Shown piece by piece: positions 1-64,000 of a stretch of 64,000 bases of DNA. How positions within the stretch are numbered: position 1 is the stretch's first letter; each line of letters begins with the position of its first letter. The notes under the pieces are model-generated. The model was not told where the DNA came from. It saw nothing but the letters and a program-made list of their open reading frames with translations, and did not search any database. The DNA comes from an uncultured delta proteobacterium (GTDB lineage Bacteria > Desulfobacterota > RBG-13-43-22): positions 86,569 through 150,568 of the forward strand of contig CAVUPH010000033.1 in the NCBI GenBank assembly GCA_963743305.1, given 5' to 3'. A program made the translations under genes and the position numbers.

Positions 1-27
1 GAGGATGGAAGGGGCAATTCGTTTCAT
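1..27 (-). CDS. rpe: Ribulose-phosphate 3-epimerase, N-terminus only (runs off window)
   Basis: Reverse complement reads MKRIAPSIL, the typical Rpe N-terminal IAPSIL motif; follows def-fmt-rsmB on the same strand. Confidence 0.75.
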
Positions 28-90
28 TTTCTAAACCTTTATTTTTGTAATTTAAACCATGCCCGCGGCGGGCAACCACGAAGCCTGAAT

Positions 91-163
91 ATCCCCCCCA
101 ACCCCCCCTTTTTCTAAGGGGGGAGTTGAAGTCCCCCTTAGCAAAGGGGGATTTAGGGGGATT
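91..163. repeat. Intergenic palindromic REP-like element
   Basis: atccccccca acccccc...aaggggggag...tccccctta gcaaaggggg atttaggggg att: nested C-run/G-run inverted repeats. Confidence 0.6.
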
Positions 164-211
164 TCCAATGAACTGGAATAACCACCCAACCTTTTTTTCC
201 TCATTCCAAAG

Positions 212-1564
212 CTATTTTCGTACCAACCGGGCGGCGAAGAAGCCGTCGGTCCCGTGTCGGTGCGGCCAGGCGTAATAAAAACCCCGGGGATCAGCTAACC
301 CCCCCGCCGGTCCCGGCAGATAGGGAGCTACCGAATCAAGGAAAAATTCGGTGTGCCTGGTCAGGAATCGTTCTATCACCCTTTCGTTTTCAAGCGGGCA
401 TAAGGTGCAGGTCGAATAAACCAACGTTCCCTTGGGTTTAAGGTATTCAGCCGCCTTTTGCAAGAATTTAATTTGCTGTTCCGCCAGGCGTTCGCTGTCT
501 TCCCAGCGGATGCGCCATTTAAGGTCCGGGTGACGCCGGATCACCCCCCAGCCGCTGCAGGGGGCGTCGACCAGGATGCGGTCAAAGGCTGGTTGATCTT
601 TCTGGAAAAAGTCCGGTTGCAGGAAATCCCCGGTCCGGAAGCGGATATTTTTTATTCCCATCCTGAGGGCATTTTTCCATAAATCCCGGATCTTCCGGGG
701 GTTGGAGTCGACCGCTAAAACCGATCCCCGGTTTTCAAGGAACTGGGCCAGATGGGTGGTTTTTCCCCCGACGCCCGAGCAAAGATCCAGGACCCTTTCT
801 CCGGGCTTGGGATGGAGGAGATAAGCGATCAACTGGGAAGCCTCATCCTGGATCTGGTAAAGCCCCTCCCGGTAAGGTCCCGAGGCATGGAGCGGGGCCT
901 GAGGCCGAAGGATACGGAGGCCCACCGGTGAGAAGGGCGTGGGGCTCAGCGGTCCGACCTCCCTTTCCAGACGAGGGTACAGTTCTTCCCGGCTGCCCTT
1001 GAGGGTGTTGACTCGCAAGTCCAGGGGCGGGATTTGATTGTCGGCCTCGCAGAGGGAAAGGGTTTCCTTCGGTCCCAAGGTGTCCAGCCAGTAGTTCACC
1101 AGCCAGACGGGGTGGGATTGGGTAATGGTCAAGTAACCCGGGAGATCGTCGGGAGTGGGAAAGGCCAAAGATTCCTGTATTCGGCACAAAGCTCGAAGGG
1201 TCCCGTTGATCAACCCGCCGGTCCAGGGCTCGGGCCCGGACTTGGCCAATTTGACCGATTCGTTCACGGCGGCCGAGGCCGGCACCCGGTCCAGGAGAAG
1301 AAGCTGAAAGGCCCCCAGGCGGAGAATGGACAGAGTCCGGAAAGAAAGTTTCTTTAGGGGGGCGTGAAGGCACTTTTCCAGCGCCCAGTCGATCCTGGAC
1401 CGCCAGCGATAGACTCCGAAGAGCAGTTGCTGGATAAAGGCGCGGTCAATCGAGGGGATGTCCGGATGTTTCTCGTAGAGTTCCCAGAGCATTCGATCCG
1501 GAAAGAGGTCGGTTTTTTGACCATGAAGCAGGAGGGTCAGGGCCCAATCACGGGCGGAGGGCAT
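212..1564 (-). CDS. rsmB: 16S rRNA m5C967 methyltransferase RsmB (Sun)
   Basis: NusB-like N-terminus; IQDEASQL, VLDLCSGVGGKT, DAPCSG and YSTCT motifs; adjacent to fmt. Confidence 0.95.
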   Translation of the reverse strand: MPSARDWALTLLLHGQKTDLFPDRMLWELYEKHPDIPSIDRAFIQQLLFGVYRWRSRIDWALEKCLHAPLKKLSFRTLSILRLGAFQLLLLDRVPASAAVNESVKLAKSGPEPWTGGLINGTLRALCRIQESLAFPTPDDLPGYLTITQSHPVWLVNYWLDTLGPKETLSLCEADNQIPPLDLRVNTLKGSREELYPRLEREVGPLSPTPFSPVGLRILRPQAPLHASGPYREGLYQIQDEASQLIAYLLHPKPGERVLDLCSGVGGKTTHLAQFLENRGSVLAVDSNPRKIRDLWKNALRMGIKNIRFRTGDFLQPDFFQKDQPAFDRILVDAPCSGWGVIRRHPDLKWRIRWEDSERLAEQQIKFLQKAAEYLKPKGTLVYSTCTLCPLENERVIERFLTRHTEFFLDSVAPYLPGPAGGLADPRGFYYAWPHRHGTDGFFAARLVRK

Positions 1565-2518
1565 TTATGGACCTAATTTTTCCCCAACCCGAAGATGAAA
1601 ACCAATCAGGAAATCCTGACTGTTCAGGCGGCGATGACCTTCCAATTGAACTTCCAATAAAGACAGCGTTCCCTCCCCGGTAAGGACCTGAATTTGGGCA
1701 TGCTCAAAGGAAACTATGGTGCCCGGCTCACCGGAGGCTTTTCCCTCCAGGGGTTGAGCACAGTGGATGATCAATCGTTTCCCCCGCAAAAAAGTAAAGG
1801 CTCCCGGCCAGGGCGTCAAGCCCCGTATCCAGAAATCCAATTCCGGCGCGGAAAGCTGCCAGTCGATCCGGCCTTGGGATTTTTTTAAGGGGGGAGCATA
1901 ACTGGCCTGTTCCGGATCCTGGGGGCGGGCCTCTAAGGTCCCGGCCCTCAAAGACTGGAGGGTCTTGACCAACAGATCGGCCCCCAGACCGGCCAACCGG
2001 TCATGGAGGGTCTGGGCCGTGTCGGTTGTTGAAATGGGAGTCGGTTCCTGGAGCAGCAGAGCCCCGGTATCCAGGCCCGCGTCCAGGCGCATGGTAGTGA
2101 TCCCGGTTTCTTTTTCCCCCGAAATCAGTGCCCATTGAATGGGAGCCGCCCCGCGAAATTTGGGGAGTAGGGAGGCATGAACGTTGATGGACCCCCAGGC
2201 CGGAATATCCAGAACAGGTTGAGGCAGGATCAGGCCATAGGCCACGACGATCAATAGATCCGGGCGGTAGGCGGATAGGGTTTCCATCACGACGGGATCT
2301 TTAAGTGATTTGGGCTGCACCAGAGGGAGCCCGTAAGCCAGGGCCGTTTCCTTTATCGGGGATCGGGCCAAACGCTGTCCGCGTCCTTTGGGGCGGTCCG
2401 GCTGGGTAAAAACGGCCAACACCTGTTCGTTATTATCCAGTAGTTTTTTCAGGCAGGGCAAGGCAAAGCCAGGGGTCCCCATAAAAACCAGACGGGAATA
2501 ATCAGACGAGTCCATCAA
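1565..2518 (-). CDS. fmt: Methionyl-tRNA formyltransferase
   Basis: FMGTP, TQPDRPKGRG and NVHASLLPKFRGAAPI motifs. Confidence 0.97.
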   Translation of the reverse strand: MMDSSDYSRLVFMGTPGFALPCLKKLLDNNEQVLAVFTQPDRPKGRGQRLARSPIKETALAYGLPLVQPKSLKDPVVMETLSAYRPDLLIVVAYGLILPQPVLDIPAWGSINVHASLLPKFRGAAPIQWALISGEKETGITTMRLDAGLDTGALLLQEPTPISTTDTAQTLHDRLAGLGADLLVKTLQSLRAGTLEARPQDPEQASYAPPLKKSQGRIDWQLSAPELDFWIRGLTPWPGAFTFLRGKRLIIHCAQPLEGKASGEPGTIVSFEHAQIQVLTGEGTLSLLEVQLEGHRRLNSQDFLIGFHLRVGEKLGP

Positions 2519-2647
2519 TAATAACCTCGCAAAAAGTCAAAAAACGACTTTCTGCTCGGCGGGGGAGGGTTTCCCACTCCCCCGCCATTGGAAATGAATT
2601 CCAATGGTGCCACCCCCTCCCAGCCCGGCGCTTAATCGCGCTCGGGC

Positions 2648-3178
2648 TTATGATGGACTTTGAACGAGTCCATCATTTGACTTCAGTTGTTTTTGGCGCC
2701 GTTTCTTGTAAAGGGCCCTTTTCAGGGGGCTGATGCGGTCCAGCATGAGGACTCCTTCGAGGTGGTCAATCTCATGCTGCAGGACCACGGCCAGCATCCC
2801 TTCTCCGCAGATTTCCACCGGTTCTCCCTGGGCGTTTAATCCCCGAACGGTAACCCGGGCGTGCCTTTTCACCTCCGCATAATACTCGGGCACGCTGAGA
2901 CAACCCTCTTCCTGAGTTTGAGAGCCATCGGCGGAGATGATTTCCGGATTGATCAATGCCTCGGGGTTTCGGGGCTGATCCTTGGGAGTGATATCATAAA
3001 CGATGAGCCGCAGCGGTTTTCCCACCTGGTTGGCGGCCAGCCCGATTCCCGGCGCTTGGTACATGGTCTCAATCATATCCTCGACCAATTGAAGGACGGA
3101 GTCGTCAATGGCCGTTATGGGAACGGCCTTTTGCTTCAGGACCGGGTTGGGGTAGGTACAAATGTTTAAAACAGGCAT
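2648..3178 (-). CDS. def: Peptide deformylase
   Basis: GIGLAANQVG, EGCLS and QHEIDHLEG motifs. Confidence 0.97.
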   Translation of the reverse strand: MPVLNICTYPNPVLKQKAVPITAIDDSVLQLVEDMIETMYQAPGIGLAANQVGKPLRLIVYDITPKDQPRNPEALINPEIISADGSQTQEEGCLSVPEYYAEVKRHARVTVRGLNAQGEPVEICGEGMLAVVLQHEIDHLEGVLMLDRISPLKRALYKKRRQKQLKSNDGLVQSPS

Positions 3179-3228
3179 ATCCTAAAATAACAATTTATAC
3201 GCCAAATTTCAAATATTTTTGGCTAGTT

Positions 3229-5640
3229 TTACAACATATCCACCGGATCCACATCCAGAATCAGTTGGACTCCGGAGCCCCTGAGGAACCGCCTGCTGTT
3301 TTCCAGAACCCAGGCGGAGATCTGATGCAGCATCCGGGGGTCTTTCCCTTTCAGTAAAATCTGCCAGCGGTACCGACCTTTGATTTTATTGATCGGAGCC
3401 GGTACCGGACCCAATAGGGTCAGGGAGGAGATCAGATTTCGTTTTTCTCTTTCCAGAGACAGCTGGATACCGATTTCCTGGGCCTTCTCTCGGACCCCTG
3501 TTTCCGGGTTGCCCTGAATAAGTATATGGACCAACCGGGTGAAGGGGGGATATTCAAATTCACGGCGGAATTTGAGTTCCTGGCGGTAGAAACCCAGGTA
3601 ATCGTGACGACGGACATATTCAAAGATATAATGATCGGGGTTATAGGTCTGAATGAATACCTTTCCCGGATAGGGGCCCCGTCCGGCCCGGCCGGCGACC
3701 TGGGCCAAGAGCTGGAAGGTCCGCTCCCCTGATCGGAAATCCGGCCAATTGAGGGATAGATCGGCGCACAATACGCCGATCAGGGTTACTCCGGGGAAAT
3801 CGTGCCCTTTGGTGATCATCTGGGTGCCGACCAGGATCTGGGTTTTTCGATCCTGAAAACGTTTGAGGATCTGGTAATGAGCATTTTTCTTGGACACCGT
3901 ATCCCGGTCGAGTCGATCGATAACGGTTTCCGGGAAAAGCATTTTAAGTTCTTTTTCAACTTTTTCGGTGCCCCAGCCGATGGTCTTGATCCCCTCTCGC
4001 CCGCAGGCCGGGCAAAGAGGAAGCAAGGGCTGATGAAAACCGCAGAGATGGCAGAGCAATTCCTGAGAAGCCGCGTGGAAGGTTAAGGAGACCGAACAGT
4101 TTCGGCAGCGGACCGGAGCTCCGCAGAGAGTGCATAAGGTCAGCGGTTCGAACCCCCGTCGGTTGAGGAAAAAGAGGATCTGGTGTCCCGCTTCCACCTG
4201 GGTCCTGACGGCTTCCAACAAAGGAGGCGACAGCGGCGTTCTCTGACGCCCTTTTCTGAATTGCTTAAGATCGATCAGGCTGATCTCGGGCATGGCCCGC
4301 TGACGAACCCGACGGGTCAACGGGAGATAAGCCATTTTTTTCCGGTCTTGAAGGTGAAGGGTGGTCAGGGAAGGAGTGGCAGAACCCAAGACGGCTACTG
4401 CCTGGGCCAGTTGGGCCCGGACCAGGGCCAGATCCCGGGCATGGTATCTCAAAGATTCCTGCTGTTTCAAGGAGGGATCATGCTCCTCGTCCACGACGAT
4501 CAACCCCAGGGCTTCCAGGGGGGCAAAAATCGCGGATCGGGTCCCCACCACGATCGGGGTTTCCCCCACTTGGATGCGCCTCCATTGATCCAGTCGTTCC
4601 CTGGGGGAAAGACCGCTGTGGAGGACGGCAATTTTTTCACCAAACCGGGTACGGAACCGTCCTTCCATTTGGGGCACCAGACCGATTTCCGGTACCAGGA
4701 TCAGGGCTTGACGGTTCCGGACCAGGGTATCCTCCGCCGCCCGCAAATAAACTTCCGTTTTCCCCGAACCGGTGACTCCGTGAAGAAGTAGAGACCGGTA
4801 TTGCCCGTCGGCCAGTGCCCGCTTTATTTTTTCCAGGGCCTGCTCCTGCTCAGCGGTCAAATCAACCGGCCTTTCTTCAACGCAAAAAATTTCCCCCAGC
4901 GGGTTTTGAATACAGGGTTGTTCCCGGATCTCCAGCAGGCCTTTCCGACACCATTGGTTTAGCCGCCGGGACGAAAGGGGGAAAAAAAGGCGCAAATCCG
5001 TTAAGGGCATTCCTTCCGGCCGTTGCAGATAAGCATGGAGGGGCCGATCCTTTTCAGAAAAAGCCTCCTCCGAAAAACCGGGACCGGGATAGATCCATTT
5101 GATTTTTTTGGTGCGGGTCTTCTCTTTCGGCAGGTCTTTTCTTCTGCTGATCAAACCCTGGGCCTGCAACCGGGCAACCAATTTTTTTTGTTCTACGTCC
5201 AACTTACCCCAGGGCCGTCTTTTTTGGGTAAGATCGGTCAGTAATTCCCGCTCCAGCCGGGGCAAAGGAGACGTTTTAAGGGTTTCCACGCCGCGGGGGG
5301 TGATTTCAATCACTTCCCGACTGTTCACGGCCAGTCCCGGGGGCAGAGCCGCTTTGATCACCTGTCCCAGAGGGTGGTGGTAATATCGGGAAATCCAGCT
5401 TAAAAAGGCCCGCAGGGAGGGACTGAAAAAGGGTTGAGGGTCGAGGATCTGCTCGATCATTTTTATGGATTGTTCGGGACCGGGGTCCAGGGCCGGCCCC
5501 CAGAGATAGCCGGTAACCCGCTGGTTCCGTAAGGGGACCAGGACCCGTTGCCCTATCTCCGGAGGAATAGGGGTTGGCGTTGGGAGCTGATAGACATAGG
5601 GCTGGTCTAAAGGTGGGATGACCACCTGGAAAAAAGACAT
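3229..5640 (-). CDS. priA: Primosomal protein N' (PriA helicase)
   Basis: GVTGSGKTEVY, DEEH, Cys-rich zinc region, GTQMITKGHDFP, QVAGRAGR, C-terminal DVDP. Confidence 0.97.
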   Translation of the reverse strand: MSFFQVVIPPLDQPYVYQLPTPTPIPPEIGQRVLVPLRNQRVTGYLWGPALDPGPEQSIKMIEQILDPQPFFSPSLRAFLSWISRYYHHPLGQVIKAALPPGLAVNSREVIEITPRGVETLKTSPLPRLERELLTDLTQKRRPWGKLDVEQKKLVARLQAQGLISRRKDLPKEKTRTKKIKWIYPGPGFSEEAFSEKDRPLHAYLQRPEGMPLTDLRLFFPLSSRRLNQWCRKGLLEIREQPCIQNPLGEIFCVEERPVDLTAEQEQALEKIKRALADGQYRSLLLHGVTGSGKTEVYLRAAEDTLVRNRQALILVPEIGLVPQMEGRFRTRFGEKIAVLHSGLSPRERLDQWRRIQVGETPIVVGTRSAIFAPLEALGLIVVDEEHDPSLKQQESLRYHARDLALVRAQLAQAVAVLGSATPSLTTLHLQDRKKMAYLPLTRRVRQRAMPEISLIDLKQFRKGRQRTPLSPPLLEAVRTQVEAGHQILFFLNRRGFEPLTLCTLCGAPVRCRNCSVSLTFHAASQELLCHLCGFHQPLLPLCPACGREGIKTIGWGTEKVEKELKMLFPETVIDRLDRDTVSKKNAHYQILKRFQDRKTQILVGTQMITKGHDFPGVTLIGVLCADLSLNWPDFRSGERTFQLLAQVAGRAGRGPYPGKVFIQTYNPDHYIFEYVRRHDYLGFYRQELKFRREFEYPPFTRLVHILIQGNPETGVREKAQEIGIQLSLEREKRNLISSLTLLGPVPAPINKIKGRYRWQILLKGKDPRMLHQISAWVLENSRRFLRGSGVQLILDVDPVDML

Positions 5641-5761
5641 GGGGACAGGTTTTTTACCTTTATTTATCGGATGGTTAATTGTAGCATACGGGTTGGTTGA
5701 GGTACCGTCGGTTAAAAGGACAGACCTACAAAATGTCTGTCATCAGCGACTAAGGATTCCC

Positions 5762-6670
5762 ATGCGTTCCATTGAGCAAATCGTTTCGGCCTTGGAAAAA
5801 CATCATTATATAACGGATCGGCCTCTGGCCACAGTTTTATTTCTGGCCCAAGCCCTTAAGAAACCTGTTTTTCTCGAGGGGGAGCCCGGGGTAGGGAAGA
5901 CCGAGGTGGCCTTGGTGCTTTCCCGGATATTAAAAACCCGGCTGATTCGCCTTCAATGTTACGAGGGGTTGGACGTCCAGACCGCCTTGTATGAGTGGAA
6001 TTATCCGAAACAGATCTTAAGCATCCGCCTGGCGGAAGCCGCCGGCCGGGGTTCGAATGACCTGGAAAAACATATTTTTAGCGAGGAATTTCTGATAAAG
6101 AGGCCCTTGCTCGAAGCGATTCTCAGTTCGGAACCCCGGCCGCCGGTCCTCTTGATCGACGAACTGGACCGGGCTGACGAAGAATTCGAAGCCTTTTTGT
6201 TGGAAATACTTTCCGATTTCCAAATATCCATCCCCGAAATCGGGACCCTCAAAGCCAAAAAGCGTCCTTGGGTGATCATTACCTCCAATCGGACCAGGGA
6301 TATCCACGACGCCCTTAAGCGGAGGTGTCTCTACCACTGGATTGAGTACCCATCGATGGAAAAGGAATTTCAGATCATCCTCTCCCGCATACCTAAGATC
6401 GATCACTCCCTGGCAGGGAAAATCGCCCGGTTTATGTCCAGGCTGCGCAGCCAGGATCTTCAAAAAATGCCGGGGATCTCCGAGAGTCTCGACTGGGCCT
6501 GGGCCCTGATTCACTTGCACAAGCCGACCCTGGATGAACAAACCGTGGAGGAAACGTTGGGCTGTATCCTGAAATACCAGGAGGACCAACGTTTTTTTCG
6601 GGAAAAAGTGCTGGGGGATGAAGGACGGCGGCAAGCCTTTTTTGGGACCGATGCCGGGGCCCCGGGTTAA
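5762..6670 (+). CDS. MoxR-family AAA+ ATPase (CoxD-like)
   Basis: LEGEPGVGKTE, RLQCYEGLD, LLIDELDRADEEFE and ALKRRC motifs; start placed at ATG 5762 because the longer ORF overlaps priA. Confidence 0.88.
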   Translation: MRSIEQIVSALEKHHYITDRPLATVLFLAQALKKPVFLEGEPGVGKTEVALVLSRILKTRLIRLQCYEGLDVQTALYEWNYPKQILSIRLAEAAGRGSNDLEKHIFSEEFLIKRPLLEAILSSEPRPPVLLIDELDRADEEFEAFLLEILSDFQISIPEIGTLKAKKRPWVIITSNRTRDIHDALKRRCLYHWIEYPSMEKEFQIILSRIPKIDHSLAGKIARFMSRLRSQDLQKMPGISESLDWAWALIHLHKPTLDEQTVEETLGCILKYQEDQRFFREKVLGDEGRRQAFFGTDAGAPG

Positions 6671-7856
6671 CCTGCCCGTCTGCGCCGGACCGGGTCCTCT
6701 GCCCGGGGTCCTGAACCAAGAGCGGCTCTCCGGAAGGGTTCATCGTTTTGGACGCCGATTGAAATCCTTGGGAATACCGGTGACCCTTACCGGGGTTCGC
6801 GATGCCCTGCGTTCTCTGCTCTATGTGGATATAACCCGAAAAGCCGATTTCGAGATCGCCCTGCGGGCCAATTTAATTTTTCGAAAGGAGGATCTGGGTC
6901 TTTTCGAGGCCGAATTCGATTATTTCTGGCGTTCCCTGGAAATCCCGGAAGAACCGGGGCCCAGCCGGGAGTCCGGGATCAGCCCCAGCCTTTGGCCGGC
7001 AGATCGGGGGATGGGGGAGGAAGATTCACGCGTCGTCGAAGAGAAGACCGGAAGGCTTTTCAGCCGGGCCGAGGTGCTGGCCGAAAAAGATTTCCAGGCC
7101 TGGGAGGAGGACGACTGGCAGGAGGTCTCCCGCTGGGTGCGGCATTGGGTCCGTCCATTGATTAACCGCCATTCCCTTCGTTTTCGATCCTCCCATCGCG
7201 GATCGAGGCTCGAAATCCGAAAAATGCTTCGCCGGAGCCTGCGGGTGGGGGGGGATTTGACGGCCCTGGCCTATCGCCGGAAGAAAATCAAGCCGCGGCG
7301 GTTGATTTTTCTGGCCGATGTAAGCGGGTCCATGGAGCAGTACGGACGGTATTTCTTTCTTTTTCTGCAGGCCTGGCTGCAGGACCGTTTTCCGGTGGAG
7401 GTTTTTGCTTTTTCCACCCGTTTGACCTATTTAACCCCTTTGATTAAATCAAAAAAGAGGGAAGAGGTGAGGGAGATCGTTTCCGCTCACGTCCCTCAAT
7501 GGTCAAGCGGAACCCGGATCGGGGAGTCTTTAGGGCAGTTTTTACGGACTTACGGCAAAAAGCTTTTGGGGACCCGAAGTCTGGTCCTGATTTTCAGTGA
7601 CGGCTGGGACTTGGGGGAGCCGGAGGTATTGCGGGAGGCCATGCGTAGAATTCACCGACGGTCTCATAAGATCCTCTGGTTGAATCCTCTGATGGGGTGC
7701 GCCGATTACCAACCCATTTGCCGAGGCATGGCCGCGGCCCTGCCCTGGGTGGATCGCTTACTTCCGGCCCATAACCTGCGCACCTTTTGGGAAACGGCGG
7801 CATTAGTCAAGAGCCTGTTGGTCACCGGAAAATATGTTGATTTGGAAGGCGTATGA
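6618..7856 (+). CDS. VWA domain protein (CoxE-like)
   Basis: DVSGSME MIDAS motif, GTRIGESL, SDGWD and WLNPL; paired with the MoxR ATPase; start uncertain. Confidence 0.85.
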   Translation: MKDGGKPFLGPMPGPRVNLPVCAGPGPLPGVLNQERLSGRVHRFGRRLKSLGIPVTLTGVRDALRSLLYVDITRKADFEIALRANLIFRKEDLGLFEAEFDYFWRSLEIPEEPGPSRESGISPSLWPADRGMGEEDSRVVEEKTGRLFSRAEVLAEKDFQAWEEDDWQEVSRWVRHWVRPLINRHSLRFRSSHRGSRLEIRKMLRRSLRVGGDLTALAYRRKKIKPRRLIFLADVSGSMEQYGRYFFLFLQAWLQDRFPVEVFAFSTRLTYLTPLIKSKKREEVREIVSAHVPQWSSGTRIGESLGQFLRTYGKKLLGTRSLVLIFSDGWDLGEPEVLREAMRRIHRRSHKILWLNPLMGCADYQPICRGMAAALPWVDRLLPAHNLRTFWETAALVKSLLVTGKYVDLEGV

Positions 7857-7916
7857 CGAGAAATCGGGGAATGGTAATTCGATACCTTGAGCAATCTGAA
7901 TCTCGGTCTCGGTAAG

Positions 7917-9041
7917 ATGAAAGTTTCCTTCGTTACCTCGGATTTGAAACTCTCGGGAGGAATAATGGTAGTCGCTGAATATGCTAGCCGTTTAGCCGCC
8001 CGTGGGCACCAGGTTTGCGTAATTAGTTCCGCGGGGGAGGCGAGCCCCTTGATCGCTCTTCTATTGTCTGAGGTAGAAATTAGGAAAACAGAAATTTCAT
8101 TAGAGCGCGTTTTAAAAAATCGGTGGGGGCAGTTACGTTTTTGTTGGCAGTTAGCCCAAAAAGTTCCTTCCTCCGATTGGGTCATCGCCACACACACCCC
8201 GACGACTATTCCTACTCTTTTGGCCACCAGTTGGTTTTGGCGAAAAGGGAGTCCCTCCTGGTTGTACGCCGATTTCCGGGAAATGTTTGACACCCGGACC
8301 ATGGAGCGATGGCTCGTTACCGTAGCTCCCCGATTTTTTAAACGACTGCTGGTTTTCTCTCGAGACAGTCAGGAAGAAATTTGGAAGAATTGCAAAAAAA
8401 AATCGATGGTCGTGGGATTGGGTCTAAGCAACCTGGCCGATTTCAATCAGGTAATTCCTAGAGCGGTCAACCAGACACCTTTTAAGGTAATGACCATTAC
8501 GGATAAGCGGCCGAGGAAAGGATTGACTGATTTTTTGTCGGCCATGGACAGAGTCGGTCGGAAAATTTCTGGTCTTCAACTGATCATCGTCTCCAAGGAA
8601 CCGCTGGAAGTGGATAGCAGTCTACCGTATCGATTATTTATTAACCCACCCCGCAGTCGGCTGATAAAATTATTGCACGAGGCGTCCCTTTTCGTTTCCG
8701 CTTCTTGGAAGGAAGGGTTCGGGTTACCGCCGTTGGAAGCCATGGCCAGTGGAACCCCCGTGGTATTGACCGATTCAGGAGGAGTCAGAGATTATGCTCA
8801 AAACGAGGTCAACTGCCTTCTCGTGCCGCCGAAATCACCTGTTAAACTGGCGGAGGCGATTATCCAGTTGCTTAATGATAACCGGCTGGCAGAGAAATTC
8901 TCCCGAGCGGGGTTGGAAACTGTGAAAACTTTTTCCTGGGAAAAGGCGACTGACCGTTTTGAACAGGCGCTAAGTGGACCTATCCCGCGAGGGATTCTTC
9001 CATCCACTTGGAGAGTATTTTGGCCGCCGCGCCGACACTGA
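7917..9041 (+). CDS. Glycosyltransferase family 4
   Basis: SGGIMVVAEYA N-terminus; RKG and EGFGLPPLEAMASGTPVV motifs. Confidence 0.9.
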   Translation: MKVSFVTSDLKLSGGIMVVAEYASRLAARGHQVCVISSAGEASPLIALLLSEVEIRKTEISLERVLKNRWGQLRFCWQLAQKVPSSDWVIATHTPTTIPTLLATSWFWRKGSPSWLYADFREMFDTRTMERWLVTVAPRFFKRLLVFSRDSQEEIWKNCKKKSMVVGLGLSNLADFNQVIPRAVNQTPFKVMTITDKRPRKGLTDFLSAMDRVGRKISGLQLIIVSKEPLEVDSSLPYRLFINPPRSRLIKLLHEASLFVSASWKEGFGLPPLEAMASGTPVVLTDSGGVRDYAQNEVNCLLVPPKSPVKLAEAIIQLLNDNRLAEKFSRAGLETVKTFSWEKATDRFEQALSGPIPRGILPSTWRVFWPPRRH

Positions 9042-10049
9042 GGCGTTGATGATAAAGTCGGCGACCATTGGCCCCCAGGGTCTTACGCAGCGTATCATCC
9101 CCGATTAAGGTTTCAATCGCTTGGGCTAAGGCCTGGGCATTAGCGGTAGGACACATGAACGCATCCTGGCCATGGGTTAATACCTCGCGGTTGGCTGGGG
9201 TATCGCCAACAATAACGGGTTTAGCATTCGTCAAGAATTGAAAAGTTTTATTAGAAATAACGCGATGGGCCTTGGGAATATCTGAAAAATGCCCCCCTAA
9301 ACAAATATCCGCCTGGGCGATGTAATGGGCCAGGTCTTGGTAGGGTATCGGGCCGGTGAACTCGATATTGGTCAATCTGCTCCGGTTAACCTCCTCCAGG
9401 CATTTGGGGAATAAGGGGCCCTTCCCCCCCAAGATAAAACGAATATGGGGGAGTCTCTTTGCGGCGTTAATTATGATATCCATTCCGTGCAAGGGGAGGA
9501 ATCCGCTAACCGTAAATACAGTCGCCGTCTTTTGATGGACAAGAGACGGAGACCGCTCGGGGACTTGGTCGGGGCAGCCTAAGTACAATACCTCGATTTT
9601 TTTTTAAGGGCAGACGGAAAGTCTCGCTAAAATAGTGGGCCTGGGCCAGGGAGTCAAGAATGAGGCGACTTGCGGACAAGGCCGCCCAGTCGATCCAAAG
9701 CATAGGACAAATAGCCGATGGGGGAACGGGGAGAGTATTTTTGGCGGTCGAAACAAAGGGTGTCGTAGACGGATATTAAGCTGTCAAAGAGGATCGGTTT
9801 GGAGGTGAGCCGTCGCAAGAAGGGAACAAGCAAGTGCCCGAAAAAACCGACTATAATAACATCGCTGTTTTTTATGGCACCTGAGGTAAGAAGTTTGTTG
9901 AATAGAAGTAAGGAGCGGAATAAAATAGATCTTCCCGGGATGTCGTCCGTGACCTCGACGATCTCACAAGGGTTCAAGGCCAAGGCCTGTAACAATGCGG
10001 CATTTCGAGGATAACTGGCTTCTCTTCCACAGGTAAAAAGTATCCGCAT
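8980..10049 (-). CDS. Glycosyltransferase family 4, broken by two +1 frameshifts (about 9690 and the A9 tract at 9597-9605)
   Basis: Three ORF pieces join as MRILFTCGRE...YALDR/AALSASRLILDSLAQAHYF...LKK/IEVLYLGC...LHG...KAHRVISNKTFQ. Confidence 0.8.
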
Positions 10050-10127
10050 CGCATTTCCTTGATTAGTGGATCGGTTCATCAGCGATTATAATGGCAGCCC
10101 CTGAAATGATCAAATTAAATTAGGTGT

Positions 10128-11036
10128 GTGGACCTCCGCGTGTCCGGCCCAAAAATTTTTATTGTCATCGTAAACTGGAATTCGCCACAGGAGACGTTGG
10201 CCTGCGTCCATTCATTAGCCAAATCTTCCTACCGTAATTTCGAAATAGTCCTGGTGGATAATGCCTCCTCGGACCATTCCGTAAGATGGTTTAAACAAGA
10301 ACTTTCTCCTGTTGTCCTCTTGACTTCTGCCGTCAATTTAGGATATGCCGGTGGAAACAATATCGGGATACAGTATGCCCTGCAGCATCAAGCCGATTAT
10401 ATCCTTCTGTTGAACAACGACACGGAGGTTCATTCTAACCTGCTTGAAATGATGGTCTGGGCCGCCCAGGAAGGGCCCGGGTTCGGCATTTTAGGGCCGG
10501 CGATCTATTATTTTGATGAACCAAGTCGGATATGGGGGTTGGGAAGCAGATATAAATGGTGGTCCCCGATCCCCATCGATGTTGGACGAAATAAAGTAAA
10601 TAGAGGTCGATACCAGGAATTTTTTGAAGCGGATTACGTGACCGGGTGCGCCATGTGGATTAAGGCCACGGTGTTTGCCCAAATCGGGTTTTTGGACGAA
10701 AGCTTCTTTATGTATTATGAAGACGCGGAATTCTGCCACCGGGCGCGAAAGGCGGGAATTCATATCGGAGTGGTCCCCGGAGGAACGGTTTTCCATAAGG
10801 CTTCACGGAGTTCGAGATCGTTTCGCGGGGAAGCCCTCTATTATCAAACCAGAAATCGTTTCATTTTCTATAATCGGCTGGCCAAAGGGCCAAGGAAAGC
10901 AATGGTTAACCTATTCTTGGGGCTAAAAATCCTGCGGCTGGGTATGACCTTCCTATCCGACCGCGGGGCATTGGGTTTATTCTGGCACGGCCTCGGAGAT
11001 GGCCTGAAAAGGAAAACGGGTAAAAGGGTGAAATAA
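10128..11036 (+). CDS. Glycosyltransferase family 2 (rhamnosyltransferase-like)
   Basis: IVIVNWN, VDNASSD, NLGYAGGNN, LLNND and FFMYYEDAEF motifs. Confidence 0.9.
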   Translation: MDLRVSGPKIFIVIVNWNSPQETLACVHSLAKSSYRNFEIVLVDNASSDHSVRWFKQELSPVVLLTSAVNLGYAGGNNIGIQYALQHQADYILLLNNDTEVHSNLLEMMVWAAQEGPGFGILGPAIYYFDEPSRIWGLGSRYKWWSPIPIDVGRNKVNRGRYQEFFEADYVTGCAMWIKATVFAQIGFLDESFFMYYEDAEFCHRARKAGIHIGVVPGGTVFHKASRSSRSFRGEALYYQTRNRFIFYNRLAKGPRKAMVNLFLGLKILRLGMTFLSDRGALGLFWHGLGDGLKRKTGKRVK

Positions 11037-11208
11037 AAAGTATGCTGATCTCACCCTATGCCAACCCGGTTAACTTCGGACTGTGGATGCCGTTTGCCTG
11101 TTTGCGCTGCGCCGGGCCTCACCAGCGCGCGATATTCTTGCCCCGAGCGAACGAAATGTCCTCCTTCCTGCTGTTCGATCCCCTAGATCGCTACGAACGG
11201 TCTTTTGT

Positions 11209-12165
11209 ATGAAGATCATTCCTTGCCCTCTTTGTTCTTCCTCAGCAGATCTCCCCGTCGCGGAGGTGTATGACCGTTTAATGGGCATTTCTGGCCGGTT
11301 CACTATGGTTCGCTGCCCTTCCTGTGATTTACATTTTCTTAATCCGCAGCCCACCAGGGAGGAATTGGCGCCTTATTATCCCCAGGCGTATGATCCTTAT
11401 GAGACCCCTCTACCTGATCAGTTATCCTGGATAAAGCGACTGCTGGTTCGTTATGGATTTTACAAGCGTTGTAAAGAGGTCTTGAGATATAAAGGCCAGG
11501 GACGGCTATTGGAAATTGGTTGTGCCAAGGGCCTGTTTTTGCAGGCTATGAGCCAAAAGGGGCTTTGGGATCTTTATGGGGTCGAGACGAGTGAGTATGC
11601 TACAACGTTTGCTCGAAGGGAACTGCGGCTGAATGTTTTTCATGGATCGGTTGAAGAAGCCCGGTTCCCTGACGGGTATTTTGACGTAGTCGTAATGTGG
11701 GATGTCTTGGAACATGTGCATGACCCAAAGAAAACCCTTCAAGAGATCCTCCGCACCCTTAAGTCCGATGGTGTATTGATCTTCAGGCTGCCGCTACTCG
11801 GCAGTTGGGATCAAAAGTTATTGGGTCCCTATTGGGCCGGGTGGGACGCTCCCCGTCATCTGACCCTTTTCTCTAAGCTTACCATAGAAAGGATGCTTAT
11901 TGATGCCGGTTTTCGAGTAAAAGGCATGTCCTGCATCTCGGGCAGTTACCCGGCTTTTGCCTTAGGGGTGCGTTTCTGGGTTCGCGAACGCCTTTCTTCC
12001 AAGGGCCAAAAAATGGTCCAAGGTGTGCTGGAATCCTGGGCTGTTCGATTATTGGTTGCTCCTTTTTTCTTTTTCGTTGATCGTATGGTCAAGGGAACGG
12101 TCGTGACAGTCGTTGCCCTGCCTGCCAATAAAACCCAGCTTCCCCTGTCACGACAGGGAAATTGA
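11209..12165 (+). CDS. Class I SAM-dependent methyltransferase with N-terminal zinc ribbon
   Basis: CPLC...CPSC; LLEIGCAKG; WDVLEHVHDP; PRHL. Confidence 0.85.
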   Translation: MKIIPCPLCSSSADLPVAEVYDRLMGISGRFTMVRCPSCDLHFLNPQPTREELAPYYPQAYDPYETPLPDQLSWIKRLLVRYGFYKRCKEVLRYKGQGRLLEIGCAKGLFLQAMSQKGLWDLYGVETSEYATTFARRELRLNVFHGSVEEARFPDGYFDVVVMWDVLEHVHDPKKTLQEILRTLKSDGVLIFRLPLLGSWDQKLLGPYWAGWDAPRHLTLFSKLTIERMLIDAGFRVKGMSCISGSYPAFALGVRFWVRERLSSKGQKMVQGVLESWAVRLLVAPFFFFVDRMVKGTVVTVVALPANKTQLPLSRQGN

Positions 12166-12203
12166 TAATCTAATCGGTTCAGGAAAAAGTAAGGGAATTC
12201 GAA

Positions 12204-12989
12204 TTGGACGAACAGAATGAGAAAAAACAGACGCGGCAGGAAACATTTCACCTTGGGCGACTTATTGAATTGCGGAGTAGTAAGGTCGAAACTTCCACCG
12301 ATTGCCTGTCGGCCTATGATCAGTTACACGAACAGGGCGGCCTTCAGCAAAGGGACTCATTTTATAAGTGGTTATTGAGTCTTTTGCCCCTCTGCCCGGA
12401 GAAACAACTACTGGATATATCTTGCGGCAGAGGGAAATTATTGCACTTTGCCAAGGAGGCAAGGCTCAAAACAACCGGGATTGACCTTTCTCCCGCAGCG
12501 GTTTTCGCCACTTCCCTGCTAGTGCCCCGTTCCAATTTAACCGTTGCCAACGCGGAAAATCTACCCTTTAAGAAAGACCTTTTTCATTATGTAACCAACA
12601 TCGGAAGCCTGGAGCATTATTTCAATCCTGCCCGGGCCATCAAGGAAATGACCCGGGTCATGGCTCCCACCGGACTGGCCTTAGTCTTGCTTCCCAACAC
12701 TTTTGGTTTTTTAGGAAATATCTTTCATGTTTGGCGCACCGGTGACGTTTTTGACGACGGCCAACCCTTGCAACGTTACGGAACTCCCCTACAATGGAGT
12801 ACCTTACTACAAGAAAATGGGTTGCGGGTCATCCGGGTCATTAAATACGAAAGGGAATTCCCCAGAACCTGGAGGGATGGGTGTTGGTATCTATGGCACC
12901 CTCATAAACTGGTTCGGGTTTTTCTGTCTTTTCTGATCCCTGTAAATTTTGCCAGTTTTTTAGTGTACCTGTGCCAAAAAGCCGATTAA
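12204..12989 (+). CDS. Class I SAM-dependent methyltransferase
   Basis: LLDISCGRG, AENLPF and GSLEH motifs. Confidence 0.85.
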   Translation: MDEQNEKKQTRQETFHLGRLIELRSSKVETSTDCLSAYDQLHEQGGLQQRDSFYKWLLSLLPLCPEKQLLDISCGRGKLLHFAKEARLKTTGIDLSPAAVFATSLLVPRSNLTVANAENLPFKKDLFHYVTNIGSLEHYFNPARAIKEMTRVMAPTGLALVLLPNTFGFLGNIFHVWRTGDVFDDGQPLQRYGTPLQWSTLLQENGLRVIRVIKYEREFPRTWRDGCWYLWHPHKLVRVFLSFLIPVNFASFLVYLCQKAD

Positions 12990-13060
12990 CCCGGAACAGG
13001 CCATGTGTATTCTGAACCTTGAGTCGAAATTTAAACGGTTTACAAATAGAGGTCTATGGA

Positions 13061-14114
13061 ATGAATGAACCTATTGTAGCCTGGATGAAGGTAAGCGTCA
13101 GGAAAATATTTTTATTTCGACTAATTACCTTCATTCGCGGCACTACTTTTAAAAAAATTATCAATCTGATTTTAACAAAAATACAGTGTCGGCTGAGAAT
13201 GGAAAGGGCAATGGGAATGCCTATTGAATATGTTATTGACCCAATAAACCAATGCAATTTGGAATGTCCCTTATGCCCTACGGGATTAAAAATATCAGGT
13301 CGAAAACTCGGCCAACAAAATCTGGAATCCTTCAAAAAACTGATTGATCAAATCGCTCCCCATGCGTATCGCATTGAATTATATAATTGGGGGGAGCCAC
13401 TTACTTCATCCGAATATTTTTGAGATGATTGCTTATGCCACGGCCCGTAAGGTTGCCGTAGGATTAAGTACCAATTTGAACCGCTTAAACCCTGGATTGG
13501 CGAGGAAATTAATCGAGTCCGGATTGGCCCAGATGATTGTATCTATCGATGGGTCAACCCAACAAACTTACGGAGAATATCGAAAACGTGGTAATTTGGA
13601 CCAGGTTCTAACGAATTTAAGGCTGCTAATTGAGGAAAGGAAACGTCTTCAAAAGAAAGGCCCCTTTATAATCTGGAGGATGCTTATTGGAAAGCATAAT
13701 GAAAATGAGATAACGGATGTCGCGAAAATGGCCAAAGAGATCGGAGTGGATGGGTTCATGACCGGGGGGCTGTTTATAAATACTGAAAATCCTGATCATA
13801 TTGCCCGATGGATTCCAACTATTCCAAAATATAACCCCTATTTCAAAAAGGATAAATTGGAAAATACCTGGGATTGTCGTGATTTGTGGGAAACTATGGT
13901 TATTAATTGGGACGGGGGAGTTTCACCTTGTTGCTGGCCCCATAAAGCGCAACACGATTTCGGCAATATATTTGAAAAGACGGTAGTCGAAATCTGGAAA
14001 GGAGCTAAATTTACTAGCGCCCGACGTCAAATAGGGAAAAAGAAAAGAACCCCAAACGATCCTCAAACGCTATGTCATATCTGTAAAAGCCATCCGCGCT
14101 ATTTGACGTATTGA
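13061..14114 (+). CDS. Radical SAM/SPASM (twitch) protein, +1 frameshift near 13402
   Basis: CNLECPLC, then NWGEPL/LHPNIFEMI in the next frame; C-terminal C...WDGGVSPCC...GN...CHIC. Confidence 0.82.
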
Positions 14115-14158
14115 CTTGCACCAGCTTATCCCTCTTCTTCCCGAGGATTCCCAAAAGA

Positions 14159-15595
14159 TTACGGTAAATACTTTTTCCCTTGAACAAAAATTCTGAGTAC
14201 GCCTTTAAAATTATTCCACAAATGGAGCCAATTTCTGGCATTGGTCAAACGGTTAAAGTTCATTCCGAGGTTGAAAATGTTGTGGGCAGTTAATTCCACC
14301 GAGCGTCTGAAACGGGACCACAAGTATTGAAGTTCCTGGTCCGAAAGCCCACTTAAATTATAAAAAATGGTGGCCTCTTCGGGTTTGTCCGGGTCCGAAC
14401 TAAACGCCTGATCCCAATCCAGAATAGTATTCTTATCCACGTATTTATCGTAGAATTCGGTCCCGGGGTAGGGCGTGACAATATTTAAAGTGACCCGTTC
14501 AGGTCGAATTCGAAGGGCCAAGTCTATGGATTCCTGAACGGTTGCGGCAGTTTCTCCCGGAGTTCCGATCATAAAACAGGCACATCGACGAAGCCCTGCT
14601 TGGCGAGTCACCTCAAAAGCCCGAATTATTTCATCGTGAGTTATTCTTTTTCTTAGCGTATTTAGTATCTTCGGTGACCCTGACTCCACTCCCATGTACA
14701 ACATCGAGCAACCGGCCTCTTTCATCATTCGAGCGGTCTCATAATCTATCAATTTAACCGTGGAAGAGCACACCCAACGGATCTTGTTTAAACCCCTCGA
14801 ATGGATTCCCTGACAGAATTCAGTCAGCCGATCCTTCCGCAATGTAGTTAACTCGTCAGCAAATTCAAACCCATAAACATTAAAACGATCGACTACTTCT
14901 TCAATCTCGTCCAAGACGTTCTTGGCGCTGCGCATGGCGCAAAAATGTCCCCCCCAAACGGCAGCCGTTGAACAGAAAGCACAATTGTTCGGGCAGCCCC
15001 GCGCACTATAAATCATTGTTTTTCTTCTTATTCGCGGTGGGAAGGCCAATCCCGCCTTGTAGATGTGCATAGGCATCAAGTCCCTGGCTGGAAAAGGAAG
15101 GTTGTCCAGATTAAGGATGCGCTGACCTTGGCCTTGATGAACGATTTCCCCATTCTTTCGTATAGTGGTCCCCAAAACCCCTTCCAAGGATTCGCCCGAG
15201 TTCCACCGTTTGATAATTTCTAAAAAGGCGTATTCGCCCTCATTGCGAACGACTACGTCAACAGCCGGGTCCTTAATGACTTCATCGGGACAGACAGTGG
15301 CATGGACACCCCCTATGGCAACTTTAACCCGGGGAAAAAAGCTTTTAGCCGCCGCGGCCAATTTCAGAGCGTTTTTGGCCGTAACGGTCATCATGGTTAG
15401 CCCGACCACATCGGGAGCCGCCTCTTTGATGTAGGTGATGGTCTGCTCCATGGTTAACCTTAAGGAACAGGCATCTAAAAGCTGGATATCGGCATAACCT
15501 TCTTCTCGGAGTACGGATGCCAGGTATCCAAAGCCTAACGGTTGCGAGGGGGTATTCGCTTTGGGCAAGGGCGGGGCAATAAAAAGGATTTTCAT
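14159..15595 (-). CDS. Cobalamin-binding radical SAM protein (putative methyltransferase)
   Basis: PLGFGYLAS and GGVHAT B12-binding domain; SARGCPNNCAFC; GVESGS; FMIGTPGET. Confidence 0.9.
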   Translation of the reverse strand: MKILFIAPPLPKANTPSQPLGFGYLASVLREEGYADIQLLDACSLRLTMEQTITYIKEAAPDVVGLTMMTVTAKNALKLAAAAKSFFPRVKVAIGGVHATVCPDEVIKDPAVDVVVRNEGEYAFLEIIKRWNSGESLEGVLGTTIRKNGEIVHQGQGQRILNLDNLPFPARDLMPMHIYKAGLAFPPRIRRKTMIYSARGCPNNCAFCSTAAVWGGHFCAMRSAKNVLDEIEEVVDRFNVYGFEFADELTTLRKDRLTEFCQGIHSRGLNKIRWVCSSTVKLIDYETARMMKEAGCSMLYMGVESGSPKILNTLRKRITHDEIIRAFEVTRQAGLRRCACFMIGTPGETAATVQESIDLALRIRPERVTLNIVTPYPGTEFYDKYVDKNTILDWDQAFSSDPDKPEEATIFYNLSGLSDQELQYLWSRFRRSVELTAHNIFNLGMNFNRLTNARNWLHLWNNFKGVLRIFVQGKKYLP

Positions 15596-15649
15596 ATTCT
15601 TACGTTATGGTCATTTTATCCGGGCGAGGAACTGCAGAGAGAACGAAAT

Positions 15650-15687
15650 AAAAAGGAGACGCCAATATCCATGGCGCCCCCTTTTTT
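15650..15687. terminator. Intrinsic terminator, probably bidirectional
   Basis: aaaaaggagacgcca-loop-tggcgcccccttttt hairpin with A and T flanks, downstream of the surface-protein gene. Confidence 0.6.
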
Positions 15688-15720
15688 AGATTGAAAGGAA
15701 ATTTTAGCTAGCTATGGCAA

Positions 15721-17058
15721 TTAATTGTTTGAGGCATCATAGCCGTAAAACTGGTCTCCGGCTAATGCGGTGTTGATTTCATTAACGATAGCGGCAATTT
15801 TACAACCTACCCCAGTACCGGTAATGGTTGCCGACCCGACATATTGGGGACTGGCAAATTGGCCGGAATTCTGGATAAAGGTAGCAGAATCTCCCGGAGC
15901 TAGACCATTAGCCACATCATTGGCCGGAGAAAATGAGGTTCCCGGGCTGTAAGCAATGGTGACATCGCAGGGAGCCGTTCCGACGTTCTGGACCTGAAGC
16001 CCGGTATAGAAACCGCTGTTATTGGCCATGATTAATGGAGCCAGCGCGCTGACCGTAGCTCCACTGGGGTTGAAGCCTTCATATGCGTTCCCCACACCTG
16101 CGGATCCGATTTGATTGACGATGGCGACTAAGTTGTTGCCGCCCGAGTTGGAGACGACAGCCCCGCCGACATATTTTTGGGTCCATTGGCCGGTATTGTG
16201 CAGTTTTGTGCAGGAGGCCCCGGGCGCAAGATCAGGACAGGTTTCATCTGCCGGGGAAAAAGCCGCCCGTGTTGGGTGAATATTTTATCGTTACATTCGT
16301 GGCGGTGGCCCCGGTGTTCTGAACCTGTACCCCGGTATAAAAACCACCGTTATTGGCCATAATTAGAGGCAGGTTAACGTCAGTTGAACCACTGGAAAAA
16401 CCATTATAGCCTAAAAGGACTTTGAGCCCCCCCTGGCCGACCTGCATGACCGTAGCTACTATGGGCGTTCCCCCGGTGCTGGTTACGGTAGCCGAGCCGA
16501 CGAAACCGGCCGGCAAAGCAGCGTTGGTGGCCTGATCGAAGGTTTTAGCCGCTCCGGGAAGGATGGTGGCCGTCTCGGTGGTTGCTGGATCGGTGCTGTA
16601 GGTTACCGTAACATCCGTGCTGGCCGTCCCTGTGTTTTGAACGTTGAACCAGGTGTCGAACCCCGAATTCCCTTTCATCAGCAGGGGCAGGCTGATACTG
16701 GAGGAGCCCGAAGAAAATCCGTTGGTAGAGGCTCCGTAGGTAGGGAAATCCCCCAACGGTGTTGACAATAGCCACGACCTGCTGGTCGGACTCGATGATC
16801 ACGGAACCATTAAAACCAGAAGGAGCATCGATGGGAAAGTAGGTTTTTGAACTATTGGCCCAGAATGGTGTCCGTTGGACTGTTCACCACATTTCCAGCC
16901 TGGTCAATGTACTTGATTAGGATGTTGGCGGTCGTGGCGCTCAAATTCTGAACCTGAAAACCTGAAGAATAAGTAATGGCGTTAACCGGATTGCCCATCG
17001 ACAACAATACGAACACTCCCAAGAAAACGATGGCTGAAATTTGGCTGACTTTTTTCAT
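15721..17058 (-). CDS. Secreted four-repeat beta-rich surface/S-layer-like protein (about 444 aa after removing three +1 frameshifts)
   Basis: Signal peptide ending VNA; four repeats of about 105 aa with VQN...Y...GS/GG...VAIVN; single-base insertions near 16860, 16757 and 16253 restore one ORF. Confidence 0.8.
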
Positions 17059-17107
17059 ACACGGCTCCTTCCCTTTTTTGAAATTAGACTAGAGAATTTA
17101 GTTGTTG

Positions 17108-17136
17108 ATTTTGGTATTATTTAATAATTTTGTCAA
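17108..17136 (-). promoter_or_regulatory. Sigma70-like promoter for the surface-protein gene
   Basis: TTGACA-17 nt-CAAAAT on the minus strand in an AT-rich region. Confidence 0.45.
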
Positions 17137-17552
17137 TATAAAAAATAGGCTTGTTTAATCAAGATAATTATTAATTTCGTTTCAACATAGATGTTATCGG
17201 CCAGATAATGAAAAAGTTAAGTCTTCTTTTCTCCTTTCTTTGTCAAAAAGAATAAAGCGGATTTTATAAAAACAAAATGGGGTAAACCATGTATTTTGGT
17301 TCGCCAAACAACCTAATTTGTCGGGTTAAAATAGGACTTCGGAATCTACCGGTCTTCATTTCCCGCTTTCAGGTTTTGCAAAAAGCCTTAAGCGATTACA
17401 ACTGGCCATGGCGAACAGGAACAAGATATTGTGGTCTAAGTCTTCCTTAGACCCTCCATTTGGTGTCGGCCTTTGGGGAGGAAGGCCGGCCTCCCTGGCC
17501 GGCCGGTAACGAAAAACCTCTCTGAAAACAGCGAAGCCCTCCCCAGCAAAAG

Positions 17553-17819
17553 TCAGAGTTCCAATACGAGGTCCGATTTAGGGAGGGCCACGCAGGGGAG
17601 AATCAGGTTATGGCCAGGTGGTTCTTCGTCCAGACCGTCATCCACCTCCATGAATACTTCACCGGAAAGCAGCTTCACTTTGCAGGACCCGCAAACCCCC
17701 ACATGGCATTCGTTTTCAAGGTGTATTCCGTGTTCTTCCGCGAAATCCATAATATTTTCAAAACGTTCATCCCATTTCAGGACTTTCCCGCTTTTTTTGA
17801 ATTCAATGGTATAAGTCAC
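17553..17819 (-). CDS. 2Fe-2S ferredoxin
   Basis: CHVGVCGSC...ILPC motif. Confidence 0.85.
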   Translation of the reverse strand: MTYTIEFKKSGKVLKWDERFENIMDFAEEHGIHLENECHVGVCGSCKVKLLSGEVFMEVDDGLDEEPPGHNLILPCVALPKSDLVLEL

Positions 17820-17872
17820 GGGGTCAGGTTCCTTTCGTTAGAGACAGATTCTCGGAACAATGGAATAAGCAC

Positions 17873-18061
17873 CTAAGTTCCGGCCGGCCGAGTAAAAAAA
17901 TTAACCAGAAAATTGCATTCCTTAGGCGAAAGGTCAAAGTGTTTTCCCGCCTCATCGATCAATTCGATCAGGGGAGGCGGTGAATTCAACTCCCGTTGTT
18001 CGCTGATCCAACGAATGGCCCGTCTGAGAAGCTCGCCTTCGGGTAAATCCGGGTGTGTCAT
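17873..18061 (-). CDS. Small hypothetical protein
   Basis: 62 aa ORF (PEGELLRRAIRWISE...FDLSPKEC) with a GGAGG ribosome-binding site. Confidence 0.6.
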   Translation of the reverse strand: MTHPDLPEGELLRRAIRWISEQRELNSPPPLIELIDEAGKHFDLSPKECNFLVNFFTRPAGT

Positions 18062-18253
18062 AGGGGGGGTAACCTCCGGGTATATTGACCTAATCGGCCA
18101 TAAAAACGAATAGATAATACCGAATTCAGAATGTTGATGGGGCTGGGACGACTTTGGTCGATCCGCCCGGGGAGGCCGGATCCTCTCCGGCCCTATCTTT
18201 TCAGGTTGCGCGGGAGCCCGCCCGCTGCTGAAAGCGTCACTATCTTAATTTTT

Positions 18254-18282
18254 ATTATAGTGGAAATCAGGGAACAGGTCAA
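18254..18282 (-). promoter_or_regulatory. Sigma70 promoter (leftward)
   Basis: TTGACC-17 nt-TATAAT on the minus strand. Confidence 0.65.
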
Positions 18283-18302
18283 TAAAACAACTTCTTTTAA
18301 GG

Positions 18303-18331
18303 TTGACAGACTGAGAGTTGATTATTAGTTT
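18303..18331 (+). promoter_or_regulatory. Sigma70 promoter for sod (rightward)
   Basis: TTGACA-17 nt-TAGTTT. Confidence 0.55.
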
Positions 18332-18475
18332 TATTACATTTAATAAGGCTTAGGTAGTTATACCGGCCTATGATCGACGGCGGATCGTTTTTAGCTATAA
18401 CCGGCCCAATCGGGATGGCGGCTGACAATCGACCGGTCAATCCTGCCGGGCCCCAACCTAAAAGGAGGTAAAAGT

Positions 18476-19054
18476 ATGTCTTATGCAGCCAAGGATTTCT
18501 CCAAGTTGATCGGTATGGAAGGATTCAGTGAAACCCTCTTGAAGAACCATTTTACCCTGTACCAGGGTTATGTGACCAACACCAACAAGGTCCTGGATAC
18601 CCTGAGCCAGATGCTCAAAGACGACAAGGCCGGCAGCTACGAATTCGCCGAATTAAAAAGGAGGCTGGGCTGGGAATTCAACGGGATGAGACTCCATGAA
18701 TATTATTTTGAAAACCTGGGTGGGAAGGGCGGCCTGAACCAGGGAGGAAAGCTGGCCAAGAAGTTAGTCGAGGACTTCGGCGGCTACGAGGCTTGGGAGA
18801 AGGATTTTAAAGCCACCGGTGCGATGCGGGGTATCGGCTGGGTGGTCCTTTACCAGGACCCGGCCAATGGGAAGCTGGTTAATTTTTGGATCAACGAGCA
18901 CGATGTCTCCCACCCGGTCGGCGGCAATCCCCTTTTAATCCTGGATGTCTTTGAGCATGCCTTCATGATCGATTATGGGCTGAAACGTGCGGATTATCTC
19001 GAGGCCTTTATAAAAAATATTCACTGGGGTGCCGTGGAAGCTCGCTTGAAGTAA
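18476..19054 (+). CDS. Fe/Mn superoxide dismutase
   Basis: NHFTLYQGYV, LHEYYF and LDVFEHAF metal-ligand motifs; AAGGAGG ribosome-binding site. Confidence 0.9.
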   Translation: MSYAAKDFSKLIGMEGFSETLLKNHFTLYQGYVTNTNKVLDTLSQMLKDDKAGSYEFAELKRRLGWEFNGMRLHEYYFENLGGKGGLNQGGKLAKKLVEDFGGYEAWEKDFKATGAMRGIGWVVLYQDPANGKLVNFWINEHDVSHPVGGNPLLILDVFEHAFMIDYGLKRADYLEAFIKNIHWGAVEARLK

Positions 19055-19095
19055 CCACCGAATGGTGACTTTCCCCCAATTGGGTGTCTAAAAAG

Positions 19096-19140
19096 TGCGT
19101 TGCCGTATCACCATCCGGTGATACGGGGCGCCTTTTTTTT
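19096..19140 (+). terminator. Intrinsic terminator after sod
   Basis: ccgtatcacc-atcc-ggtgatacgg stem followed by a T8 run. Confidence 0.7.
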
Positions 19141-19151
19141 GGTCAAAAGGC

Positions 19152-20288
19152 TCAGGTCCTCATCACCGTATCCGGATCGATGGTGGCCGCCCGCCAGGAA
19201 GGGATGATAGCGGCCGCCAGGTAGGGAATAACTGTGAGAAAAAAGAGGGTCACCACCTGGTAGGGATCGACAAAAGGGGTCAGTCGGTATTCCGGGTAAA
19301 GGATGGCCCAACCCTTCAACGCGTGTTCGAAAAGGACGGCCGAGGTGAAGAATACATGGGCATAGGCCAGGGTGAAACCCAATAAAAATGAAGAAAAGGC
19401 CAGGACCGTTCCTTCCCAAAACTTCATCAGCAGCACGTCCGAGGTCTCCCAGCCGAGGGCTTTCAAAATGCCGATTTCCCGCCTCTCCCCGGCGCTCAAG
19501 CCCGAGGCTTTTTCCCAGGCTAAGATGATGAAGGCCAGGGCCGAAGCCGTAAAAATAACCACGATCATCCCGCTCCGCCAGTCGAAAAGCGAGTCGTAGG
19601 TCCGCAGGATTTCGTCCCGGAGGATCGGCCGGGTGTCCGGCAGCAGTTCGCTAATTTTAAAAGCAATGGTGTTCCATTCCCGCGAATTGCTGACCCGAAG
19701 GGCAAAGTCGGTGACATAAGGAGAGGCCAGGCCAAAAAAACTTCGGAAATCCCGTTCGGAGAGTAAGATCAAGTCTGAACTGATCAGTTCCGATTCGGCG
19801 GCCAGGAGGCCTTTAACCTGGAAGATGGCCGGTTCTCCCCGGTAGTTGCGAAAGGAAAGGAGATCGCCCGGAAAGACCTGCCGGCTTCGTGATATCCCCG
19901 CTCCAATGAGGATTTCCCCTGCGGCCCAGGGCTTCCGGTTCGAGACCATTAAGGTGTAATTAGCCTTTACCGCGGGATCGTAATAGTAACCCCAAAGCCT
20001 CGGGGTCAAAGAGGTGACCCCGCGGATTTGACGGATTCTATCTGCATAGGCCAGAGGCATCAGGTCATGCCGGCCGGCAATCATCCGCTGGACCAATATC
20101 TCCGGCGTACCTTTCAGGATGAGGGCGGCTTCCTTTTTCAGGGCTTGGGTAAATAGGGTCACCGAACCCAGGAAGAAGACCACTGTCGTAAAGGTCAGTA
20201 CCAGGGCGATGTTTTTTCCCAGGCGACGTCTCAATGAGGAAAGGGTGAAGTCGATCAGGTTTCGTTGTTTTTCAATCCAGATTCGCAT
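19152..20288 (-). CDS. ABC transporter permease, FtsX/LolE-like
   Basis: N-terminal TM helix, periplasmic domain, ERREIGILKALGW, C-terminal PSWRAA. Confidence 0.85.
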   Translation of the reverse strand: MRIWIEKQRNLIDFTLSSLRRRLGKNIALVLTFTTVVFFLGSVTLFTQALKKEAALILKGTPEILVQRMIAGRHDLMPLAYADRIRQIRGVTSLTPRLWGYYYDPAVKANYTLMVSNRKPWAAGEILIGAGISRSRQVFPGDLLSFRNYRGEPAIFQVKGLLAAESELISSDLILLSERDFRSFFGLASPYVTDFALRVSNSREWNTIAFKISELLPDTRPILRDEILRTYDSLFDWRSGMIVVIFTASALAFIILAWEKASGLSAGERREIGILKALGWETSDVLLMKFWEGTVLAFSSFLLGFTLAYAHVFFTSAVLFEHALKGWAILYPEYRLTPFVDPYQVVTLFFLTVIPYLAAAIIPSWRAATIDPDTVMRT

Positions 20289-20589
20289 GAGGTGGCCTTA
20301 ACCTCTGGGGCGGCAGGACGAAAGAGCCGCTGGGAAAGTGCTCAAACGATAGGGGATGATCCTGGAAAGGAGAATGCCGATCCGCTTGCGAGAGGTGGCG
20401 GGTATAGCGGGCCTCGGTAAAAAGGCAGAGATCGGTCAGGGTCAGGTCTTCCACCATTCGGCCCATTCGCGTCAGCCTCTCCTGATCCGCCACCACCTGG
20501 GTCAAGGCATGAAGGCTGATCAGGATTAACACCAGCGTGCAGGCAGTCATAAATACAAAAAAAAGGGAAGAGGGACGCAAGGGGTTCAA
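20272..20589 (-). CDS. Hypothetical membrane-anchored protein of the NosL/ABC cluster
   Basis: N-terminal TM helix, LTDLCLFTEARYTRH; overlaps both neighbours. Confidence 0.6.
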   Translation of the reverse strand: MNPLRPSSLFFVFMTACTLVLILISLHALTQVVADQERLTRMGRMVEDLTLTDLCLFTEARYTRHLSQADRHSPFQDHPLSFEHFPSGSFVLPPQRLRPPHANLD

Positions 20590-21059
20590 TCCAGCGGTTT
20601 CAGGATCTCGGAGGTGATTTCCTGAAAACGCAGAATCTTTTTTCCTTTATGATCTTTAAGAAACTCCCGGGCCTCGGCCTCCTTTCCAAAAGGGACTAAC
20701 TCTTTGCCCATGGGGCCAAAAACGTCGCTGCCGATGACGTAATAGGCCCGACTCCCCTCGATGCTCTCCAGGGAATAGTAGTCGGTCACGAAAATAGCGG
20801 CGGGCTCCGGCCGGGATTTGGTTGATTGGTAGGGGAAAGGATTCAAGTAGAATTTCATCAGGTCCTTCACCCCATCGAAATACAGGCGGCGGCCGTCGCG
20901 AAAAACCGTCTGGGCCACCCAGTCCGGGTATTTGTAGACGAACATGCCACAAACCGGGCACTTGTCCTTGGGCGTAGGCCTAAGGGGCTTAGGGTCACCG
21001 GCCCAGGCCCCGGCAGCCAATAGGAGGGAAACAGCTATGAAGAAGGCGGTCTTTTTCAT
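20586..21059 (-). CDS. NosL-family protein
   Basis: Signal peptide; CPVCGM, FDGVKD and GSDVFGPMG motifs. Confidence 0.85.
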   Translation of the reverse strand: MKKTAFFIAVSLLLAAGAWAGDPKPLRPTPKDKCPVCGMFVYKYPDWVAQTVFRDGRRLYFDGVKDLMKFYLNPFPYQSTKSRPEPAAIFVTDYYSLESIEGSRAYYVIGSDVFGPMGKELVPFGKEAEAREFLKDHKGKKILRFQEITSEILKPLD

Positions 21060-21205
21060 AAATTCACCGTGTGGCTTTACGATTCACCCGGGCGCGAGGG
21101 TTCGGGGAGCGGGCAGGCGCCTTGGCACACGAAAAAAAGGAGGATTCCTTTTCCCGCCCCCCCCCTCGCACACCGGGGGTTGGATTTGGTTTTCCTAAGG
21201 ACCGG

Positions 21206-21718
21206 CTATTTTTTTTCCATCATCTTTTGACGCATCATCCGTCTTCTTTCGCGGATCATTTTGGTGTCCTCGGCGATATCTTCATAGGCCGTTTTCAGGG
21301 CGCCGTCGAAATCCGCCATAGTCCCTCCGTTTTCTTTCACAAATTTCTCGGCCTCTTCCCTCTGGGCGAAGGCCCACTTGGCCCTTTTGGTCATAACCCC
21401 TGGTTTGGCCCCCCCGATCACCCAAACGGCCTTCTCGGCGTTGATCAGGGTTTTGGTTGAATAGTCGCCGACCCATAACAGCTTGGGCGTTTTATCGAGG
21501 TTTAAGGCCAGATCGATCGCCGCACAGTGCAGGCTGCAAGTGCCGACCTGGGTGCCGTCGTCATACTCGATGAGCATCCGGCTGTGGGCGAACTTTTCAC
21601 GATCCATCCCGCAATATTTGCAGGAGGTGTGCTTCTGGGTATCCTCGTGCGCCCATAGCATGGTGGATAAGGACAAAATGAAAAGTACTGAAACCAAAAG
21701 TACTAAGATTTTTTTCAT
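21206..21718 (-). CDS. NosL-family protein
   Basis: Signal peptide; CKYCGM, CSLHC and GVMT...WAF; start at ATG 21718 with AGGAGG ribosome-binding site. Confidence 0.8.
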   Translation of the reverse strand: MKKILVLLVSVLFILSLSTMLWAHEDTQKHTSCKYCGMDREKFAHSRMLIEYDDGTQVGTCSLHCAAIDLALNLDKTPKLLWVGDYSTKTLINAEKAVWVIGGAKPGVMTKRAKWAFAQREEAEKFVKENGGTMADFDGALKTAYEDIAEDTKMIRERRRMMRQKMMEKK

Positions 21719-21930
21719 AAAACCTCCTGAGATAAATACCCCTCTTCTTGCGAGGGGGCATTGTAGCGCAGACGCTACCGATTTAGGCAAATTCTTTCCA
21801 GGCCCGGCTCCCTCGCCGACGCAGCGGTTTAATCCTCGCTGGGTCGCTCCGGTTCGCTGGATTTTTTCGCGGTAAAGCCCGGGGGCTACCGTCCGGGAGC
21901 TCGTTGGGCCGCAAAAATGCGGGTCGGGAA

Positions 21931-22263
21931 TTACAGGAGGAAAGGGGGCGGTTTTTGCGGGGTACGCCCGAAAAAGGTCCGGCTGAACGGGTTTGGGGTA
22001 TCTATAGTTCCTGTCGTCCCCAGATTAAATTCCAAAACGTTCAGGGACATAATGAGGTCCTGGTCAAAGGAGGGGGATTGTTCCGGTCCGGGACAGGGGC
22101 AAGGGGATAAGGCCTCCCCGGTTGGGTGAGGCCCTTTAGGGGTGCAACAGGCACAGCCCAACCCTTTCTGTCCGAAACAGGCCATCCCCCGGGCATCCCC
22201 CCGAGAGGGCAGAAGGCCGATTAAAAGGGCGGTCAAGAGCAGAAGGATCGATAGTTGTTTCAT
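21931..22263 (-). CDS. Hypothetical secreted Cys-rich protein
   Basis: Signal-like N-terminus, CACC and CPC, C-terminal PQKPP; ATGA overlap with the TlpA gene. Confidence 0.5.
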   Translation of the reverse strand: MKQLSILLLLTALLIGLLPSRGDARGMACFGQKGLGCACCTPKGPHPTGEALSPCPCPGPEQSPSFDQDLIMSLNVLEFNLGTTGTIDTPNPFSRTFFGRTPQKPPPFLL

Positions 22264-22808
22264 TTGACCATCAAGGCGGATACCCGTTTATGCAATTCGT
22301 CTCTATTGATTTCGCCCAGGATCTTAATCCGGATCAGGCCTGCCCGGTCCACGATGAAGGTGGTGGGGATCCCGGTAATTCCGTACCGTTTGGCGGTCGA
22401 GGAATCGGCATCCAGGGGGATGGAATAGGAGACCTTGAGGCCGGCCAGATAGGCCTCCACGGCCGCGGTGTTTTCCCCCACGTTAATGGAATAAGGGAGA
22501 AATCCTTTGCTTTTGAATTGTTGGAATAGGGATTCGATGGCCAGAATTTCCTTCCGGCAAAAGGGACACCAACTGGCCCAAAAATGCACCAGACCCACCC
22601 GGCCCTTCAGATCGTCCGGCAGGGAAACTTTTCTTCCTTTCAGGTCCAGGAGGTCGGCCCGGGGGGGGACCTCTCCGATCTTAACGGCCCCTTCGGCTGC
22701 TCCCTGCGGCCCCTCTAGACTCAGCCCCAGGCCGCCTAACCCGATGAGCAATCCTTTAAGGAGGGCTCTCCTCGTCAGGAAATGGGGGAATAACAAATTA
22801 TCAGGCAT
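22260..22808 (-). CDS. TlpA/ResA-family thioredoxin-like disulfide reductase
   Basis: FWASWCPFC and GIPTTFIVD motifs; TRRALL Tat-like N-terminus. Confidence 0.87.
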   Translation of the reverse strand: MPDNLLFPHFLTRRALLKGLLIGLGGLGLSLEGPQGAAEGAVKIGEVPPRADLLDLKGRKVSLPDDLKGRVGLVHFWASWCPFCRKEILAIESLFQQFKSKGFLPYSINVGENTAAVEAYLAGLKVSYSIPLDADSSTAKRYGITGIPTTFIVDRAGLIRIKILGEINRDELHKRVSALMVK

Positions 22809-22824
22809 ACTATCTCTCGGGTTG

Positions 22825-23835
22825 TTAACAGATGCGCGGCAGTTGCTCCCCGGTCAACATGTCGATCAGCCGCCGTCCGCCGATGGCGGTTTTCATAAAT
22901 ACCAGGCCGGGGTTATCCCCGAGTACCCGCCCGATCCGGGCGGCCCCCCGACCATAGGGGTGCTGCCGCATGGCTGTCAATAATCGATCCGCTTCGGTCG
23001 GGGGGGCGACGGCCACCAGTTTCCCCTCATTGGCCAGGTACAAGGGGTCCAATCCCAGTATTTCGGCCGCGGCCTGGACCTCGTTGCTGACGGGCAGGGA
23101 ATCTTCCCATATTTCCATTGATACCTGGGATTGCTGAGCGATTTCGTTTAAAGTGGTGGCCAATCCCCCGCGGGTGGGGTCCCGGAGGACATGGAGGTCC
23201 GGGCAAACGGCCAGGAGGGCCTTAACCAGGCCGTTTAAGGGGGCCACATCGCTTTGCAGCGAAGAGTCAAAGGCCAATCCTTCCCGTTTGGAAAGAATGG
23301 TCATCCCGTGGTCTCCCAGAGTCCCGCTGACCAGGAGAACGTCCCCCGCCCGGGCATTCTGGCCGGCCACCTCGACGCCCGGGGGGATCAGGCCGATCCC
23401 GGCGGTGTTAATGAAAATCTTGTCGACATTGCCTTTGGGAACCACCTTGGTGTCCCCGGTGACCACCTGGACACCGGCCTGCCGGGCTGCTTCGCCCATG
23501 GACCGCAGGAGGCGCTCCAGATCAGACAATAAGAAACCCTCCTCCAGGATGAAGGCCAGGCTTAAATAACGGGGATCGGCTCCACGCATAGACAAGTCGT
23601 TTACCGTACCGCAGACGGCCAGAGAGCCGATGTCTCCGCCCGGGAAGAAGATGGGGTCTACCACGTAACTATCGGTGGTGAAAGCCAGACGGACCCCCCC
23701 TAGGTCCAGAGAGGCGCTATCGTTTAAATCATTCAGAAAAACGTTTTGAAAATAAGGGAGAACGGTTTCGGCAATCAAGTCGTGAGAAGAGCGGCCCCCG
23801 CTGCCATGGTCAAGCATTATTCTATTTCCAGCCAT
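22825..23835 (-). CDS. hypE: Hydrogenase maturation protein HypE
   Basis: HGSGG, GTVNDL, GDTKVV, RDPTRGG and C-terminal PRIC. Confidence 0.96.
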   Translation of the reverse strand: MAGNRIMLDHGSGGRSSHDLIAETVLPYFQNVFLNDLNDSASLDLGGVRLAFTTDSYVVDPIFFPGGDIGSLAVCGTVNDLSMRGADPRYLSLAFILEEGFLLSDLERLLRSMGEAARQAGVQVVTGDTKVVPKGNVDKIFINTAGIGLIPPGVEVAGQNARAGDVLLVSGTLGDHGMTILSKREGLAFDSSLQSDVAPLNGLVKALLAVCPDLHVLRDPTRGGLATTLNEIAQQSQVSMEIWEDSLPVSNEVQAAAEILGLDPLYLANEGKLVAVAPPTEADRLLTAMRQHPYGRGAARIGRVLGDNPGLVFMKTAIGGRRLIDMLTGEQLPRIC

Positions 23836-23993
23836 TGGTCATTCCTTTAAATTCCGATACCGGGCCTTGAATCTCCGGGTTCGGGCCTGGATTCTTTCAT
23901 AGGATGGTTTTCAGCGGCTTCGGAATGAGCGGGTGATAAAAAACGCTTAAGGAAAATAGAACAGTTCCAGATTGATCGGGAGGCCAAAGGGAC

Positions 23994-25718
23994 CTATTCG
24001 GATTCCCTGGGTCCTTTGGCCAAGGTTCGGAGCCGTTTGCCGGGATGTTTTTTAGGGGATGGCGTTTTAAGGGACCGATCGGCTCGGACCAGGGATCGGC
24101 GTTGGGAGCCTTTGATCTTTTTCCCGGTTTCCGGTTTGCTTTTTTCTTCTCCGTTTTCTTTGGCCACAAAAAGATTCAAAGTTCGTCCGGCGTGCATTCT
24201 TTTGCTTTCCTGAGGATTCCATTTTTTGATCTGATCGACGGTGATCTCATAGGTGTGGGCGATGGAAACCAAAGTGTCTCCCTTTTTGACCCGGTAGCGA
24301 AGGGGTTGCCGACCGGTGGACTGATTTTTGTTCTCCACCCGGTTTGAACGTTTAGCCGTTTTGGAATTCGCCGATCGGTTGGCTTTTAAAGACGATCCGC
24401 CTCCGCTATCTTTTTCTAAGTCTCCCTCGGGGATTTCCTCGGGCAACCCCTTCTGGGGGATCAACAGGAGGGTCCCGGCGGCGGGATAGGCGGTCAATTT
24501 AACCCGGTTCACCCTGGCGATGGTAGCGGCCTTGACTCCGTATTTTCGGGCAATGGCGGAGAATCGCTCTCCCTTCTTGACCTTGTGATGGGCGTAGACG
24601 GCGCGGGGTTTGGGTTTGGTCAACTGGGCGTAATTATCCATCAGGCGTTCCTTGGATCCGAGGGGGATGCGCAGACGGTATTCGGATTCACCCGGGGGGG
24701 TGATCCATCGTTTTAATTCCGGATTTAAGTCCACCAATTGGCTGACTTCCACCCCGGAGGCGGCGGCCACATCTTTTAATTCTATGGCCGCGGGGAGGGT
24801 CACCTCCTCATAAGACAACGGAGGCTGATAGGAGACGCCGTGAAAACCGTATTTTTCCGGCTCCTTGGCAATCAGGGCGGCCGCGATCATTTTGGGCACG
24901 TACTGCTTTGTCTCGTCCTTGATGTAGTTGCAATGCTCGGCGGTAATATCCCAATAAGTCTGGGCGTCATACATGGCCAGAGCCCTGGTGATTTTCCCTT
25001 CCCCGGCATTGTAACCGGCGGCGGCCAAATACCAGGAACCGAATCGTTTGAATAAATCGGACAAATGCCTGGCGGCGGCCTGAGTGGACTTAACCGGGTC
25101 TTTTCGTTCATCCACCCAGGAATTGACTTTAAGTCCGTACCGTTGACCGGTTTCCCGGATGAATTGCCACATGCCCGCGGCCTGAGCCCGGGAATAGGCT
25201 TTATTGCTGAAGCCGCTTTCGATCATGGCCAGATAGATTAGATCTTCCGGAAGGCCCTGTTCGTTCAATATTTTCTTGATCAAGGGGATATAACGGCCGG
25301 ATCGGGAAAGCCAGAGCGAAAATCGTTTCGGTATCTTGGTCTGGAAGTAGTCCAGGAAATATTCCACCTGATCATTAATGACGAGGGGAATATCATTGGA
25401 ACCTTCGGATTCCGAAGCGAGGCCTTTTTGCAGTTCCTTCCACTCTAAAATGACCTTTTTCCGGATTTCCTCCTGAGAGGGCCGGATCACCGGAGGGATT
25501 TCATTCACCGTTTCATTTGAGGCTTCCTCCAGGGCGGCGCCATTATCGGGACCAGCGAGCGCCGGGGAGGGCTTGAGGGTTTCCAACGGTTCGGTTAAAA
25601 TAGAGGGAGAGCCAACGCGGGCGGGTACGGAAGCGGCCGAAAGATAGGCCTCCGGGAACAGGAGCAAGGCAAAAAAAACAACCCACGAGAAACAGCCGAT
25701 CCTTGGCCATTGGTTCAT
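23994..25718 (-). CDS. mltD: Lytic murein transglycosylase with LysM domains (MltD-like)
   Basis: IESGF, GMWQF, YNAGEG and ETKQYVPK; two LysM domains. Confidence 0.88.
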   Translation of the reverse strand: MNQWPRIGCFSWVVFFALLLFPEAYLSAASVPARVGSPSILTEPLETLKPSPALAGPDNGAALEEASNETVNEIPPVIRPSQEEIRKKVILEWKELQKGLASESEGSNDIPLVINDQVEYFLDYFQTKIPKRFSLWLSRSGRYIPLIKKILNEQGLPEDLIYLAMIESGFSNKAYSRAQAAGMWQFIRETGQRYGLKVNSWVDERKDPVKSTQAAARHLSDLFKRFGSWYLAAAGYNAGEGKITRALAMYDAQTYWDITAEHCNYIKDETKQYVPKMIAAALIAKEPEKYGFHGVSYQPPLSYEEVTLPAAIELKDVAAASGVEVSQLVDLNPELKRWITPPGESEYRLRIPLGSKERLMDNYAQLTKPKPRAVYAHHKVKKGERFSAIARKYGVKAATIARVNRVKLTAYPAAGTLLLIPQKGLPEEIPEGDLEKDSGGGSSLKANRSANSKTAKRSNRVENKNQSTGRQPLRYRVKKGDTLVSIAHTYEITVDQIKKWNPQESKRMHAGRTLNLFVAKENGEEKSKPETGKKIKGSQRRSLVRADRSLKTPSPKKHPGKRLRTLAKGPRESE

Positions 25719-25828
25719 TCGTCCATCCTTTGCCGTTTGGGTATGAATTCGGTAACCCTGTATTTCAGCGGATTAAGGGATTAAATTTTCTTTTAATTAT
25801 CACGTCTTGATAAATAATACAACCCCTA

Positions 25829-25911
25829 AAAAATTTTAGGAGCCTTCCCGGTTTGAACCATCACCCCGGGTGTTCCAGCAATTGAAAACCGGGAAGGCTC
25901 CTAAAATTTTT
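25829..25911. repeat. 26-bp perfect inverted repeat with 31-nt spacer
   Basis: aaaaattttaggagccttcccggttt (25829-25854) and its reverse complement (25886-25911). Confidence 0.9.
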
Positions 25912-26069
25912 AAAAACGGCCGGGAAGGGAAAAGGGATGGCTAAAATTTTACTCCGGTGACCAGATTTTCTTTCTTCGGTATATTCCGGTTCATTCATCC
26001 AAATGCCCCCCTCTTGAAGCCCGGCATACGGGGACCAGGGATCACCTGCGGTCCGGGCCAAATGGGCTG

Positions 26070-26098
26070 AATGTATTGGCTTCCTTTCCGTTTGTCAA
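26070..26098 (-). promoter_or_regulatory. Sigma70-like promoter pointing toward mltD
   Basis: TTGACA-17 nt-TACATT on the minus strand. Confidence 0.55.
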
Positions 26099-26181
26099 GG
26101 TTTTTTGGTGGCGAATATTCGTGAAACAGTAATAATTTCGAGGCGTTATTAGAAAGGGCCGACGGGCTGAATATAGGGGCC

Positions 26182-26230
26182 AAATAAAAAAGCCGAAGAC
26201 CCGCCTTTTCCGGCAGACTTCGGCTTTATT
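26182..26230 (-). terminator. Intrinsic terminator after the HesB-like gene
   Basis: aaaaagccgaag...cttcggctttattt hairpin. Confidence 0.65.
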
Positions 26231-26243
26231 TGATGAAATACGG

Positions 26244-26564
26244 CTAACAACTACAAGAAGTACCGCAGGTTCCTCCACCGCCCAAGCTGACATCCGAAGT
26301 AACCATAAATCCCGAACGTCCCCATTGGTCTACAAAATCCACTTTTATTTCTTTGGCCTGCTCCTCCAAACTCTTATCGACTACATAGGTCAGGCCGTTA
26401 ATTTCAAATACGTTGTCCGTCTCTTTAGACTCATCCAGAGCCAAGGCCAAGGAAGGCCCTGATCAGCCACCTTGACTTAAAAAAATACGGATGGGCGAGT
26501 TCACATTTTGTTTGGAAAAATAATCTTTAAATGCACTTTGAGCCTGTTCGGTTACCGTTAACAT
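26244..26564 (-). CDS. HesB/IscA-like selenoprotein (106 aa, Sec34)
   Basis: MLTVTEQAQ...IRIFLSQGG-TGA(26463-26465)-SGPSLALALDE...CGTSCSC; in-frame UGA at the conserved Cys position with a downstream hairpin. Confidence 0.88.
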
Positions 26565-26656
26565 AATTAACCCCTCTTTTCTCAATGATATTTCGTTTTG
26601 TTTATACTACTTAATGATTTTCTCTAAAAAGAAATTAGTCACCGGACCACTCTTTG

Positions 26657-27556
26657 TCAAGAACTGGAAGCGATTTGTTTTAAAATCGGCTCCAAACTGA
26701 TTCGGTGGTCATTAAGCCCCAATAGGTTTCTATCCAGGCCGAAGGCCAGTCCGATAAGCTGGGAGATATGGAAAGCGGGGAGATTAAACCCGTCGTGATA
26801 CTTACGTTCCAACATCATTTGCCCCCGATCAAACTGGGAAAAACAGGAAGGGCAGCCTACGGCAATGGCCTGGATATGATGCTTTCTCATGTGGCTGAGT
26901 TTTTCCCGGGTAATTTCGTTGGCCGCTTCCTGATCAATATTGGTCCCTAAAGCCGATCCGCAGCAGAGGAATTTTCGGGAATATTCTATCGGTTCGGCGC
27001 CTAACAAAGACAGGATCTGGTCCATGCTTTTGGGTACATAACTGTCGGCTTCTGATAAATTTTCCGGGTACATCAGCCGGGGCGGGCGGTAGAGGTGACA
27101 GCCGTAATGGCAGCCGATCCGGACCCGACTCAACGAGTGAACGGCCCGCTCGCCCAGTCGAGCCAGGCCCAGGTCGTCAACCAGGACGTCCAGGAGGTGC
27201 TTGACTTTAATGGTTCCTTGATAGCTATGACCGAATTCCTGCAGCAGGCCGTTGACCTGGTTTTTTCGCTGGGGATCCTTTTTTAAGGCCAGGTTGGCCT
27301 CCTTCAAGGTATTCACGCAACCGTTGCAGATGGAGATGATGTTGACTCCGGCCTCTTCGGCCAGACAGAGATTTCGGGCCGCTAAGGCCAGCCAACTGTC
27401 GAAGTGGACCAGTTTCAGTTGGGTCGGAGCCGGGCAGCAGGAAAAAGGCAGGTCCAGCAGTTCCACGTCCAAGGCCTGGAGCACCTCGCGGGTGGCCTTT
27501 TCAAAGCCCGGATACTTCACCGGGATCACACAGCCTAAAAAGAGTGCATATTTCAT
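26657..27556 (-). CDS. hdrB: Heterodisulfide reductase subunit B
   Basis: Two CCG domains: GC...CCP...CNGC and HYGCH...CCG...CPSC. Confidence 0.9.
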   Translation of the reverse strand: MKYALFLGCVIPVKYPGFEKATREVLQALDVELLDLPFSCCPAPTQLKLVHFDSWLALAARNLCLAEEAGVNIISICNGCVNTLKEANLALKKDPQRKNQVNGLLQEFGHSYQGTIKVKHLLDVLVDDLGLARLGERAVHSLSRVRIGCHYGCHLYRPPRLMYPENLSEADSYVPKSMDQILSLLGAEPIEYSRKFLCCGSALGTNIDQEAANEITREKLSHMRKHHIQAIAVGCPSCFSQFDRGQMMLERKYHDGFNLPAFHISQLIGLAFGLDRNLLGLNDHRISLEPILKQIASSS

Positions 27557-27557
27557 C

Positions 27558-28028
27558 TTAACTCAGTTCGATGACCTCGTTCAATCCGGTTTTTCTAAGA
27601 AGGCCCTCAATTTCGTCCACCGCCAGAGGACCCAGGGGGGGCAGGGCCAGCCTCTTCCGGTCGCGATGAACCTTGTCCGATATCACCAGGGTCCGGCCGG
27701 TCTTGGCCACCAGGTCCACTCCAAATTTAATTTTCTCGGGCAGATTCCCCCGTTGAGCGGCCAGGTTACAGATGGCCGTCAGCAGATCGGAGATATGAAT
27801 TTCCTGGGGACAGCGGTCTTCGCAAACCTGGCAGGTAGTACAGTACCAGATGCGTTCATCGTTGATCACCGCCTCCTGACCCAGATTCAAGCAGCGCAAG
27901 AGGGTCTCCCGGGGGCCATAGGAATGGTCCAGGACCATGGCCGCCGGACAGCTCCCGGTACACCGGGCGCACTGATAGCATTCAAAGAGGTCTTCCTTGT
28001 TGAACATTTCCCAGATGCTTTTGATCAC
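27558..28028 (-). CDS. hdrC: Heterodisulfide reductase subunit C
   Basis: CYQCARCTGSCP and WYCTTCQVCEDRCP. Confidence 0.88.
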   Translation of the reverse strand: MIKSIWEMFNKEDLFECYQCARCTGSCPAAMVLDHSYGPRETLLRCLNLGQEAVINDERIWYCTTCQVCEDRCPQEIHISDLLTAICNLAAQRGNLPEKIKFGVDLVAKTGRTLVISDKVHRDRKRLALPPLGPLAVDEIEGLLRKTGLNEVIELS

Positions 28029-30478
28029 CTTAATAATCCCTCACCCGTCTTTTTCTCTTTTTTTTCGGGGACCAGAACGGCCTTGGTTTTTTCAATTTCC
28101 TCCCGGGTCACCGTCCCGATAATTTCGTCTATTTCTTTGATCTTTTTGGAAAACTGAAGGCCCTCGGCCGCGCTGATCCAGGCCAGTTGGAGACGGTTCT
28201 GGTCCAGGCCCAGGCGCTCCATTTTTTTCCAGACCTTCTTCACCCGTTTTTCGGTCTGATGGTTCGCATGGATATAGTGGCAGTCCCCGATATGGCATCC
28301 GGAAACCAGAACGGCGGCCGCCCCCCGGCGAAAGGCGGTTTCAATAAATCGGGTGCTGATGCGACCGGAGCACATGGTGCGGATGATGCGCACCGACGGC
28401 GGATACTGCATGCGGCTGACGCCGGCAAAATCGGCGCCGGCGTAGGAGCACCAGTTACAGCAGAAGGCCACCGCCTTTTTCTCGGGATCTTCTTCGGTGA
28501 TGGCCTCGATCTGGGCCAGGATTTGCGCATCGGTAAAATGCCGCTGGCTGAGCGCCCCGAAAGGACACTCGGCCACGCAGGTCCCGCAGCCGGCGCAGGA
28601 GGCCTGGGTGACGGCCACGATTTTGGTTTCCGGGTCCTGGCGGATGGCGGAATAAGGGCAGACTTTGACGCACATCCCGCAGCCCTGGCACAGATCCTCA
28701 TCGACCTGGGCGGTAATGGCCTCCACCATGACCTTGCCTTGGGACATGAGAATGTTGGCCCGGGAAGCGGCGGCACAAGCTTGGGTGACGGAATCCTTGA
28801 TGTCCTTGGGGCCTTCGGCGCAACCGGCCAAAAAGATGCCGCCGGTGGGCGTGTCCACCGGCCGCAACTTGGGATGGGCCTCCAGAAAAAAACCGTCCGA
28901 ACCGGTGGACAGGTTCAAAAGCCGCTGGATAACCGGGCTGTCCTTGCGCGGTTCGATCCCTACGGAAAGTATAGCCAGGTCCGCTTCATAGCGGTAGAGC
29001 TGGGAAAGAAGGGTGTTCTCCCCGATGAGCGTCAGGTTATGCGATTCGGGGTCCTCGATGATTTCCCCGGGGACCCCCCGAATGAAGGAGATCCCCTCCC
29101 GGCGCGCCCGCTGAAATAAATCCTCAAAGCCTTTGCCGAAGGCCCGAATATCAATATAAAAAACGACGACCTTGGTTTCGGGCCAGTGTTCCTTGATCAG
29201 CAGGGCGTCCTTAATGGTGTTCATGCAGCAGATATTGCTGCAGTAGATATTGGAACGCTTGGAGCGGGAACCGATGCATTGCAGGAAAGCCACTGTCTTG
29301 GGGATCCGCCGGTCGGAGGGACGGATGAGATTACCCCCGGAAGGGCCCCCGGCGTTGATCAGCCGTTCGAACTCCAGGCTGGTGATGACATTGGGGAACT
29401 TCCGGTAACCGAATTCGGTCAGGGAAGTGGGGTCGTACACGTCCACGCCGGTGGCGACGATGATGGTGCCCACCTCCAGGTGCAGGATGCGGTCTTTATC
29501 GGCATAGTCGATGCACCGCTTTTGACAGGCCTGGGAACAACGGTCGCAGGCCACGATGCCGTGCTTATTCAGGCAGAGGTCCATGTCGATACGGAAAGTG
29601 GAAGGCACGGCCTGGGCAAAAGAGCGGTAGACGGCCCGGCGCATGGACAGACCGGCATTGAACTCATCCGGAGCCACCTGGGGGCAGACCTGAGTGCAAT
29701 CCCCGCAGGCGGTGCAGGAATCCTTGACGTAGCGGGCCTGCCGGCGGACCTGGACCTGAAAGTTGCCTATGTAGCCGTCCACCTGTTCCACGTCGCTCAA
29801 GGTCAACAGTTCGATATTGGGGTGGCGGCCGACCTCCGACATTTTGGGGGCCAGGATACAGATGGAGCAGTCCATGGTGGGGAAGGTCTTGTCGATCTGG
29901 GCCATGCGGCCGCCGATGCTGGATTCCTTTTCCACCAGATACACCTGATAACCGCTGTTGGCCAAATCCAGAGCCGCCTGGATCCCGGCCACTCCACCCC
30001 CGATCACCAGGGCCTTACGGTGCACCGGCACTTCCAGTTCCTGCTGGGGGGCCAGGAGCCGGGCCCGGGCCACCGCCATTTTGACCAAATCCTGCGCTTT
30101 GAGGGTCGCCCCTTCCTTGTCGTGGAGATGCACCCAGGAGCAGTGTTCCCGGATATTGGCCATTTCAAACAGGTAGGGATTCAAGCCGGCGTCCTGGCAG
30201 GCGGTTCGAAAGGTGGGTTCATGGAGGCGCGGCGTGCAAGAGGCCACCACCACCCGATTGAGCCGCTGTTCGCGGATATCCTGCTTGATTTCTTCCTGGC
30301 CCGGATCGGAGCAGGTGTATAAATTACTCTTGGAGAGAACCACGCCGGGCAGGGCGGCCGCGTATTCAGCCACTCGAGCACAGTCCACCACGGCGCCGAT
30401 ATTCAGGCCGCACTGGCAGACGTACACCCCGACCCGCGATTCTTCCTTGTCTTTTCTGTGAACTTTCTTGGCGGCCAA
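28025..30478 (-). CDS. hdrA: Heterodisulfide reductase subunit A fused to a C-terminal MvhD domain
   Basis: GVYVCQCG, NIREHCSW, GGGVAG and DKTFPTMDCSIC; ferredoxin inserts; C-terminal FCCNWCSY...MCSGR...GCHIGDCHY (MvhD). Confidence 0.92.
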   Translation of the reverse strand: MAAKKVHRKDKEESRVGVYVCQCGLNIGAVVDCARVAEYAAALPGVVLSKSNLYTCSDPGQEEIKQDIREQRLNRVVVASCTPRLHEPTFRTACQDAGLNPYLFEMANIREHCSWVHLHDKEGATLKAQDLVKMAVARARLLAPQQELEVPVHRKALVIGGGVAGIQAALDLANSGYQVYLVEKESSIGGRMAQIDKTFPTMDCSICILAPKMSEVGRHPNIELLTLSDVEQVDGYIGNFQVQVRRQARYVKDSCTACGDCTQVCPQVAPDEFNAGLSMRRAVYRSFAQAVPSTFRIDMDLCLNKHGIVACDRCSQACQKRCIDYADKDRILHLEVGTIIVATGVDVYDPTSLTEFGYRKFPNVITSLEFERLINAGGPSGGNLIRPSDRRIPKTVAFLQCIGSRSKRSNIYCSNICCMNTIKDALLIKEHWPETKVVVFYIDIRAFGKGFEDLFQRARREGISFIRGVPGEIIEDPESHNLTLIGENTLLSQLYRYEADLAILSVGIEPRKDSPVIQRLLNLSTGSDGFFLEAHPKLRPVDTPTGGIFLAGCAEGPKDIKDSVTQACAAASRANILMSQGKVMVEAITAQVDEDLCQGCGMCVKVCPYSAIRQDPETKIVAVTQASCAGCGTCVAECPFGALSQRHFTDAQILAQIEAITEEDPEKKAVAFCCNWCSYAGADFAGVSRMQYPPSVRIIRTMCSGRISTRFIETAFRRGAAAVLVSGCHIGDCHYIHANHQTEKRVKKVWKKMERLGLDQNRLQLAWISAAEGLQFSKKIKEIDEIIGTVTREEIEKTKAVLVPEKKEKKTGEGLLR

Positions 30479-30508
30479 CCCGGTAACTCCTTTAATAAAG
30501 CCTTGGTA

Positions 30509-31090
30509 TTAGCTGACTAGCGACTGAACGCCGCCGGCTGCAGTCAATTGTTTTCCGTAGGCATACCCTTTTTCGAAGGCCTTGAGGTTCAATTCCTCGG
30601 TTCCCCGGGGGATGGAATCGAAGAGGGCCTGTTTCATGGCTTCGTAGCCGACCACCTCGGTCACAGAGGTGATAAACCCCAGCATGACGATATTGGCCAC
30701 GATCTTCCGCCCCAGCTTTTCGGCAAACCGGGTGGCGGGGATTTTGAACAAGCGGGAGCCCTCCGGGGCCGAATCCAACTGGACCAGATCCTCATCGATC
30801 AGGACCGTGGAATGACCCGCTAACCCGCTTCCGTAGGTATTTTTGGCCTCCTCGGACATGAGGACCAGAATCTCCGGGTGGGTTACCCGAGGATAATGAA
30901 TCTCCCCCCGGGAGAGGACCACATCGGCGCTGCAGGCGCCTCCCCGGGCCTCCGGGCCGTAACTCTGGGTAAAAACCGCATTGAGGTGCTCGAACAAGGC
31001 GGCGGCCTTGCCCAGGACCTGGCCGGCCAGGACGATCCCCTGGCCGCCGAAGCCCGCCAGTCGGATTTCTGTTTTTGTATCGGTACTCAT
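30509..31090 (-). CDS. 2-oxoacid:ferredoxin oxidoreductase gamma subunit
   Basis: AGFGGQGI, QSYGPEARGG and NIVMLG motifs. Confidence 0.92.
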   Translation of the reverse strand: MSTDTKTEIRLAGFGGQGIVLAGQVLGKAAALFEHLNAVFTQSYGPEARGGACSADVVLSRGEIHYPRVTHPEILVLMSEEAKNTYGSGLAGHSTVLIDEDLVQLDSAPEGSRLFKIPATRFAEKLGRKIVANIVMLGFITSVTEVVGYEAMKQALFDSIPRGTEELNLKAFEKGYAYGKQLTAAGGVQSLVS

Positions 31091-31171
31091 TGGAATAAGT
31101 CGCCCGTAGTTAGGATCTATAATTCCGAAATTCGGCTTTGTCGGGTCTTACCAAAAGTCAAATAGTTGTGG

Positions 31172-32068
31172 TTAGATTTCCCGTTTAAATTTGCTTAAAA
31201 TATTTTCCTGGTAGAGTTCGTCAAAGGTCGGCCGGCTTTGATCAATAAATTTTCCGACGATGATTTTCCCCTTCAGGCTAATGTCCGCTTCACGGGGGTC
31301 CGTGTCGTTTTGAACCAGGCTGTTCTCCCGATAAAACTTCATTTCGTCCAGGCCGCTGCCCAGTTTGTTCGGTCGCCCGTAACCGATGGGGCAGGGGGAG
31401 ATGACTTCGATGAAGGTAAACCCCTTTTTAGTCAGGCTTTCCGCGATGGAGGTGACCAGATGCCGGGCATGAAAGGTGGTCCAGCGGGCCACGTATACCG
31501 CCCCGCTGGCATAAGCCAGAAAGGGCAGGTTGAAGGAATGCTCGAAATTGCCGTAGGGGGTGGTGGTGGTCCGGGCCGTCACCGGGGTCGTGGGGGCCGC
31601 CTGACCGCCGGTCATGCCGTAATTGAAATTATTGACGCAGATGATCTTCAGATTGATGTTTCGCCGGGCGGCATGAATGAAGTGATTGCCGCCGATGGCG
31701 AAGAGGTCCCCGTCACCGCTGAAAACCGTTACCGCCAGGTCCGGCCGAACCAGGGCCAGGCCGGTGGCGAAGGGGATGGCCCGCCCGTGGGTGGTGTGAT
31801 ACGTGTCCATATCCAGATAACCGGCCACCCGGCCCGTACAGCCGATTCCGGAAACCACCGCCGTCTGGTCCACCTGCAGGCCGGCCGTCTTCAGCCCGTT
31901 GATGTAGGTATTCAGGACCACCCCCAGCCCGCAGCCCGGACACCAGATATGGGGGATGCGGCCCGGCTTTAAATAGATATCGTCAGGATGGAAACCATGC
32001 TGCTCCTCCCTGAGGCGGCGGCTGGTCTGAGGGTCATAGGGGACTAGGGGTTGAAAGCGGATTTTCAT
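31172..32068 (-). CDS. korB: 2-oxoacid:ferredoxin oxidoreductase beta subunit (TPP-binding)
   Basis: WCPGCG, SGIGC, HGRA and GDGD...NN YGMTGGQ. Confidence 0.9.
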   Translation of the reverse strand: MKIRFQPLVPYDPQTSRRLREEQHGFHPDDIYLKPGRIPHIWCPGCGLGVVLNTYINGLKTAGLQVDQTAVVSGIGCTGRVAGYLDMDTYHTTHGRAIPFATGLALVRPDLAVTVFSGDGDLFAIGGNHFIHAARRNINLKIICVNNFNYGMTGGQAAPTTPVTARTTTTPYGNFEHSFNLPFLAYASGAVYVARWTTFHARHLVTSIAESLTKKGFTFIEVISPCPIGYGRPNKLGSGLDEMKFYRENSLVQNDTDPREADISLKGKIIVGKFIDQSRPTFDELYQENILSKFKREI

Positions 32069-33216
32069 ACCAGCGTTTCCTTAACGGCCTCGATGATCTC
32101 GGCGGGGGTGTGGATCGATCCGCCCATGAGAGGCAGCAGTATCGTTTCCGCCCGACCCTGGGCGCAGCGCTCCACCTCGTAGGCCATCTGGCCGTAATTG
32201 ATTTCCGGGACGATAAAGGCCTTGACCCGCGCGGAGATTTCTCTGATCTCTTCTTCCGGAAAGGGCCAGAGGGTGATGAGACGCAGCAGTCCGACTTTTT
32301 CTCCGGCCTGCCGGAGATCGGTAACCGCCTCCCGGGCGGCCCGGGCGGTACACCCATAGGCTACGACCACCACCTCGGCCTGCTCCAGGCCGAGGGCTTC
32401 GGTCTGGATGATCTTGGCCGCGTTCAGACGGATTTTATCCACCAGCCTCCGGACCAGGCGTTCATGGGTCGCCGCCGTAATGACCGGGTAACCCTGTTCG
32501 TCGTGGGTCAACCCGGTGACATGGACATGGTAGCCATCCCCGGCACAGGCCATGGAAGGAACCAGGTCCTCCCCGGCCAGAAAAGGGAGATAGCACTCCC
32601 GGGTCTGATCCGGACGTTGGCGGGCAACCAACTGAATCTGTTCCGCCGGCGGGATAATTACTTTTTCGCTCATGTGCCCCACCATCTCATCCCCCAAAAC
32701 AAAAACGGGCAAACGGTAGGTTTCCGACAGATTGAAGGCCGTAACGGTCAAATCAAACATTTCCTGAGGGGAGGAAGGGGAGAGGGCAATCACCCCATAG
32801 TCCCCATGCGAACCCCAGCGGGCCTGCATGACGTCCGCCTGGCCGACCAGGGTGGGCAACCCGGTGGAGGGACCGGCGCGCATAATATTCACTACCACAC
32901 AGGGAGTCTCGGTCATCATACCCAACCCGATATTTTCCATCATCAGGGAAAAACCCGGACCGGAGGTGGCGGTCATGGCCTTCACCCCGCCCCAGGAGGC
33001 CCCCAGGATGGCCGCCATGGAAGCGATTTCGTCTTCCATCTGGATGCACATCCCTTGCACCTGGGGGAGTCGCTTGGCCAGTCGTTCGGCGATTTCGGTG
33101 GCCGGGGTGATGGGATAACCGGCAAAAAAGCGACACCCGGCGGCGATGGCACCCTCGGCGCAGGCTTCATCGCCGTTGATAAAAAATTCACCTGTTAAGA
33201 ATCCTGGAATGGACAT
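32065..33216 (-). CDS. korA: 2-oxoacid:ferredoxin oxidoreductase alpha subunit
   Basis: GYPITPATE, QMEDEIAS, TSGPGFSLM and GPSTGLPT; start could be 33255. Confidence 0.9.
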   Translation of the reverse strand: MSIPGFLTGEFFINGDEACAEGAIAAGCRFFAGYPITPATEIAERLAKRLPQVQGMCIQMEDEIASMAAILGASWGGVKAMTATSGPGFSLMMENIGLGMMTETPCVVVNIMRAGPSTGLPTLVGQADVMQARWGSHGDYGVIALSPSSPQEMFDLTVTAFNLSETYRLPVFVLGDEMVGHMSEKVIIPPAEQIQLVARQRPDQTRECYLPFLAGEDLVPSMACAGDGYHVHVTGLTHDEQGYPVITAATHERLVRRLVDKIRLNAAKIIQTEALGLEQAEVVVVAYGCTARAAREAVTDLRQAGEKVGLLRLITLWPFPEEEIREISARVKAFIVPEINYGQMAYEVERCAQGRAETILLPLMGGSIHTPAEIIEAVKETLV

Positions 33217-33282
33217 GGTCCTGTTGCTTTCCCGATCTTCCGCTCCCGGGTTCAAAACGGGGGGAGATCCGCCGGAGGGGGG

Positions 33283-33594
33283 TTACACTCCGAATTTCTT
33301 GGAATAATTAATGATGTCCTCGGCGGTTAATTCTTTGTACTCTTTCAGCTCACTGTAGATGGCAAATTCCGGGCAGATTATTTCACAGAGGTTGCAATTT
33401 ACGCACTCCCCTTGCTTGGTGACCAAGGGGGGGTGATAGCCCTTTTTATTAAATTCGGAGGATTCCTTGAGGACCTGGTTCGGGCAGAACTCAATGCAAA
33501 AGTTGCACCCCTTGCAGCGGTCCTTGATAATATGCAATTCCCCGATCGGTATGGAGTGGGAAGAGGCATCTAATGGAAGTCTCCAAAATTTCAT
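33283..33594 (-). CDS. 2x[4Fe-4S] ferredoxin, delta subunit
   Basis: CKGCNFCIEFCP and CVNCNLCEIICP. Confidence 0.88.
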   Translation of the reverse strand: MKFWRLPLDASSHSIPIGELHIIKDRCKGCNFCIEFCPNQVLKESSEFNKKGYHPPLVTKQGECVNCNLCEIICPEFAIYSELKEYKELTAEDIINYSKKFGV

Positions 33595-33628
33595 CGTGTT
33601 ACCAATAAATAAGAAAATAAAGCTTTAC

Positions 33629-33657
33629 CTTGTAATAATTTCCGGCCTGTTTGTCAA
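33629..33657 (-). promoter_or_regulatory. Putative promoter of the kor-hdr operon
   Basis: TTGACA-17 nt-TACAAG. Confidence 0.45.
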
Positions 33658-33762
33658 TAAGAATCTCCGCGACTATTTTCCAGGCAAATCCTTCCGCCGG
33701 TGAAGGCCGAATCCCGCTAACCCGGAATCCCCGGCTGGGGGAGTCGATGCGAAAAGCAATAA

Positions 33763-34272
33763 TCAGCTCAGGGAGGATAGCAATTCGGACGCTCGATCCC
33801 GGACCTCCTCGTCCTCGGCCAGCGCGGACAGGGTGCGCAGCTTGCTTAGGAAGGCCTGCTGTTCCCGAGGGGAACGCGTGGGATGCTGTCGGGCCATCCG
33901 ATCGAGACTGCCGTTCGAAATAGCGGGGTCGGGAAAGTCCAGAAAAAGGAAGAGCAGGCCCCAGTCTCGGGGCAGGCCGTATTCTTTGACATACTCTTTG
34001 ACCAGGGGGGGGAATTTTTTGCCTCCGAAATTTTGGTGCAGGGCGTCCGCCAGCTTCTGATGGGCCGGGGTCCCTTGCTTGCCCTCAAAAACCTTATGCG
34101 CCTCCTGGAGCGCCCGCTGGCGCATCCGTTCCGCCCGGGGGCTTCCCGGTCGGACCGCCGGCCGCTCTCCTCGGGAGACGTGACGGCTGCCGTCCCGCCG
34201 CTGGTCGATTTCTCGCCAGGAGAGCCGCTCCCGTTCGGAGGAATCGTTATTTCGCGGGGTCACCCGGCTCAC
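33763..34272 (-). CDS. Hypothetical protein
   Basis: 169 aa ORF overlapping the pfkA stop; SWREID motif and helical C-terminus. Confidence 0.6.
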   Translation of the reverse strand: MSRVTPRNNDSSERERLSWREIDQRRDGSRHVSRGERPAVRPGSPRAERMRQRALQEAHKVFEGKQGTPAHQKLADALHQNFGGKKFPPLVKEYVKEYGLPRDWGLLFLFLDFPDPAISNGSLDRMARQHPTRSPREQQAFLSKLRTLSALAEDEEVRDRASELLSSLS

Positions 34273-35651
34273 CCTTCACTGGGCGGATGCCAGTCCGGCG
34301 TGTTCTTTAAAGGAGGCTGACCGGTGGATTCCAAAACGCTTAACCACATATTGCCCTCCAGGTCCACCTGCTTTCTGCGGGCCACCGCGGCCCGGATGGG
34401 AACGTGCACGTATTGGTTGTTCCAGAGGCTGACCAGCATATTGGTCTTGCCGGCCATCCCGGCATGGACCGCGTTTTGACCCAGGAAGCCGCAAAAGATC
34501 CGGTCGCTGGAATTGGCCGGCTGGCTGCGGACAATGTAACTGGGATCGATGTATTTCAGGTTGATTTCCAGATTCAGTCGGGCGAAGTGCGTTTTGATTT
34601 TATCGACTAGAAAAGGCCCGATATCGCCCAATTTGATGTTTCCCGAGGGGTCCCGCCGCAAGGGGTCGCCGGTAAAAAACTTTTGTCCGGCGCCTTCGGC
34701 CACCACGATCACCACATGTTTACGATCAGCCAGGCGTTTTTGAATCGCGGCCAGCAACCCCTCGGGACCCTCCAGGTCGAAATCGGTTTCGGGAATGATC
34801 ACTAAATTAGCTTCCCGGGAGGCCAGGGCGGCATGGGCGGCGATAAAGCCGGAGTTGCGCCCCATCAGCTTGACGATCCCGATTCCTTGGGGCGCCCCCA
34901 GGGATTCGATATGGGCGCTGCGGATGGTCCCGGCCGCGCTTTCCACGGCCGTGGCAAAACCGAAAGACTTTTCCACTAGGGAGATATCGTTGTCGATGGT
35001 CTTGGGGATGCCGATGACCGCCGTGACCAGGCCGCGTCGTTTGATTTCCCGAGAGATCAGATCGGCTCCCCGCAGGGTGCCGTCGCCGCCGATGGCAAAC
35101 AGGATGTTGACGTTAAGCTGCTGCAGGGAATCCACGATTTCCTCGATCGGATATTGGCCCCGGGAAGAAGACAGAATCGTTCCCCCCAGTTCGTGAATGG
35201 AGGAGACCCGCTCGGGATTCAAATCGATCACCGAGTGATTGTAGGCCGGGATGAAACCTTGATAGCCGTAGGGGATGCCGATAATATTTTGGACACCGTA
35301 GATATAATAGAGCTCCAGGACGATGGCTCGGATCACATCGTTCAGTCCGGGGCAGAGTCCGCCGGCGGTGACGATGGCACATTTGACCTGCTTGGGGTGA
35401 AAAAAAATCTTGTCTCGGGGGCCGGCCTTTTCGAAGGACAAAGGCGCCTCGCCCCGGCGAAAACAATCCAGAAAATACTGTTCGGATAGATCGATGACGA
35501 CCCGATCTTGGTCGCGGATATAGTTTTTGCAGATACGCTCGGGGTCCTGCAGCCCCTCATGGGAGAAGCAGCGGACCGGGGTTTCGGTTTTAGGCGCCCC
35601 GACGGTTTCAATCAGGACGTCTTCCTCCGTGAGACAATTGATAATATCCAT
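34269..35651 (-). CDS. pfkA: 6-phosphofructokinase (ATP-dependent, group II type)
   Basis: GGLCPGLN, IGGDGT, PKTIDND, MGRNSG and DPSYIVRS motifs. Confidence 0.92.
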   Translation of the reverse strand: MDIINCLTEEDVLIETVGAPKTETPVRCFSHEGLQDPERICKNYIRDQDRVVIDLSEQYFLDCFRRGEAPLSFEKAGPRDKIFFHPKQVKCAIVTAGGLCPGLNDVIRAIVLELYYIYGVQNIIGIPYGYQGFIPAYNHSVIDLNPERVSSIHELGGTILSSSRGQYPIEEIVDSLQQLNVNILFAIGGDGTLRGADLISREIKRRGLVTAVIGIPKTIDNDISLVEKSFGFATAVESAAGTIRSAHIESLGAPQGIGIVKLMGRNSGFIAAHAALASREANLVIIPETDFDLEGPEGLLAAIQKRLADRKHVVIVVAEGAGQKFFTGDPLRRDPSGNIKLGDIGPFLVDKIKTHFARLNLEINLKYIDPSYIVRSQPANSSDRIFCGFLGQNAVHAGMAGKTNMLVSLWNNQYVHVPIRAAVARRKQVDLEGNMWLSVLESTGQPPLKNTPDWHPPSEG

Positions 35652-35671
35652 GGCGGTCCTTTTCGAACGAG

Positions 35672-36649
35672 TTAGCGGAACTTAAACTCCCCCCGACCCA
35701 AAAGGTCATGGAGATGCAGTATCCCCAACACGCGCCGCCGATGGTCCACGATGGGCAGCGCCGTGATGAGATACGTTTCCATGAGCTCCAGGGCCTCGGA
35801 GGCCAGGGCTTCCGGGGAAAGGGTCTTCGGGTCTGCGGTCATGGCTTGGCCGGTCAGCGTTTCCAGAAGCGAAACCCGACGTTGGATCAGACGTCGCAGG
35901 TCCCCATCGGTCAATATCCCCCGCAGGATTTTTTCCTCGGTTTCCACCACCAGGGCGACGCCCAGGTCTTTACGGTCCATTTCCCGGATGGATTCCTCCA
36001 GCGGCTGGTCCGGAGAAACCAGGGGGATCCGATCTCCGGTCAGCATGACTTCCGCTACCCGGACGGTCAGGCGCTCCCCCAGTGTGCCGCCCGGGTGAAA
36101 GCGGCGGAAATCCTGATGATTGAACTGGCGTTGTTTGATCAGGGCCACGGCCAAGGCATCCCCCGCGGCCAAGGCCGCGGTGGTGCTGGCGGTAGGCACC
36201 ATTCCCCAGGGGCAGGCCTCTTTTTCCACGCCCACGTCAATGACGATATCGCTCTGCTTGGCCAGGGTGGATTCCGGGTTGCCGGTAAAGGCGATGCATT
36301 TAGCCCCGATCCGTCGAATGCTGGAGAGGATGAGGGTCAACTCCCCGGTTTCGCCGCTGTTGGAAAGGGCTAGAACGATATCCTTGGAGGTGACCATACC
36401 CAAATCCCCGTGCATGGCTTCCACCGGGTGCAGGAAGAGGGAAGGGGTGCCGGTGCTGTTCAGGGTGGCTACGATCTTACGGGCCACGATCCCGGATTTG
36501 CCGATTCCGGTGAGTATGACCCGGCCCTGGGAGCCGTAAATGAGGTCAACCGCCTCTTGAAATTCATTTCCCAGCTTGGGGATTAGATTTAGAATCCCTT
36601 GGGCTTCTATTTCCAGGACCTCTTTGACCGTCGCCAGAACGCTCATCAA
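35672..36649 (-). CDS. kdsD: Arabinose-5-phosphate isomerase (KpsF/GutQ family)
   Basis: GIGKSG, HGDLG and HPGGTLG; two CBS domains. Confidence 0.92.
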   Translation of the reverse strand: MMSVLATVKEVLEIEAQGILNLIPKLGNEFQEAVDLIYGSQGRVILTGIGKSGIVARKIVATLNSTGTPSLFLHPVEAMHGDLGMVTSKDIVLALSNSGETGELTLILSSIRRIGAKCIAFTGNPESTLAKQSDIVIDVGVEKEACPWGMVPTASTTAALAAGDALAVALIKQRQFNHQDFRRFHPGGTLGERLTVRVAEVMLTGDRIPLVSPDQPLEESIREMDRKDLGVALVVETEEKILRGILTDGDLRRLIQRRVSLLETLTGQAMTADPKTLSPEALASEALELMETYLITALPIVDHRRRVLGILHLHDLLGRGEFKFR

Positions 36650-38055
36650 ACGATTCGTTCCAGGCAGAGTTTGGAGAAGGCCTGATCGGGGGGTATCGGG
36701 TAACGGCCGTCAAAGCAGGCCAGGCAAAAGCTGGCAGCCGGAAGGCCGGTGGCCGAGATCATCCCTTCCAGGCTCAGGTACCCCAGACCGTCCAGCTCCA
36801 GAAATTTTTGGATCTCCGGTACGGAATGCTGACAGGCAATTAATTCCCCCTTGGTGGAAAAATCGATGCCGTAATAACAGGGGAAACGATGAGGGGGGCA
36901 ACTGACCAGCATGTGGATCTCGGTGGCCCCGGCGGATCGTATGGCCTGGACCCGGGTCCGGCTGGTGGTTCCTCGGATGATCGAGTCCTCGATGATCACC
37001 ACCCGTTTCCCTTTCAAAACGGATTTGACCGGGTTGAGTTTGACCCGAACGCCGAAATCCCGCATGGTTTGGGAAGGCTGGATGAAGGTCCGGCCGATGT
37101 AGTGATTCCGGATGACTCCCATTTCAAAGGGGATGCCGGAAGCCTCGGCATAGCCGAGGGCCGCGTAATTGCCGGAGTCCGGGAAGGGCATGGACAGGTC
37201 CGCTTCCAATTGAAATTCCTGGGCCATCATGCGGCCCAACCGTTTTCGAACCTGGTAGACATTCTGTCCGAAAATCAGGCTGTCCGGCCGGGCGAAGTAA
37301 ATGAATTCGAAGATACAAAAAGCCTTTCGCTCCTGGGGAAAGGGCTTGATGGAACGCAGGCCCTGGGCGTTGATAAAGACAATCTCGCCCGGTTCGATAT
37401 CGCGGACATACTGGGCCTCCACCAGATCCAGGGCGCAGGTTTCGGAGGCCAGGACATAAGCACCGTTTAAGCGGCCCAAACACAAGGGTCGAAAGCCGAA
37501 GGGGTCCCGCACCCCGATCAGTTGATCCTGGGTCAGCATCACCATGGAATAGGCCCCCTCGACCTGAGACAGGGCTTTGGTCAGGGCCGACTCCAAGCCG
37601 TTTTCCAGCGCGTGGGCGATGAGATGAATGAATATTTCGCTGTCCATGGTGGATTGAAAGATGGCTCCCCGTTTTTCCAATTCCTGGCGCAGGGTGTGGG
37701 CATTGGTCAGGTTGCCGTTATGCGCGATGGCCAGGGCCAGCCCCCCGTGGGAGACTAGAAAGGGCTGGGCATTTTTCAACATGGAAGAACCGGTGGTGGA
37801 GTAGCGTACATGGCCGATGGCCATATTCCCCTGAAGCCGGCTTAACTGCTGTTCGTTAAAGACATCCGGCACCAGACCCATGCCCTTGTGTTCCCGGACC
37901 CAGGTGCCGTCGGAGATGACGATGCCGGCACTCTCCTCCCCCCGGTGCTGCAGGGCGTACAGTCCGAAATAAGTCAACTTGGCGGCCTCCGGGTGTCCGA
38001 AGACCCCGAAAATGCCGCATTCTTCTTTGATCTCGCGGTTGGAAAAAAGGGCCAT
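36646..38055 (-). CDS. purF: Amidophosphoribosyltransferase
   Basis: EECGIFG, QHRG, HNGNL, FARPDS and DSIIRGTT. Confidence 0.97.
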   Translation of the reverse strand: MALFSNREIKEECGIFGVFGHPEAAKLTYFGLYALQHRGEESAGIVISDGTWVREHKGMGLVPDVFNEQQLSRLQGNMAIGHVRYSTTGSSMLKNAQPFLVSHGGLALAIAHNGNLTNAHTLRQELEKRGAIFQSTMDSEIFIHLIAHALENGLESALTKALSQVEGAYSMVMLTQDQLIGVRDPFGFRPLCLGRLNGAYVLASETCALDLVEAQYVRDIEPGEIVFINAQGLRSIKPFPQERKAFCIFEFIYFARPDSLIFGQNVYQVRKRLGRMMAQEFQLEADLSMPFPDSGNYAALGYAEASGIPFEMGVIRNHYIGRTFIQPSQTMRDFGVRVKLNPVKSVLKGKRVVIIEDSIIRGTTSRTRVQAIRSAGATEIHMLVSCPPHRFPCYYGIDFSTKGELIACQHSVPEIQKFLELDGLGYLSLEGMISATGLPAASFCLACFDGRYPIPPDQAFSKLCLERIV

Positions 38056-41000
38056 TTACTTTATTCCTTGATGATATTCCTGGATGGTCCGCACGGTTAA
38101 TTTTTTTCCCTGCAGGGCTTCAATGGCCTGGGCGGCGGCTTTGGCCCCGGCCACGGTAGTATAATAGGGCAGGTTATGCATCAGCGCGGTGCGGCGGATG
38201 GAATAGGATTCCGAAACGCTGCGGGCGCCGATGGTGGTATTGATGACCAAGTGAATGTCCCCGTTTTTGATATGGTCTACCACATGGGGCCGTCCCTCCC
38301 GGACTTTGTGCACCGTCTGGTTAGGCAGACCGGCCTGCTGAAGAAAGTCGGAGGTGCCCCGGGTGGCCAGGATTTTAAAGCCCAAATTATATAGTCTTTT
38401 GGCCGTGGAACAAATTAATTTTTTATCCCGATCCCGAACGCTGATAAACACGCCGCCCCCCAGGGGTAGATTCTGTCCGGCCGCCAACTGGGATTTGGCG
38501 AAGGCCAAACCGAAGGTCTCGTCGATGCCCATCACCTCACCGGTGGATTTCATCTCCGGACCCAGGAGGGTGTCCACCCCGGGAAAGCGCAGGAAGGGAA
38601 AGACGGCCTCTTTGACCGATACGTGGGTCGGGACAATCTCCCGGGTCAGTCCCTGGGCTTCCAGGCTGCGGCCCAACATGATCCGGGTGGCGACCTTGGC
38701 CCAGGGGATGCCGGTGGCCTTGCTGACAAAGGGGATGGTGCGGGAGGCCCGGGGATTCACCTCCAGGACGTAGAGGATTTCATCCTTAAAGGCGTACTGG
38801 ATGTTCATCAGGCCGCAAACGTTTAATTCTTCGGCCAGGGCATAGGTGTTCTGCTGAATCCGGCGGATCTGTTCCGGGTTGAGGGTATAAGGGGGCAGGA
38901 CGCAGGCGCTGTCGCCGGAATGGATTCCGGCTTCTTCAATGTGCTCCATGATCCCGCAGATCAGAGTGCGCCGGCCGTCCGAAATGGCGTCCACATCGAT
39001 TTCGATGGCCTCTTCCAGAAATTTGTCGATCAGAATGGGGTGTCCGGGCGAGACCAGGACCGCCTTGGCCATAAAGGAGTCCAGGGCTTCGGGTCCATAA
39101 ACGATCTCCATGGCCCGGCCGCCCAGGACATAGGAGGGGCGGACCACCACCGGGTAACCGATCCGGGCGGCCACTTCCCGGGCCTCGGCCGTGGTCAAGG
39201 CCGTTCCGTTTTCCGGCTGGATCAAGTTTAACTTTTGCAACAGGGCCTTGAACCGTTCCCGGTCTTCGGCCCGATCGATGCTGTCCGGCGAAGTCCCGAT
39301 GATCGGGGCCCCGATTTTTTCCAGCCCTACGGCCAGATTCAGGGGGGTCTGGCCGCCGAACTGCACGATCAGCCCTTTCGGTTTTTCCCGGTCCAGGATG
39401 TGGCGGACATCCTCCAGGGTCAGCGGTTCAAAATAAAGCTTGTCCGAGATGTCGTAATCGGTGCTGACCGTCTCGGGATTGCTGTTGACCATGATGCTGG
39501 TCAGCCCTTCCTCCCGGGTGGTCAGCGAGGCGTGGACGCAGCAATAGTCGAATTCGATCCCCTGGCCGATCCGGTTGGGGCCGCCTCCCAGGATGACAAT
39601 ACTCTCCGCGGGGGAGGGACGGACTTCGTCTTCCTGCTCATAGGTGGAATAATAGTAAGGCGTATAGGCTTCAAATTCGGCGGCGCAGGTGTCCACCAGC
39701 TTGTAAACCGGAAGAATCCCGGCGGAGGTCCGGCGCCGGAAGACGTCCTCCGGGGAGGCCTGAAGCAGTCGGCTCAACTGGATGTCCGAGAAGCCGTATT
39801 CCTTGGCCTGGCGAAGCCGTTCAGCGGAGAGCTCCTCCAGTCGGTGCCCGGCCAGGGATTTCTCCAAATCCAAAATTTGAATCAGATTTTCGATGAACCA
39901 GGGATCGATCCAGGACAGCTCATGAATCTCCCGGACCGTTAGTCCGGCCTGCAAAGCGGCCCGGAGATAAAAGAGACGCTGAGAATTCGGCTGGCGAAGT
40001 TTTTTCTGGATTTCTTCCAGAGGCACGTTCTCGAGGTCTTTGCCGTCGGCCCCGAATCCGTACCGGCCGATCTCCAGGGAGCGGATGCCTTTCTGCAGGG
40101 CCTCCTTGAAGGTCCGGCCGATGGCCATGGCCTCACCCACGGATTTCATGGAAGTAGTCAGCAAGTCCTCCGTACCCGGGAACTTTTCGAAGGTCCAGCG
40201 GGGAATCTTGACCACGCAATAATCGATGGTGGGCTCAAAGGAGGCCATGGTCTCCCGGGTGATGTCGTTGGGGATCTCGTCCAGCGAATAGCCCACGGCC
40301 AGTTTGGCCGCGATTTTGGCGATGGGGAAGCCCGTGGCCTTGGAGGCCAGGGCCGAGGAACGGGAAACCCGGGGATTCATTTCAATGACCACCATCTCTC
40401 CGGTCCGGGGGTGGACGGCGAACTGGATGTTGGAGCCCCCGGTTTCCACCCCGATCTCCCGGATAATGGCCAGGGAGGCATCGCGCATGGCCTGGTACTC
40501 CCGATCGGTCAGGGTCTGGGCCGGGGCCACGGTGATGGAATCGCCGGTATGAACCCCCATGGGATCGAAGTTCTCAATGGAACAGATAATGACCACGTTG
40601 TCCTTATAGTCCCGCATGACTTCCAGTTCGTATTCCTTCCAGCCCAGGGCCGATTCTTCCAGCATGACCTGGTGGATCATACTGGCATCCAGGCCGGAGG
40701 TGACCAGGATCTCCATTTCTTCCCGGTTATAGGCTACGCCGCCCCCGGTCCCGCCCAGGGTGAAACTGGGCCGGATAATGACCGGATAGCCGAGTTTTTC
40801 GGTCAGCGTCCGGGCCTCTTCCAGGGTGGTGGCAATGCCGCTTTCCGGGACCCGGAGGCCGATTTTCCACATGGCCCGACGAAATTCATCCCGGTCCTCG
40901 GCCTTCTTGATCACCGGCAGCGAAGCCCCGATCAATTCCACCTGGTAGCGCTCCAGGGCGCCGCTCTCGGCCACGGCCACGGCGGTATTGAGGCCGGTCT

Positions 41001-41277
41001 GGCCGCCCAGGGTGGGCAGCAGGGCCTGGGGCCTTTCCCGCTCAATGATCCGGATGACCATCTCCGGGGTAATGGGCTCGATATAGGTGCGCTGGGCCAT
41101 TTCCGGATCGGTCATGATGGTGGCCGGGTTGCTGTTGATCAGTACGACCTCGTAGCCTTCTTCCCGCAAGGCCTTGCAGGCCTGGGTCCCGGAATAGTCG
41201 AATTCGCAGGCCTGGCTGATGATGATCGGTCCGGAGCCGATAAGCAAAATTTTCTTTATATCCTGACGTTTGGGCAT
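38056..41277 (-). CDS. carB: Carbamoyl-phosphate synthase large subunit
   Basis: MPKR...GSGPI, duplicated ATP-grasp domains, [11 protein letters not shown] domain. Confidence 0.98.
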
Positions 41278-41295
41278 AATTTTTTTTGTGTTATC

Positions 41296-42432
41296 CTACC
41301 TTTTTGGGTTCTCCATAAGGTTCAGAAAATGATCGAACAGATAGGAGGCGTCATGGGGGCCGGGGGAAGCCTCGGGATGGTACTGAACCGAAAAGAGGGG
41401 CAACTCCCGGTGCCGCAGTCCTTCCAAAGTCCGGTCATTCAAGTTGATGTGGGTCAGCTCCACCTCCTGGTTTTTCAAAGACTCCAATTCCACCGAAAAG
41501 CCGTGATTCTGAGAGGTGATCTCCACCCGGCCGGTGGGCAGGTGAAGTACCGGCTGGTTGGCGCCCCGATGGCCGAATTTCAGCTTGAAGGTGGTACCCC
41601 CCAGGGCCAGGCCGATGATCTGATGGCCCAGACAGATACCAAAAATCGGCAGGAGGCCGATCAGCTCGCGGACAATGGCCACGATCCCGGGGTTGGCCGC
41701 CGGATCGCCCGGCCCGTTGGAGAGCAGGACCCCGTCCGGCTTCAGGGCCAGGACCTCTTCCACGGGGGTCAAGGCCGGCACCACCAGGACCTGGCAGTCC
41801 CGCTGTTCCAGATTGCGGAGGATATTGTATTTAACCCCATAATCGAAAACCACGACTTTAAAACCCGATCCGTCGGGGTTCCAGGGAGATTCCCGCTTCT
41901 CCGTCGACCAGGGGTGAACCCGGGCTTGGTGCCAGCGGTAGGGTCGTGCGGTGGTGACCGTATCCACTAAATTATTTCCCGCCATGGGGGAAATGGCCCG
42001 GGCCCGAGCGGTTAAGGTTTCAGGGTCCAGGTTTTCGGTGGAGGCCGCGCAGCGCATGGCCCCGAAATTCCGGAGGTGTCGGGTCAGCGCCCGGGTGTCA
42101 AGGCCTTCCAGGCCTAAGACGCCGCATTGATGCAAATAGTCCCCCAGGCTCCCCCGGGAGCGGTAATTGCTGGGGAAGGGCAGATACTCTTTCACCAAAA
42201 AGGCCTCGGCCTGGACGGCGGCCGATTCGACGTCTTCCGCGTTGACCCCGTAATTGCCGATCAGGGGGTAGGTCATGGCAATCAATTGGCCGCGGTAGGA
42301 GGGATCGGTCAGGATTTCCTGATAGCCGGTCATGGCCGTATTGAACACGCATTCCCCCAGGGCCTCACCGGGGCCGGTAAAGGATCGGGCTCGAAAAATC
42401 GTTCCGTCTTCCAAGGCTAAAAGGGCTTTCAT
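41296..42432 (-). CDS. carA: Carbamoyl-phosphate synthase small subunit
   Basis: FNTAMTGYQE, SNGPGDP, GICLGHQ and QYHPEASPGPHD. Confidence 0.98.
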   Translation of the reverse strand: MKALLALEDGTIFRARSFTGPGEALGECVFNTAMTGYQEILTDPSYRGQLIAMTYPLIGNYGVNAEDVESAAVQAEAFLVKEYLPFPSNYRSRGSLGDYLHQCGVLGLEGLDTRALTRHLRNFGAMRCAASTENLDPETLTARARAISPMAGNNLVDTVTTARPYRWHQARVHPWSTEKRESPWNPDGSGFKVVVFDYGVKYNILRNLEQRDCQVLVVPALTPVEEVLALKPDGVLLSNGPGDPAANPGIVAIVRELIGLLPIFGICLGHQIIGLALGGTTFKLKFGHRGANQPVLHLPTGRVEITSQNHGFSVELESLKNQEVELTHINLNDRTLEGLRHRELPLFSVQYHPEASPGPHDASYLFDHFLNLMENPKR

Positions 42433-42452
42433 TTCAAATTGATACCTCGCAC

Positions 42453-43764
42453 TCAGCTCTTTCCCACGAAGTTCACAATGGCCTCAGCCACTTTTTGAGT
42501 CACCCCCTGCCGGGAGCGCAGGGCCTGTTGGCCTGCCTGGCCCCTGCGGGCGGATTCCTCGGGCTGGTCTATTAAAAAATTGATCCAGCGGACCAGCGCT
42601 TCCAGATCGGGAACGGTGGTCCCGGCGCCGACCCCTTCCAACAACCGACGGGCGTCTTCAAAGTCGTCCATAAAAGGCCCGAAAAGGACCGGTTTACCCC
42701 AGGCCGCCGCCTCCAGGATGTTCTGTCCGCCTTTGGGGACCAGACTGCCTCCGCAAAAAACGAAGCTAGCCAGGCTGTAGAGGTCAAAGAGGACCCCCAT
42801 CCGGTCCACCAGGATAAGGTCGGCGCTACGGGGCGCCCCCGGGCGACTGAACTGGCTGTAAAGCTGATAGACCAGCCCCCGGTGGTTAAGTGTATTCTTC
42901 CAACCCGCGAATATTTTCCAGATGACGGGGGACCAGGATCAGGATCAAATCGCCATGCCGGCTCTTTAAACGTTCAAAGGCCGTGAGCAGAATGTCTTCT
43001 TCACCGCTGCGGACACTGCCGGCTACCCAGACCGGAACCCCTTCCCGAAGCTGGAGTTGTTTTCTTAAGCGGATCTCGATTTCTGGATGCGCATTTTCCG
43101 GGAGTCCGTCGAACTTCATATTTCCAAAAACCCGGACCTTTTCGGCAGGGGCCCCTAAGGATATGATCGCCTGGGCATCTTTTTCCTGTATCATAATCAA
43201 TTGGGAGAAATTTTCAAGCAAAGGTTTAAAAAGTCCCTGGATTTTCAGGTATCTTTTTAAGGAACGTTTGGAAATTCGGCCATTTACCAGAAACAGCGGA
43301 ACACCCGAAATCCGGGCCCGATTCAGGAAATTAGGCCAAAGTTCGGTTTCCAGGGCCACAAACAGGCGAGGTCGGAAAAAAGCGAAAGCCCTTTTAACCG
43401 CTCCATAAAAATCCAAAGGATAATAGATCAGGCCGAATTCGTCCGGCAAAAGGCGCTCCGCCAGGGCACGCCCGGTGGGGGTGGTGGTGGAAAGCAGTAA
43501 GGGCACTTGGGGAAGCTGCTTCCTGACCAATAGGGCCAAGGATACCGCCAGTTTGACTTCCCCCATCGAGACGGCATGAAACCAGATGGGTCTTCCCGGT
43601 CGGGCTTCAAAAAAGGATTTAATCTCCCGGGGATAAAAACCGAGCCGTTCGCCGAGCCGCTCGGCAGAGGAGCCTTTCCCCAGGCGATAGAGGAGAAGAA
43701 AGGGGATGCCGGCGGCAAAGGCCAGGGAGGTCAGGACCCGGTAGACACCTAGAGGCCAGGACAT
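42453..43764 (-). CDS. waaA: Kdo transferase WaaA, +1 frameshift near 42890 (likely sequencing error)
   Basis: WFHAVSMGE, ETELWPN, GNMKFD and PRH; continues in another frame to DRMG...GGSL...GGQNILE. Confidence 0.9.
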
Positions 43765-43765
43765 C

Positions 43766-45316
43766 TCATCGCTTTCGCTGGACCGAGGGGAACAGGGCGG
43801 GGTCCGTATGGGGGATAAAGCGGGCGGCGCTGAAACGGTTCATAAAATCCTGGTTAACGTTCATTTCCAGGTAGGTGATGGTCCGGGCAATGGTCTTCAT
43901 CTCTTCCAGGCGGCGGCGGTCCAGGAGCAATTCGGCCGCCCCTTTCAGCGAGGCATTGCCCAGGGGAACAAAACGTTCCCGGGGCAGGTCCGGCAGGAGT
44001 CCGATGGTGATGGCTCGTTCCGGATCAATATGGTTGCCAAAGGCCCCGGCTATAAAAAACCGTTCGACCTCGGGCAGGCTGAAACCCACCGACTGCACCA
44101 AAGTGGTCAGGATGGTATACATGGCGGCCTTGGACCTTAAAAGGATATCCAGATCCACCTGGGAAAAAACCAGGGGCCGTCCGTTCAGGGTTTCTCCGGC
44201 CGTGGCCAGCAGGAAGGCCGGCCGGTCCTCCACCGAGCTCCAGCGGGTGGAGGGGATTTTTAGATTGAACTTTCCCTGGATATCGATCAAATCCGCTAAA
44301 AACATCTCCGCCACCAAGTCAATCAATCCCGAACCGCAGATTCCGGCCGGAGGTCCGTCACCGATCAGTTTAAAGGTCAACTGCTTGGTTTGGGGATCGA
44401 TGCGGACCTGCTCGATGGCCCCGTTTCCGGCGGCCATCCCCATGCGGGCCACCCCGCCTTCCAGGGCCGGCCCGGCCGCCCCCGCGCAGCCCACCAGCCA
44501 CTGGGAGTTTCCCAAAACGACCTCGGCATTGGTCCCCACGTCTACCAGCAGGGACAGGGCTTCCTGATCCCGAAGCCTCGAGAAACCGATACCGGAAATA
44601 AGGTCCCCGCCCAGGTAACTGCCCACGTTAGGGAAAATCACCACCGTTCCCAGGGGATGCAGGTTCAAACCCAGTTCCCGGGCAGAAAGCGGGTCCAGGC
44701 TGTTGATCAGCGGGATGTAGGGCTCCCGGCGGATGGTGGCAGGGTCCAACCCCAGAAACAGATGGACCATGGTGGTATTGCCGGCTAAAGTCAGGGCATA
44801 AATATCGCGGGAAGACAGGGAATACTCCCCGGACAGGAAAGCCAGGGCCTGGTTGATTTCCTCGACCACGCAGTCCCGGAGTTTCCTTGATCCTTCCGGG
44901 GTTTCCGCCACCTGAATCCGGGTCAGGATATCCGCTCCAAAGCGGACCTGCGGGTTCTGTCGGTCGATTTCTCCCATCAGCCTACCCTGCTGAAGGTCCC
45001 AAAGCTGACAAGCTATTCGGGTAGTGCCCAGATCCACCGCCAGTCCGAATAGTTTAGCCCCCGTATCCCCCGGTTCCACCTCGATCAACTGAGGCGCTAC
45101 CGCCGCCAGGGAGACGGTGGCGGTAACCCGGTAATTGGCCTTTCTCAGGATGGAAACCCAGCGGGGGATTTCGGCAAAAGGAATGGTCAAATGCTCCAAC
45201 CCGCCGGTGGTTTTTAATTGCCTTTTTAGACGGTCGATCTCGGCCGTATTATCGCGAAGGCTGGGGGGAGGAAGATGGAGATGGAACTTTTTAACTAGGG
45301 GGGTGGGTTCGATCAT
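43766..45316 (-). CDS. ASKHA-domain ATPase, RACo/DUF4445 corrinoid-activator family, lacking an N-terminal 2Fe-2S domain
   Basis: DLGTT, GADILTRI, AGNTTM, DVGTNAE, AAGPALEG, GICGSG and AGAFG motifs. Confidence 0.88.
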   Translation of the reverse strand: MIEPTPLVKKFHLHLPPPSLRDNTAEIDRLKRQLKTTGGLEHLTIPFAEIPRWVSILRKANYRVTATVSLAAVAPQLIEVEPGDTGAKLFGLAVDLGTTRIACQLWDLQQGRLMGEIDRQNPQVRFGADILTRIQVAETPEGSRKLRDCVVEEINQALAFLSGEYSLSSRDIYALTLAGNTTMVHLFLGLDPATIRREPYIPLINSLDPLSARELGLNLHPLGTVVIFPNVGSYLGGDLISGIGFSRLRDQEALSLLVDVGTNAEVVLGNSQWLVGCAGAAGPALEGGVARMGMAAGNGAIEQVRIDPQTKQLTFKLIGDGPPAGICGSGLIDLVAEMFLADLIDIQGKFNLKIPSTRWSSVEDRPAFLLATAGETLNGRPLVFSQVDLDILLRSKAAMYTILTTLVQSVGFSLPEVERFFIAGAFGNHIDPERAITIGLLPDLPRERFVPLGNASLKGAAELLLDRRRLEEMKTIARTITYLEMNVNQDFMNRFSAARFIPHTDPALFPSVQRKR

Positions 45317-45327
45317 AGGTCATCCTG

Positions 45328-46269
45328 TCAACCGACAATCCAGACCGCCTTCTGCCCGGCTAACTGAATAACCTTGGTGGAGACGCTGCCCATGAAAAAT
45401 TCCTGGGCCTTGGAAATTCCGCGGCGACCCAAAACGATGGTCCCACAGCCTTCTTTCTCCGCCTCGGAGAGGATAGCCTTGGAGATGTCGGAGCAACGCC
45501 AGCAAATCTTTTTTTTGATTCCCTTGGACGGGAGCCCGGCTTCTAAGAGAAGCTTCCCGGCCCGCTCCAAAAAAGATTCCATTTGGTTGCGATGCTTTGC
45601 CTGGGCCGAGCTCTTCAAGGAGGAGAGGTTGGGGATCACCCGGGGCCCCGCCAGCGTTACCAGGCCGGGCCAAATATTCAGCAAAAGCACCTGGAATTGA
45701 TCGCTTGGGCAGGATTCCAGGATGAAAGAGACATGGTCCACGGCCCGGAGGGCATTCTCCGAACCGTCCAGGGCCACCAGGATTTTACGGGCCTCCACCT
45801 TTCCGCCGATCAGCCAGACCGGGATATCCCCGGCGCCCTGGAGTACCTTGCTGGAGACACTCCCCAGAAAAAATTCCTCGACCTTGCTCAGCCCCCTTCG
45901 GCCCACGACTACCGCATCGTAAAGGCCGTTGTGGGCCTCGAAGAGAATGTCCCGGGCCAGTCCCACCCGCTTTTCCTGAGCCTTGATCTGGACCCGCGGC
46001 TCCTCCCAACCCCAACGGAGTAATTTATCTTTCGATTTTTTTAAAATCTGCTCTATGGCCGCCAAATGTTTTTCTTTCCATTGGAGCAAGTACTTCTGGG
46101 CGATAGGGTCTTTATAGAGAGCCTCCTTATATACAGGCGGCACCGGGGGGAGGACGTGAAACAGCACCAATTGGAGATGGGGGCATTGGCGACCCAGTGA
46201 ATGGACATAATCCAGGGCCGCTAAGGAATTTCTGGATCCGTCGATGGCGACCAGAATTTTCTTGTTCAT
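45328..46269 (-). CDS. Tandem universal stress protein
   Basis: Two copies of KILVA(I/L)DGS...GRRG.S...GSVS; start at ATG 46269. Confidence 0.9.
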   Translation of the reverse strand: MNKKILVAIDGSRNSLAALDYVHSLGRQCPHLQLVLFHVLPPVPPVYKEALYKDPIAQKYLLQWKEKHLAAIEQILKKSKDKLLRWGWEEPRVQIKAQEKRVGLARDILFEAHNGLYDAVVVGRRGLSKVEEFFLGSVSSKVLQGAGDIPVWLIGGKVEARKILVALDGSENALRAVDHVSFILESCPSDQFQVLLLNIWPGLVTLAGPRVIPNLSSLKSSAQAKHRNQMESFLERAGKLLLEAGLPSKGIKKKICWRCSDISKAILSEAEKEGCGTIVLGRRGISKAQEFFMGSVSTKVIQLAGQKAVWIVG

Positions 46270-46471
46270 CAGGGACACCTTTCTCGTTGGCGATTGAAAC
46301 AGCAAAGGGCGCCCCTTCATCCCGTTTCCAACGGGAGGGTCGGGGGCGGCGCTTGGGAGGCTGAGGCCCAAAATGTAGCCAATTAAGAAAAAGATGGCAA
46401 TATAAAAAAACGCACTGCCAGGGCGCGGTTTCCTAAGGCTTAACTGGGGAAGGGCGTTCTCTTGTTATTTT

Positions 46472-46927
46472 TCAGACATACCTGGGGCGGGTTTTGGTTT
46501 TTTCATAGTATCGCTCCAGGCCCGTTTCCTTGATTTTTTCATTGATCAATACCCATATTTTATTCAGACGTTCGTCGAAGTTGGTTTTGTTGCAAGGGAA
46601 CTCGTCACACTGGTAGCAGAAATCAATCTGTTTCTCCTGGTGGCAGGGACGGACCCCGCAGTTTTTAAACAGTTTGCATTGCTCGTTCCGGCAGCCGTGG
46701 CAGTTTTCTGAAGCCAGGTAATCCAGCATTTCCTTGAAATTAGAGTATTTTTCAAAAATGGGAATACCCAGCAGGGTTTCAAACCGTTGGGCGTAAGGTT
46801 CGAAATTCCCCAGTTTTTCTTTAAGCTTCAAACTGTACCGGCGGATATCTCCATCCACATGAGCGAAACAGGTTTCGCAGCACAGGCCGCAGGGGGAAAC
46901 GGACGCCTTGATTTGTGCATAATCCAT
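46472..46927 (-). CDS. DUF3795-type Cys-rich protein
   Basis: PCGLCCETC...CHGCR...C...CYQCDEFPC. Confidence 0.8.
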   Translation of the reverse strand: MDYAQIKASVSPCGLCCETCFAHVDGDIRRYSLKLKEKLGNFEPYAQRFETLLGIPIFEKYSNFKEMLDYLASENCHGCRNEQCKLFKNCGVRPCHQEKQIDFCYQCDEFPCNKTNFDERLNKIWVLINEKIKETGLERYYEKTKTRPRYV

Positions 46928-47143
46928 AATCCGGTCTCCTTTCGATATTTAGATTTTTATGTCCATTGTTTTGAGAATTTGTTTCTAACAATGGACATAA
47001 AAATCTAAATAAAAAGGGCTACCTTCAAATACTTTTGTCTAGACTTATGGTTTATTATAATAGTTGCCTTTCGGAGAAAAAAGTGGCATAAACGGCAATA
47101 TAATAGGTGATATCGGCATTTTTCGCAAAAATTAAAAAAACCG

Positions 47144-47203
47144 GTCATTGCGACCCCGGACTTGATCCGGGGAATTGCTTCGTCGCTTCACTCTTCGCAA
47201 TAA
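47144..47203. repeat. Degenerate palindromic intergenic repeat (RPE-like)
   Basis: gtcattgcga...ttgcttcgtcgcttcactcttcgcaataac; termini are inverted. Confidence 0.55.
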
Positions 47204-47245
47204 CAGCCTGAGGGACTTTTTGCGAGTCCATCAAAGGGTGAAACC

Positions 47246-48244
47246 ATGAAAAAAGTAACCATTCTTGGATTGTATAACTCCATGGCCACCACTATCTTCG
47301 GTCCCATGGATATCTTCAACCAGGCGGGAAGGCTCTGGCCGCGGGTGAACAAATCCCCTCAAACGCCATTTTTTGACGTCGCCATTGCCTCAGTAGACGG
47401 AAAACCCATTCAATGCCTGAACAAAGTCCAAATTCAGCCTCATGACGGCATCGAGGCCATTGAGCAAACGGATCTACTGATTATCGCCTCGGCCACGTAT
47501 ATCGATGAGATTCTTCAGAAGAGCCCCGGGCTGGTTCCCTGGATCCGCCGGCAATACGACCAGGGCGCCCAGGTGGCCAGCATCTGCACCGGAGTGTTTT
47601 TGTTGGCCGAAACCGGTTTGTTGGATGGAAAAGCGGCTACCCTGCACTGGGGGTTCACCGAGACGTTCCGCCGGAGATATCCCCGGGTCCCTTTGGAGAC
47701 GGACCGGATGTTCATCGACCACGGCCGCCTCTATTGTTCGGCGGGCGTGAATGCCGGGATGGACTTATCCCTTTACCTGGTGGAAAAGCTCTGCGGCCGG
47801 GAAACCGCCGTCCAGTCGGCCAAGACCATGATCCTGGATTTGGGGAGGGAAACGCAGGCCCCTTACCGCAGTCATCTATTCCCCGCAGACCATGGCGATC
47901 CTCTGGTCACCAAGGCCCAGAAGTGGATCGAAGCGCATTACCGGGAGTCCATTGATTATGACAAGCTGGCCGGGAAATTCCGGATGAGCCGCCGTTCATT
48001 GGAACGGCGGTTCAAACAGGCCACGGGGGTAACGCCGTTGGGTTATCTGCAGCAATTACGGGTGGAAAACGCCAAACGCCTTTTGGAGGACGGCAGCCGG
48101 AGCTTTAATGAAATCACCTACCAGGTCGGGTATGAGGATATTCCTTTTTTCAGAAAGGTATTTATCAAGCTGACCGGCCTGCGGCCAAGAGAATACCAGC
48201 AGCGGTTTGCCGGGTACTCGGCCAAACCGGTTCTCCAGAACTGA
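47246..48244 (+). CDS. GlxA-family transcriptional regulator (DJ-1/PfpI plus AraC HTH)
   Basis: SICTGVFLLAETGLLDG, TLHW, MSRRSLERRFK and VGYED. Confidence 0.92.
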   Translation: MKKVTILGLYNSMATTIFGPMDIFNQAGRLWPRVNKSPQTPFFDVAIASVDGKPIQCLNKVQIQPHDGIEAIEQTDLLIIASATYIDEILQKSPGLVPWIRRQYDQGAQVASICTGVFLLAETGLLDGKAATLHWGFTETFRRRYPRVPLETDRMFIDHGRLYCSAGVNAGMDLSLYLVEKLCGRETAVQSAKTMILDLGRETQAPYRSHLFPADHGDPLVTKAQKWIEAHYRESIDYDKLAGKFRMSRRSLERRFKQATGVTPLGYLQQLRVENAKRLLEDGSRSFNEITYQVGYEDIPFFRKVFIKLTGLRPREYQQRFAGYSAKPVLQN

Positions 48245-48348
48245 CGCTCATTTTTTCGGATCAAATCAATCAGGGACCCGACCCGATACCAGCGGCCGGG
48301 CGATTTTCAGTGATAGTCCAGGAATAATTTCAGAGGAGGAAGGTTATC

Positions 48349-49149
48349 ATGGCTTACGAAACGGTTAAACTGGTCTATTTTTCCCCCACCCAAACCACCA
48401 AAAAAGTTTTGGAGGGTATTGCCCAGGGAATGTCGGTCGGTCGGATCGAGCATCTCGATCTGACCCCGCCTGGGGCGGAGACCCAGCTATTCACTGAGCT
48501 GGCCGATGAATTGACTATCCTCGGCGCACCGGTATATGCCGGTCGCTTGCCCATTGAGGCGGTGCGGCGGTTACGACGGTTGAAGGCCAGGGAAACGCCG
48601 GCGGTCCTGGTGGTCGTCTACGGAAATCGGGAATTTGAAGACGCCCTGCTCGAATTAAAAGATTTGGCCGGCGAACAGGGATTCCGGCCCATTGCCGCCG
48701 GGGCCTTCATCGGGGAGCATTCCTACTCCACGATCGACAAGCCCATCGCCGTCGGCCGGCCTGACGCGGCCGATCTGAACCAGGCCAGGGAATTCGGGAA
48801 GCGGGTTTTGGGAAAGATCCAGACTAGTCAGGGTCTGAACCGGATGCCCGCCCTGGAGGTGCCGGGGAATTTTCCCTATAAGGAAAGGAAGGAACGGCCC
48901 CTGGAAGCGCCCACATCGCAGGAAGCTCTTTGTATTCTTTGTGGTACCTGTGCTTCGGTCTGCCCCACCGCGGCAGTTAGCGTAACGGATGCGGTTACCA
49001 CCGAGCCGGAACGATGCATTCTATGTCATGCCTGCGTAAAAAATTGTCCGACCGGTGCCCGGGTGATGGAGGTCGAAAGGATCAAAAAGGTGGCCGATTG
49101 GTTAAGGACCAATTATCCCCAACGAAAAGAGCCCGAAATGTTTTTGTAG
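48349..49149 (+). CDS. Flavodoxin-like/4Fe-4S protein (EFR1-type)
   Basis: YFSPTQTT, VYGNR, GEHS and GRPD; two CxxCxxCxxxCP motifs. Confidence 0.85.
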   Translation: MAYETVKLVYFSPTQTTKKVLEGIAQGMSVGRIEHLDLTPPGAETQLFTELADELTILGAPVYAGRLPIEAVRRLRRLKARETPAVLVVVYGNREFEDALLELKDLAGEQGFRPIAAGAFIGEHSYSTIDKPIAVGRPDAADLNQAREFGKRVLGKIQTSQGLNRMPALEVPGNFPYKERKERPLEAPTSQEALCILCGTCASVCPTAAVSVTDAVTTEPERCILCHACVKNCPTGARVMEVERIKKVADWLRTNYPQRKEPEMFL

Positions 49150-49168
49150 CCGGCTGGTTCAGAAAGCA

Positions 49169-49513
49169 CTTCGTCCGCGTCGGCCCCCGTTCAAACCCTG
49201 CTTTCAAAGCCGCGGAGGCCATCAGTAACCAGGCCCCGGCGACCAGGAGGGCCCACCCCCAGCGGATTTGAATGGATGGCCTAGCCTTATCCGCCAAACC
49301 GCGGAATGGATTGCCGGCCAATATGAGAATGAGGGGTCCCTCCCATGGGGTGTGTTGGAAGGCATTCAGGCTGCCGATCATCGGATAACTGATAATCGGA
49401 GTGAAGACCCCTATGAATAGCAGGCTTGCCCCAATGAGTCCGAGGAGCTGCTTGGGGCCTTTGGAGAGACTGATCGGGGGGGTTGTTTGAAAGCTCTGAT
49501 GGTTCTCCGGCAT
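49169..49513 (-). pseudogene. Internally deleted paralog of the 57887-58381 membrane protein
   Basis: Highly similar DNA; 147-bp in-frame deletion; stop codon lost, so the ORF runs on to 49082. Confidence 0.75.
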
Positions 49514-49564
49514 CACTTTATTCCGCTAAGACTTTTTTTGCCTGTCAGCTCTAAGATATGACGC

Positions 49565-49872
49565 TTCGCCCTTTTGGGTGGGTACCCCCTATATCTGGTA
49601 TGGCCGCCGGGTCTCGGCGAAAGGGCTTTCCAAGGGTACTCCGGACTTTTAATCCGGGCCCAAGTTACTAATTTCATTTAAAGCAGGCCCATACTCCGAT
49701 TCTTTCGATGCCTCCGAGACCGGCCCTGCCTCCTGAAAAATTTGAAACATGGGGGCCGGGTTAAGACCTTAAAAGCAATATGGAAAACCCTTTCGCCGAG
49801 ACCCGGCGGCCACGGAGATCCGATTTCAGACTAATATACCATGTATTGTGGCCACCCACCCAAAAGGGCGAA
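49565..49872. mobile_element. Nested MITE-like element with two inverted-repeat pairs
   Basis: Outer 19-bp perfect IR at 49565-49583/49854-49872; inner 32-bp IR (31/32) at 49601-49632/49781-49812; no ORF. Confidence 0.7.
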
Positions 49873-49914
49873 CAACCTAAAATATTTTTTGGCAGCCGGT
49901 GCTATGGGTTAGGA

Positions 49915-51258
49915 TCAGATGCCCGGCTTGAATACCAACGGTAAATAACAGGCCAGGGGAGGTCCCCAGAGCCTTAAGACCAGCAGGTCATCCGTGGTCC
50001 CGTTAAATGTGAAACCGGTGACCACGATTTTCCCGTCCTGCTGGAGGGCCAGGCCCAGGCCCCGGGCGATTCCCAGGGCGTCCCCCTGAAACAATACCGT
50101 TCCGTTGACTCCGAAGGTCTCGTCCAAAGTCCCGTTGGCGTTCAACCGGAGGACCAGCACGTCTTCACCGGATCCATCGACCTGAGAACCGACGACCAGA
50201 ATTTTCCCATCCCGCTGGAAGGCCATCCCGTATCCGGAGGCCTGAGCAGTCCCCTTAGCAGGAAAGGTCATCACCCCTTGTGTGCCGAAGGTCAGATCCA
50301 ACGTCCCCTGAGCGGTTAATCGCAGGACGATCAATCGGGGGATATCCGAGGGGTCGGTGCTGACTCCGATGACTACGATTTTCCCATCGGGTTGAACCGA
50401 AACCCCGTACCCGTAATCCGAGCGATCTCCGGCACCGCTGTAGAGGAACACCCCCTGGGTGGCAAAATCGGTATCCGGCGTGCCATCCGGTTTGTAGCGC
50501 AGGGCCAGCAGGTCGTCCTGGGTCTGGATGGTCACCGCGCCCGCGACGACGATCTTTTCATCGTCTTGAACCGTGACGGCGAATCCGCGATCCAAACCTC
50601 CTCCGGAGCCGGGATAAGTTACCACCCCGCCGGCACCGAACGTCCCGTCCAGGATCCCGGTCGGGGTTAGCCGCAGCAGGATTAAATCCTGATTGCTGCC
50701 GTTGGAGCTTTCCCCGGTCACCAGAATCTTTCCGTCCTTCTGAAGGGCGACCCCGAAAGCCAGGTTGGTACCGGGGACGGTACCCGGGTAAACGAACACT
50801 CCCTGGTCGGCAAAACCCGGGTCCGGGGTACCGTCGTCCAGATAACGGAGCACCAGCATATCCCGATCGGTGCCGTTGTAGTATTGCCCGACCGCGATGA
50901 TTTTTCCATCCGTCTGGAGCGCCAGCCCCAACCCCCGATCGTCCCCCTGGCCCCCGTTGTAGGTGACAAACCCGTACCGGTTAAAGGTAGGGTCCAATTT
51001 CCCATCGGGGGTATACCGGACCAGCAGGAGGTCGTCATTGGTGCCGTTGTGGCTATACCCCAGGACCAGGATTTTTCCGTCGCTTTGGACGGCTGTTTCA
51101 ATGCCCCGGTCCCGCCGGTCCGCCGGCCCTTTGAAGAGGACAAAACCGTTCGGAGGATTGAAGGAAAGATCGAGGTCTCCCTGGGCCGCCGCCAGACGCC
51201 CCGGTAGAATGAACAGCAAGAACAATAAACAAACTCCTCCAGCCTTTTTCCCCCTCAT
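49915..51258 (-). CDS. Secreted delta-60 repeat protein with a YLPLVFK tail
   Basis: Signal peptide; about seven (L/V)Q.DGKI(L/V)V.G...R...G.LD.TF...G repeats. Confidence 0.88.
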   Translation of the reverse strand: MRGKKAGGVCLLFLLFILPGRLAAAQGDLDLSFNPPNGFVLFKGPADRRDRGIETAVQSDGKILVLGYSHNGTNDDLLLVRYTPDGKLDPTFNRYGFVTYNGGQGDDRGLGLALQTDGKIIAVGQYYNGTDRDMLVLRYLDDGTPDPGFADQGVFVYPGTVPGTNLAFGVALQKDGKILVTGESSNGSNQDLILLRLTPTGILDGTFGAGGVVTYPGSGGGLDRGFAVTVQDDEKIVVAGAVTIQTQDDLLALRYKPDGTPDTDFATQGVFLYSGAGDRSDYGYGVSVQPDGKIVVIGVSTDPSDIPRLIVLRLTAQGTLDLTFGTQGVMTFPAKGTAQASGYGMAFQRDGKILVVGSQVDGSGEDVLVLRLNANGTLDETFGVNGTVLFQGDALGIARGLGLALQQDGKIVVTGFTFNGTTDDLLVLRLWGPPLACYLPLVFKPGI

Positions 51259-51354
51259 GATCGATTCCTTCCTGTCTTAAATACGAAAATAGAACCCGGC
51301 GCCACTCGGACATTCATCAATAATTAACCATTGAAAAAGAAATTGGTGAGGGTA

Positions 51355-52668
51355 TCAGTTTCCCAGCAACCAATCATAGACCGTTTCACAGATTATCCCC
51401 TTGGCGGACATGGCCGGGAGTTGGTCAAAGGTAAGCGTCAATAACCGTTGCCGGGCCCGCGGAAAATCGCCCTTGGCATCATGCAGAGCCCGCCATTCCC
51501 GATCCGGCGTGTTTCCCGATCCGGTCTCGGAACAGACCTGGATCAGCTCTTCCCGACCGTCGGGGTGCCGGGCGTAGAAATCTACTTCATACCCCAAAGC
51601 CGTGCGAACGTAACCTATTTCAGCCTTGAGTCGTTCGAGCTCGTGCAAGACGATCGTTTCCAGGGCGTGGCCGACATTCGTCCGGCCCGAGCGATCAAAG
51701 GCTCCGATCAGGCCGGTATCCACCGGATAGACCTTGCGGGGGTTCGAGTTCCGACGCCGTTCCGAATCCGTGGCCACCGCGACGGCGCTGATGAGAAAGG
51801 CATCCTGTAGATGACCCATCATGGCGTGCAAAGCATCCTTGGCGACACCCAGCCCCTGGGCCTTCAAGTCGAGATGCAAGCGATGGACACTGAGGTTTCC
51901 GGCTGGACTTCGCAAACACTGACGCGTCAACCAGCGAAGGGCCGCTATTTGGGTAATCCCGTGCCGTTCGATGATGTCCCTGAAAATTACCGTGTCTACA
52001 TAGCCCTGCAGCAATTCTCCCCGCAATTCCCCGGTCAGCCCTTGAGCCTCCGGAAACCCGCCGACGGCCAAATACTCACGGAATTCTTTCTCGATCCGAG
52101 ACCGATCAGTCGTCGTAAATTCCCGGGCGCGTTTCGCCGGCTCCACTCCCCGGTGCCGCAGAAATTCCCTGAAGCTGAAGGGTCTGATCACGGTCTCCAT
52201 CCCCCGACCACGCAGCGAGGTATGAACCTCGCGGCTCAGCATACGGGCGGACGATCCGGATACCACGATTTCCACCCGCTCCGTATCCAGGACCCGGCGG
52301 ATAAATCGCTCCCAGCCCTTCACCAGTTGAATTTCGTCCAGGAGCCACCAGACCGTCTCCCGGCCCCGCAACTCAGGATAACGCCGGTAATACTCCTCCA
52401 ACGCCAGGCCCAGTTGCTCCAACGGGAGGTCGGACAAGCGGTCGTCGTCAAAGCTTAGATAGACCACGCGCTCCGACGGGACTGAAGTGCGAAAATCTCC
52501 CTGCAACTGCCGCAGGAAGGTGGTCTTCCCCGCCCGTCGCATGCCGATTACCGCCTGGACTTTCCCGGGAACGGCCGGCAGCACTGCGTCCCGGCGCGTA
52601 GCCTGGAAGCCCACATCGGCCAGAACAGCCGCATTCAATTTTTCATTCAGGATCGGATGGAGGTCCAT
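51355..52668 (-). CDS. AAA_14/DUF4143 ATP-binding protein
   Basis: GMRRAGKT, LDEIQ, SGSS, GGFPE, KVYPVDTG and EVDF motifs. Confidence 0.88.
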   Translation of the reverse strand: MDLHPILNEKLNAAVLADVGFQATRRDAVLPAVPGKVQAVIGMRRAGKTTFLRQLQGDFRTSVPSERVVYLSFDDDRLSDLPLEQLGLALEEYYRRYPELRGRETVWWLLDEIQLVKGWERFIRRVLDTERVEIVVSGSSARMLSREVHTSLRGRGMETVIRPFSFREFLRHRGVEPAKRAREFTTTDRSRIEKEFREYLAVGGFPEAQGLTGELRGELLQGYVDTVIFRDIIERHGITQIAALRWLTRQCLRSPAGNLSVHRLHLDLKAQGLGVAKDALHAMMGHLQDAFLISAVAVATDSERRRNSNPRKVYPVDTGLIGAFDRSGRTNVGHALETIVLHELERLKAEIGYVRTALGYEVDFYARHPDGREELIQVCSETGSGNTPDREWRALHDAKGDFPRARQRLLTLTFDQLPAMSAKGIICETVYDWLLGN

Positions 52669-52973
52669 AATGAGCTAAAACGTATCCCTAATGTGTCCTT
52701 TTGTCAAGGACCGATTTATAAAAATCGGGTTCTATTATAAGTCCTCAATGGGCCACAAAATTTTTCCACCACCACCAAACCTGAGAAATTTCACTGGACA
52801 TTGCGCAGGGAATGCTGGTGGCTCGTCTTGACCAATATCGGCGCTCCGGTGGATGCTGGCAATGTGCTTGATATCTCGAGTTTCTGAATTTTCTTTAAAG
52901 ATCGTTCTTCCCCAGGCCGATGAACCCATCAAAATCCAGGAATATTTTCAAATTTCTACAGGAGGAATAGCAT

Positions 52974-53381
52974 ATGTCTTTAATCGGCTGGAATGATAAC
53001 CTTAGCCTCCATATCGGAGAGATCGACCGTCAGCATCAGCATCTCGTGAAAATGGTGAATGAACTCAATGACGCCATGCGTCAAGGAAAAGGGAAAGAAG
53101 TCCTTTCCAAGACCTTATCCGGCCTCATCACCTATACCGCCAGCCATTTCGGGACCGAGGAAAAATATTTTAAGCAATATGAATATCCGGCCACGGCCGA
53201 CCACAAGAAGGAGCATCAGGCTTTTGTTGCCAAGGTGGTGGACTTTAAGGAGAAATTCGAAGGAGGACGCGTCGGCTTGAGTATCGAAATCATGAATTTC
53301 TTAAGCGACTGGCTGATAAAGCATATTCAAGGCAGTGATAAACAATACGGCCCTTTTCTTAAGGCCCACGGGTTAAATTAG
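52974..53381 (+). CDS. Bacteriohemerythrin
   Basis: ID.QH, HF..EE, H...H and WL..HI...D. Confidence 0.93.
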   Translation: MSLIGWNDNLSLHIGEIDRQHQHLVKMVNELNDAMRQGKGKEVLSKTLSGLITYTASHFGTEEKYFKQYEYPATADHKKEHQAFVAKVVDFKEKFEGGRVGLSIEIMNFLSDWLIKHIQGSDKQYGPFLKAHGLN

Positions 53382-53481
53382 CCATCTTCCCGGAAGAAAT
53401 TATTGAGGATTGCCTGGGCGTTCGACCTGAGCATCCCGCCACCGCGATTCAACCCGGCCTCTTCTCCACCCCGTCGGCTCA

Positions 53482-53787
53482 CTATCCGTTAGTGGCCACC
53501 AATTCGTAATCGGTGAAGACAACATCTCCACCAACCAGTTCGGGAGAATAAATCGATTGAAAGCGCCTTACGGCCTCCGATTGGCTGTGTATTACCTGGG
53601 CAGCCGCATCGGAAAAAATAAAGATGTGTACAAAGCGGGTAGGATCATCCTTCTGCTGCCAGGCCGCGTACGATCGGGTGCCCGGCTCGTTGGCTTTAAT
53701 ATAGCGGACAAATTCTTCGATGGCCCGCTTGACTTTATCAACGGCCTCCGAATTAACCTGATAGCGCGCGATCTGGTAAATGGGCAT
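53482..53787 (-). CDS. ABM-like (antibiotic biosynthesis monooxygenase fold) protein
   Basis: EPGT..Y, F.H, H..S.A..F; AAGGAGG ribosome-binding site. Confidence 0.75.
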   Translation of the reverse strand: MPIYQIARYQVNSEAVDKVKRAIEEFVRYIKANEPGTRSYAAWQQKDDPTRFVHIFIFSDAAAQVIHSQSEAVRRFQSIYSPELVGGDVVFTDYELVATNG

Positions 53788-53819
53788 GGGATCCTCCTTG
53801 GGGTTGAAGATAGATAGAT

Positions 53820-53930
53820 TTAGTCATTCGGTTTCGTTGCCGAAATTTGCTGCATGAGGTCGTGATAGCTCAGCTCGGACCAGGCCTCGGCGATCATTCC
53901 GTCAACGATCCGGTAGATGATGTCGCCCGT
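53820..53930 (-). pseudogene. SnoaL-like/ester cyclase C-terminal remnant
   Basis: TGDIIYRIVDGMIAEAWSELSYHDLMQQI...stop; no N-terminal half. Confidence 0.55.
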
Positions 53931-53964
53931 GTCGTCTCCTGAGGCGGGTTTCTAGAGAATTGAG

Positions 53965-54228
53965 CTAGGCTCGCCACAACTGGTTATAGGGATTGATCCA
54001 CTCGGCCGCATCCTGCAGGGGGCCGGCGTTCAACCGGCACCGGCTGACCCGGCCTTCCTTCTTCCGGGTGATGAGACTCGCGTCTTCAAGGACCCCGAGA
54101 TGCTTCATGATCGCCGGCAGGGAGGCCTCGAACGGTTCGGCCAACTCCGTGACGGATGTTTCTCCCTGCGCCAGGGGGGCCAGAATCGCCTGCCGAGTCG
54201 GATCGGCAATAGCCGAAAACGTTATATT
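53965..54228 (-). pseudogene. ArsR/SmtB-family regulator lacking a normal start codon
   Basis: FSAIADPTRQAIL...SVTELAEPFEASLPAIMKHLGVLEDASLITRKKEGR; absent from the ORF track. Confidence 0.8.
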
Positions 54229-54552
54229 TTATTGCTGATCAATTATTTTTTTCAAGTGGGCAAATCCGGAGACGGCCGACGGCCACCCGGCGTAAAATGC
54301 AATATGGGTAATCGCCGCCACCAGTTCTTCCTTGGTGAGGCCGTTTTCAAGAGCCTTTTTAAGATGAAACTCAACTTGCTCGATACGATTCAGCGCGACC
54401 AGACAGGTGACGGTAATTAAGCTTTTGTCGCGTTGCGAGAGTTCGGGACGTTTCCAAATATCACCGAAAAGCAAGTCTTGGGTAAGCTGCGCAAATTCCG
54501 GCGCTACCGCCTTTAAGTCATCCAGCCCTTTTTGTTCGTTACCGTTTGCCAT
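54229..54552 (-). CDS. Carboxymuconolactone decarboxylase family protein
   Basis: FGDIW.RP.LS.RD.SL and H...YAGWP. Confidence 0.88.
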   Translation of the reverse strand: MANGNEQKGLDDLKAVAPEFAQLTQDLLFGDIWKRPELSQRDKSLITVTCLVALNRIEQVEFHLKKALENGLTKEELVAAITHIAFYAGWPSAVSGFAHLKKIIDQQ

Positions 54553-54567
54553 AGGGTTCTCCTTATA

Positions 54568-55080
54568 TTAGTCAATTACTTTGGTTCCTGGGGCGCGGCG
54601 TCTGGCAATCCGTCGCCGGAGCGGATCGGGCGCTACGTTGGGAATCTCGGCCTCAACCAGCTTCGCCAGGAGAATGAGTGATTCCTGCCAGCCAAGATAG
54701 CAGGCCTCGAGCGGAATGACATCGGGCAGTCCTTCCTGCACGATATTCAACTCGGTCCCGACGGATACCTTCTTCAAGGTTACCGTGACCTGAATTTCCC
54801 CCGGCAGGTTTGGGTCGTCGAATTGGTCCGTATAGCGAATTCGTTCGTGCGGTATCAGTTCGAGAAACTTTCCGCCGAAGGAATGGCTCTGTCCGGTGGT
54901 GAAATTCGTGAAGGACATCTTATGGGTGCCGCCGACCCGGGCATCCAAGTGGTGAACTTTGCCGGTGAAGCCGTTTGGCGGAAGCCATTTGGCCATGGCG
55001 TCGGCGTCCAGAAACGCCCGGTAAATTCTCTCAGGCGTCGCCCGGAGTACGCGGTGAAGCCGTACGGTATTTGTTGCCAT
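54568..55080 (-). CDS. SRPBCC/AHSA1 family protein
   Basis: LHRVLRATPERIYRAFLD...WLPP...GWQESL. Confidence 0.88.
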   Translation of the reverse strand: MATNTVRLHRVLRATPERIYRAFLDADAMAKWLPPNGFTGKVHHLDARVGGTHKMSFTNFTTGQSHSFGGKFLELIPHERIRYTDQFDDPNLPGEIQVTVTLKKVSVGTELNIVQEGLPDVIPLEACYLGWQESLILLAKLVEAEIPNVAPDPLRRRIARRRAPGTKVID

Positions 55081-55190
55081 GATTTCTTCTCCTTTCGTCT
55101 TGGAGTAAATTCGCCCCCTTTCCCAAGTATTCCTTAAATTACGTGGTTCGTGCGGCCCGACCCAGTCACTATAGCCGATGAAGGGATCAT

Positions 55191-56288
55191 TTACCCTTTG
55201 ATAAGAGGCAAAAAATAAGCGCGACTGGGCTGGATAACGCCGAAAAGACCGTTCGCCTCGCCATTAGGACCGGCCGAGAAGTAGATCTTCTCGACGCTTC
55301 CCGCCGCGCCCCCGTTACCGGTGGTTAAAGCCCAGAGGCCGTCAATGGTAAGTGGATTCCCTCCCTGGTCTAGGAGTTGCCCCCTAAAAGAGTTATTGGC
55401 CAGGTCAAAAGTATTGATTCTCCCGTCGCCGAAATTGCCTACCAGCAGATTCCCGGCGAAGGGACCAAAGGAAGCGGGGGCGATCGCCAGGCCCCAGGGC
55501 GAGTTGAGCGTACCTTGTGTGGCGACCCGGCCGAGGAAGTTTCCATTCGTGTCGAAGGCATCAACGAATCCGTTACCCGGTCCCGGCACGTCATCGTGTT
55601 TGGTCGCATCCTGCAAGGCGTAGGTGACGTATAGGTTCGCACCTAAAAGTTGAATATTGAATGGGGCATATCCCGCCGGGAGATTGGGATCCGTGAAGTT
55701 GCCGGTCAGATCGGGCGCGCCCGGGTTTCCCTTGATCACGTCAATCGTCCCCGCTCGGAAATTGGCCGCGTAAAGATAGGCGTTACCGCCGATCGTCGCC
55801 AGGGCGGCCCCCTTGTAAACGTTCGCCGCGGAGGCAAGAACGAGCGTCTCGGCCGTGGTTCCCAGTGCCCCTCGCCAGCCTGAGATGGTCCCGTCTTCGC
55901 TGACAAATAGGAACGCGTCGCTATTGAAGTTGGTTGTGCCGTTAAAAACTTGGCCCGTGACGGTTCCGGACCCGGGAATGATCACTACGAGCGGAAAAAT
56001 GGTGGCAGCATCGGTCGTGGGGTTTACGCCGTAGAGGGTGGTTACGCCAGCTCCGGTGTCCGAAACCCAGAAGGGGCCCGTGGGGGAGAACGATATACCC
56101 CAGGCGTTCTTGAGGTTAGGGTCGGTCTGCTGGGCAGGATTAATGAGTTGATCATCGGTGACCAGATTGGTCTGCTGGAAGAACTGTGCGGCGTTGGCCG
56201 GGGGGCATAGATACGCCGCAAAGACGATGAAAAGCAGCCCAAGAATTGTAAACAGGCTCCACCGAACGGTTCGGTTCAATTTGGTCAT
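55191..56288 (-). CDS. TIGR03118-family secreted protein with a YFLPLIK tail
   Basis: QTNLV.D, NAWG, TGQVFN, EDGTI.GW, YKG.A, PFN, NSPWG, GNFGDG.I, DGLW and GLFG motifs. Confidence 0.88.
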   Translation of the reverse strand: MTKLNRTVRWSLFTILGLLFIVFAAYLCPPANAAQFFQQTNLVTDDQLINPAQQTDPNLKNAWGISFSPTGPFWVSDTGAGVTTLYGVNPTTDAATIFPLVVIIPGSGTVTGQVFNGTTNFNSDAFLFVSEDGTISGWRGALGTTAETLVLASAANVYKGAALATIGGNAYLYAANFRAGTIDVIKGNPGAPDLTGNFTDPNLPAGYAPFNIQLLGANLYVTYALQDATKHDDVPGPGNGFVDAFDTNGNFLGRVATQGTLNSPWGLAIAPASFGPFAGNLLVGNFGDGRINTFDLANNSFRGQLLDQGGNPLTIDGLWALTTGNGGAAGSVEKIYFSAGPNGEANGLFGVIQPSRAYFLPLIKG

Positions 56289-56545
56289 TTCTTTTCCCTC
56301 CTTTTCCAGGTTATTCATTAAGGATACCTAATCCGAAGCTCGACTTCTATAATCAAAAACTACTATTTCAATGGTAAAAAAATAGTATTTTTGAAATTAC
56401 ACTCAGGCGTTAGATGATATTAGGGAGGGTACCCTTTGTCTGACCTGCGGTGACTGGCGGTCATATTCGACGTAATAGATGCGGAGAATGTTCTTGTTTT
56501 TGCGGTGAATAATCGGCATAATGTCCGCAAGGAGTGCGAAGAATT

Positions 56546-57658
56546 ATGGACTATATCCACGATAAGAAGAATTGGCCAAAACTGACTTGGAGTCCGGAGC
56601 GGCTTGCAGGGCAGCTTGCCGGCGTACGTCATCGTCAGGGACGCCTAGTCGGGCGCATGGAGGGGTTGGGTTTTTCACTCCGCAACGAAGCCGTACTACA
56701 AATCTTGACTGAGGATGTTCTCAAATCCAGTGAAATCGAAGGTGAAAAGCTGGATAGGGACCAAGTGCGATCTTCAATCGCCCGCCGGTTGGGTCTTGAT
56801 TTCGGCGGACTTTCACCGGTTGATCGGCATGTCGAGGGCGTTGTTGAAATAATACTCGACGCCACCGAACATTATGCCGATCCGTTGACTGAAGAACGTC
56901 TATTTGCCTGGCACTCCGCTTTGTTCCCAACTGGGCGCAGTGGTATGAAGAAAATCGTGGTGGGCGGCTGGCGTGACGATAAATCCGATCCCATGCAAGT
57001 GGTTTCCGGCCCGATGGGCCGGGAGAAGGTGCATTATCGGGCTCCCGAGGCTAAGCGGGTTCCCGAGGAAATGCGAGCTTTCCTGAAATGGTTTAACGGA
57101 CCCGAATCTGCCGATCCGGTGCTAAAGGCAGGTCTGGCGCATCTCTGGTTTGTGACGATCCATCCTTTTGAGGACGGTAACGGCCGGATCGCTCGGGCGA
57201 TTGCCGATATGACGCTCGCGCTTTCGGAAAAAACCAGCCAGCGTTTTTATAGTATGTCGGCGCAAATTCGTCTGGAGCGAAAGGTCTACTATAACCTGCT
57301 GGAAAAAACCCAGAAAGGCGGCCTGGATATAACCCCCTGGTTGGAATGGTTCTTGGGCTGCCTGGATCGCGCCATTGACGGCGCAGAACATATCCTGGCC
57401 GGCATCTTCCTCAAGACCGAATTCTGGGAAGCGCATACCCGCAATCCGTTCAATGAACGCCAGCGAGCCATCATCAACAGGCTATTCGACGGTTTTGAAG
57501 GAAAGCTGACTTCTTCCAAATGGGCCAAGTTGGCCAAATGCTCGCAGGATACCGCCCTCAGGGATATCGGCGATCTGGTGAAGCGTGGCGTTTTGTTGAA
57601 AGAGCCCGGCGGCGGTCGCAGCACGAGTTATGCCTTGACAGACCGATGGGCAAGGTGA
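56546..57658 (+). CDS. Fic-family protein (DUF4172 N-terminus, C-terminal HTH)
   Basis: HPFEDGNGRIAR, SSEIEGE and C-terminal DTALRDI..L...GGRSTSY. Confidence 0.92.
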   Translation: MDYIHDKKNWPKLTWSPERLAGQLAGVRHRQGRLVGRMEGLGFSLRNEAVLQILTEDVLKSSEIEGEKLDRDQVRSSIARRLGLDFGGLSPVDRHVEGVVEIILDATEHYADPLTEERLFAWHSALFPTGRSGMKKIVVGGWRDDKSDPMQVVSGPMGREKVHYRAPEAKRVPEEMRAFLKWFNGPESADPVLKAGLAHLWFVTIHPFEDGNGRIARAIADMTLALSEKTSQRFYSMSAQIRLERKVYYNLLEKTQKGGLDITPWLEWFLGCLDRAIDGAEHILAGIFLKTEFWEAHTRNPFNERQRAIINRLFDGFEGKLTSSKWAKLAKCSQDTALRDIGDLVKRGVLLKEPGGGRSTSYALTDRWAR

Positions 57659-57681
57659 GGTCTACGGAAATCAGGAATAGG

Positions 57682-57887
57682 AGGATGCCCGGCTTACCCT
57701 TTCCTCGAGACGAGGCAGGAAGTCCTCCCGGTCTTTCCGGGTTCGAAAGATTTTGGTTCTTTCTATCCCGCGGGCCATGACATGGTGCAGAACACCCGGA
57801 GCGTCTAATCGTGCTTTTCTAGGCATATCCAAATGTTATTAAAGTTATCCGGCTCTGGCATCGCAATCTAGAACCTACGTCCCCTAT
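57682..57887 (-). mobile_element. 5' fragment of a REP-associated tyrosine transposase (RAYT) element, copy A
   Basis: MPRKARLDAPGVLHHVMARGIER from ATG 57826, truncated; element end reads ...acgtccccta; repeated at 61183-61389. Confidence 0.8.
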
Positions 57888-58381
57888 TACTTCGTCCGCT
57901 TCGGCCCCCGTTCAAACCCTGCTTTCAAAGCCGCGGAGGCAATCAGTAACAAGGCCCCGACGACCAGGAGGGCCCACCCCCAGCGGATTTGAATGGATTG
58001 CATAGCCTGGTCGGCCAAACCGCGGAATGGATGGCCGGCCAGCCGCCCGGCCATCTTTTCTTGAAGCGCGACCAATCTAAACTGAATGGTGATAAAGGTA
58101 ACGGCTACAATACCGAGACCTGAAAAGCCGGTGAACCAAAGCCGATTATAGCGGCCGGTCAAACTTAAAAACAAGGAGATGACGGCCAGTATGAGAATGA
58201 GGGGTCCCTCCCATTGGGTGTGTTGGAAGGTATTCAGGGACCCGATAACCGGATAGCTGATAATCGGAGCGAAGACCCCCAGGAATAGCAGGCTTGCCCC
58301 AATAATTCCGAGGAATTGCTTCGGGTCTTGGGAGAGTTTGATCGGGGGATTGGTTTGAAAGCTCTGATGGTTCTCCGGCAT
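57887..58381 (-). CDS. Hypothetical membrane protein
   Basis: About four hydrophobic segments; deleted copy at 49.2 kb. Confidence 0.7.
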   Translation of the reverse strand: MPENHQSFQTNPPIKLSQDPKQFLGIIGASLLFLGVFAPIISYPVIGSLNTFQHTQWEGPLILILAVISLFLSLTGRYNRLWFTGFSGLGIVAVTFITIQFRLVALQEKMAGRLAGHPFRGLADQAMQSIQIRWGWALLVVGALLLIASAALKAGFERGPKRTK

Positions 58382-58501
58382 TACTTTATTCCGTTAAGAG
58401 CCTTTTTGTCTGTCGGGTCTAATATATTTTTTGAAAAATCAATCGGTTCGTCCGGTCCGAGGCCAATGCCGATCTATAAAACCATTCGCCCGATCGGTGT
58501 T

Positions 58502-58790
58502 TCAATCGAGCGCATACGAACCGGTCTGGAAACCTCCCCCACGGCGATACACACTGACAAATACGCCCTTGCTCGTGGTGTAGGAGCGGACGAGCGTGAG
58601 CATGGCCGGCACGGCCCCAACGCCGAAGAGCCGCTTCCCGGTGCCGAGGACCACCGGAAAGGTCAAAAACCGGTATTCGTCGATGAGGAAAGTTCCCACT
58701 CGTGTCCTCGTTCGGGCCACCGGGTGCCTGCATGACTCCATCGAGCGTCAGGAAAGTAGTCAAGGTAAGTTCAGCCGGCAATCCTGTCGG
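58502..58790 (-). pseudogene. Dihydrofolate reductase/RibD C-terminal family, internally deleted
   Basis: [18 protein letters not shown] joined out of frame to [21 protein letters not shown]. Confidence 0.8.
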
Positions 58791-58800
58791 CGATATGGTC

Positions 58801-59439
58801 TCAACTGAACAACCCCACAAGTACCGCGGTCACGATGATCTGCAGTGCAATGATGGTCGTAATCCGGAACGGCCTATGGGCCATAAATCTTTCCGGGCCG
58901 GGTAGGGCTTTAATGAAGAAAGAGGCGTTAGCCAGATTGAATACTACGATTATCCAAAACAGGGCCATACCTCCTCGGTATACCCACCAGCAAAAAATCC
59001 CATAGATGGACTCGAACACGAAGGCCACAACCGGCTTCTTCTCATAGAGCCCCAAGCCGAACTTCCTGCTGCCTGGAATCGGCGATAGGGCAATATCCCG
59101 GGCATGGCTGATCAGATCGAGCACCAGGTGAGAACCTATCCCCAGCGCCACGGCTATTCCTACATTAAGCGCCCCGAAGCCTAAGGCCAAGAGTATCCCT
59201 GCTCCCACCGCCAAAGCCGCCGTGGAGACCACGGAGTGAGAAAACGGCATGTACTCCAGATGCACGTCACTGACCGATTTTACCCTGTTCTCGGTTGTGG
59301 TCTTTTCCACCCCGAGAAAGTTTAAGGCAACCCAGAGGATCTCGATGAGCTGGACGGACACCAGGATTAAGGCCATCGGCACCTCGGGATATATCTTTTT
59401 GATAATCAGGCCGGTGGCCGCGTGATTTATGGCGAACAT
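58801..59439 (-). CDS. Membrane protein, metal-dependent hydrolase-like
   Basis: [13 protein letters not shown] and [10 protein letters not shown] motifs; several TM segments. Confidence 0.7.
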
Positions 59440-59863
59440 GACCAAGTTCCTCTTTATCGGCGTCTTTTTTTGTCTTCCTTTATTGGAATTCCGCTTAGAA
59501 GGCACATTTTCAGAGGAAAATCAGCATTTAGACCCGAACTTGGCCCTGTTGTCGGGCATAGCCCGGACCTTGTGAGATACAGATTCGTGATCCTCGTTCC
59601 ACCAATGCACCCCCTTAGTCTGGTCCGACCCAATGCCGTTAATCCGGCATTAGGGTCATTGAATCTATGCCCCTCGGCCAATGGGCCGAGAAAATCTCGA
59701 CCTTGGTCTTCATGGTGTCCGTATCGGCATGGGAACCAGCCAACTGCCGCCATGAGGTTCTCCTCTCTTGCGAGAAGCCGAATTATAACTTTTGCATTCC
59801 AGGTTGTCGATTCGTTTCAAACGATATAGTGCACGTGGCGGGGCACTTATTTCAGTCGTAGTC

Positions 59864-59950
59864 GGAAATCGCCGAACGCCTTTTGGGGGTCGGTAGTCGC
59901 ACCTTCGATGAATTCACTATCAGGTCGGGTATGAGGATATTCCCTTTTTC
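59864..59950 (+). pseudogene. Remnant of a GlxA/AraC regulator 3' region
   Basis: Matches 48064-48151, e.g. caggtcgggtatgaggatattcc is identical. Confidence 0.7.
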
Positions 59951-60039
59951 ATATTTTTATTATATAGTGATAGTTGGATGTCGGACAGGCGACACTCCCT
60001 GCCGAGCTGAACAGGATAACCATTCAGAGGACGGAAACT

Positions 60040-60291
60040 TTGGTAAACTGGAATCGTTTTCAACCGAGGGAATTCGAATACGACTTCGGTAGCGACAAGC
60101 TCTCGGTCCATGGAGTGTCCTTCGAAGAGGCAGTAGAAACCTTTTTCTCCGATTTCGTCGTTCGTCGAAACAGGCAGTTCAAAGACCGCTTCCAATTGAT
60201 TGGCCGTACATGGGCCGGAAGGCCTTTAAAGATCATTTTTCAACTCAAACCCGGCAATGTAGTCCGAATCATCACAGGATGGCCAATATGA
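60040..60291 (+). CDS. BrnT-family toxin
   Basis: K...HGVSFEEAVE.F, RF.LIG.T..GR.L and RIITGW; TTG start with GAGG. Confidence 0.8.
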   Translation: MVNWNRFQPREFEYDFGSDKLSVHGVSFEEAVETFFSDFVVRRNRQFKDRFQLIGRTWAGRPLKIIFQLKPGNVVRIITGWPI

Positions 60292-60598
60292 ACGAGAAAA
60301 AAAATCCTAAGGCAAGAAAACAAACCTCACGAGAAATCGATGACCTGGTCATCTCTCAGGCCGAAATAACGCCGCTTGGGGAGCCCCGGTTGAAGTGCGG
60401 CGGAACAAACCTGGTTCGTTCTCCATCCCTCCGGACCTCACTGAAAGGGCAGCGTTCCTTGCTCGTATCCACCATGCCCCCGGAGTCGAAGAGTGGCTGG
60501 CAAGGGTGATCAAGGAGCGAATCGAGATAGAAGAGGTGGCGTATGCGACTGCGAAGCGCGAATTGAAATCCAAACGAGAACGCCGATCGCCTGTTTAA
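60288..60598 (+). CDS. Putative cognate antitoxin, frameshift near 60365
   Basis: ATGA overlap with the toxin; EIDDLVISQAE/NAAWGAPVEV...ERAAFLARIH...WL..VI.ER. Confidence 0.65.
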
Positions 60599-60789
60599 AT
60601 CCTATCCTTTTTTCAAGAATTGATTTATAGAAATCGGGTTTTATTCTAAGGCCTCAATTGTCCGACAAAGTTTTCCATCACCCCCACAACCAAAAAAGTT
60701 GCAGAGCATCGCCCGGGAAACGTCGGTCCGTCGGATTGCGCAGTTCGATTTGACCCACCCCAGGCGGAAACATTGCCAATTGATGATAT

Positions 60790-61114
60790 AGCCCAATTAC
60801 GGGGTCATGTAGAGGAGCGATTGATCACGCAACTGCGAAAGCGGCACAAGGTCAGAGATAGAAAGGTAGGATACCTCAAGTTCAACGGGAGCAGTTGTGC
60901 GAGAAGTCCGGTCTCTACAAAGTGCCGACCTCGGCAGGCTGACAAAAGCGCATGCCCTGCGGTGAAGGACATCGGAAAGCCGTGTGCGGGAAAACCGCAC
61001 GCACGGTTTGATGAGGGAGGGCTGAGACCCGGCTGACCACTATAGTTCGGAGTAGATGCGTGCATCAAAAAGACCAAAAGTGGCAATAGATAGGGCCCCA
61101 GCTCTCTACTCTAC
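60790..61114 (+). mobile_element. Group II intron 3' fragment, copy 1 (decayed C-terminus of the intron-encoded protein, domains V and VI)
   Basis: HVEERL..QLRKRHK...GLYKVP; domain V aagccgtgtgcgggaaaaccgcacgcacggtttg at 60977-61010; domain VI ends ctactctac. Confidence 0.9.
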
Positions 61115-61182
61115 CTCTTCAATATTCCCTGAATTTGCCATTCTTTTTGGATGACCAACTCTTCACTTGACCGGATGGTTGT

Positions 61183-61389
61183 AGGATGTCCCGGATTACC
61201 CTTTCCTCGAGACGAGGCAGGAGGTCCTCCCGGTCTTTCCGGGTTCGAAAGATTTTGGTTCTTTCTATCCCGCGGGCCACGACATGGTGCAGAACACCCG
61301 GAGCGTCTAATCGTGCTTTTCTAGGCATATCCAAATGTTATTAAAGTTATCCGGCTCTGGCAACGCAATCTAGAACCTACGTCCCCTAT
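61183..61389 (-). mobile_element. 5' fragment of a RAYT element, copy B
   Basis: MPRKARLDAPGVLHHVVARGIER from ATG 61328; near-identical to 57682-57887. Confidence 0.8.
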
Positions 61390-61583
61390 AAAGTGCCGAT
61401 CTCGGCTGGCTGGACAAAGCGCATGCCTCACGGTGAAGGACATCGGAAAGCCGTGTGCGGGAAAACCGCACGCACGGTTTGATGAGGGAGGGCTGGACCC
61501 GGCTGACCACTATAGTTCGGAGTAGATGCGTGCATCAAAAAGACCAAAAGTGGCAACAGATAGGCCCCAGCTCTCTACTCTAC
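61390..61583 (+). mobile_element. Group II intron 3' fragment, copy 2
   Basis: KVPISAGWTK; domain V at 61448-61481 identical to copy 1; domain VI ends ctactctac. Confidence 0.9.
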
Positions 61584-61619
61584 CGCTTTTCACTCTAACG
61601 TATTACCTCACTACTAGAA

Positions 61620-62614
61620 TCAGACTCGCGATACGGTAGTCTTCCGCCGATTCCAGAGGATCGCATCCTTGAGCAATCCTCTGGAGAAGTCTTCGCGGAC
61701 CCAGTAGGTTTTGTCCAAGTCCGCGAGCCCTTCGCTGGTCAGCCCGAGATAAATTGGTATGCCCTGTTCATCCTTTCGGTGAGCGAGTGCAAGAACATCA
61801 CTGAGCCTGGGCGGCTTGTAATCCAAGAGCATCGCTCTCCGCTCCCATTCCGTACCTCGAGAAACGTACATCGGGTTGAGCCGGATGCAGAATGGGACGT
61901 ATCCCTACGACGCGTCTGCTCGTCAAGGAAATCGATACTACGCTCGGCTTCTAAATATGCCTCCTCATCTGTCATTCGCGGATCGGGCTTGTACAAGACG
62001 TAGGCAGTCAGGGCGCACCCGGCCTCCGCCACCCGGTCAAGTCCGACGAGAAAGCGATCTAGGGATTCACGCTTGCCCAATATGCCCTCCCGGATTCGAG
62101 AGTCGGCACTCTCAAATCCGGTTAGCACATCGATCGATTTTCCCCCGCTCAGACGGCGAAGGTCTTGCAGGGTCTCGACATCGACGAACTCGAGTCGCGA
62201 CTCGATGACTACTCGCGTCATCCCAGGAAGGGCGCTTGATGACTCCACAATCTCTAGTAGGGTGCTGTGTGGAAACGTCTGGACATCGAGAACAGAACCC
62301 TCGTTGGCGATCGTCAACCTCTCAAGTACCCCAATGGCGTATTTGACACGATCGAGCACCCCCAAGTATTGAGCGGCGATATCGTCGGCGGGGATAAACT
62401 CCTCCGACGATTTGGCCGGCAGGCTACAGAACGTGCACTGATAACGACACCTCTTCGTGTTGAACAGAATCGCTATATCGATCTCACCTAGGAAACTGCG
62501 CACTAGGAAGAAATGCGGCTCGACCTGCGATGGGCTTGAACTCCCCATAGCCTTGTGTGACCCGTGAGCATTGTAGTGCCGCCGGACCACGTCCAACATC
62601 GACTCTTTGTTCAT
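61620..62614 (-). CDS. Radical SAM protein, RaSEA/TIGR01210-like, frameshift near 61900 (about 330 aa when joined)
   Basis: CRYQCTFC, GSVLD, IESRLEFV, GFES.D..IR and YVLYKP, then IRLNPMYV..GT...YKPP.L in the next frame. Confidence 0.78.
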
Positions 62615-63522
62615 GATGATGATTTCTTCTTCTGTGATTCCGAAAGGTTAACTTCGACTGGACCGACGGAAACCTCATCTGCGCCAGCGACCGCATTGCT
62701 CCGGTTAACCACGTCTCCCGTCGTATGGATCACCGTTGGACTTCTGGATGATGAATCCACTATCGTCGTGAGAGCCTGCCCTGTATCCTCGGTGGTAAGA
62801 GACTGGATGGCTTGCTGCAGCCCCCGCGACTTGAGGCGGTACAGGTGGTGTACGACCGCCGACGACTCAGGAACGAGGTCCGTACCCAGAATCGTACTGG
62901 CGAGCGCCACCTCGTCCGGGGCCGTTAGACGCTGTCCAGTAATGTCGATTCGGCCCGCCATGTCCGTGTCTGTAAAGTAGCCGACATATCCGGTGATCTG
63001 ACGATTCGGACGGAGGTAATGGACCAGTGAGTAGCCAGATTTCTCCGGCCCAGCATCTCCGACATGCTTTGATCCGAAGACCAACTTTGATTGGTTGTCC
63101 GCGTACTCATGAATGATCGTCCAGTAACTCCCCGTGTACCGGCCATGGATGTCGAACTGCTTCCCGTCAATGACGAAATCCTCATCGGTATAGTTGATGG
63201 ACTCGACGGCAAAGCCGATAATCTCGCCAGTCGGCTGGCTCCGCATCGTCTCCAGCCAGTACCCCTCAATGTCCTGGCGCCCCATGATCAGGACACGCAA
63301 TCCGCGAGACTTCCGAATCGCCCAGTTAACAACCTGCTCAAACAAAACGATTGAAATCGCCCCAAGCAGAGCTATAAAGATTTGGGCAACGAAATCTCCC
63401 ACTCCATACCGCTGGCCCGAGCCTGGCAGTTTCCGCATTGCGTCCATCGAAGCGACGATAAACAAAACCATGGCAGTTGCCACGGTTTTGGCACGATCAA
63501 CGTAAGTATGGATGCGGTTCAT
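62611..63522 (-). CDS. Two-TM plus beta-strand-rich protein (S-2TMbeta/Cap15-like, tentative)
   Basis: Two N-terminal hydrophobic helices, then DIEGYW and alternating beta-strand patterns; ATGA overlap with the radical SAM gene. Confidence 0.55.
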   Translation of the reverse strand: MNRIHTYVDRAKTVATAMVLFIVASMDAMRKLPGSGQRYGVGDFVAQIFIALLGAISIVLFEQVVNWAIRKSRGLRVLIMGRQDIEGYWLETMRSQPTGEIIGFAVESINYTDEDFVIDGKQFDIHGRYTGSYWTIIHEYADNQSKLVFGSKHVGDAGPEKSGYSLVHYLRPNRQITGYVGYFTDTDMAGRIDITGQRLTAPDEVALASTILGTDLVPESSAVVHHLYRLKSRGLQQAIQSLTTEDTGQALTTIVDSSSRSPTVIHTTGDVVNRSNAVAGADEVSVGPVEVNLSESQKKKSSS

Positions 63523-63719
63523 CGCTGCGAGAATACTCTCCTTCTGACACCCTTAACCCCGACCCTAGGAATTCGTCGTCCACTGCCCGGCATCGGGTCG
63601 CCCGGCCCAATGCCGGGTAGGGAGACCCGAACTCGATCTTGCGCTCGAACGCGAACCGCCTCGTTGGCCTCAATCTTATTACATCTCCCGAAATGGTAAC
63701 CTATAAATAGGGTCGACCC

Positions 63720-63871
63720 CAATGCCGTTAACTCAAGGAATTTTTGTTGCCAATAGCGTCATTCCGTCTGAATCTGGGTTTCCGCAAAGGGTCAAAATGC
63801 TGTATTTTGGCTTCCGCCGGGATGGCCTTAGTTTATTAAATCAGAGCGAAGGTCTTAAGTTAACGGCATTA
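63720..63871. mobile_element. IS4-family-derived MITE (152 bp)
   Basis: Terminal IRs caatgccgttaactcaag and taatgccgttaacttaag (16/18), resembling IS4 TAATGCCG ends. Confidence 0.7.
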
Positions 63872-63909
63872 GACCGACCTCAATATTTTTCATAAGGTTA
63901 GACATATTC

Positions 63910-64000
63910 TTAATTTGGCACAAGCCAATTTGGGTCTGGGGTAAGGCCAGTATTCACAGCCTCTTTGTAATACTGGGTGATTGGCTTTCCGCCATGTGTA
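63910..64000 (-). CDS. C-terminal end of an unknown gene running off the window
   Basis: Open frame THGGKPITQYYKEAVNTGLTPDPNWLVPN-stop. Confidence 0.35.
   Translation of the reverse strand, partial: THGGKPITQYYKEAVNTGLTPDPNWLVPN

What the first reader, a model, noticed from the sequence alone, without database searches (positions are those of the whole stretch)
15721..17058. Surface repeat protein whose first domain lacks the LPLxM strand: a candidate donor-strand acceptor for tail-tagged cargo proteins
Seen: after frameshift repair, repeats 2-4 begin SLPLLMKGNSGFDTWFNVQN, NLPLIMANNGGFYTGVQVQN and LAPLIMANNSGFYTGLQVQN. Repeat 1 begins right after the signal peptide at ITYSSGFQVQN with no LPL strand, and the C-terminus (FYGYDASNN) does not supply one. 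Two unrelated secreted proteins in this window end in YLPLVFK and YFLPLIK. Known: donor-strand complementation completes beta-sandwich domains in chaperone-usher pili; similar repeat proteins and YLPLV tails are familiar to me from Chloroflexota, with no function I know of. Inference: the tail plugs into the incomplete domain and displays cargo on the cell surface without a sortase, here in an apparently non-Chloroflexota host.
Basis: partly seen in the sequence, partly recalled or inferred. Interest (0 to 1): 0.85.

Follow-up and report, generated by a model that had tools for sequence, protein, structure and literature searches.

The report
Incomplete-domain surface protein and matching tails
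A secreted four-domain protein whose first domain lacks one beta-strand sits in a genome where about 37 other secreted proteins end in a short peptide that looks like that missing strand, suggesting an undescribed way of attaching proteins to the cell envelope.

Summary
The minus-strand gene 17058..15721 reads through three +1 frame changes as a 444-aa secreted protein. Near-identical public contigs lack the extra base at two of the three sites, and a neighbouring gene is also broken at a G-run, so these are most likely assembly errors. It belongs to a large unnamed family of about 445 aa (771 hits), mostly from Chloroflexota. Here it sits in a diderm genus whose closest MAG is titled 'delta proteobacterium'.

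By fold, its four domains are ASRT-homology (ASRAH) beta-sandwiches. Domain 2 matches solved TM1070 over residues 1-113 (Z 14.1). Domain 1 matches only residues 22-114 (Z 9.8), so it lacks strand 1, the LPLxM strand.

About 37 ORFs genome-wide end in [ILV][YFW]LP[LI][ILV]x[RK]. This profile matches strand 1. In Chloroflexota enzymes fused to arrays of these domains, the junction reads like a tail (VYLPLIMQD, LYLPVVLRG). In one orthologue set the tail replaces PEP-CTERM at the same junction.

Tails and scaffold mostly co-occur (4 of 4 genomes in the genus; 7 of 8 tail-rich Chloroflexota). Three tail-bearing assemblies show no scaffold. Docking itself remains untested. Strand complementation is the best reading, at about 0.45.

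The parts
15721..17058 (-). Scaffold gene. It encodes a secreted protein of four tandem ASRAH-like beta-sandwich domains, 444 aa when three surplus bases are read through.
16978..17058 (-). Signal peptide (27 aa, ...NPVNA|ITY).
   Evidence: It is predicted as a helix followed by coil in the model of homologue P0004. The cleavage site is inferred.
16718..16977 (-). Domain 1 (approximate limits). It starts at ITYSSGFQVQN, which is strand 2 of the fold, and has no strand 1.
   Evidence: A model of domain 1 from a relative aligns to TM1070 residues 22-114 only.
16857..16858 (-). Frame change 1: one surplus base in a short G/C run.
   Evidence: DNA contigs of runs X1 and X3 lack one base at 16857.
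16757..16758 (-). Frame change 2: one surplus base beside a C5 run (plus strand).
   Evidence: Contigs of X1 (DNA) and X2 (RNA library) lack one base at 16757/16758.
16256..16262 (-). Frame change 3, at a TTTTT/CCCC run on the coding strand. It is placed from the reading frames only.
16658..16687 (-). Strand 1 plus turn of domain 2 (PLLMKGNSGF).
   Evidence: pattern match; strand 119-127 in the homologue
16340..16369 (-). Strand 1 plus turn of domain 3 (PLIMANNGGF).
16009..16038 (-). Strand 1 plus turn of domain 4 (PLIMANNSGF).
49915..51258 (-). Cargo 1: a secreted delta-60 repeat / DUF5122 beta-propeller protein. Its tail YLPLVFKPGI is encoded at 49918..49947.
55191..56318 (-). Cargo 2: a TIGR03118-family protein. 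Its tail YFLPLIKG is encoded at 55194..55217. Orthologues carry PEP-CTERM at the same junction.
8980..12989 (.). Glycan-modification genes kept next to the scaffold across phyla. They are a GT1-type gene 8980..9588(-), GT2 10128..11036(+), and SAM methyltransferases 11083..12165(+) and 12204..12989(+).
13019..14114 (+). Radical SAM/SPASM gene of the same conserved neighbourhood. It is also split between two frames at a G-run (about 13392-13420).

Best explanation
Shown:
- The gene encodes a Sec-secreted protein made of four tandem ASRAH (ASRT-homology) beta-sandwich domains.
- It belongs to a large, unnamed family centred on Chloroflexota.
- Across 60-68 of 80 loci the family is encoded next to glycosyltransferases and methyltransferases.
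- The three frame breaks in the window are most likely assembly errors.
- Domains 2-4 each begin with strand 1 of the fold (V-x-L/A-P-L-I/V-M). Domain 1 starts at strand 2 and lacks strand 1.
- About 37 signal-peptide-rich ORFs of this genome end in I/L/V-Y/F/W-L-P-L/I-I/V/L-hydrophobic-R/K followed by 0-3 residues. They include proteases, phosphatases, beta-propellers and Ig/PKD-type proteins. The motif has the same pattern as strand 1.

Inferred:
- The protein is an abundant, probably glycosylated envelope protein, such as an S-layer or sheath protein.
- The tail is a detached strand 1 that inserts in trans into the vacant strand-1 slot of domain 1 (beta-strand complementation). This would tether many different cargo proteins non-covalently to the scaffold.
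- The tag does the job that PEP-CTERM or fused domain arrays do in relatives.
- The genus acquired the scaffold together with its glycan genes from Chloroflexota.
For: Fold:
- The full model of homologue P0004 has pLDDT 93.6 and pTM 0.89.
- Domain 2, including its LPLLM strand (model 114-219), aligns to TM1070 chain residues 1-113 with Z 14.1, rmsd 2.2 and 103 residues aligned.
- Domain 1 folded alone has pLDDT 89.4. It aligns to TM1070 residues 22-114 only (Z 9.8) and to ASRT residues 27-115 (Z 7.8).
- The Asn at the end of strand 2, which marks the ASRAH superfamily (PMC2739507, passages), is invariant at N140, N244 and N355 and at least 90% conserved at N38.

Tails:
- 40 of 174 motif occurrences lie 7-10 residues from a C-terminus, against 0.47 per internal position.
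- 22 of 29 cargo ORFs of at least 200 aa have an N-terminal hydrophobic stretch, against 1177 of 4023 for all ORFs of that size. Cargo genes lie on 19 of 43 contigs.
- The cargo are typical extracytoplasmic families.

Mimicry:
- Positions not used for selection agree between the two sets. Position -3 is I/L/V in 79% of 37 tails and V/I in 88% of 264 scaffold strands. Position +3 is hydrophobic in both.

Fusion forms (Rosetta stone):
- In 7 large Chloroflexota paralogues, 3 of them S8 subtilases, the strand that joins the enzyme part to the first scaffold-like domain reads VYLPLIMQDASGW, LYLPVVLRGYSGW, LHFPLIMKDANG, LYFPLVEKDVNGW or VYLPALARSTDGW.
- G000 has an S8 subtilase that carries the tail only.

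Anchor swap:
- The TIGR03118 orthologues end ...NGLFGVIQP followed by a tail in 4 of 120, and by a PEP-CTERM-like signal in 87 of 120.

Co-occurrence:
- In the host's phylum only genus g1 has a strong scaffold match. Matches at E<=1e-10 were found in 4 of 301 genomes.
- Only that genus shows a strong tail excess there: G000 21 against 3 for the control, and G169 12 against 2.
- All 4 g1 genomes have both features.
- In 201 Chloroflexota genomes the scaffold is present in 34. Of the 8 genomes with at least 5 tails, 7 have it.

Context: the glycosyltransferase and methyltransferase neighbours are conserved in 60-68 of 80 loci, including the window.

Intactness: near-identical contigs lack the surplus base at two of the three sites. 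A neighbouring gene is broken at a G-run.
Against: - Three assemblies with clear tails show no scaffold. These are G506 (13 matches against 4 for the control, 89% complete, 30 contigs), G509 (7 against 1, 93% complete) and Chloroflexota G329 (7 against 0).
- The absence was tested three ways. The family profile found nothing even at E<=1. The strand-1 DNA motif found nothing, while the G000 control gave 3 of 3. For G506 and G509, the domain-1 motif also found nothing.
- Many scaffold-bearing Chloroflexota genomes had 0-2 tails of the form counted, for example G467, G499, G427 and G349.
- My DNA patterns miss the W-type tails that are common in Chloroflexota, so the co-occurrence counts are incomplete.
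- Related genomes are not independent samples.
- No coordinates were available, so an open groove on domain 1 was not seen.
- Domain 1 folds confidently on its own. It may therefore be stable without a partner.
- The host has Omp85/BamA, so a Sec signal alone would leave the scaffold and cargo in the periplasm.
- The scaffold's own strand-1 copies lack the aromatic residue that the tails have.
Confidence: 0.45

Rival explanations
1. The tail is a C-terminal sorting or anchoring signal read by some other, unidentified receptor or enzyme, not by domain 1. On this reading, its likeness to strand 1 reflects descent from enzymes fused to ASRAH arrays, or a shared preference for hydrophobic beta-strands.
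For: Tails are present without a detectable scaffold in G506, G509 and G329. Scaffolds occur without the counted tails in many genomes. The tail takes the position of PEP-CTERM, a signal that is read by an enzyme.
Against: No recurrent candidate gene lies near the 37 cargo genes. The tail has no membrane helix behind it, unlike every sortase- or exosortase-type signal. The distance from the motif to the C-terminus varies by 0-3 residues, or more in Chloroflexota, which speaks against recognition of the free end. The position-by-position match to strand 1 and the fusion junctions would then be coincidence.
Confidence: 0.3
2. The tail acts on its own as a short hydrophobic-plus-basic peptide. 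It would stick cargo to a membrane surface or wall polymer, or serve as an export signal across the outer layer. The scaffold would be unrelated to it.
For: The tail has six hydrophobic residues followed by R/K. The host is a diderm and so needs a further export step. An Omp85-family gene lies between two cargo genes on contig C14.
Against: The conserved Pro and the strict alternating pattern fit a beta-strand better than a membrane-surface helix (inference). The same motif is an internal structural strand in hundreds of scaffold and fusion proteins. Co-occurrence was 7 of 8 tail-rich Chloroflexota genomes and 4 of 4 g1 genomes.
Confidence: 0.1
3. There is no functional link. The scaffold is an ordinary sugar-binding or S-layer-type tetrad. 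Its first domain simply does without strand 1, and the likeness to the tails is chance.
For: The shared core is short. LP[LIV][LIVMF] occurs 1050 times in the genome's ORFs. Domain 1 folds confidently alone. The three strand-1 copies in the scaffold come from one ancestral repeat, so they count as a single coincidence.
Against: Agreement extends to flanking positions -3, +3 and +4. The fusion junctions carry the full tail consensus, including the aromatic and the basic residue. The co-occurrence data also argue against chance.
Confidence: 0.1
4. The window's gene is a true pseudogene, so this organism has no working scaffold.
For: There are three frame changes in 1.3 kb. It is the only copy in the assembly. 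Relatives G169 and G507 also have broken copies.
Against: Contigs about 99% identical from three other runs lack the surplus base at two of the sites. The breaks in relatives lie at different positions. G508 of the same genus has an intact 458-codon frame. A neighbouring gene is broken at a G-run too. All three shifts are +1, so the last part returns to the first frame.
Confidence: 0.05

Closest known systems
ASRAH (ASRT-homology) domain superfamily: TM1070 (1NC7), Anabaena ASRT (2II7), secreted amidase-fused tetrads of Chloroflexi and actinobacterial dyads (De Souza, Iyer and Aravind 2009, PMC2739507; passages read)
   Same: It has the same eight-stranded beta-sandwich fold (Z 14.1 and 9.1) and the conserved Asn at the end of strand 2. 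The domains occur as a tetrad in a secreted protein. A glycan-related context fits the predicted sugar-binding role.
   Different: There is no sequence-level match to PF07100. Only weak DUF5719 hits appear. It is a stand-alone tetrad with no amidase. Strand 1 lacks the superfamily's Trp. The first domain lacks strand 1 altogether. That paper describes three families and no C-terminal tails.
Donor-strand complementation in chaperone-usher pili, type V pili and archaeal threads (recalled; thread papers seen in a search listing only)
   Same: An incomplete beta-sandwich would be completed by a strand from another polypeptide.
   Different: In those systems the donor and acceptor are subunits of one polymer. 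Here about 37 unrelated cargo proteins would donate a C-terminal strand to one scaffold. The missing strand is the first of the fold, not the last. No chaperone or usher genes were looked for.
C-terminal tails of PilC/PilY1 adhesins that join the type IV pilus tip by beta-strand augmentation (PMC13711793; abstract read)
   Same: A tail of about 10 residues at the extreme C-terminus acts as an adapter that adds a strand to a partner's sheet.
   Different: That is one protein family and one partner complex in pili. It is not a genome-wide tag and does not complete a truncated domain.
PEP-CTERM/exosortase and other C-terminal sorting signals such as LPXTG and PGF-CTERM
   Same: A C-terminal tag is shared by many otherwise unrelated secreted proteins. 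Here it sits at the very junction where orthologues carry PEP-CTERM.
   Different: The tail is only 7-11 residues, with no membrane helix and no basic cluster after one. No exosortase was found in G000 (assembly 90% complete).
SpyTag/SpyCatcher-type split domains (engineered; recalled)
   Same: A short strand peptide completes a truncated beta-sandwich in trans.
   Different: That system is man-made and sealed by an isopeptide bond. Nothing here suggests a covalent link.

Membership tests
ASRAH / ASRT superfamily (PF07100 and relatives) | Eight-stranded beta-sandwich with the TM1070/ASRT topology | tested here: met
   Domain 2 against 1nc7_A: Z 14.1, rmsd 2.2, 103 of 116 residues. Against 2ii7_A: Z 9.1. 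Domain 1 alone against 1nc7_A: Z 9.8.
ASRAH / ASRT superfamily (PF07100 and relatives) | Nearly invariant Asn at the end of strand 2 (PMC2739507) | tested here: met
   N140, N244 and N355 are invariant and N38 is at least 90% conserved in 99 sequences. This is the ...QVQN motif.
ASRAH / ASRT superfamily (PF07100 and relatives) | Conserved Trp at the start of strand 1 | tested here: not met
   The scaffold's strand-1 copies have S/N/K/V at that place. An aromatic residue (Y/F/W) is present instead in the cargo tails and in the fusion junctions.
ASRAH / ASRT superfamily (PF07100 and relatives) | Match to the family's sequence profile | tested here: inconclusive
   No PF07100 hit was found. PF18986 (DUF5719) scored 29.4 bits, above its 26.2 cut-off, for 1 of 4 family members scanned. 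The protein atlas places DUF5719 clusters nearest among named clusters. There is no PDB relative by sequence.
S-layer protein | Very abundant protein that self-assembles into a lattice on the cell | not testable with these tools
   Only hints exist. Many relatives sit alone on contigs of about 1.4-1.6 kb, and an adjacent glycosylation cluster is conserved.
S-layer protein | Match to a known S-layer family or wall-anchoring module (Slr4, SLH and others) | tested here: not met
   PF19526 Slr4 scored 16-18 bits, below its cut-off of 25. No other envelope module was found.
Chaperone-usher donor-strand system | Pilin lacking its last strand, an N-terminal donor extension, and chaperone and usher genes | tested here: not met
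   The missing strand here is the first of the fold and the candidate donor is C-terminal. Chaperone and usher genes were not searched for.
PEP-CTERM / exosortase | PEP motif, membrane helix and basic cluster at the C-terminus, plus an exosortase gene | tested here: not met
   The tail has no helix. PF09721 was not found in G000 or G169, but it is present in G507 and G508 of the same genus.
LPXTG / sortase | LPXTG-type motif followed by a membrane helix and a positive tail, plus a sortase gene | tested here: not met
   The motif is LP[LI][ILV] with 2-5 residues after it and no helix. A sortase gene was not searched for.

The most novel reading that the evidence does not exclude
This would be a natural split-domain display system. 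An abundant envelope glycoprotein keeps its first ASRAH domain one strand short. Dozens of unrelated secreted enzymes and adhesins carry that strand as a C-terminal tag of 7-11 residues and snap onto the scaffold non-covalently. The system would be widespread in Chloroflexota, would stand in for PEP-CTERM-type anchoring, and would have moved as a module into a diderm delta-proteobacterial genus.
Probability: 0.4. Interest if true: 0.85.

Novelty: new variant of a known kind. Interest (0 to 1): 0.72.

Why it matters
How Chloroflexota build and decorate their envelope is poorly known. The passages I read say only that S-layer-bearing monoderms exist in the phylum; no protein is named.

This work adds four things:
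- It gives a fold (ASRAH tetrad) and a conserved glycan-gene context to a large family of unnamed 'hypothetical proteins'.
- It defines a genome-wide C-terminal tag that my literature searches did not find described.
- It links the tag and the family through a concrete model that is cheap to test.
- It offers a natural transfer into another phylum as a comparison case.

If the docking is real, it would be a sortase-free way of attaching proteins to a cell surface. It would also be a ready-made peptide-and-domain pair for protein display.

Tried and rejected
- **Docking test:** The one complex-prediction job used the scaffold alignment (residues 28-443) and the last 40 residues of cargo 49915..51258. 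It gave no verdict: score 0.00 twice, controls not run, and an uncertain fold for the partner. It counts neither for nor against binding.
- **Whole-model fold search:** Foldseek of the whole model against the PDB gave only generic tandem Ig-like arrays with TM-scores of about 0.1.
- **PDB by sequence:** A sequence search with the family profile gave only chance hits to Rad52 at E 0.55.
- **Read cover:** No contig covered the third frame-change site or most of 15978-16301. That site therefore remains unchecked.
- **Expression:** Two contigs from an RNA library cover parts of the gene. This does not show transcription.
- **C-terminal module as a tail probe:** I searched with the last 280 residues of the S8 cargo. 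The matches covered a generic repeat (query positions about 40-140), not the tail, so the result was not used.
- **Tail-module profile:** A 33-position profile (A2) found a strong match in only 1 of 201 Chloroflexota genomes (G307, which has the scaffold). That is too few for a test.
- **DUF5719 search:** In the tail-bearing, scaffold-less genomes this found only an amidase with four W-type ASRAH-like repeats in G329. Its first repeat has its own first strand.
- **Sorting-enzyme candidates:** No recurrent neighbour other than two-component regulators, ABC ATPases and the like lies within 6 kb of the 37 cargo genes.
- **A second GFNVQN site:** The match on contig C21 is an efflux membrane-fusion protein, so it is a chance hit.
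- **Exosortase loss:** This is not a clean correlate of the tails. Exosortase is found in 5 of 21 genomes of the family, including 2 of 4 in genus g1.
- **My own hairpin idea:** I first took the LPLxM strand and the following strand for a hairpin. The ASRAH paper places strands 1 and 2 in opposite sheets, so I dropped that.
- **Literature:** Four searches and one for Slr4 (listing only) found no paper on this family or tail.
Full report
**Observation**

On the minus strand from 17058 to 15721 a gene runs through three reading frames. Read through, it gives these parts:
- a 27-residue signal peptide;
- a first repeat that starts ITYSSGFQVQN;
- three further repeats that start SLPLLMKGNSGFDTWFNVQN, NLPLIMANNGGFYTGVQVQN and LAPLIMANNSGFYTGLQVQN;
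- the C-terminus GDQFYGYDASNN.

Two other ORFs of the window end in ...ACYLPLVFKPGI (49915..51258, minus strand) and ...RAYFLPLIKG (55191..56318, minus strand).

**The frame changes**

All three are +1 shifts, so the last part returns to the frame of the first. Contigs from three other public runs, about 99% identical to the window, lack one base at 16857 (X1, X3) and at 16757/16758 (X1, and X2 from an RNA library). The gene is therefore open at those two sites in near-identical DNA.

The neighbouring radical SAM/SPASM gene (13019..14114) is also split between two frames at a G-run. Relatives of the same genus carry breaks at other positions: G169 has three pieces and G507 has two. G508 has an intact 458-codon frame. 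I read the breaks as consensus errors of the assembly, not as decay of the gene. It is the only copy in the assembly.

**Family and host**

The 174-residue open piece finds 771 proteins, and nearly all of the best 120 are 425-490 aa. Sources name them only 'hypothetical protein'. Where an organism is given, it is Chloroflexi, Anaerolineae or Anaerolineales.

Of 109 full-length members, 82 show three strict strand-1 motifs. In 104 of the 107 where the start of domain 1 was located, no such strand lies upstream of it. The mature N-terminus (I/V-T-Y/W-x-S-G-F-Q-V-Q-N) and the C-terminus (...F-M-T-Y-D-G-F-N-Y) are strongly conserved.

In species-representative genomes the profile matches 34 of 201 genomes of the phylum of a Chloroflexia MAG. 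It matches only 4 of 301 genomes of the window's own phylum, and strongly only in its own genus. The two samples drew different genomes, so the host is not Chloroflexota.

The same-genus genome G508 holds locus L001, whose record is titled 'uncultured delta proteobacterium'. G000 encodes two Omp85-family proteins, one in a 924-codon frame, so it has an outer membrane.

In a tree of 74 full-length copies, the delta sequence sits inside a well-supported set of 21 rows, 19 of them Chloroflexota (SH-aLRT 99). The tree is unrooted, but this fits acquisition from Chloroflexota.

**Fold**

AlphaFold2 models the closest intact relative (P0004, aligned with 98 others) with pLDDT 93.6 and pTM 0.89. The model has four beta-sandwich domains. 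Each LPLxM segment is a strand, at residues 119-127, 224-231 and 334-342.

An exhaustive structural search puts Thermotoga TM1070 (1NC7) first, with Z 14.1, rmsd 2.2 Å and 103 residues aligned. Model residues 114-219 align to chain residues 1-113. The Anabaena sensory rhodopsin transducer (2II7) comes second at Z 9.1. The domains therefore have the ASRAH fold described by De Souza, Iyer and Aravind (PMC2739507; I read passages). That paper describes:
- eight strands, formed by two four-strand repeats;
- a conserved Trp at the start of strand 1;
- a nearly invariant Asn at the end of strand 2;
- occurrence as solo proteins, dyads or tetrads;
- a predicted sugar-binding role.

The Asn is the N of ...QVQN, which is invariant in domains 2-4. 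The LPLxM segment is strand 1.

I then folded domain 1 alone, using the copy of the same-genus genome aligned with 54 others. It gave pLDDT 89.4. Its best matches are again TM1070 (Z 9.8) and ASRT (Z 7.8), but only over chain residues 22-114 and 27-115. Relative to solved structures, domain 1 is the same fold without its first strand.

Coordinates are not returned, so I could not see whether the slot is an open groove. The high pTM, together with the paper's remark that tetrads could mimic the TM1070 tetramer, suggests a compact body. That point is inference.

**Genomic context**

In 60-68 of 80 loci the scaffold gene follows glycosyltransferases and two or three SAM methyltransferases. In Chloroflexota it also follows an LPG_synthase_TM-like membrane protein (64 loci), and an unknown gene of about 196 codons comes after it (62 loci). 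The window and the delta-titled loci keep the methyltransferases, the GT2 and GT1-type genes and a radical SAM/SPASM gene, on the opposite strand. Such clusters stand beside S-layer glycoprotein genes in other bacteria (established knowledge, recalled). I therefore take the protein to be an abundant, glycosylated envelope protein. Its abundance and location are not shown.

**The tails**

In the whole assembly, [YFWH]LP[LIV][LIVMF] occurs 174 times in ORFs of at least 100 aa. Forty of these lie 7-10 residues from the C-terminus, against 0.47 per internal position. After I dropped seven doubtful ORFs, named in the scripts cargo ORFs remain on 19 of 43 contigs. Of the 29 that are at least 200 aa, 22 have an N-terminal hydrophobic stretch, against 1177 of 4023 for all ORFs of that size.

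The 21 that I scanned include the following:
- TIG, Big, PKD and DUF11 proteins;
- two metallophosphoesterases and a purple-acid-phosphatase-like protein;
- an M23 peptidase and an S8 subtilase;
- NHL and FG-GAP propellers;
- CBM96 and Lcl_C proteins;
- the two proteins of the window (a delta-60 repeat protein and a TIGR03118 protein).

For the TIGR03118 protein, the 120 best relatives all share ...NGLFGVIQP. Four continue with a tail, and 87 continue with a PEP-CTERM-like signal at the same point.

The last 280 residues of the S8 cargo find 156 proteins. Where the listed ones are named, it is mostly by Chloroflexota sources. Of the 120 listed, 92 end in a tail, usually ...V-W-L-P-L-V-A-R-G-W-E-P. 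The tag is therefore real, widespread in Chloroflexota, and positionally equivalent to a known anchoring signal.

**The tail looks like strand 1**

I anchored both sets on the proline. The 37 tails read I/L/V, Y/F/W, L, P, L/I, I/V/L, L/M/V/F, R/K and then end. The 264 scaffold strands read V/I, S/N/K, L/A, P, L, I/V, M, A/R/K, N/G, N. Positions -3 and +3 were not part of the selection and agree between the sets.

Stronger evidence comes from large Chloroflexota paralogues in which other domains precede two or three scaffold-like domains. I fetched seven of these, and three of them carry S8 subtilase domains. In these proteins the profile match begins at the strand-1 position. The junction reads VYLPLIMQDASGW, LYLPVVLRGYSGW, LHFPLIMKDANG, LYFPLVEKDVNGW, VYLPALARSTDGW or LVLPLVMRARNG. 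This is the tail consensus, including its aromatic and basic residues, followed by the turn and strand 2.

A cargo protein with a tail thus looks like such a fusion cut right after strand 1. The scaffold looks like the array cut right before it. The aromatic residue of the tails may stand for the strand-1 Trp of the superfamily, which the scaffold's internal strands lack. That point is inference.

**Co-occurrence: evidence for**

I counted a DNA pattern for [YF]LP[LIVMF]-hydrophobic-hydrophobic-[RK-like]-x-stop.
- In the host's phylum it gives 21 matches in G000 (reversed-pattern control 3) and 12 in G169 (control 2). The eight genomes of the sister genus give 1-7 (controls 1-4). No other genome in that sample gives more than 12.
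- All four genomes of genus g1 have both the scaffold and a tail excess.
- In the Chloroflexota sample, eight genomes have at least 5 tails of the form without a trailing residue. Seven of them have the scaffold, against 34 of 201 overall.

**Co-occurrence: evidence against**

- G329 is the eighth tail-rich genome. It shows no scaffold even at E<=1.
- In the host's own family, G506 (13 against 4; 89% complete; 30 contigs) and G509 (7 against 1; 93% complete) have clear tails. Neither the profile, the strand-1 motif nor the domain-1 motif finds a scaffold in them.
- Many scaffold-bearing genomes have no tails of the counted form.
- The patterns miss W-type tails and longer tails, and related genomes are not independent.

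The data fit 'tails usually come with the scaffold, and the scaffold does not need tails'. The exceptions are real. They need either unassembled scaffold genes or another acceptor.

**Mechanism and odds**

The reading that explains most of the data is beta-strand complementation. The only ASRAH-type domain without strand 1 in this genome is domain 1 of the scaffold. The only free strand-1-like peptides are the cargo tails. I put this at about 0.45.

The main rival, at about 0.3, is that another unidentified receptor or enzyme reads the tail. I found no candidate gene near the cargo genes. Smaller shares go to a self-acting membrane or export peptide, to coincidence, and to a true pseudogene.

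The one docking job gave no verdict and is listed under Tried and rejected. A further open point is how a Sec-exported scaffold and its cargo would pass the outer membrane of this host.

**Comparison with what is known**

By fold, the scaffold is a new stand-alone tetrad family of the ASRAH superfamily. Pfam does not cover it. The proposed attachment works like three known cases:
- donor-strand complementation in pili (recalled);
- the PilC/PilY1 C-terminal tail, which adds a strand to minor pilins (PMC13711793, abstract);
- engineered split domains (recalled).

It belongs to none of these, nor to the PEP-CTERM or LPXTG systems, whose defining membrane helix is absent. Four literature searches found no description of the tail or of the family. 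Supplements were closed.

**Verdict**

The feature is a new variant of known kinds (C-terminal anchoring tags and strand complementation), built on a new member of a known fold superfamily. It is worth a bench test.

Noticed in passing
window 13019-14114 (+): A radical SAM/SPASM gene is split between two frames at a G-run around 13392-13420. A Chloroflexia relative has one 414-codon gene. This is a further likely consensus error in the window.
   Followed up: yes
L007 7463-8050 (+), and the same position in 62 of 80 loci: An unknown gene of about 196 codons with no Pfam match directly follows the scaffold gene in Chloroflexota. It is missing from the window and from the delta-titled loci. An LPG_synthase_TM-like gene precedes the scaffold in 64 loci and is also missing here.
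   Followed up: partly
L006 and L073: Full-length scaffold genes also lie in MAG records titled Acidobacteriota and Candidatus Brocadiaceae. In the tree, L006 is sister to the delta sequence. This could be transfer or mis-binning.
   Followed up: partly
G000 contig C20 32316-34475 (L096), residues 440-719: The C-terminal 280 residues of the S8 subtilase cargo form a module shared at 40-55% identity with Chloroflexota proteins that have quite different N-terminal parts (DUF5107, DUF362, CBM96/DNRLRE, Kelch, peptidase S9). Most of these proteins end in ...VWLPLVARGWEP.
   Followed up: partly
G000 contigs C13 253264-254730 and C30 64262-65524: Two Lcl_C-domain cargo ORFs share the same last 16 residues (ELGAQYSIFLPLLLRP). 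This may be a recent duplicate or an assembly repeat.
   Followed up: no
G000 contig C14 280519-294980: An Omp85-family gene (288209-289063, in a 602-codon frame) lies between two tail-bearing genes: a DUF11 protein at 280519-282543 and an NHL propeller at 293019-294980.
   Followed up: no
P0054, P0057, P0096, P0111 (about 484 aa): A subfamily of the scaffold has 12-15 extra residues (for example ...TEVAGLDVAVTY) between the signal peptide and the start of domain 1. This stretch might cap the empty strand-1 slot in cis.
   Followed up: no
L076 7298-8674 (+): In one Anaerolineae locus, a 458-codon ORF ending ...GYLPLLVQ lies directly downstream of the scaffold gene (6001-7317).
   Followed up: no
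G329 contig C473 (L104 1117-3492, minus strand): A 791-codon secreted amidase with four W-type ASRAH-like repeats (RWYFAEG...). This is the amidase-fused Chloroflexi family of the 2009 paper. It occurs in a tail-bearing genome that lacks the scaffold family.
   Followed up: partly

Follow-up and report, generated by a model that had tools for sequence, protein, structure and literature searches.

To our knowledge, the characterised 2TM-beta-barrel effectors (Cap15, OptE and PanE) all respond to cyclic nucleotides from a polymerase-type cyclase. Among radical SAM enzymes, RaSEA works with ArcS to make archaeosine in Euryarchaeota, its substrate being preQ0-lysine in tRNA, and queuine lyase cleaves a C–N bond of a 7-deazaguanine derivative; cleavage of C–N bonds in 7-deazaguanine derivatives is the chemistry of this RaSEA/queuine-lyase branch. 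Prokaryotic viperins (pVips) are nucleotide-acting radical SAM enzymes of anti-phage immunity, and viperins work alone, through chain terminators, and are not known to use a membrane partner. Precedents for the coupling of a small signal-making enzyme to a 2TM-beta effector are given in two reports (PMC12657218, PMC13640721). In the literature collection searched, we found no description of a radical SAM enzyme paired with a protein of this type. Here we describe a locus in which a predicted Cap15-like barrel protein is encoded beside a radical SAM enzyme related to RaSEA, near one end of the window (the whole stretch of 64,000 nt of DNA that was analysed).

Results

The gene pair and its frameshift

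The locus is made up of two minus-strand open reading frames, listed as 303 aa (gene 1) and 291 aa (gene 2, 61739–62614); the features are collected in Table 1. The two-gene arrangement with an ATGA overlap, as proposed in an earlier note on this DNA, is borne out by the sequence at the junction. Upstream of gene 1, 478 bp remain before the window and the contig both end. With GC contents of 0.546 and 0.554, the two genes match the window as a whole (0.542), and a chimeric or misassembled origin of the pair was rejected.

Table 1. Features of the locus (positions in the window)
Feature	Position	Strand	Basis
Gene 1 (tm303)	62611..63522	-	ORF, 303 aa; AF2 model
ATGA overlap, gene 1 stop and gene 2 start (translational coupling)	62611..62614	-	Direct sequence reading
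Gene 2 (radical SAM), N-terminal part, frame 1, C56-x3-C60-x2-C63	61901..62614	-	Pfam Radical_SAM, TIGR01210, alignment
Frameshift site: two bases that follow the final codon of frame 1 (D) and precede V, which opens the continuing frame	61899..61900	-	Alignment; HMM matches in two frames
Gene 2 (radical SAM), C-terminal part, other frame (VPFCIRLNPMY... to stop)	61620..61898	-	blastp; alignment
Group II intron 3' end fragment, boundary	61446..61583	+	Rfam RF00029; 37 bp past the stop of the enzyme gene

The earlier note had also spoken of a 'repaired' operon, which implied a defect, and alignment with 24 homologues places that defect in gene 2 as a frameshift. Frame 1 is good through ...RRRD (codon 61901–61903); the homologous C-terminus then runs from 61898 to a stop at 61620–61622, two bases separating the frames. 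HMM matches fall in both frames, and by blastp the C-terminal part matches the C-terminal end of the enzyme at each of the 28 homologous loci (E 2e-36 to 2e-19). No slippery heptamer was seen at the site by eye, and programmed frameshifting was dropped. A genuine frameshift would probably leave the cassette inactive in this genome.

The radical SAM enzyme

All 25 aligned sequences have the three cysteines of the CxxxCxxC motif (C56, C60 and C63). The Pfam model PF04055 (Radical_SAM) matches gene 2 with an E value of 2.4e-5 and 25 bits, under its gathering score of 29.5, and the model of an intact relative (pLDDT 90.6) matches the folds of RlmN, lysine aminomutase (LAM), PFL-AE and viperin at E values of about 1e-6. 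By both motif and partial TIM-barrel fold, the gene 2 product belongs to the radical SAM superfamily. The best-scoring named family is RaSEA (TIGR01210), with an E value of 2.8e-22 and 79.3 bits for the broken ORF of the window; among intact relatives, P0003 reaches 88.5 bits, P0006 81.0, P0005 87.7 and P0094 88.4. The RaSEA-like call made earlier thus holds as a statement of relationship but not of family membership, the equivalog cut-off being 212.15 bits. When the enzyme profile was searched against the PDB, queuine lyase (6p78_A) was the sole match (E 5.3e-7, 31.9 bits), over the core region.

The barrel protein

In the AF2 model of the gene 1 product (mean pLDDT 84.4), N-terminal helices at residues 2–30 and 41–71 and a junction helix are followed by a predicted barrel of eight beta-strands (residues 87–199, with pLDDT >90 over the barrel), helices at 202–250 and a disordered tail. 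Helix 2 is strongly hydrophobic (peak 2.28 on the Kyte–Doolittle scale, 19-residue windows) and helix 1 is marginal by the same measure, at 1.52 in the window protein and <1.5 in its homologue on the metagenome contig L031. The stretch behind helix 2 is basic (five K+R versus one D+E), which suggests that the barrel is cytoplasmic.

Aligned by VIA-align, the predicted barrel matched Cap15 of Y. aleksiciae (7n34) with a Z score of 13.2 (102 of 108 residues, rmsd 3.4 A) and 7n35_A with a Z score of 13.1 (99 of 104 residues, rmsd 2.8 A); Foldseek placed the gene 1 model against 7n35_A at an E value of 4e-3, with a target TM-score of 0.66. The small 8-stranded barrel is a widespread fold, and these scores tie with those of designed barrels and of one amine dehydrogenase domain (Z 13.1). 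Other natural proteins fall below them (Z <=9.7), and Cap15 is the best natural structural match of gene 1.

The sequence models, in contrast to the fold, did not bear out the Cap15-like 2TM-beta call. PF18153 (Cap15_CD_rec), which with PF23471 (Cap15_TM) represents the S-2TMbeta effectors in Pfam, matched none of 40 barrel-family members at E <=0.01 and none of 54 at E <=1, sets that share five proteins and total 89 members, P0124 and P0142 having been left out. The barrel-family alignment A2, compared by hhalign with three true Cap15 proteins, gave a probability of 0.2%, and the barrel profile, run against PDB sequences, returned chance-level matches only (E >=0.57). None of seven barrel-family members matched the PADLOC 2TM models in one scan, in which all three true Cap15 proteins used as controls matched 14–17 models each; two models of the Cap15 type, PDLC00694 and PDLC00686, which true Cap15 proteins match strongly, were each weakly matched by one barrel-family member. 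The UniRef name of P0210 (profile E 2.5e-40) is S-2TMbeta protein, and another member, P0150, carries the Effector-associated domain EAD11 (E 8e-8, above the cut-off). Homology to Cap15 is unproven, because PF18153 is absent and the profile–profile comparison with the three Cap15 proteins is non-significant. The soluble domain of gene 1 is, by its predicted fold, a Cap15-like barrel, and this is a resemblance rather than family membership.

Recurrence and distribution

The earlier note would have given up its proposal had the two genes not been conserved together, and the pair does recur. On L031, a diverged contig, it is intact, in unchanged order and strand: a barrel homologue of 261 aa (54% identity) is followed 61 bp later by an intact enzyme of 336 aa (58% identity). 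The DNA of L031 and of the window is similar in patches only (68%), and their upstream regions have nothing in common. These are the two pair contexts seen directly. The barrel homologue P0123 and the enzyme P0006 each come from one contig; the sources and the length (54,558 bp) agree, and the two probably make up a third pair, sharing a single contig. In a tree of 145 rows, the window enzyme forms a clade with P0003, P0006 and P0038 (SH-aLRT 95). That two unrelated genes merely lie side by side by chance is very improbable: just two contexts have been seen directly and both families occur apart elsewhere, but this reading is opposed by the ATGA overlap, the retention of order and strand on L031 at 54–58% protein identity, the pairing-specific enzyme clade and the probable third co-occurrence.

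Beyond these contigs the cassette is scarce. It was not found in the 60 relatives searched; neither gene was found in 20 other genomes of the family (three of the same genus), and a search of 400 further genomes from the phylum gave no member of the barrel family. Viral contigs held no relative of either gene product, and tblastn gave no match to gene 1 on plasmids. A single-sequence word-index search with gene 1 recovered itself only, and the A2 profile recovered four proteins; the closest relative of gene 1, P0124, is truncated. The cassette is rare and horizontally acquired or moving, with a patchy, accessory distribution over this genome and a few metagenome contigs.

Surrounding DNA

Downstream of the enzyme gene lie two group II intron 3' ends on the plus strand (RF00029), at 61446–61583 and 60975–61114. 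Their scores are 52.1 and 51.1 bits, where the gathering score is 40, and they form direct repeats 470 bp apart. The repeat that had been read as an IS4-like MITE is in fact these two intron ends, and 59400–64000 contains no inverted repeat of at least 25 nt. Of the intron and RAYT debris described earlier, the intron part stands; the RAYT-like fragment (61119–61334), so labelled from a motif, has no Pfam match at E <=0.001. The Fic gene said to lie nearby is present at 56534–57658 (Pfam E 4e-18), as is a BrnT-like ORF at 59974–60291 (E 8e-8, 32.9 bits, slightly under the cut-off of 34.5). The statement that no cyclase, TGT or ArcS gene is in view agrees with the 20 ORFs scanned between 45.3 and 61.3 kb, none of which matched one of these families; the TGT family was likewise missing beside the 28 homologous loci. 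The genome has two TGT-family genes, on other contigs. Of the cyclases, SMODS was the one searched for in this genome (90% complete), and it had no match.

The PADLOC check that had been recommended was run with PADLOC-DB v2.0.0, dated 2023: no model matches either window protein, three window ORFs match no family, and neither do any of ten proteins comprising both window proteins and eight relatives. The neighbourhood, with its Fic gene, BrnT-like ORF and intron debris, is variable DNA without a recognised defence system.

Discussion

Our working hypothesis, to which we give a probability of about 0.4, is that a small ligand made by the enzyme controls the Cap15-like membrane protein; the scheme would resemble CBASS, Panoptes and PanDA, though the chemistry would be another. 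We infer that the gene 2 enzyme would make or trim a small molecule, that this molecule would be the ligand of the gene 1 barrel in the cytoplasm, and that ligand occupancy would toggle the membrane part between a harmless and a membrane-disrupting state, conceivably with an anti-phage role. The logic would be that of those three systems, a radical enzyme standing in for the nucleotide cyclase.

A narrower form of this hypothesis is that the cassette represents a fourth kind of immune module, next to CBASS, Panoptes and PanDA, built from a signal enzyme and a 2TM-beta-barrel protein, its signal being produced or broken down by a member of the RaSEA/queuine-lyase branch of radical SAM enzymes instead of a cyclase; we regard this as unlikely. 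The messenger would in that case be a modified base or nucleoside that is not cyclic, perhaps a 7-deazapurine derivative, and the system might sense phage interference with SAM or deazaguanine metabolism. The earlier note had gone further, proposing a modified-nucleotide signal, possibly derived from phage-modified bases, that gates the effector. This did not find support: there is no defence-database match, the relatives of the enzyme sit mostly in neighbourhoods of a biosynthetic type, and three distant members of the barrel family occur as isolated genes.

The biosynthetic-type neighbourhoods favour a metabolic role, which we consider less likely than not and slightly less probable than the working hypothesis. 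The enzyme would make, salvage or trim a small molecule of the 7-deazapurine or amidine type, and the barrel would be a non-catalytic substrate-binding or scaffold subunit at the membrane, beside uptake or export, with no killing effector involved. The barrel partner is absent at all 28 other enzyme loci, which mostly have biosynthetic-type neighbours: a CDA-like deaminase at 11 of the 28, a 4HBT thioesterase also at 11, a carbamoyltransferase and an NRPS at nine each and an aldehyde dehydrogenase at two, with ThiF also among the neighbours. On L031 the pair itself is followed by a gene for an AMP-binding (adenylating) enzyme. Lipocalin-like barrels are generic binders of small molecules. Among 401 genomes of Pseudomonadota, three distant barrel-family members are stand-alone genes in housekeeping surroundings, adjoining TonB receptors and an acyl-CoA dehydrogenase and no signalling enzyme. 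A further parallel is RaSEA, which is active solely in complex with ArcS (PMC11298593). Against a metabolic role stand the lack of an accompanying biosynthetic gene at the window pair, the patchy accessory distribution with signs of decay (the frameshift here and the truncation of P0124), and the effector-type architecture, together with the EAD11 domain of P0150.

Control by a ligand could also operate in the opposite sense, as in Panoptes and PanDA: a constant ligand would silence the membrane protein, and removal by phage of the ligand, or of its precursor SAM, would free the effector. The two-gene layout is that of the OptE and PanE systems, and OptE and PanE are kept off by a constitutively produced ligand, as stated in their reports (PMC12657218, PMC13640721). 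Here, however, the enzyme gene is frameshifted and the effector gene intact, a state that under this polarity should kill the cell, except where the frameshift is an artefact of assembly or the effector stays silent, and we consider this version improbable. An intact effector beside a dead enzyme fits better with a ligand that switches the effector on, as for Cap15, than with one that keeps it off, as for OptE and PanE.

If the coupling of enzyme and barrel is conserved, this would point towards another class of small-molecule messenger for the same protein shape, and the large bacterial branch of RaSEA-like enzymes would, if the hypothesis is true, gain its first testable role. Were the metabolic explanation to hold, the membrane-tethered barrel protein would join the partners of radical SAM enzymes as a new type. 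The value of either outcome is tempered by the cassette being very rare, broken here and without a recognised defence context.

It is instructive to set the pair beside the described systems. With the pVips it shares a radical SAM enzyme, and mouse viperin is among the generic fold matches, but the gene 2 enzyme belongs to a different branch of the superfamily and has no match in PADLOC, a library that may contain pVip models. The similarity to queuine lyase (6p78) is weak, covering about 147 profile positions, and the fold matches are general, none of them outstanding. RaSEA has the same CxxxCxxC motif and a similar length (320–350 aa in intact relatives of gene 2); the gene 2 family differs in being bacterial, in having no ArcS or ArcTGT neighbour and in comprising clades with many different partners. 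Gene 1 differs from Cap15 in having about 100 additional residues at the C-terminus, in a helix 1 that is just marginally hydrophobic and in showing no significant sequence or profile similarity, yet its family is of similar length (about 220–260 aa) and has a G-x-W motif at the same helix-to-barrel junction (IEGxW in the gene 1 family, DLNGxW in Cap15). Like Cap15, OptE and PanE, the predicted gene 1 protein joins putative membrane helices at its N-terminus to a compact barrel, with eight strands in about 110 residues, and is encoded in a two-gene operon with an enzyme, the partner here being a radical SAM enzyme rather than a CD-NTase, mCpol or DAC cyclase.

The gene pair and its surroundings

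The barrel membrane protein tm303 and the radical SAM enzyme encoded after it constitute a real, functionally linked, accessory cassette, and this cassette is damaged in the present genome. The two-gene ATGA overlap described in the earlier note was found as claimed, the TGA stop of tm303 overlapping the ATG of the enzyme gene. In an alignment with 24 homologues, frame 1 of the enzyme gene tracks its family as far as ...FLDEQTRRRD (D codon 61901-61903) and diverges beyond; the family C-terminus (VPFCIRLNPMYVSRGTEW...PPRLSDV...GLTSEGL...) is encoded in the other frame between 61898 and the stop codon (61620-61622), and the two parts are separated by 2 bases (61899-61900). A profile search of the same genome likewise split the gene between two frames, one match in each, and found no second copy. 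As assembled, the enzyme gene is broken. Both genes have the GC content of the window.

Coordinates of the cassette and its neighbours in the window, with the predicted (AF2) elements of tm303
Feature	Position	Strand	Description
Fic	56534-57658		near the cassette
BrnT-like toxin ORF	59974-60291	+	Pfam 32.9 bits, cut-off 34.5
67-aa ORF	60395-60598	+	follows the BrnT-like ORF; may be an antitoxin; no Pfam match
~200-bp unit, two tandem copies	60915-61588	+	~470 bp apart, 92-97% identical; unit ends in group II intron domain V-VI (RF00029)
71-aa ORF	61119-61334	minus	between the intron-end copies; no Pfam match
Radical SAM ORF	61739-62614	minus	291 aa; follows tm303
tm303	62611-63522	minus	303 aa
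tm303 helices	residues 2-30 and 41-71		AF2 model
tm303 junction helix	residues 73-83		AF2 model
tm303 eight strands	residues 87-199		AF2 model
tm303 C-terminal helices	residues 202-250		AF2 model; then a disordered tail

Contig C33, and with it the window, ends 478 bp upstream of tm303, so that the upstream neighbourhood is out of view. Downstream, a group II intron 3' end (RF00029) is present twice (52 and 51 bits), the copies being 470 bp apart and the nearer one 37 bp past the enzyme stop; they stand in place of the IS4-like MITE previously proposed as a boundary, no MITE-like inverted repeat having been found. The 71-aa ORF between the copies resembles, by motif, the N-terminus of a REP-associated tyrosine transposase. 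Of the Fic and BrnT genes claimed nearby, Fic is present, and the BrnT-like ORF falls just under the Pfam cut-off. Further neighbours encode a Usp protein, an AraC/DJ-1 regulator, a ferredoxin, a DUF5122 propeller, an AAA_14/DUF4143 ATPase, a hemerythrin, an ABM protein and an AHSA1 protein.

The radical SAM enzyme

The motif C56-x3-C60-x2-C63 is invariant in 25/25 aligned enzyme sequences, and the Pfam Radical_SAM match is sub-threshold. The best named match is NCBIfam TIGR01210 (RaSEA), and here relatedness (E 2.8e-22) is to be distinguished from membership, as the enzyme scores 79 bits against a cut-off of 212 and four intact relatives score 81-88 bits. Judged by sequence, the family is RaSEA-related, not RaSEA, so that the earlier RaSEA-like call stands only in the looser sense. 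The sole solved structure matched by the family profile is a queuine lyase (6p78_A, E 5.3e-7), and the model of P0003, an intact relative (pLDDT 90.6), matches radical SAM enzymes generally, none of them prominently. RaSEA and queuine lyase alike act on a 7-deazaguanine derivative, in which they break a C-N bond. The genome studied has QueC and two TGT-family genes, all on contigs other than C33; the ordinary tgt is on C20, and the second gene (G000:C30:22191-23345) is a 425-aa open frame matched in two pieces.

The enzyme family is wide: of 2165 candidates, 225 proteins pass E <= 0.001 (typical length 320-350 aa), and named genomes of many phyla contribute 28 loci. No tm303 relative lies within 3.5 kb of the enzyme in any of these 28 loci, either by blastp or with an HMM of A2, the broad tm303-family alignment. 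Their neighbours, called by tblastn and Pfam, include a CDA-like deaminase in 11 loci (L015 counted), a carbamoyltransferase in nine, an NRPS module in nine, YqcI/YcgG genes in seven and LamG-type genes in seven; a 4HBT-type thioesterase occurs in 11, six of which also have ThiF, and an aldehyde dehydrogenase and an HTH protein in two each. A conserved cluster recurs in L002, L003, L006-L010, L014 and L024 (Actinomycetota and Pseudomonadota) and probably specifies an uncharacterised pathway to a natural product. Besides the enzyme it has the deaminase, an A-T-C NRPS module, YqcI/YcgG, a LamG/pentaxin-like protein, a 2OG oxygenase and the carbamoyltransferase, whose gene often overlaps that of the enzyme. 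A second conserved context is found in the Chloroflexota loci L011, L012, L016, L017, L020, L023 and L028, with the thioesterase directly downstream of the enzyme; 6/7 of these have a 665-aa ThiF-domain protein and a ~496-aa protein (no Pfam family when scanned in L011) upstream on the other strand.

The enzyme tree (145 rows; quick method, LG+G4) covered all 28 locus proteins, P0003, the first 236 residues of the window ORF and those of P0004-P0121 with lengths of 300-380 aa; ORFs of >360 aa entered it with their last 345 residues. In it the window enzyme groups with P0003, P0006 and P0038 (clade of four, SH-aLRT 95), and the thioesterase-linked enzymes likewise fall into a single clade (support 91).

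tm303 and its likeness to Cap15

A word-index search returned no protein besides tm303 itself; exhaustive HMMER gave 89 representatives at E <= 0.001, four of them, tm303 included, at E <= 1e-30. P0122 (243 aa) is 56% and P0123 (232 aa) 45% identical to tm303, P0124 is a truncated protein of 117 aa (79%), and the remaining relatives are ~20-30% identical and mostly 210-290 aa long. Three positions (R76, E86, G163) are invariant across 40 aligned members, and seven more (G81, G87, W89, I109, G120, F169, G181) nearly so. The AF2 model has a pLDDT of 84.4 (>90 in the barrel); helix 2 is strongly and helix 1 marginally hydrophobic, and the basic residues following helix 2 point to a barrel on the cytoplasmic side. 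As a softer pointer, the family member P0150 has an Effector-associated domain (EAD11; E 8e-8; 32.5 bits, cut-off 26) at its C-terminus.

The Cap15-like call was upheld for the predicted barrel fold but not for sequence membership. In Foldseek, Cap15 (7n35_A, 7n34; E ~4-6e-3) was one of many small barrels matched. In VIA-align the tm303 barrel matched Cap15 at Z 13.2 (rmsd 3.4, 102/108 residues) and Z 13.1 (rmsd 2.8, 99/104), scores equalled by 8-stranded barrels designed de novo (Z 13.3 to 11.6) and by a single quinohemoprotein amine dehydrogenase domain (13.1); avidins and others reached Z <= 9.7. PF18153 (Cap15_CD_rec) matched 0/40 members at E <= 0.01 and 0/54 at E <= 1, the two sets sharing five proteins and P0124 and P0142 lying outside both. 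With hhalign, the family against three true Cap15 proteins (from 3/401 Pseudomonadota genomes) gave a probability of 0.2%, the sole aligned stretch being the helix-to-barrel junction (IEGxW in the tm303 family, DLNGxW in Cap15). PADLOC 2TM effector models matched 0/7 family members, as against 3/3 true Cap15 controls (14-17 models each); weak matches came from single members of the 40 (PDLC00694, E 0.0022; PDLC00686, E 0.009). The sequence link to Cap15 thus fails. Softer pointers come from the protein atlas, in which a cluster with 11% PF18153 members ranked 4 (score 0.88) and a Cap15 cluster ranked 22 (0.84), both below the 0.9 line, and from UniRef. The latter labels P0210 an S-2TMbeta protein, although a Pfam scan of it gave no matches.

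Conservation and distribution of the pair

That the two genes are kept together, on which the earlier note had staked its proposal, is borne out by L031, a 3,826-bp metagenome contig on which a 261-aa tm303 homologue (54% identity), 61 bp and the intact 336-aa P0003 (58%) are followed by an AMP-binding enzyme. The DNA of this cassette and that of the window can be aligned in patches only (68%), and their upstream regions share no sequence. The tm303 homologue P0123 and the same-clade enzyme P0006 each have one contig on record; the two records agree in their two sources and in length (54,558 bp) and are almost certainly one contig, which gives co-occurrence, not adjacency. Within the little that can be seen, the pair is conserved. 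The closest relative of tm303, P0124 (contig of 2,624 bp; 79% over residues 1-94), is truncated just past IEGYW, and together with the broken window enzyme this hints at decay of the cassette in the window's lineage. At L032, a distant truncated tm303 relative lies beside an IS110 transposase and unknown ORFs.

tm303 was found in 0/60 relatives, and the A2 family in 0/400 other genomes of the phylum and 0/5 searched genomes with enzyme homologues. The enzyme family was found in none of 20 other genomes of the same family; 40 genomes from the phylum's other families yielded a single distant match (E 4e-21). Viral contigs held no relatives of either protein and plasmids no tm303 relative, and a scan of one genome each of 185,579 species with two peptide patterns found no member of the tm303-linked enzyme clade. 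The A2 family is present in 3/401 Pseudomonadota genomes, PF18153 being equally frequent in that sample. The three members are stand-alone genes (330-352 aa, long charged tails) adjoining TonB-dependent receptors, acyl-CoA dehydrogenase, methyltransferases and similar genes. Two are syntenic (L042:8759-9751 and L043:9289-10284, in G678 and G616; 330-331 aa), with a TonB-dependent receptor on one side and an AidB-like acyl-CoA dehydrogenase on the other, and their C-terminal tails share a VVPRRR..DW motif; this branch looks like a housekeeping rather than a defence branch.

Possible function and relation to known systems

We hypothesize, with a probability of about 40%, that the enzyme would make a small ligand and that this would act on tm303 as a ligand-gated membrane protein. 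We favour this because tm303, as modelled, shares architecture and fold with the S-2TMbeta effectors, which are ligand-controlled in three characterised systems. The main rival, only slightly less probable, would make the barrel protein a substrate-binding partner that tethers to the membrane and serves a metabolic enzyme: elsewhere the enzyme family keeps biosynthetic company, distant tm303 relatives occur in housekeeping contexts, and RaSEA itself depends on a partner protein, its role and its obligate complex with ArcS being described in PMC11298593.

If the ligand-gated reading is correct, a ligand that activates tm303 is a better fit than one that holds it off, since the effector is intact beside a broken enzyme. 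Cap15 of CBASS is likewise switched on by a ligand that the neighbouring enzyme makes. OptE of Panoptes and PanE of PanDA are held off by a ligand from the neighbouring enzyme (PMC12657218 and PMC13640721). No SMODS match was found in the genome studied (90% complete). Neither protein is represented by a model in PADLOC-DB v2, PADLOC having been put forward as a check for a defence operon, and an anti-phage role is no more than a candidate. No account of a radical SAM enzyme joined with a 2TM-beta-barrel protein turned up in the literature searched. Set against the known systems of an enzyme and an S-2TMbeta effector, it is this joining that, on thin support, appears new here.
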